The notes beneath the pieces are model-generated. The model ran no database searches, was not told the origin of the DNA, and was given only the letters and a program-made list of their open reading frames with translations. Positions 1 to 64,000 of a DNA stretch of 64,000 nt are shown here, piece after piece. The translations under genes were made by a program, and so were the position numbers. The number at the start of each line of letters is the position of its first letter. The stretch's first letter is position 1. The stretch comes from a bacterium (lineage in GTDB: Bacteria > UBA8248), in contig CBDBZY010000018.1 in NCBI GenBank assembly GCA_965213685.1, forward strand, positions 384,001 to 448,000, in the 5' to 3' direction.

Positions 1-35939: not shown

Positions 35940-38102
35940 GGCTGGATCTGGGGAGAGGGAGGAGGGGGAGATAGCCACTGAGTGAAGTTTCACATGCACA
36001 TAGTTACTCATGTACAGTGTACATGTATGTGTGTGAGCATATGCATGTCTTGTCCAATTTCAAACACAGTGAAGCTTGTAAGCTACATACACTTGTGCAT
36101 GTGCTGTGGGCATACATCAACACACCTGTGTATCAGTTTATGGGAGAGTGTTTCTAGCTGTGTAAGCCAAGCTAGGCAAATGCAGTCTAGTGTTGTGTGC
36201 AGGTTCTTTTAGTCCATTCCACATGCAGGTGGCAGGTGGTTGCTAAGCTGAGTGGGGAAATCCCATCATGTAGCCCTTCTGTCTAACTCCACCCTTAAAG
36301 TGGTCTCTATATAGAGTGGGGGAAATCCCACAATGTTGCGCTAGCTCTTTTGTTTTGCTCTGCTTTCAATTCTCTGCTAATATGCTTGCATGAGGAAATC
36401 GCTTCATGCTATGGATTTTGTGGCAGCATACAAGGACATTCTGGGACCTTCTAAGTTCTAGCATTACTGGAAGTGTGACTGTGGACATTAGCATGATGGG
36501 GTAGGAGTATGCAGCAAGGAATGGTACAGTAGTGGCTTCAAGTGGTAGAAAACTGTGATGAGAAACCAAGTCAAGTGGTAAAGGCACGCTCAGGGTATTA
36601 TACCTACTCTTAGGGGAGGGGCTTGCTCAGATACACGACGGAGCTGAAGACAAATATATCTCGAGCGTTCAGGGCTCAAGAATCCGAGCGCTGTACGCTC
36701 AGCAGAGCAAAGGCTAGGGCCGCGCTTGCCCATGTCAGGAAGCAAGTGACGCTCGGACGGGCGATGGGGAAAGGGCGCTCGGACATGTGACGAGATAAGG
36801 GCTGACTGTGAGAGCTGGGCTTCAGACAACTCTAGTCCTACCATGCAATCACAAGAGTAAGAAATCTCGCCACTTGTTCCCACAGTGGTACATGTACATT
36901 GTGGCCCTGCGCTCGCTGCCGGCGGCGCATATGGTATTAAGGTAGGCGGGAGGTGTATACTCGAAACTTTTACAGCTTTGACTGTAAGCTTACTGTGGCT
37001 CACACTTTCTGTGTTCTCCTAGCCAGTTGAATGCGCTCTTTGTTTTCCCTTGCGCAGGGCGAGGTTCACTCTGATCTGTCCCACCCTTTGCTCAATAGTA
37101 TCCTAGAAGTATGCGGATATGGACGACAGTGGGTCTTATGCAAAACCGGAAGTTCTATAGGAAATATGAATATTGCTGTTCATAGGAAGTCTATTATCCA
37201 AACTCATACACTCCAGAAACCCACGTCCACCATTGCGATCCGCCATATGGCCTGCACGCGAAAGCATGAAAGCATAATATGGTTACTAGTATACGCTGTC
37301 AGTTCAATGGCTAGTGCTGCATCCACAGGTTGTAAAGTACACGTCATGCCAACAACTGATCGTCTGCGCTAAACTATAAAGTAACAATTTTCCTGTGACT
37401 TCAGCTACACAAACATTATACATTTTTTTCAAATACTCTCCGGTTCCATGTGTTCAGATACGTGACTTCCTACAGTAGCTTTTCACGTGTGACGGCGCGT
37501 CATCCACAAACAAGCCACGCGGAGCCACGCCTCCCCAGAGAAGGCGTGGCTCTGCGAGGCTGCGAAGTAGAAAGCCACAACTGCGACTATTAATATGAGA
37601 CTCAAAGTCATTGTGGGACTAGTATTGGAGGGCCTAATATAGTTCTTGGGATGGGATGACACAACCCACACTTAAAGCCATCATTAAAAAATGTAAGAAT
37701 CCTTTGATACTAAGGCTATATTATATAGTCTGGCGAAGCCATACCCGGGTGTGGCTTCGCCAGAGTAGCTTATATATGCATATACGTACATGAAACTTAT
37801 GGGTCTGATATGTTTTAGTTCGGTAGTTTTGTTGTTTCCAAATGTATACGTTCTTGACTTTTTGTTTTGTAATAATGTACATGTACATTTCGTCTTTGTG
37901 GTCTAGGTGAAATATGGGGTAAGTGAGAGGAGTGTATGGTCTGTAGAGGGTGGTATGTGTTTTCCAGGGGCTGGGAGTATGTGTTCTATCTGTGAGAGTG
38001 GGTATTTACTCTGAGAAAATCATGGGGTGTGCTTGTATGTAAAGCAAATAGACAGGTGTTATTAGACGAGCTTATGCATGTGTGTGTGTGTGTATGTGCG
38101 TG

Positions 38103-38193
<91 letters not shown>

Positions 38194-38205
38194 GTGTGCG
38201 TGTGT

Positions 38206-38236
<31 letters not shown>

Positions 38237-39718
38237 GTAGTAAAACACACGTAATATTATATATGTAGCTATTGATTAGGGGTTAATATATCATACTGAA
38301 ATGTATTCAAATGATCCATAATCAACAGCAGTAAATTCACAAAATCATTGACAACCACAACAATAACCTATAAGCACGTATTTGACATGTCACTTGCCTT
38401 TTCAACACTGTTTCTTGTACTTTGCACATACACTTATGCATGTGATTATGTGTATGCACTTCCATTAAATTGTCTGGGGCTAAAGCTGGGCTGGAGAATG
38501 CTAGCTAGGGAAGGGAGAGAGGGTGATAACAGTCCCTTCCCCTTTTCCGGGGGCCCATCTGTACTTGAATTGAAACCCTGGTAGTCTGCATGAGCATGAG
38601 GTGCATGCAGCTGTGGCAATGCATCCCTTTTTTCACCCCTTACTGGTGTGCAGCAAAGGTACACTGTACACATACTTCATCTCACAGAATATTCTGTGGG
38701 GGCTTGATCAAAGTTAAGTGCAAATGAGTACATATTTCCCTCTCACTGGACATACACCCCCTATTTCTTAAGTGCACTATTACATCATAATAACTATAAT
38801 TATATAGACAGGAGTTTGTACGGAACTTTCCAGGCAGATTATGAGAATAATGTTCGCGAAACTACCACCCGGAAGTAGTATAGTATATAGTGTGAAGACG
38901 CGGCGCGCCGCCCTGGCCCCGCTTACGTATCTATAAGCCAAGTAGACCTACATGTAGATGTACGTGTAGATGCTGGGCTCGTGTTCGTCTAGGGACACAG
39001 TTGGCCTAAGAGTGAGGATCGCAGCTGAACGGATAAAGGCTACAAGACTGTCGACAGACTGAGTGAGTTTTTCCGTGTTCGTGCACAGCCTGTTGATACT
39101 ACGTAGTAGCCTGTTGATACATAGTCAGGTGTCTGCTTACACGAGCACTGGAAAGGGGCAGGCCTGCTGAGCTGTGATTGTGTGAGGTGTATGTAGTTAG
39201 GTGCGTTGTGTTGTTGCCCACTGCCTCAGCGTCCATTGGCCCTCCTGCACATTTACTTGTATAGTGCAATGCCGCAGTCAGACACATACACACACATGAA
39301 TGCATAAGCATGTGAAGTGAATAGTTCATGTGCAGTGTATGTGCACTGTTCATGTGCAGTGCAGTGCTCTCCTTTCCTTATGGTGGCCCAAACGGGCCAT
39401 CCACTACCGTCTTCGGCAAGCTTCCATTTCCATCAAACTTCCACTTCCATAGAAATTCCACTTCCATAGAACTTCTACTTCCGTGGAGCTTCCACTTCCA
39501 TGATCTTGCCTTCCATTGCTTCGTTCGTCATGCGCTCACCACAATGTGCAGTGCGCATGCGCAGTTCAAATCGAATGGCTCTGTCACTGCACCCGCTGCG
39601 CAGATCGTCCTTGTTGGAGACGTCCATCGCATACAAATACGCCTCACCTTAGTGGATCTTCCGGGCCACTTGTGTATCTTTCTTCTTTGACTACAGCCTT
39701 AGCAACCGGAAGCGTAGC

Positions 39719-42700
39719 ATGGCGAGCAGATTCTCGAGTGCCCGGGAAACTGGAGTGAGCGATACTCGCAGGACTACACGTGCCGAAGGTTAGTATATAC
39801 CTTAGGGATTGTTCTATGATAAGCACAACTGCCTTTTGTCACTCGTGTTCCAGCAATGCGCCGTTATATGGCCGTAGCGGCAGCCAGCCGGAAGACTGCT
39901 GTGCCCAAAAGAAAGTCAAGTGATGTTAGTCAGATTTTGGAAGGCCAAGTGCAGGTGAGTAGTGGTCTTCTTCTGTATATATTGCATGCATAAGCCACGT
40001 TGTCACTACAACTGTCAACTACAACGCCTTACATATAACAACCGCGTTAAAGTTCAAAGAGAAAATTATTCTAGTGTGTGTCAGGCACACTTATAGGCAT
40101 GTGAGTAGCCATTGCACTTATGACCATAAAGATTTGAGTAGCCATATAAATGTGTGAAGTAAGGTGGTGATAGCAGATAAAAGCCAGAGCCAGTAGGTGA
40201 GGATAGTAAATACCATTAGGTCATACATAATTGGGTGCACAGTGAAGTATTTTTACACTTATACAATTATTTGAGTAAGAACTGCCTGTACCCCAATAGA
40301 TTTCTGTCAGTCGCATGATGTACAGTGCCTGTCATCAGCGAGGGAAGTTAGATCGATCCTGGAAATTGCAGAAGTTGTCCTTCCACAAGAATTTGTCCTA
40401 TCAAGCAGTGAAGAAGATTTGCCAAGAGGCGACATGGCCAGATGAAGAAGAAGGTACAACTTATTACTTGGCAGATGGATCTGGTGTCTCCATTGAGCAG
40501 GACAACTTTGAGCTTGTATCTGAGGATGGAAAGAAGAACACCATAGCTTGGACATTAGCCAACTACCTCGAAATATCCCACATCAAGTATCCATCTCGAA
40601 CACGGCTCTACTGTGTCAAGGTCTCTAAAGGTAAACAAATCAAAGCCTCAATGATATTTTGACCAAACTGTTAACATCTTCATGCTGCAGAGGATGCAGA
40701 GAATATACAGGATGATGCTTCTGAAAGTAAGTCAACATTTCAAACAAAACATATGCTTTTAACCTCATGCGAGCGATGTATTCACTCCTTACATATTATC
40801 ATTAGATGTTTTGTTGTTTGTCATGTCATTACCTTCTTAGAAGACTCTAGTAAAGTTGATGCATCAGAACCAGAACAACAAGAATTGCAACCTCAGCCAC
40901 AAGACAATGAGCCTTCTCCTTTTGGTATGATGCAACGTGACATCACTCTCTCCTCAATTCTGGTGTGAATACCACTTGCTGCATTGTTAATGTTTTGAAT
41001 GCAGATTCACCTGAGGGATTCTTTCAAGTGTACTTTGTAGAGAAAACTGCGAGCAGATACAGCAATCGCTTTGCCTTTCGCCATGGCTTGACACAGGAGG
41101 AAATCCTGTGCTGGCGTTTGCTGGATGATCCAGACACCATGATGAAGTACAGGGATATTGTGGCTTCTAGTCCAGGGGGCCAGTACCGTGTTTTGGATCA
41201 AAACCCTATTCACCTTGGATTCTTTTTGAGCACAATTGAGCAAGGAGGTAAAATTATCAATATGTACATGACAGGAGCATATTGTAAGTATACTACTTGT
41301 ATATCACGTGTAGTATACACATGTGTATTCGTATGTGAGTTTGTACATTTGTAGTATACTATTATGTCAGTTATGATTGTCCACCTCATTAATCACTGAT
41401 TCAGGAAAAGAAGTATGTGACCTAATTGATACTGTATCATGTGAGAGTGGGGAAGTTGCATACAAGTCACCATGCGAAGGTCAGTATCAGTACATTAATA
41501 TGTATTATGGGTATGTACCTTTGATGTATTCCTTCATAGGTACAAAACTTGAGATATGGTGTGGTTGTTATGCATCACAAGCAGACAGAAGGGCATGCAT
41601 GGCTTGTGTGGCATTGGGGGGAAATCACTCTCGATCTGCATACCACTGGAAACGAAATGGGGAACCAGTTTTTGAAGAATCTCCACTGCTTTATGCTGAC
41701 TCTGAGGGCACCTACGAGTGCCAAGTGACCAGTGCTGGTGAAGAGTGCTCAGGCGTGTTCAGGATTGATGGTTTGTTGTAATGCATTTACTTCATTCTAT
41801 TATCTGACTGAAACAAGATTTATATACAGGTACCAGGAGTGGAATAAGAGTTGAACTTGTAAAGGATGACCCCATGGATGTTGAAGGTAGTAATGCTATA
41901 GCGTTTTGCAATTTACTATAATAATAAGCAAGCATTTTTTGCAGTCACACAAGAGAGAAATGTGTCAGTGCATATGCAGAGTTTAAGGACAGAACCTGAA
42001 GGGACAAGTGGGACACAAGTGTCCAAAATCACTGAAGTTGACTCTCAGCTTGGTCAGTTGTAAGAAGTGACCTTAAACATAAGCATGTGGTTGAACTCTG
42101 CACATTTGACCTGAAGTTGCAGATTCAGCATGTCAAGACACCCTAGTGAGTGCAAATCTGTCTGAGCTTAAACGCTCACTACAAACAGGTGAAGGTAAGC
42201 ATCCAAATACAATGAAATTGCGTGTCTTGTAATGAGCAATTCTTGCTGAAGGTTGCCAAGCTCTTAAACTCCTGGATGTTCTTGGCAGTGGTAGTTTTGG
42301 AAGAGTGTATCGAGGAGTGTGGCGTGGAACTATGGTGGCAGCAAAAGTGATTCCTATGCCCAAGACTGACAGGAGAGTGTGGGAGAATGAGATTGCTGTC
42401 TACAGGTTAAATGACATTACTAGTATATCATTTGCACAATTATGTATCCATAATGCTTTCTGATGCAGGACACTCAACCATCCCAATATTCTTGCACTCC
42501 TTGGTGTTGTATCGGATACAACGTCAATAACACTCATTACAAACCTGGTGAATGGAAAAGACTTACATTCTCTCATTTTCAACAATGACAAGGATGTACG
42601 TGATGCCAGTTAGTTACACAATAATCTTTTCACCTTTTCCAAACTTTTGGTACAGATTTCATTCTCTACAAAGATCTGGATCATAGTTCAGGTTTGCCAG

Positions 42701-43277
42701 GCCCTTGTGTTTATGCATACAGCAACACCTCCTGTTATCCATCTTGACTTGAAGCCAGCTAATATACTGGTGAGTTAGTAAGGTTCAGCAGTGATACAAA
42801 GTAATAGAAAAGAAGTACTTTTATGAAATAGTGCAAAGTGCATGAGTATGATTATGAAGATAGATGTTTATGTATTTCATATAGGTGGAGAACAAGACAA
42901 TGCACATTTTTTTGGCGGACTTTGGTCTTTCAAGGATCTTAAGTGACTGTGACCTGGTTGGCTCAACAACCATGAGAGCAGGAACACCAGGATTCCAGGC
43001 TCCAGAACAGCTCCAAGGAAAAGGAATATCTCCCAAGTCTGATGTATATGCACTAGGTGGTGTCATAACCGAAGTGTTTGGAGAAAAAGTACTCTGGCCG
43101 AAGATGCCAGCCCACAGGATAATGTTTCGTGTTGCTGTTGAAGGTGTGTTTCCTTCTACCAAGCATCTACCACAAGTGATACAAGAGGTGACAAGCCTGT
43201 GCTTCATTGGGAGTGAGGCTAGAGCCGATGCTGCCACAGTTCTTGCAAAAGTACTGGACATGTGTTGTGACAAGTAA
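39719..43277 (+). CDS. Spliced (~15 exons) protein: N-terminal domain, Ig-like domain, TKL/RIPK-like non-RD protein kinase
   Basis: Ig: C..YHWKRNGEPV..DSEGTYECQV. Kinase: LGSGSFGRVYRGVWRGTMVAAK, ENEI, HPNILALLG, IHLDLKPANIL, LADFGLSR, GTPGFQAPE, SDVYALG. GT-AG introns; no stops seen in the joined exons. Confidence 0.85.
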
Positions 43278-43392
43278 TCATTGATGTCATATAACTCAAC
43301 TGCTTAGCCCAACATGCATGACATATACCTGCAGTTCTTTGCACACCATAATATCACTTATTGCATATTACATATCAGACAAAGAGAGACAT

Positions 43393-46300
43393 TCACTGAA
43401 ATTCATTAATGAGGTTGAGATAGAGAGTAAATGATTCTTCACAGTTATTTGGCATGTACCAATCGTTTTCGTCCATTAAAAATTAATATCAACTAGCTCC
43501 AAAAACTCAATGCAAGCAGGTGCTGGTTTTACAGTTGAATACTGCTGGCAATACTGCAGATCTTGGGCGTCACAAGCACACTGGCATTCTTCATAACCTG
43601 TAATAATATATTGGTCACCAATGTTAAGGGTAAAAATTTGAGGATTACCCTGCAAAGAAGGAATGTTGTACAGCTCTTCAGGTATACCACTAATGCCACC
43701 TCTCCTACACCGTATGAGATGGGTATTCCACATTTGAGCAATGTCATCCAATTCTGCTTGGAGAATGCCCATAAAGGCAAACCGAATGCAGTCACTGCAC
43801 ACAAAGAGTATAGTATCAGTGTTACCCCTACACCTATAAAAAGTGTTAACATACACATACACATGTATTGGACTGGTTTCATCGAAGTGTCCATTGTCTT
43901 TCAACATCTACATTGAAGAATACATAGTGAATATATGAAACAATTACAATAATGCTTCTATAAACAACGTACTTTGAAAAATTCCAACCACCAGTCAGTA
44001 CACCACTCTCGCAATGTACACCAAAACCTCTCAATTCTCTATAATCATATATATATAATAATTATATAAACACTACAAGTAAGATTTTTTTGTTGCCATA
44101 TTGTCACTAGTTATGTTACATGGTGGAGTTGATCATGTTTTCTACACTAATGTATACCTAGCATGCGAAATATGACCCACTGCATCCCAACAATAGTCTT
44201 ATTCTAAACTTTTGTTAGTGTGAAGCCCATACTTTTTCTGATGTATACACTCCAGTCACATTCAATGTGATTTTGAGTCTAACTGAGTAACTGTCTTGTT
44301 TGACAGATCTGACTCCTTCAAGCAGTCGCAACCCATGCTTCCTATATATGTAATGTACTAGTGCTGACCTGGTTACTGACAGACTTTCCATACTGGAAGC
44401 TCTTTCTTCCTGCCATTGAATCTTGTCCATTTCTTCTCAGAAATGGTTGTAAAAATGCCACTCTAACATTTTCTGTACCTCTGTCAGTACGAATAAGTCT
44501 TGGAAGCCCTAGAGCAATGTGAAATATAAGTAATGTGCACCCCAAAGATATACAAGTACCATATCTCTCAACAGCTTTCAAGTAGTAGCCTGCAATAACA
44601 GCAGGATCTTTGTTTGTGGTGGCAATTTCTAGCCACAAGACTTTTCTGGAGAACCTGTAAGAGATTATGGTGCACTGTAAAAACGGAAAGGTTACTTTCA
44701 CCAAGTGTGACTAAAGTACCAGTTCCGTTAGTGTATGAAACAAACTTGGCAAGATATATTTTACCACCAGCGGTGATTTTAACTTTTCCAGTTGTTTTAA
44801 ACTTCATTGAAAAATGTACCTTCCTAACATGTAAAGTAACCATAATCACAGTGCTTATGACATACTAATTACTCTGGTAATATTCACCAAAACCCCTGTT
44901 GCTTTGACCTCCAAGACAGATAAAAACAAACTGTGCATTACTACATTTACTACATTGCACAGCCTACTGATGAGTCCCGGCGCAGTACAAGTAAGGGACG
45001 AAAAGGTCGTCAAAGTGACCTTCTAGGCTTTTGAAATATTATTATATTGTGCAAAAGTTGACATTACAAACACACATTTTCAACATACGCATACACTTAG
45101 AAAGCATGAAAGTACTCTTTCAAATAAACATACAGAATGTCGGATTTTCTGTGAGCATGGAGTATCGTATGAACTTTCAACTCAGAAAAACACACGTATG
45201 ACTGATCAGCTGTGTGTGCAATCACAAAAGCATGATAGTGGTCATCGTAGTACTCCACAGAACAGTGTAACACGTGCAGTACGATGATATCCACCAACAC
45301 AAGTATATCAACTATTCTGGCAAAGGCTGGATGAAGTCCATCACATCCTGTTATTATGTAGGCATTCCTTTTGATGGTATTCCCCAAGTATTTCACCCAG
45401 TTTGGGCGAGTTGTTGGTGTTTCACTACTAATACTAGGGAGAAGAGATGTAAGAGAATTTTGCACATGGGGAGGCATATTTCTAATCAAGATGGGTTGAT
45501 CACATGGTCCACATTGTAAAGGTGAATCCAACAGATTTCCAGTTGAGAGCTCATAGCATAAGAGCCGCTGATGACAATTAGCAATGCTATATGCTATGTT
45601 TTTAAAATTGCCCAGTCGAGAAGCTTGCTTAAAAATATTCAACTTTGCTTCATTGCGCATATTCCATGTGCCAATCATTGGACCAACATTAAGGATTTGT
45701 GTTGGGTAATGAAATAAAAAATGAAACTTTGGGGTGACTGCTTCAGCAGTGTACATTTCAATGAAGGATCGATGGTGTTCCTCAATTGTAACTTTTAGAA
45801 TAGCACAAAGGTCAGGAGATGACCATGAACACAAAGCTAGATCTACAATCTTTGAGAGCAATAAAAATCATTTCCACTTCTGATCATCAAGAGGAACAAC
45901 GTCACCTATGAGGAGTGGAAGAATTCTAACAAGGAGTAATGACTGTGATGCGGACAGTTTGAGAGATTTTGCGTTTTGTAATGTTAAACGTGACCCAATT
46001 GGTTGTGGCTTGCTTATTTCAGTGTATTCATAATCAAAGTGTATCAGGCGGTGATTGTATTCATCAAGATTGAGGTATTGCTTTGATATTAAACAGTGCT
46101 GCAGTAGTAAACACATCTCTATTGCAGCAACTCCCTCAAGTAAATCATGCATGACATCATGCGCCAGTCCACCATTAAAGAGTGAAAAGTGGGATACTTC
46201 TAATAGAGAACTGCGTCTGTTTATTCCATATGTTTTGGAGAAATGATCATGCAAAGGACCATTGAGTGAATCGCACTCTTGGCAATGCTTTTCATCAGAG

Positions 46301-49300
46301 CGGAGTTCTAATTGAGAGGAGTCAGAGAGTGTTTTAAATACATCCTGAGTCACATAGCATGTTCTGCAAAAACGGAGAGAAAAAGAAAAAGACTCCTTGA
46401 ATCCCCCAATCGTATTGCTACCTAAATTATCACCCAAACACAGGAGGAGTCCGCCATAAAATGTTCTCTCGACACCAGGTTGTGTTACAACTCTAACACC
46501 TTCTGCTGCTAAGATATTCAGATCCTTAACAAAAGGTTTCAAAATCTCATCGATCCCATAGTTTTCCACCAATGGGACAGTAGCTGCTATTGCGAGATGT
46601 ATTGCTCGCAGGGAAGAGCGGTACTTAGGGTGGATATTTCCCAATGTAAAGAGAACAATTGCAAGTTTATGCTTCTTGACATGGGTCCCCAGTGGATTAC
46701 ATAACTCAGGCTCATCAAAGAAAGCTATAATTTGCAAGGCACAGGGATCACTTGCAAAGATAGGGTGAGTTTTGAATCTAATACCATCACAATAATCCTC
46801 TATGATCCCATCACTGTGAACTCGGGATGAACACTGTTCTACCTCATCCAGGACGGCAGCATCAGACAAAAGTGACTTGAGGGAAGAAAGGAGAGGAATG
46901 TATTGGTATTGGTCTTGCCTTGCAATTAGTCGCCTCTTTACTCCAGTAAAGACTGGTTCATAGTATGGGTCGCCAATGTTAACTTGCTGAGGTTCCTATG
47001 AGTAATGTGTGTGTGCATGCATGCATGCAAGCAAATGGGGATAAATGAAACAAGATTCATTTCCTGTAGGAAGCTGTCTGTCACATGGCTTCTATGTGTA
47101 CCATTTGTGATAGTATACTGCAAGAAATACCAAGTATGTTACTTCAAAATTGTTTTGTGCCTGACTTGCTAAACTTACCACTAGTCCAAGCTCTTCACAA
47201 AAGTATTTCTCCTGGAGGTAGCGAGCTTCCAGTCCTTCAAAAGGGCTTGGAGTGTCTTGAAAAACTTCGTCCAGACCATGAATTCCACCAACATCTATTC
47301 CAGCAACAGCAAGTGTATCCCGAACTCTGGCACCCATTTGCTGCTTCACTTGAGAGAATAAGCCATCCCAACCCTGCACAATATCATCAATTGCATTCTG
47401 TGAGAGCCTTCTATGCTCTTTCAGTTTCAGGAGAAACAAGGCTGATGATCGTTTTTGAGTAGCTTTGTCTGTGCCAAGAAGGTGACTTAGGTCAGCATGA
47501 AATCCTTCTGCAAAGAAGGTGCATACAGATACTTAGTTCAAAGATGAAGACCGGATGAAAGCATGAACAGGTAGTCATAATAGAGCAACTTGCAATCAAT
47601 ACCTGGCAAATCCTGAGATGCCGCAGCCGGATGTGCACCAGAAACCAAGGCAGATTCGACCTCCTGAGGAATGCTCAACTGATGTTCTCGCTTCTGGATT
47701 ATTCCGTCCTCGGGGTGGCGGCGGTAGATGTGAGAATAGAGTGCAGAAAAAGATCTACCCGTGTACGCACATCCACCAATGCCGCACTGAACACTGAATC
47801 TAGGGTCACTACTATGTAGTAGACGAAGATGGCTAAGATTTCGCGCCATCGTGGGTGACTCGAAGTGACACATGGGGCACTTGTAGCTACCAGCTGTGCC
47901 GCCTGACATTTCCAGCATGATTCGAGTAGATCTCCAATCCTACCAAACGGGCAATTAGCGAAGCTACGCCCATTGCACACGCATGCGCGGTAGGCGTACG
48001 ATGACGCTGCATATATTGGCGGGATTGCGAGGGTTTGCCAAGTGCAGCAGACGGCCCGACGTTACAGGGAAGCTAAGGATACGTGTACTTGGTGTCTACA
48101 GGGTGCAGCGCGAGTGGGCCACTTGAAAGCCGTCCTATTTGGCCCGAGTAAAATCGACCGCGGACGTGACGGAGTTATGGCATGTGAGACGTCCAACGAC
48201 AAGTCGGACTTGACCAGCAAAACAGTAACGGAGCTCAGCGCGTGGCTTGAAGAGAAGGGGATACCACAGGAGTTTTGCAGAGTATTTGAAGGTAAAGGGA
48301 AACGCTTTGTCTTGACATTCTTACCACATCTGGGTTAAAGGCCCCCCCCTGTACGTTTAGTACACCCAAGGCGCATGTCTATTTGTACCATACGCATGGG
48401 TTATATTATCTGCGTAAGTGTATTTTCACCTGTTTACGTGTGGTTACGTGCCGCGCGGATTAGGCGGTGGGCTAGAGGTGTTAATTTGCCCTTGTGGTGT
48501 TTGTAAAAGCTGACCCCTGTGGTTGCCAGGCTACTAATGCTCGTTTCTACCTGCTAGACAATTACATTGATGGAACTGAGTTTGTGGCCTTATCTGAAGC
48601 AGAGATCAAAGAAATGGTTCCACCTATTGGTTTAGCCAAGAAGATTATGAAGCTTGTTCCCAAGGTAGGCACTTTGTACCTTGTGGTGATTTATGTGAAT
48701 TCTATTGACTCTTGGTTGTCCTGTGTTTTTTGAACTTATTTCAGGAGCCAGTACTGCTGTCAGCAGGCAGCAGTGGACACCTAGCTTCCAGCTCTGTCAC
48801 ATCGCCCCTTAACTCACCTCCAGCTTCACCATCCTTTTCACCGACTTCTTGTGGTCCTGGATCTCTGTCCAGTGTTTCCACTACACCTTCTAGGTCAGAC
48901 AAAGTTTGTATCCCTGACTTCTGGAGAGAGGACACCCAACGCTGCATAGATGAGGGAGTACTTGATGATGCCAGTCGCAGTGACATTGTGCGCACACTAG
49001 TGACACTTCTTGTTTCCAAGTATGGTCCAAAGCCAGGTAGAATGCGACTGGAGGAGCTGGGAAGAGCACTGATATTGAAGTATCCCTTTATGAAGGACGA
49101 TCTTGGAAATGGATATGTAAGTAGGTGTATACTCAATTACTACTGAACGTTTGATAGCTATGGATGAGTTATAACTCATTGCTTATCACCTTCAGATGTG
49201 TTTTGGTTGTGGAACTCCTTTTCCTTTTCTTGAGTACATTGACCAGCTGCATGTAACTCAGTGGGAAAAAGTACATGTATTACTCACATATGTATACTTC

Positions 49301-52144
49301 ATGAGTATCGACTTGTGGTTTGGTAACTACAGAGTATGTCTGTTTCTGAATTTCTCTTCTGAGAAATCTGGCACAAGGTACCTCTCAATTTTCAACTTTA
49401 TATTCCAGGCATCATGGGTAGATAAGATGAAGGAGTGTCTTGAAAACCGGCTAAAAATGAGCAGAAGAAAAATGAAGAGGCAGGGAGATACAGCCAGCCC
49501 TAGTGCAAAACGTCAGCGGAGCTCCCATCCTAAAGATCACTTGCTGCAACGGTCAGTATTTGTTGAACTTCCTACGTCTAGCATGCAATATTTCATAGTA
49601 CTTATTAATTGTAGGTATCCAGTACGAGTACAAGATGTAGAATCTGAGGACCCAAGAAGTGTGGTAGAGCATAACAAGGCCCTGTGTGAAGAAATGAAGA
49701 AGCCAAAACCTAGAGACGCCCTCCTTTTGCCATTGATGAAGAAGACCTTCCAAGACCGGAGGATTTTCATTCAAAATGATGCATCTACAGTTGTGGAGAT
49801 ACTGGAGCACTACCCAGCTATGGCACGACCAGCAGTGGTAAGCCTCGTTTTGAGTACTACAATAGAATAGGCATTGCTAACAATTTTCGGGCATTACTGA
49901 TGGTGTTGCTGTGCATGGAGGGCCTGAGGTACACAACTGACAATTAATTGAGGCCTCTACCTTCCTGTACAGATTGAACAGGAAATTGCTCTTATTGTCG
50001 GAAAGAAGGACATTCGAACCACATTTGAATCATCTTGGGTGTCCTCTTATGTGCCTGCCCTTCTCCAGTATGGAGAAAGGAGCAAGAAGAAGGCAATAAG
50101 ATGTATTTATGGGCAACTCATAGAGTCAGGTACTAATACAGAGACACCTTACCTGTGTATTTGTGCATGAACAGTCTCTTACCATGTTTCTGCAGATGAT
50201 ACGTCCAGACAAGTAACTGCTTTGACTCTGTTGGTGGCGTGTATGAAATGTCCAACTGAAAAGGATGTTAACCCTTTATGCTACCTGTATCAGCAATACG
50301 ATGTAAGTACTTGATTTGAATGTGGAATGGAATAATTATTGTGTATATACTATCTGGTGCAAAGTCACATACAAATTATGTGTTCTTTCATCTAGGTTAC
50401 TGAGACACCTGAGCACGTTTGTCGGGAGACAACCTCCCGGAATTCTCCAAGAATAGCTGCCTTCATTGGAGAAGAGTCTCAACAATATTTTATACTCCTT
50501 GAGCAGAGGGTCCTCTGCCAGGTTTCATCACTTCAGTTTGCGTTATTCATTATGTTCAGTGCTTACTATACATTTCATTTGGAGTATCCTAAGCCTGTGA
50601 AGAATGTCATGCTATTTCTTCAAGATTATGTGTTGTCATTTCCAGATGGGCAGCGTAGACCTGCCACTTACCTTGCCACTGCGTCTGATATTAAGAAACT
50701 CTCTCTTTGACTAATTGTTTTTCGTGTTTTTCACTTGTACTCAGGATTTTTGTAGAACTCAATCCATGTTTTTGTGACTTCACTAACTGTGGATAGTAGT
50801 TGTATATGCTTGATGAGGTGAATAGTGGTAGATATCACATGGGGGTGTAAATTAACTGAAAGTGTGTTGGTTAAGGTTAGTTACATGAAGGTAGTAGTAC
50901 TGGACTGTGGTAGTTTTTGCCACTAACAGGTGTGGTTAAATGGCAGTAGAAAGGGTGTTTTTCTTCTTATAGTAACATGAGAACAATCTTTGGAGTGGTT
51001 TCTTTACACAAGTGATACAAACTTTAAAACTCTAAATAAAAGGATTACTTGTAACTTTTAATTGGATTAAATAATCTGTGATTGGTGGTACAGCACACTT
51101 CAAACATTAGGGTTAGTACAATCCATCAGGGAGGTAGTTTATCCTTCCTTAACAGTGAAAAAACCCTACATTATGTTGTTTTAAACTCTGTCATTACCAG
51201 TTGATTTTAACTCTTCCTGATTACTCTCAACCACTGTATGGATATGAATAATCACATTGTGAGAGGGTGACTATCACCATTAACTAAGAAGGGGATATGT
51301 AACCACTTTGTGGGTTGCCTGAGTTGCAGGTGAAGTCACCCAATTTTTATGGTTGAAGTAACCATTTCTTTTTTACAGTGTGGTTGCCTCACAGGTTTAG
51401 GTATGACCTCTGTCCAAATGGTATACACACCCATCTATGCAGCCATGGATTGAAAATCCATATGTCTTCAGTTTGTCATTCCCATCCATATGCCAGCAGA
51501 AATTTGGCCCCTAATATTGATATATATATACTAAAGTTACATACAACATAAAACAGATGATATTTCTATATACCTTTGAGCTATAATTCCTTCTCACAAG
51601 CCGATGCTTTCTCCTCAGTCTTACACTCTCTGGATCAATAGCTGCTAGTGTTTGCCTCACAAATTCCCTAATGAAAAGTTATGTCCTTTTCCAGCAGCAC
51701 TTAAATCCTGCATACTTAATAGCATACCTTGGTACTCGAATTTTGTATTTCCTTAATAGCCTCAAGTGCAGAGCTCGATAGCCCAGCAGGGAACCAGACT
51801 GACTGAGTTCAAACTACATAGGTATAGTGTAAGGCTCGTTTGTGACATAACTCTACCAGTTAACTGTGATGTTGACATATACTTACCATTATACACCTTC
51901 CAACGTGCTGTAGATCACTGTAACCTCCTCTTCTTCTCAACTGTTGCCTTTTCAGACTACGCTTTAATGTCCTAAGGGATATGAAAATACCATACACCGC
52001 AACCAGGAAGCATAAAATCAGTTCGTATTGGAAGCCTTCGTCAAAAAGACTTCGAAAAATGTCGTCCCTTGACAGTCCATAAGGAAGAGGTAGAGCATTC
52101 ACCGTCTCCAAGAGAGTGCAGAGCGCTACTGCAAATACCGCCAT
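43393..52144 (-). CDS. IS3EU-like transposase (Clr5-like domain + rve integrase DDE), spliced; probable frameshift near 43480
   Basis: YGIFISLRTLKRSLKRQQLRRR; GSLLGYRALH; GPNFCWHMDGNDKLKTYGFSIHGCIDG|FSRKVLWL; PRLIRTDRGTEN; GKSVSNQRIERFW; WNTHLIR. Confidence 0.85.
44961..45029 (+). ncRNA. Type I hammerhead ribozyme
   Basis: Stem I AGCCUA/UAGGCU; core CUGAUGA; stem II GUCCC/GGGAC; GAAA; stem III AGGUCG/UGACCU with loop UCAAAG; cleavage triplet UUC (after 45023). All core nucleotides present. Confidence 0.85.
45097..47918 (-). pseudogene. EnSpm-type transposase with N-terminal C2H2 fingers; one in-frame TGA at 45868-45870
   Basis: YKCPMC..HLRLLH, CGIGGC..HIYRRH; FFDEPELCNPLG..HKL; GDNLGSNTIGGFKESFS..CRTC; HDVMHDLLEG; TPKFHFLFHYP..GP..WNMRNEAK. 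Exons ~47918-47602, 47509-47179, 46995-45097. Confidence 0.85.
48177..50710 (+). CDS. SAM-domain (SAMD3-like) accessory gene of the EnSpm element, ~8 exons
   Basis: ELSAWLEEKGIPQEFCRVFE|DNYIDGTEFVALSEAEIKEMVPPIGLAKKI (SAM); ALILKYPFMKD; LMKKTFQDRR..ILEHYP; C-terminal FSAYYTFHLEYPKPVKNVMLFLQDYV. Confidence 0.8.
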
Positions 52145-52594
52145 GTTTAACAGCTATAAAGATAAACACTGCGCATGCTCAGGATGCATGATCGCATGGC
52201 CAAGGGGCGTGCAAAATGAAGGTGATGGAAGTGGAATCACCATGGAAGTGGAAGCTCCACGGAAGTGGAAGTTCTATGGAAGTGGAATTTCTATGGAAGT
52301 GGAAGTTTGATGGAAATGGAAGCTTGCCGAAGACGGTAGTGGATGGCCCGTTTGGGCCACCATATTTCCTTTTCCTTGTCCTTTTTTTCTAGAAGGTGAG
52401 CTGTTGCGTGTGCCTAGTTTTGGGGTTGTGTTTGTGTGCGACTTGTGTATGGATGGTAGATGGTCCACATGGGTGGTGAGAGTTGGTGCACCATCAAAGA
52501 TCTTTAAGCCCCATTCCTAACTCTTAAGGTTGGGCATGTGGACCATCTGCCTTCTGTTCTGTTCTTATATGTGTAGGCTTGTTGCTTTCCCCTT

Positions 52595-52780
52595 TTCTAA
52601 GCCGTTGAGGTTGTTAGAGATATATATCTTTCTAAACCAATGAAGCTGCTGTACATATCTATTTTTCTAAGCCGTTGAGGTTGTTACAGATATTTCTAAG
52701 CCGTTGAGGTTGCTAATATTTCTAAGCCGTTGAGGCTGTTTCCAGATATTAAACTATATATTTCTAAGCCCCGAGGTTGT
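52595..52780. repeat. Short repeat ttctaagccgttgagg, about five copies
   Basis: Directly visible. Confidence 0.8.
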
Positions 52781-52929
52781 TGCGGATTTAGGTTTGTTGT
52801 ATAGCGTGTGGTTCTTCTTTCTTTCTTCTCTGTTCTCTTTCTCTTTCTGCTTATTGTGGTGCACTATGCACGTGATTGTTCATGTAGAGTGTGGCAGTGT
52901 GAGAGTGGCCAAAGTGTACTGGGCTGAGT

Positions 52930-53850
52930 ATATGTGTCACAAGACCTGTAAACTTAGACCTCCTTTAGACAAGCCAGCCTTCATGGCCGCCTGTGTATTC
53001 GATAGCTGTGTGCCGTGTACATTCAGATCTGCATGTAGGCACTGATACACACCATTTTTGTTCCATTAGCCTCGCAACGGCAGGTTTTGATGTGGTGTGT
53101 TAGTTGCCAGAGCTCTGGACATTGGGAACATGTGTAGTGGGACACAGGTTGAGGAATAGACCCATTGAAAATGAATATACAGCTGCCATGTATAAACACC
53201 ACATCACTGCCAAACACGGCATTGTTAGCTTGACGCATGTTAAAGAGGATGGGGAGGAAGAGTGAGCAACAGTCTTTTTGAAGACACTACACTGGCTGGC
53301 ACAGGATTTGATATTAAAGAAAGTGTATAGGATTGGACTGTGCTACTGTAAAAGATTTCCCAAAGCTGAAAAGCTTTTGCAATTCAGCATGTGATCTTTA
53401 GTGTATGGACTGGGGTTGAGGGTCAGATGCATGCAGATATGTACATAGGTTATTGCTGGCCAGAGGTCTACATTATCCTTCCACTCTCTCCCTGGTAGCT
53501 CATAAGGATCACATCCCACAACTTGAATTGTGTCAGCATAGTGTCACTTCGACTCTGCATCAGCTACATGTATGCTAGTCACGTATTCTGGGAGAAAACC
53601 ACTTTCCAGATGTTTACTCAAAGCCATACTCACTAGGTATTTACGTGTGCGTGTACACTTTAGTACACCAATATGGCACATAGCAACCGTTGCCATGCAA
53701 ATGTATGAACCATGGCATAATATGCAATGGGTCTACAGCAATGCTGAATCTGTTGAAAGAGGTACAGCATGAACATGTGCATACATAAACATCAGTCAAA
53801 GGGGCAAGGCAATGCAAAGCAACTGTAACTACGGCTGAAGATAGCTCTTG
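52930..53850 (-). pseudogene. Highly decayed tyrosine recombinase (DIRS/Ngaro-like)
   Basis: Fragments TAHSYRI (cf. HSFRIGAAT), AMKAGLS, NMRQANNAVFGS (cf. KQSKTD.FG), with many stops and frameshifts. Confidence 0.35.
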
Positions 53851-55201
53851 GAAAGAAATGAGATGTGTCTCAGGTACATGTAGAACTGGAACATGCTCCA
53901 TACTGCACACTGCATATATGCTCCACCAACTGAGCCACTGAGGCAGCTTAGCTGGGTGGGCTGAATATTTAAGGGTTATACAAGGGCCATGGTGTCTCCC
54001 CTGTTGGACAGAGCAGCTGTTAACTTAGCAATATATACACACTACACTGTAGTGTGGTCCACTGCCCTTAATGCTCTTGCTCATAAAACATGCTGTAATT
54101 GTGTCCCATGCGGTGCCCACTCCACTGCCAGTGAGACCTGATATTGGCAGACCCATCCTGCACAATAGTTAGCACACCTGACCAGAGAGCTGGGGCAGTA
54201 TGCACATTGTACGTTTTGGGAGGGAGGGGGGGACACAAACAATGTGCCCTCCTTGGCTGTGCAGGTTGTTTACACCACTTATTCACCTCTCAATCTTTAC
54301 TGTTTACTGTTTGGTCACCTTTGCCTCTCCCCCCAAAGTTCCTGGCTCCATGGCTCACTCGTGGCTCCAAAGGGGCAGCACAGCCCCCCCTCCCCCAGGG
54401 AGAGCTCTGGCATGTGCTGCAGTATATGTACATGTCCATGTGCAGCTTATCTTATTCATGTACATGTACATGCACTCGTACTACTGCACTGCCTTAAAGT
54501 AGCTTCATGAGGCACATGTGCCCGTCACAGGCAACATAACCATGTACATGTACATGTGTGTACATGTACCTGTACTAATATACTGTCTTTTGAGACGTCC
54601 TCTTCTCCCTCCCTCCCTTCCCTATTGTCTCAGCTCAGGTGGCATCGCAGTCAGGGCTCACATGTACCTGTGCATGTACATGTAGTCGCAATGCTTTGTG
54701 TGGAACAGCTGTAGAACGTCTTGAGTGTCTGTGGTCATTGTGTTATCCCATCTCATCCCTGCACTGCTGGCTTTGTGGGGGGGTCCCTACGATGTACATG
54801 AAGGTTTGTAGTGGATGATTTTCTGGAAGCCGCAATCGCCCTTCCTCCCCCCTCCTCTCCTGTGGTGGCTGTATCACCCCATCCCATCCCAGCACTGCTG
54901 GCTTTATAGGTTTTGAGGTGGGGGGTTTCCCTAGAATGTACATGTGGTTATGTAACAGATGATTTTCTGGAAACCGCAATCACTCAGGCTGATGTGTGGT
55001 GCATGTACTTACAGAAGTGCTGCAACCACAGCAGCTTATGTAGTCACAGCAGTGAGTGGGTGATGAGAGCCAGCCACCTTTGGAACAGCTGTCTGCTGCT
55101 TCCCCAGCTTGCTCTAGCTCACCTCGACATGCATGGCCTGAGGGCTAACTCTTGGTGTGCATGCACCAGAGGGGGAATTACTTTAGTTGTCCTGTGTGTC
55201 T

Positions 55202-55232
<31 letters not shown>

Positions 55233-57067
55233 GCAGGAGCTAATCTGCAGAATGGTGCTAGCAGACATCTAACCGAAGGCACTAGCAGGTTGAGTGGCAC
55301 ATTTTCCCCAAGAATAGGAAACCTTTTCTCTAAACCTGCTTTATTGGAAGGTTAGCACATTAAACTTACCAGGACCAAGCCAGCTGGAGTCCACTATTTT
55401 GTTCATGTTGCAATGCTTTACCTTTCCATTTCACGTCCGTAAAGCTAATGCAATTATGGTCCTTCATAGGTGCATGCATGTACGAGACTACAATAGTGTG
55501 CACACGTGTACGTACACTGACCATACAACATGCAAGACAAGGCAGGACACTAGACTATAGCCCAATTGAGTTGACGTAAACCAACAATGCTTGCATTATC
55601 TGAACAGGCTGTTGTAGCATGCAATGAAACTGTGCCAAGGGTTTGTACTTTGGTGCTTTTCATTTATGCGCAACCCAGTACGAGACTACCCACCAATATC
55701 TGTAGCGGAATATGCTGTCCAAAGACATTTGGTCTCTCTCTCCTCTACCATTCTAACTGACTTAACAGTATTATCTCTTGGTACACAAAATCAGTCTGGT
55801 TGACTGACCGGGCATCTGCATATACATATACATGTGTATGTAAGCTCACAATCCGCTCTCCCCTCCCAAAACTCACACCCTCACATATTATGCAAGCTAG
55901 CACACATGTACATACCCATCCCTCCCTTCCTCCCTGCCTCCCCCTCCTCCTCCCTTCATCCCTACTTGTCTCTGTTCAGTCAGCATCATGGTCAGTGCTG
56001 ACATGTGCATGTACATGTAGTTGCAATGCTTTGTGTGAAATGCAATGCAGCTGTAGAAGTTTTGAGTGTTTGTGGCGGTTAATTGTATCACCCCATCTCA
56101 TCCCTGCACTGGTGGCTCTATGTTTTGAGGTGCAGGATTTCCCTAGGATGTAGTTTAACAGTGACGTAGGAAGATGATTTTGTAAGGGGGTCACCAGATT
56201 TTTGGATATGTGCGTGAAGTCTCGGTCTTGAAATCCTCGCAGTTCGCATTTAATAGATACTCGCAATTAAAACCCGACCTACGGTATAGTATGTATATGT
56301 ACGTATGTATGCATATTATGTACATGTACAATATAGATGATGATGATAAATGTGCAAGTTGATTAAGTCGCAGAGATGTGATCATGTACAATTTATGTAC
56401 ATGTCATTGATTATCGCAACATGTACAATTGCACATGATCACATCTCTGCGACTTATCAAAGACAAGGCACAAGAGCCCAACTGCACCTGACACAACTCA
56501 CTTTCCCTCTTTCTGTGCATGTACATGTGCATGTGTGTAAGCAGTATTGCATCCTTGCTTTCCGCTTACCTTTCTCTCTTCCTTCCTTCTGCCCTCTAAC
56601 CCTCCTCTGCCTTCTTTCCACCCTCCCTCTCTTTCCTTGTCTCCTCCCCCCTCCATCTTGTCTCTTTCCCACAGCATCACTGTTGGGAGTGTGGTCTATT
56701 GCTGCATGGAACATACCAATACTTTTGTGCCTCATTCAACTTTAATGTGAGCGTGGAACACTCCTCCTCCCCTCACACACTTCAGGAGTGGCAACACTAT
56801 TACCATTTAGCAAATGTGTTTTGTTCTTACAGTACTTCATTGTCCATTGCTTCTTGTGGCTGTTCTTAAGTCATACCAAAGTACATTACTACTAGCTATT
56901 TGTACTTTGTAAGTAAATGGAACAAGGAACTGATGTTTTTTAAGATCAGCTGCGGTGCCGTGGTTACCATGTTAACCTTTGTGCATGGGAATGGTTGTAC
57001 ATGTAGTAGTTGGTGAGTAGGTGTGTATGTGTGTGCATGTGTGCATGTAGTCTCATGAACCAGACCA

Positions 57068-57130
<63 letters not shown>

Positions 57131-57259
57131 ATGTGCGTGTGTGCATGTGCGTGTGTGCATGAGTGCGTTCTTGCTAGGTGCAGAGTAAAGCCACACCTGA
57201 AATTACAGGATCTCCCTCTTACGTCATGGAATTACTGTTCGCATCATCTCAGCTATATA

Positions 57260-57540
57260 CCGTAAACGTTAGAATTACAGCGCCAAAAAAAAAAATTACA
57301 TTTCACCTTGGCGCTTAAATACGATCTGTATAAAATATTGTCCTTTCTAGGTGGCGCTTTAATTCGGGTGGCGCTTCTTAAGTAGAACGAGTCAGCACAG
57401 TCAGATGGGCGTTGCTATTTACTAAGCGCCACCAAAAAATGATTCAGGTTAGACATTGGCGCTACTATTTGATGAAAAAAATTAAGTAATGTACAAGTGG
57501 CGCTTAGTATTGGGTGGCGCTGTAATTCGAAAGTTTACGG
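57260..57540. mobile_element. pogo/Tigger-like MITE, TA TSD
   Basis: ta|ccgtaaacgttagaattacagcgcc ... ggcgctgtaattcgaaagtttacgg|ta. Confidence 0.8.
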
Positions 57541-59429
57541 TAGCTCACATGTACACGTAGTCACGAAACGCACTTGCACAAACGAACAAGTTTCTTCATT
57601 CTAACAAGCTAGTCGTTTCTTAGTGTCTGCAAGCTGCCATCCAACACCAAAGCGCCATCATGCCTAGCTACAAAGGTAAAGAGTTCACGGTGTTAGTTTG
57701 AAGGGGTTGTACCAGGCACTGTAGATATTCAACCTCGTGTCGGTGAGGTATGCACGCACAGTCACAAAGCACACACATACACATGCACACGTTTCAAGCT
57801 ATTCGCTTCTTATTGTCTCTTGATTGCCAAAAAGCTGCCATCCAACGCCTAGTCTCACGGGCCAGACCCTCTCGGCAAGCGGTTTGCCGTGAGGATCTGG
57901 CTCACTAGACTATTTTACAGGGTTGTACACTTTCTCAACTCTCCTTGTAATACAGTGCAGTAGGAAACAGATTTAAAGATATTACCATGAGTAAGAAGAG
58001 AGCTTGTGCTGAAGCAGGTTCTACCTGTAGACCATAGACGTCAAAACTGGTAGATGCGCAGTAAGCTGGAGCTCCTCCCTGATCCACAAGCCATGTCTCA
58101 TGAACCAAAGCCCATTTCAAGAAATGAAGAATACTTTTCATACTATGGATGAGCTGGATCTTTTCAATCAAAGTAAGAACAGGCTTGATCAAATCAGTGA
58201 AGACAGTAAAGTGTCTCGGATGATTGGAAAATATATATATGGGTGGAACACTGTGTACCCTATTGCATCATGTCTCAACTCCATTCCTAACTCCTTGAAA
58301 GAAGTTCACAAGAAATTCTTAGAGAAGGCATGCCCAGGTAAGGAGAAAGAGATTGTGCACAACATAACTCTATTCCTAGTAGAAAATTGCCGTAAAAATT
58401 TTCTCTCCCTTCCCAAAAAATGAAATGGAGATTATTGCCCCACCTATGGTAGATTGTTTAGAGTGTGGGTCTCAACTGGTCTCATATACCATTCCTGTGA
58501 TATAAAGCTGTATTCCTTGAATGGTGCAAAGGTTCTAACCCTGCATTGTTAGCATTGCTAATTACACTATATACAATTACTTACAATTTGGAAAGTGGAC
58601 TTTCAGTATTACCCACAGTTGCAACCAGTAACAGAAGTGACAGATACAACATTCGTACACTGCATGTATCAAAATTAATGAAGGTAAATTAGTCATACAT
58701 GTAACTATAAGTGATCGTTATTAATGCCAGGTTCATATACTTTTTGTAACAAGGTTGAATGTTCATGATGCTTGTACAGAGTCACCTGTATATGGACAGG
58801 CATTTTCATTGCTCATTCCTGAAAGAGCATGCTCCAGCAGTTCCAACAGGACTGAAAGAATACTTGAAGTACTGTGGTGTTGTGACTGAAAGTAAAGTAA
58901 AATGCTTACCATATGTGATAATAGCCTGATACAGTAATATTCTCTAAGTACGCAGATGAAAATGGTATTGCGGACTCAGATGTTGAAAAAGTAGAAGTTG
59001 CTGTTAATACACATCCCAGAACAGAAGGAATTGGAGAGTTTGCAGCAACTTCTCAGGGTATGCTGTTGTATAGTAGCAGGAAGAGTAAACTCCTGAACTC
59101 GATATACTATGATCTCTGTGTAAGGGACAGCTACATGCACTACTGGAGGAGCACCCTTCAATGGTTTAAACAGCTGCTGTAGCTAATCCTGCTGATAAAC
59201 TTTGGAGAAAGGATGTAGGATCATTGAAATACCTACAACATTGGTCAAGAGGTCATCAGTTTGTTGTGAGGGGTGGAGGACATATTGACACACAGTCACC
59301 CCTGTACAACACATTTCAGAGTCTGGTTTAGTGTCCATCATTTGAAGTAGAGAATATTGATGCATTTGTAGAGATTTTCATCATGTGACCACGATCTAAC
59401 GGCACAGGGTGCGTATCTGATGTAAATTC

Positions 59430-59800
59430 TTTTCTTCACGTGAACACTGTCCAACAGCACACAGTATATACGATTGCTCTGTGAACATTCTTCCTCACGT
59501 GAACACTATCCAACGGCACATAGCATGATTGTACAATTGCTCTGTGAACATTTCTTCTTCACGTGAGCACTGTCCGACGGCACATAGCATACGGTTGTTC
59601 TGTCAACATTTTTCCCCGCGTGAACACTGTCTAACAGCACATAGTATATTCGATTGCTCTGTGAACATTTTTTTCTCACGTGAACCCTGTCCAACAGCAC
59701 ATAGTATATATGATTGCTCTGTGAACACGTTTTGCTTCACGTGAATACGATCTCATGGCACAGAGTATATCATAGTTCTCCATGAACATTTCACGTGAAC
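59430..59800. repeat. ~60-bp tandem repeat (cacgtgaacactgtccaacagcacatagtata..gattgctctgtgaaca)
   Basis: About six copies visible; probably a transposon subterminal array. Confidence 0.85.
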
Positions 59801-60096
59801 ACGAGCTGTCAATCAATCAATCGCGCGGAAACCTACAGCATGTTGAAATTGAAAGTTCTGCTAGGATTGCTAGACATGGACACACAATCACAGCCACTCT
59901 GACAGCTTTGAAGGTAACCGGAACACCAGCAAAACCAGTTTAAGTTCCAGCACGTTAGCGTACCATCGTCACGTGCAAATCGAGATGCCAGTGTGTTGAG
60001 ATATCGCGGAGGATTGAGAGAGAAAGTTCGGTTTCACCTCTGTACTAGCTTCAGGTAGTCAGAAATATTGTTCACGTGATCCTATAAGCCGGAACG

Positions 60097-61639
60097 TTCT
60101 TGCTAGGTGCAGAGTAACCGCACCGGAAATTTCAGGATCTCCTCTTACGTCACAGCATTACGGTTTTGTCTCTGTAGCTTAGAAGCTAAGTTGTTACGAA
60201 ACGCACTCGCACACATGCACACGTTTTATCAGTGTGACAAGCTAGTAGCTTTTTGTTGTCTGCAAGCTGCCAATAAACGCCTAAGCGCCACTGCGGAATT
60301 TTTAGTTTCCACCGGTTTTTTTTCCGGTATTTTTAGTTTCCACCGGTAATTATAAATATCCACTGGTATTTATAAATCCCCATCGGTATTTATAAATGCC
60401 CATCGATATTTATAAATCCCCACCGGTATTTATAAATCTCCACCGGTATTTATAAATGTCCATCGGTATTTATAAATGTCCATCGATATTTATAAATCTG
60501 AGGCTGGATTTACAAACTCTATCGACAAATACCAACTGGGATTTATAAATACTGTAGTGGAATATAAATCCTGACTTTCTCGCTAATTTTGACACAAACG
60601 GCGCCCCATAAATCATGCCTAGGTACAAAGGTACAAGAGTTTACTGTGTTAGCTTGCTACCGGGCATCAATGACATGCACTGTAGAAATTCAACCTCGAT
60701 CGTATAGGTATAAGGAAAGCGGCATGCACTGTCACAAAGCACACACGTACACATGCACACGTTTCATTAGAACAAGCTAGTCGCTTCTTATTGTTTTTTG
60801 ATGGCCAAAAAGCTGCCATCCAATGCCTAAATACCGAGTCACCATACCCAGTTGGCAAAGGTAAAAGTTTGTCTGCTAGCTACATCTCTATATTGTATGT
60901 GCAAACTACCGTACCCGGTTGAAGTTGAAGAGTACTGGTATACAGCAGGCGAATCCAACTCTTGCACCTTTGCAGCTAGGCACGCGTACGGTGGCGCTTA
61001 GGCGTTCTCCATTCATACATGACGAGAAGGCGTGGCTTCGCTTTGCGAGTGCGCAGCGCCGCTACCAGGTGAAGTGGCTGGATTTATAAATCTCCACCGG
61101 TATTTATAAATCCCCACCGGTATTTATCAATCTCCACCGGTATTTATATATCTCCACCGGTATTTATAAATCCCCACCTGTATTTGTAAATCCCCACCGG
61201 TATTTATAAATCTTCACCGGTATTTTTAAATTTCCACCGGTATTTATCAATCTCCACCGGTACATAAAAATTTCCACTGGTATTTATAAATCCCCATCGA
61301 TATTTATAAATGTCCATCAATATTTATAAATCAGAGGCTTCACTCTATCGACAGTATTTATAAATACCAACTGGGATTTATAAATACTGTATAGGAATAT
61401 AAATCGGGACATTCTCACTAATTTTGACACAAACGGCGCCCCATAAGAAATGACTAGCTTGTTAGAATGAAGAAACTTGTTCATATGTGTAGGTGTGCGT
61501 TTCGTGACTACGTGCACATGTGAGCTACAGATGGCTAGGCTGATCCATATAGTTACAGGTACTATGAACAGTAATTCCATGACGTAAGAGTGAGAGCCTT
61601 TAATTTCAGATGTGGCTTTTACTCTGCACCTAGCAAGAA
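60097..61639. mobile_element. Non-autonomous DNA transposon with ttcttgctaggtgcagagtaa TIRs, ~8-9-bp TSD (ccggaacg) and 20-bp internal arrays; related left end at 57149-57850
   Basis: gccggaacg|ttcttgctaggtgcagagtaa ... ttactctgcacctagcaagaa|accggaacg; arrays of tatttataaatctccaccgg at 60300-60500 and 61080-61330. Confidence 0.7.
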
Positions 61640-63089
61640 ACCGGAACGGAAAATTGCTTCGTGCATCCATCTAGTGAGGCGCGAGTGGCTAGCTACCATC
61701 ATGGCAGGATATCAATGCAGACAGTTATCAACATACTGGGGTTTGTTTGACTACTGACTGTAGGTCATCTGCCAATATGTCTGTGAAGGGTTCTTAAGAA
61801 GAAAGACTGTCTCGTATGCTAATTCTTATTGTGTGTAATGGAGTGCTGCATGGCTGTACGAAGACCTGAGTTCCAGAGCCCTGGGTGAGCACTGTGGTTG
61901 AGAGCTGTGCCAAAAGACAACTTCAAAAAGGTCAACACATCATACCTGGGAGTTATGTCTATGGTGTACCAGAGCTATACCAAGGCGTCTCCTAGAACCG
62001 AACGATGTTTGGAGTTCGGCATTAACAGATCTCTCAACTCACACGGTTTGACCGTGTGACACAAGGAATTCAATATGTTCTCACGGTCTCACGGCAAGCT
62101 CCTGTTTTCACACGGAAAGTCTGATTTTCAGTTGTGTCAGGCGCAAGCGCTCAGGCCATATTATGGATATGGCTTGCGTATACCTACGCTAGATGCTAGG
62201 CCTATCTTAGCCTCGTTGTCAGGCCGAAAGACTGACCGAAAGACGTATATTTAACGTAGGAACGAGACTGTGCTTAGTAACGTAGCCTCGCAGAGCCACG
62301 CCTTCCGAAGAAGGTGAGGTTCCGAGACACGTCCGGGACTCCGGGAGAACTGTCCGCGCATAGGTAGCGTCATGGCCTGGGTATACAGCCAACCGCGTCG
62401 GTGCGCATACGAGGCCACACGAAGCTAAGGTAGTCTAGTAGACAGTAAAAATTCTCAGACTGACGCTCGCGCTACCGTACACCATGTAGGACGTCATCGC
62501 GCCTATGACGTAATACAACATCGAAGCGCTTTTACATGGTGGCCGTTTGTCTCAGGTTGAGGGGTTTGCATTAATCATGTGTGCTCTGGTAATGGCAAGA
62601 ATGTCGCTTCATGACTTGGGCATGACAGTAGAGCCACCAGTCCTGTCTTGTGACCTCCCTGAGCTGCTGAGTGCTGTGATTTGATTCTATGGATGTTGAC
62701 ATAGCTCTATAAATCCAGAAAAGAGGATTTGCTTGCAGTTGCTGTCATCTATGGCAGGGAACTGACACAGGAGGAATAAATGGTCACAACTTATTGTTTG
62801 TATGCATAAAACAAACAAAGTGTACAAATGTTGCCACTGATTTCAAAAGTTGCATTTTGGTCCCTGAATTGAACATACTCTAGTGTAACTAGTAAGCTCT
62901 TAGTGATGGTTTTAAGAAGTGAGGTAGCTAGCAATAGTCTCCTAACAGGCAGTGCTCTCAATTACTCCTACTGCACCGGGTTACAGGAACTCCAGTCTGG
63001 AAGAGAACTGTGCATCTGTTAAAATTTGGTAGCTCACAGCTCGTCACAGCTCACTCCAAGACAGCTACTTCTTAAGCACCAATACTGAC

Positions 63090-63360
63090 CCTTCAAGGAT
63101 ATATTGGCAGATGTACAGTCAGTGGTTGAACAAATGTTGTATGTTCACTATTTTCTGCCTTGATGTCCTGTGTTCTTTTTTGTCATGATGGCAGCCGTCA
63201 TGGTATAGCCGCCATTCTCACGATCCCTATAGCTATACTCACTTGAGTTCCCCTGTCTGGTTCCTTGATGAGCGATTACTGAAGGTAAGGGATAAAACGA
63301 CTTGTTTCTATCCGCTCGATTTCAGCAGCCAATTTTAGCACAAAATTTAACGTTCACCAT
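63090..63360 (-). pseudogene. THAP-domain relic (transposon-associated)
   Basis: MVNVKFCAKIGC*NRADRNKSFYPLPSVIAHQG; stop and frameshifts. Confidence 0.55.
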
Positions 63361-64000
63361 TTAACACGCAATGTCTACTACGTTGTACTCCAACATGGCC
63401 GCCATGGGATTAAGCCCTGCCTACTGCCAAAGGTCTGTTTTACGCATGCCTAGTCTGACATTGGCACAGTCCGGCGATCCGGCAGGTGGTGCGACAGGGC
63501 CGTCATGAAACTTCACCATTCTTTAGAGCTTGAATATGACTACAGCATACAAGGAAATTGTGTGTAGTCCAGATGCAGTATTTGAGATATGCACGATGAT
63601 ATGTAGATGTGTCAATGATCAGCACAGAATCTCTCAGTGCTATTCCATATAGCTCTGGCAGTGAATACCCGCCTCTTGCCATAAGGAAATGGCTATGAGG
63701 AGGGTTAACCTTTAGATGAAATGGTGACAAATGTGCTAAACAGTTAAATGTGTTGCACTGAAGGCAGTAGACGAATAATAAGGCGAGTACACACACAATG
63801 TGGAATTCAATTAGAAAAGACCACTTCTCTACATTTCTATGGCTACGTACTTTCTTTGTAGTCTTTATACAACGTCTCTTCAAAGCCTGCACATGGTCAT
63901 CCCTGCACATATAGTTTTTCTTTGATATTTTAGCACTGCCATCCCTACACTAATTATACATAATGATTGTGAAAAATCTATGTGGAGGTGTTATGACAAA

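What the first reader, a model, noticed from the sequence alone, without database searches (positions are those of the whole stretch)
44930..45052. Complete hammerhead ribozyme inside an EnSpm DNA transposon, antisense to and just downstream of the transposase
Seen: full type I hammerhead (CUGAUGA/GAAA/UUC core, stems of 6, 5 and 7 bp). Loop II GCGCAGU (44980-44986) can pair with flanking ACUGUGC (44930-44936) or AUUGUGC (45046-45052), a possible pseudoknot. It lies ~70 nt past the transposase stop and ~290 nt inside the left TIR, on the opposite strand, with no Penelope ORF nearby. Known: animal hammerheads are mostly tied to Penelope elements and retrozymes, not cut-and-paste transposons. 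Inference: it could cut read-in antisense transcripts (here from the convergent kinase direction) before they cover the transposase, or define the end of an antisense RNA.
Basis: partly seen in the sequence, partly recalled or inferred. Interest (0 to 1): 0.75.

Follow-up and report, generated by a model that had tools for sequence, protein, structure and literature searches.

The report
Pseudoknot hammerhead ribozyme inside EnSpm transposon
A genuine self-cutting hammerhead RNA motif, one member of a small family scattered through this animal-like host genome, sits inside a young cut-and-paste (EnSpm-type) jumping gene on the strand opposite its transposase; it is probably a passenger there, not a proven part of the transposon's machinery.

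Summary
At 44961-45029 (+) lies a complete type I hammerhead: core CUGAUGA/GAAA, G10.1-C11.1, A15.1-U16.1, C17 at 45023, and helices of 6, 5 and 7 bp. Its minimum-energy fold is the hammerhead. No Rfam family reaches threshold.

A model built from it found four more copies in a second assembly, G001. These keep the core, a 16-nt loop II and all helices, with compensatory changes.

The 7 nt just 5' of helix I (44954-44960) pair with loop II (44980-44986). The central 5 pairs form in 24 of 25 cells, and 3 pairs covary.

The transposon is real. CACTG inverted ends lie at 44673 and 51380, and contigs from other runs break exactly there. The window is a eukaryotic contig inside a nominally bacterial assembly.

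The ribozyme is not a general EnSpm feature. None of 57 related transposase loci has it. Its four G001 relatives lie at least 10 kb from any such transposase or end.

Best reading: a real ribozyme carried as a passenger. The antisense-cutting role is untested.

The parts
44673..51380 (.). EnSpm/CACTA-type DNA transposon, 6.7 kb, that carries the ribozyme
   Evidence: 25-nt inverted ends starting CACTG, 22 of 25 positions alike. Contigs of other runs start or stop matching exactly at 44673 and 51380 with different flanks (X8 records 17 and 21; X10 loose end at 51380).
44673..44697 (+). Left terminal inverted repeat
   Evidence: The motif GGTTACTTT/AAAGTAAC recurs on both sides of the ribozyme.
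51356..51380 (-). Right terminal inverted repeat
   Evidence: About 30 nt of it match many places in the eukaryote-like contigs of G000 at 79-92% identity.
44954..44960 (+). 5' strand of the pseudoknot (AUUGCAC; G at 44959 in all four other runs), directly 5' of helix I
   Evidence: Pairs with loop II 44980-86. Covariation across 5 family members. 44959 A>G in X7-X10 restores the one mismatch.
44961..44966 (+). Helix I, 5' strand (AGCCUA)
44967..44973 (+). Core CUGAUGA (C3-A9)
   Evidence: Invariant in all 5 family members.
44974..44999 (+). Helix II (GUCCC/GGGAC) closed by the 16-nt loop II. Loop nt 44980-44986 (GCGCAGU) are the 3' strand of the pseudoknot.
45000..45022 (+). Core GAA, then helix III (AAGGUCG/UGACCUU, 7 bp, starting with A15.1-U16.1) with the 6-nt loop UCAAAG
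45023..45023 (+). C17. Predicted self-cleavage is between 45023 and 45024.
   Evidence: Position relative to the core. C at this position in all 5 members. Cleavage itself is inferred, not shown.
45024..45029 (+). Helix I, 3' strand (UAGGCU)
44930..44937 (+). Upstream segment ACUGUGCA. It can pair with 44956-62 and so competes with the pseudoknot and the outer part of helix I.
   Evidence: The minimum-energy fold of 44920-45070 uses this hairpin instead of helix I.
45097..47939 (-). Transposase gene: C2H2 fingers at the N-terminus, then a Tnp2-like core. This copy has an in-frame stop at 45868-70.
   Evidence: ORFs. Weak zinc-finger Pfam hits. 284 relatives, some carrying PF02992. Atlas neighbours are eukaryotic, some with PF02992. 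45868 T>A in X7 and X8.
48039..50986 (+). Second gene of the element, transcribed away from the transposase and spliced
   Evidence: GT..AG joints 48289/48556 and 50302/50396, plus two flagged ones, in contigs of run X10. No Pfam family at the curated cut-off.

Best explanation
The motif is a genuine type I hammerhead self-cleaving ribozyme of the pseudoknot-stabilised kind. When the + strand is transcribed, helices I (6 bp), II (5 bp) and III (7 bp) form around the canonical core. The 7 nt directly 5' of helix I (44954-60) pair with loop II (44980-86), which holds helices I and II side by side. The RNA then cuts itself between C45023 and U45024. The upstream piece ends in a 2',3'-cyclic phosphate. 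The downstream piece begins with a 5'-OH and is antisense to the transposase.

The motif belongs to a small dispersed family of such ribozymes in this host genome, which is eukaryotic and most likely an invertebrate animal. One member has become part of the 3' subterminal region of a young, multi-copy EnSpm/CACTA-type DNA transposon. I read it as a passenger there. Whether it arrived by capture or by a small insertion is unresolved. Its only predictable effect is to sever any transcript that enters the element from its left end.

Shown: the motif, its conservation and covariation, the transposon borders, and its absence from related transposons.
Inferred: catalysis, the passenger status, and the consequences for RNA.
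For: Motif and fold. Rarity by chance.

Family. Model R1, built from this one sequence, hit four places in G001 at 52, 40.9, 40.9 and 28.4 bits. Model R2 added a fifth at 60.8 bits. All share CUGAUGA, GAAA, C17 and a 16-nt loop II.

Covariation. On the model-fitted alignment, 92.8% of cells are paired and 3 pairs change on both sides. Sliding the partners drops pairing to 21-49%. My register-corrected table shows changes on both sides at 3 helix I pairs and 1 helix III pair. For the pseudoknot, the central 5 pairs are paired in 24 of 25 cells and 3 of them covary. For all 7 pairs, 80% are paired against 64% in shuffles, and 1 of 500 shuffles reaches that. The single mismatch (A44959) reads G in all four other runs.

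Pseudoknots joining helices I and II are an established hammerhead feature in all three types, including the type I human C10orf118 ribozyme (PMC3088659, passages read).

Transposon.

Passenger reading:
- 0 of 57 loci encoding relatives of the transposase (31-58% identity) hold a hammerhead, by descriptor or by model. By my reading of the tables, 36 of the 57 extend at least 1.1 kb past the match.
- Only 68 nt (44960-45027) of the element's left 428 nt match G001.
- The G001 copies have no EnSpm transposase, no CACTG end and no Pfam transposase or RT frame within about 10 kb.
Against: No cleavage assay and no RNA ends have been seen.

In the longer 151-nt fold, helix I is replaced by competing pairings, so activity may depend on co-transcriptional folding.

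The family has only five sequences from three lineages, probably all from one or two closely related genomes. The covariation counts are therefore small, and the alignments were partly fitted to the model.

Copies of the transposon in other runs are >=99% alike. Two variable sites fall in the 76-nt ribozyme (44959, 44979), which is no sign of extra constraint.

The related transposons examined are distant (at most 58% protein identity). Closer relatives (60-71%) could not be fetched, so the motif could still be an old feature of this subfamily.

One G001 pair (L066/L067) has a broken helix III, and G001 copies have G-U at 10.1-11.1.
Confidence: 0.6

Rival explanations
1. Adaptive insulator. 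The transposon keeps the ribozyme because it severs transcripts that read in from flanking host genes, or start in the left end, and run antisense to the transposase. This would limit double-stranded RNA and small-RNA silencing, or define the 5' end of an antisense RNA.
For: The position and orientation fit. The motif lies 288 nt inside the left end, reads inward, sits 67 nt beyond the transposase stop, and lies among the subterminal repeat motifs. A kinase exon lies upstream on the same strand at 42885-43277. All contigs of the element from four other runs that cover the place carry the motif, and their G at 44959 completes the pseudoknot. The type I layout leaves only 6 nt of ribozyme on the downstream product.
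Against: 0 of 57 related transposase loci have any hammerhead. No second ribozyme guards the right end. Relatives of the ribozyme occur outside transposons. There is no sign of extra sequence constraint among copies. No RNA evidence exists.
Confidence: 0.2
2. Secondary insertion of a fragment of a hammerhead-bearing retroelement (a Penelope-like terminal repeat or a non-LTR retrozyme monomer) into the transposon's subterminal region.
For: The host genome holds Penelope-type minimal hammerheads. RF00163 hits: 37.5 and 29.9 bits. Four weaker R2 hits in G000. Type I hammerheads of animals are mostly in such repeats (PMC7229834, passages). An imperfect 8-nt direct repeat, ACTGTGCA at 44930-37 and ATTGTGCA at 45046-53, flanks a 108-nt segment holding the ribozyme. 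By my estimate such a repeat is expected by chance.
Against: The family differs from those minimal forms: a 7-9 bp helix III, a 16-nt loop II and a pseudoknot. There is one copy per locus and no tandem array at the ribozyme. No RT or GIY-YIG frame was found among the ORFs scanned near it, in the window or at three G001 loci. Only the ~68-nt ribozyme itself is shared between loci of different lineages.
Confidence: 0.12
3. A chance look-alike with no catalytic or biological meaning.
For: No Rfam hammerhead model reaches threshold. The z-score of the fold is modest (-1.84). A scan over very many windows would be expected to turn up about one such motif by chance (my extrapolation).
Against: Four further sequences in another assembly keep every core base, the cleavage-site C and all helices. 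They show changes on both sides in helices I and III and in the pseudoknot.
Confidence: 0.03

Closest known systems
Pseudoknot-stabilised type I hammerheads, e.g. the human C10orf118 intronic hammerhead (Perreault et al. 2011, PMC3088659; passages read)
   Same: Open helix I and a canonical core. A roughly 5-bp Watson-Crick pseudoknot links the helix II loop to sequence next to helix I, in place of loop-loop contacts. A stable helix III allows action as a single motif. It occurs as an isolated copy, not in a tandem array.
   Different: There is no detectable sequence kinship; no Rfam hammerhead family reaches threshold. It is found in an invertebrate-like genome and, in this copy, inside a DNA transposon instead of a conserved intron.
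Canonical type I hammerheads of animal non-LTR retrozymes (Cervera and de la Pena 2020, PMC7229834; passages read)
   Same: Type I topology in an animal-like genome of low G+C, with dispersed multiple copies.
   Different: Those lie in tandem repeats of 150-450 bp and use loop 1-loop 2 contacts. Here there is one motif per locus and no tandem repeat, and a pseudoknot.
Minimal hammerheads of Penelope-like elements (PMC4209133, listing and start of abstract only; PMC6155905, passages)
   Same: The same host genome carries them. They are also type I.
   Different: Those have a very short helix III with a palindromic loop and are thought to act as dimers. This one has a 7-bp helix III hairpin, a 16-nt loop II and a pseudoknot, with no reverse transcriptase nearby.
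HDV-like ribozymes at the 5' ends of non-LTR retrotransposons such as R2 (recalled; Ruminski et al. 2011 appears only in the reference list of PMC6155905)
   Same: A self-cleaving RNA near one border of a mobile element that separates element RNA from read-in host transcript. It is a working analogy for the insulator reading.
   Different: A different ribozyme class. Those act on the sense RNA that is the transposition intermediate. Here the element moves as DNA, and the ribozyme is antisense to its transposase.
En/Spm (CACTA) DNA transposons, Pfam PF02992 Tnp2-type transposase
   Same: Ends start CACTG. Short subterminal repeat motifs are present. There are two genes. The transposase's relatives carry PF02992.
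   Different: The two genes are transcribed divergently. The flanking duplication is not a clean 3 bp. I found no report of a ribozyme in such elements (searches; passages).

Membership tests
Hammerhead ribozyme class, type I | Conserved core C3 U4 G5 A6 N7 G8 A9 ... G12 A13 A14, an A15.1-U16.1 pair, and H17 (not G) | tested here: met
   CUGAUGA 44967-73, GAAA 45000-03, U45022 and C45023. The same in all 5 family members.
Hammerhead ribozyme class, type I | Three helices around the core, with helix I open and helices II and III closed by loops | tested here: met
   The minimum-energy fold gives 6, 5 and 7 bp. 92.8% of cells are paired across 4 sequences, with 3 pairs changed on both sides. Per-pair table.
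Hammerhead ribozyme class, type I | A tertiary contact between helices I and II (loop-loop or pseudoknot), needed for fast cleavage at physiological Mg2+ | tested here: met
   Pseudoknot 44954-60 with 44980-86. The central 5 pairs are paired in 24 of 25 cells and 3 pairs covary. This is comparative evidence only.
Hammerhead ribozyme class, type I | Site-specific self-cleavage | not testable with these tools
   Needs in vitro transcription or mapping of RNA ends.
Rfam hammerhead families (RF00163, RF00008, RF02275, RF02276, RF02277) | Score at or above the family's gathering threshold | tested here: not met
   0 hits over the window at gathering. Best was Hammerhead_3 at 15.2 bits against 48.5. 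The RF00163 search of the whole assembly did not list this place.
EnSpm/CACTA DNA transposon | Terminal inverted repeats beginning CACTA/CACTG | tested here: met
   44673-97 and 51356-80, 22 of 25 alike. The borders are confirmed by contig breakpoints in other runs.
EnSpm/CACTA DNA transposon | 3-bp target-site duplication (recalled as typical of the superfamily) | tested here: inconclusive
   The flanks read GTG on the left and TGG on the right. Only a 2-bp TG is shared.
EnSpm/CACTA DNA transposon | Tnp2-type transposase (Pfam PF02992) | tested here: inconclusive
   The window's own frames give no Pfam hit at E <= 0.01. The 66%-identical P0002 hits PF02992 only at E 0.0025, below the cut-off. 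10 of the 120 listed relatives carry a precomputed PF02992. Atlas neighbours include PF02992 clusters.
Penelope-like element or non-LTR retrozyme | A reverse transcriptase/GIY-YIG frame nearby, or tandem 150-450-bp repeats each with a hammerhead | tested here: not met
   No such Pfam family among the 24 window ORFs scanned. There is a single ribozyme hit in the window. The only tandem repeat is a 9-nt unit, 2.1 copies, at 44938-56.

The most novel reading that the evidence does not exclude
The hammerhead is a functional part of this EnSpm lineage. It would be a built-in self-cleaving insulator that cuts read-in or end-initiated antisense transcripts 288 nt inside the element. That would spare the transposase mRNA from double-stranded RNA formation and small-RNA silencing. 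If so, it would be the first ribozyme recruited by a cut-and-paste DNA transposon.
Probability: 0.17. Interest if true: 0.75.

Novelty: new member of a known kind. Interest (0 to 1): 0.42.

Why it matters
It adds a hammerhead family that no Rfam model reaches at threshold. The family is type I, has a stable helix III and is held by a covarying pseudoknot. It sits in an invertebrate-like genome where the known hammerheads are the minimal Penelope type.

It also documents a hammerhead carried inside an apparently active DNA transposon. My two literature searches, and the passages I read, do not report that setting.

If the ribozyme proved to serve the transposon, it would link self-cleaving RNAs to the control of antisense transcription in class II elements. 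If it is a passenger, it shows how DNA transposons can spread ribozymes through a genome.

The case is also a reminder that this 'bacterial' assembly is about half eukaryotic DNA.

Tried and rejected
Rfam scans. The window at gathering gave 0 hits. In 18 related loci the only hit was a eukaryotic SSU rRNA fragment in L014. L079, L080 and L082 at E <= 0.1 gave no hammerhead family, only sub-threshold miRNA look-alikes and tRNA-like hits.

Search for the ribozyme region elsewhere in G000, by DNA and by model: only itself, plus weak minimal hammerheads.

Bacterial relatives. 0 of 41 genomes of G000's family had an R2 hit. Of the 131 other genomes of G001's family, 1 had a hit (G145, 31.2 bits), which I did not follow.

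Earlier findings of the scan: five look-ups, nothing bearing on this.

Sequencing runs: no RNA holder listed. Run X10 behaves like cDNA because it holds spliced joints. Its 213-nt contig 44898-45110 spans the cut site, but contigs carry no strand, so it says nothing about cleavage.

In-silico removal of the element from the interrupted integrase-like frame, with 0, 2 or 3 nt taken out, gave no continuous frame, so it did not help fix the duplication length.

Inverted-repeat searches around the G001 ribozymes found no transposon ends.

The 8-nt direct repeats flanking the ribozyme (44930-37, 45046-53) were considered as a target duplication. I dropped this because, by my estimate, about one such repeat is expected by chance.

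Relatives of the transposase at 60-71% identity could not be examined as DNA, because the tool that fetches their contigs is closed.
Full report
**1. The observation**

The + strand at 44961-45029 reads as a textbook type I hammerhead.

| Part | Sequence | Coordinates |
|---|---|---|
| Helix I | AGCCUA / UAGGCU | 44961-66 / 45024-29 |
| Core | CUGAUGA | 44967-73 |
| Helix II | GUCCC / GGGAC (G10.1-C11.1 closing pair) | 44974-78 / 44995-99 |
| Loop II | 16 nt | 44979-94 |
| Core | GAAA | 45000-03 |
| Helix III | AAGGUCG / UGACCUU, loop UCAAAG | 45003-09 / 45016-22 |
| Cleavage site | C17 | 45023 |

The 73-nt core folds into exactly this structure as its minimum-energy and centroid fold (-22.2 kcal/mol, z -1.84).

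Rfam does not recognise it. There were 0 matches at gathering over the whole window. The best permissive hit was Hammerhead_3 at 15.2 bits, E 1.9.

A descriptor scan of my own over the whole 8-Mb assembly, both strands, gave three hits at >=4/4/3 bp. This is the only one with long helices. In 40 Mb of Markov-simulated sequence I found 8 hits at >=3/3/3, one at >=4/4/4 and none higher. Extrapolated, a 6/5/7 motif is expected about 0.04-0.1 times per Gb. That is negligible for one window but not for a scan of many thousands of windows. Comparative evidence was therefore needed.

**2. Where the window comes from**

The window is G000:C18:384001-448000. G000 is held as a prokaryote genome of 8.0 Mb, but its contigs fall into two G+C classes. 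One class is about 65% G+C. The other is a set of large contigs at 43-53% (C18, C64, C41, C16, C51, C7 and others). Genomes of the same bacterial genus are 2.9-4.6 Mb.

The low-G+C contigs carry eukaryotic features:
- GT..AG introns;
- a (TG)n microsatellite, a kinase exon and kelch repeats;
- Penelope-type minimal hammerheads;
- a transposase whose nearest Atlas clusters are 100% Eukaryota.

I conclude that the window is host DNA, most likely from an invertebrate animal, binned with a bacterium. The phylum is not established.

**3. The transposon**

A 25-nt inverted repeat starting CACTG lies at 44673-97 and 51356-80, with 22 of 25 positions alike. Contigs of four other public runs are >=99% identical over the element. 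They start or stop matching exactly at 44673 and 51380 and have other flanking letters there. The element is therefore a young, multi-copy family with these borders.

On the minus strand, a frame with C2H2 fingers and a Tnp2-like core runs from about 47939 to a stop at 45097-99. This copy has an in-frame stop at 45868-70. It reads as a sense codon in runs X7 and X8.

The core has 284 relatives at E <= 0.001. Ten of the 120 listed carry a precomputed PF02992. The window's own frames do not reach Pfam significance.

A second gene on the + strand (about 48039-50986) is spliced in run X10. Short GGTTACTT/AAAGTAAC motifs recur on both sides of the ribozyme, as expected for EnSpm subterminal repeats. 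The flanking duplication is unclear: GTG against TGG, with only TG shared.

The ribozyme thus lies 288 nt inside the left end and 67 nt beyond the transposase stop, on the opposite strand.

**4. Is the ribozyme real?**

A covariance model built from this single sequence (R1) found nothing else in G000. It also found nothing in 57 loci encoding relatives of the transposase.

It did hit four places in G001, the assembly behind locus L056, at 52, 40.9, 40.9 and 28.4 bits. G001 is another nominally bacterial record of 20.3 Mb. A second model (R2) added a fifth place at 60.8 bits.

G000 and G001 share a dispersed repeat at up to 99% identity. Their eukaryotic parts probably come from the same or a closely related host.

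The five distinct sequences are the window, L063, L066 (identical to L067), L068 and L098. They fall into three lineages whose flanks do not align. All keep CUGAUGA, GAAA, C17 and a 16-nt loop II.

On the model-fitted alignment, 92.8% of cells pair and three pairs change on both sides. Pairing falls to 21-49% when the partners are slid. In my register-corrected table:
- the closing pair of helix I is A-U here and G-C in the four others, and two further helix I pairs change on both sides;
- one helix III pair is G-C or U-A.

Blemishes: L066/L067 have a broken helix III; L098 has one helix III mismatch; three of the four distinct G001 sequences have G-U at 10.1-11.1.

**5. The pseudoknot**

In every member, the nucleotides directly 5' of helix I are complementary to nt 2-8 of loop II.

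| Member | 5' strand | Loop II nt 2-8 |
|---|---|---|
| window | AUUGCAC | GCGCAGU |
| L063 | UGAGUGC | GCACUGA |
| L068 / L098 | UAAGUGG | CCACUCU |

The central five pairs form in 24 of 25 cells, and three of them change on both sides. For all seven pairs, 80% are paired against 64% in shuffles; 1 of 500 shuffles reaches that.

The one unpaired cell is A44959 in the window's copy. All four other runs read G there, which completes the helix.

Pseudoknots that tie helices I and II together are established in all three hammerhead types, including the type I human C10orf118 ribozyme. Their disruption lowers rates by orders of magnitude (PMC3088659, passages).

In the 151-nt fold, 44931-37 pairs instead with 44956-62 and displaces helix I. 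It is better seen as a possible competitor.

**6. Is it a transposon feature?**

All contigs of this element from the four other runs that cover the place carry the motif. They are >=99% identical throughout, however, and two variable sites fall inside the ribozyme. There is therefore no measure of constraint.

None of the 57 loci with relatives of the transposase (31-58% identity) holds a hammerhead, by descriptor or by model. Of these loci, 54 come from metagenomes and 3 from genomes. By my reading of those tables, 36 extend at least 1.1 kb past the match. The best relative, L056, has no such motif in the 1.2 kb after its stop.

Conversely, the G001 ribozymes have none of the following within about 10 kb: an EnSpm-like transposase, a CACTG end, a long inverted repeat, or a Pfam transposase or RT frame. 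Of the element's left 428 nt, only 44960-45027 match G001.

The ribozyme is the only shared module. I therefore favour the reading that the element picked up a member of a pre-existing dispersed ribozyme family.

A retroelement origin is not supported:
- no RT frame nearby;
- no tandem array at the ribozyme;
- an architecture unlike the minimal Penelope-type motifs of the same genome.

**7. Mechanism and function**

The comparative evidence shows a hammerhead with all features of a fast, single-motif ribozyme. Three things are inferred:
- it cuts + strand RNA after C45023;
- the upstream product ends in a cyclic phosphate;
- the downstream product, which is antisense to the transposase, starts with a 5'-OH and lacks a cap.

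Any transcript entering from the left would be severed. A kinase exon lies upstream on the same strand, so it could be one source. I give it about 0.2.

No RNA evidence could be obtained. No RNA holder was listed, and contigs cannot show strand or ends.

**8. Literature**

Two full-text searches coupled hammerhead with DNA transposon, EnSpm, CACTA, transposase or terminal inverted repeat. I judged the listings by titles and abstract starts and read passages of the two papers that held both kinds of term. None reports a hammerhead in such an element.

The contexts named for eukaryotic hammerheads in the passages I read are retrozymes, Penelope-like elements, SINE-like repeats, a rodent 3' UTR and amniote introns (PMC6155905; PMC7229834). 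I saw no supplementary files.

**9. Verdict**

This is a real, conserved, pseudoknot-type hammerhead of a family not in Rfam, riding in a young EnSpm transposon. The functional interpretation is unproven and, on present evidence, less likely than a passenger role.

Noticed in passing
whole window (G000:C18) and contigs C64, C41, C16, C51, C7 of G000: The nominally bacterial 8-Mb assembly is about half eukaryote-like DNA. Its contigs are either about 65% G+C or 43-53% G+C, and same-genus genomes are 2.9-4.6 Mb. G001 (20.3 Mb) looks the same and shares a repeat with the window at up to 99% identity.
   Followed up: partly
window 45868-45870 (-): An in-frame stop splits the transposase frame in this copy. 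Runs X7 and X8 read T>A at 45868, which makes it a sense codon, so other copies are probably intact.
   Followed up: partly
window 48039-50986 (+): A second gene of the element is transcribed divergently from the transposase and spliced at GT..AG sites (48289/48556 and 50302/50396, plus two flagged joints) in run X10. It has no Pfam family at the curated cut-off.
   Followed up: partly
window 43476-44672 (-): The transposon abuts (at its left end, 44673) an integrase-core-like frame (PF24764 rva_4, E 6.9e-6) of another, unclassified mobile element. The frame does not continue across the empty site.
   Followed up: partly
window 44840-44894: In contigs of runs X7 and X8 these 55 nt are replaced by AGTT. 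This is a structural variant of the element's subterminal region, just upstream of the ribozyme.
   Followed up: no
G000:C56:57792-57836 (L059), C41:335872-335916 (L060), C16:524483-524539, C61:34115-34170, C41:119457-119512, C18:636811-636866: Minimal Penelope-type type I hammerheads, with a very short helix III and the GGCC-UGG..-GGCC helix II. One is above the RF00163 threshold at 37.5 bits.
   Followed up: partly
G000 contigs C64, C41, C51, C16, C18 (e.g. C64:217354-217402 and 217845-217875): About 30 nt of the element's right inverted repeat recur at 79-92% identity in many places. This suggests short non-autonomous relatives. None carries the ribozyme.
   Followed up: no
window 27250-27469, 30096-30201, 38079-38238: A short dispersed or tandem repeat family gave most of the 165 matches to G001, at 71-99% identity.
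   Followed up: no
L105 12547-13674 (-) (G001:C26): A 376-codon open frame lies about 2.5 kb upstream of the L098 ribozyme on the same strand. That ribozyme may lie in or after a host gene.
   Followed up: no
G145:C3:854700-854791 (L101): A 31.2-bit match to model R2 in a 7-Mb genome of G001's bacterial family. It is possibly a bacterial hammerhead.
   Followed up: no
L014 2930-3195 (-): A fragment of eukaryotic small-subunit rRNA (70 bits) lies next to a transposase relative on a metagenome contig.
   Followed up: no
G000:C18:195143-198462 (+): A second, distant (27-46% identity) and fragmented copy of the same transposase kind lies on the window's contig but outside the window. It has no ribozyme.
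   Followed up: partly
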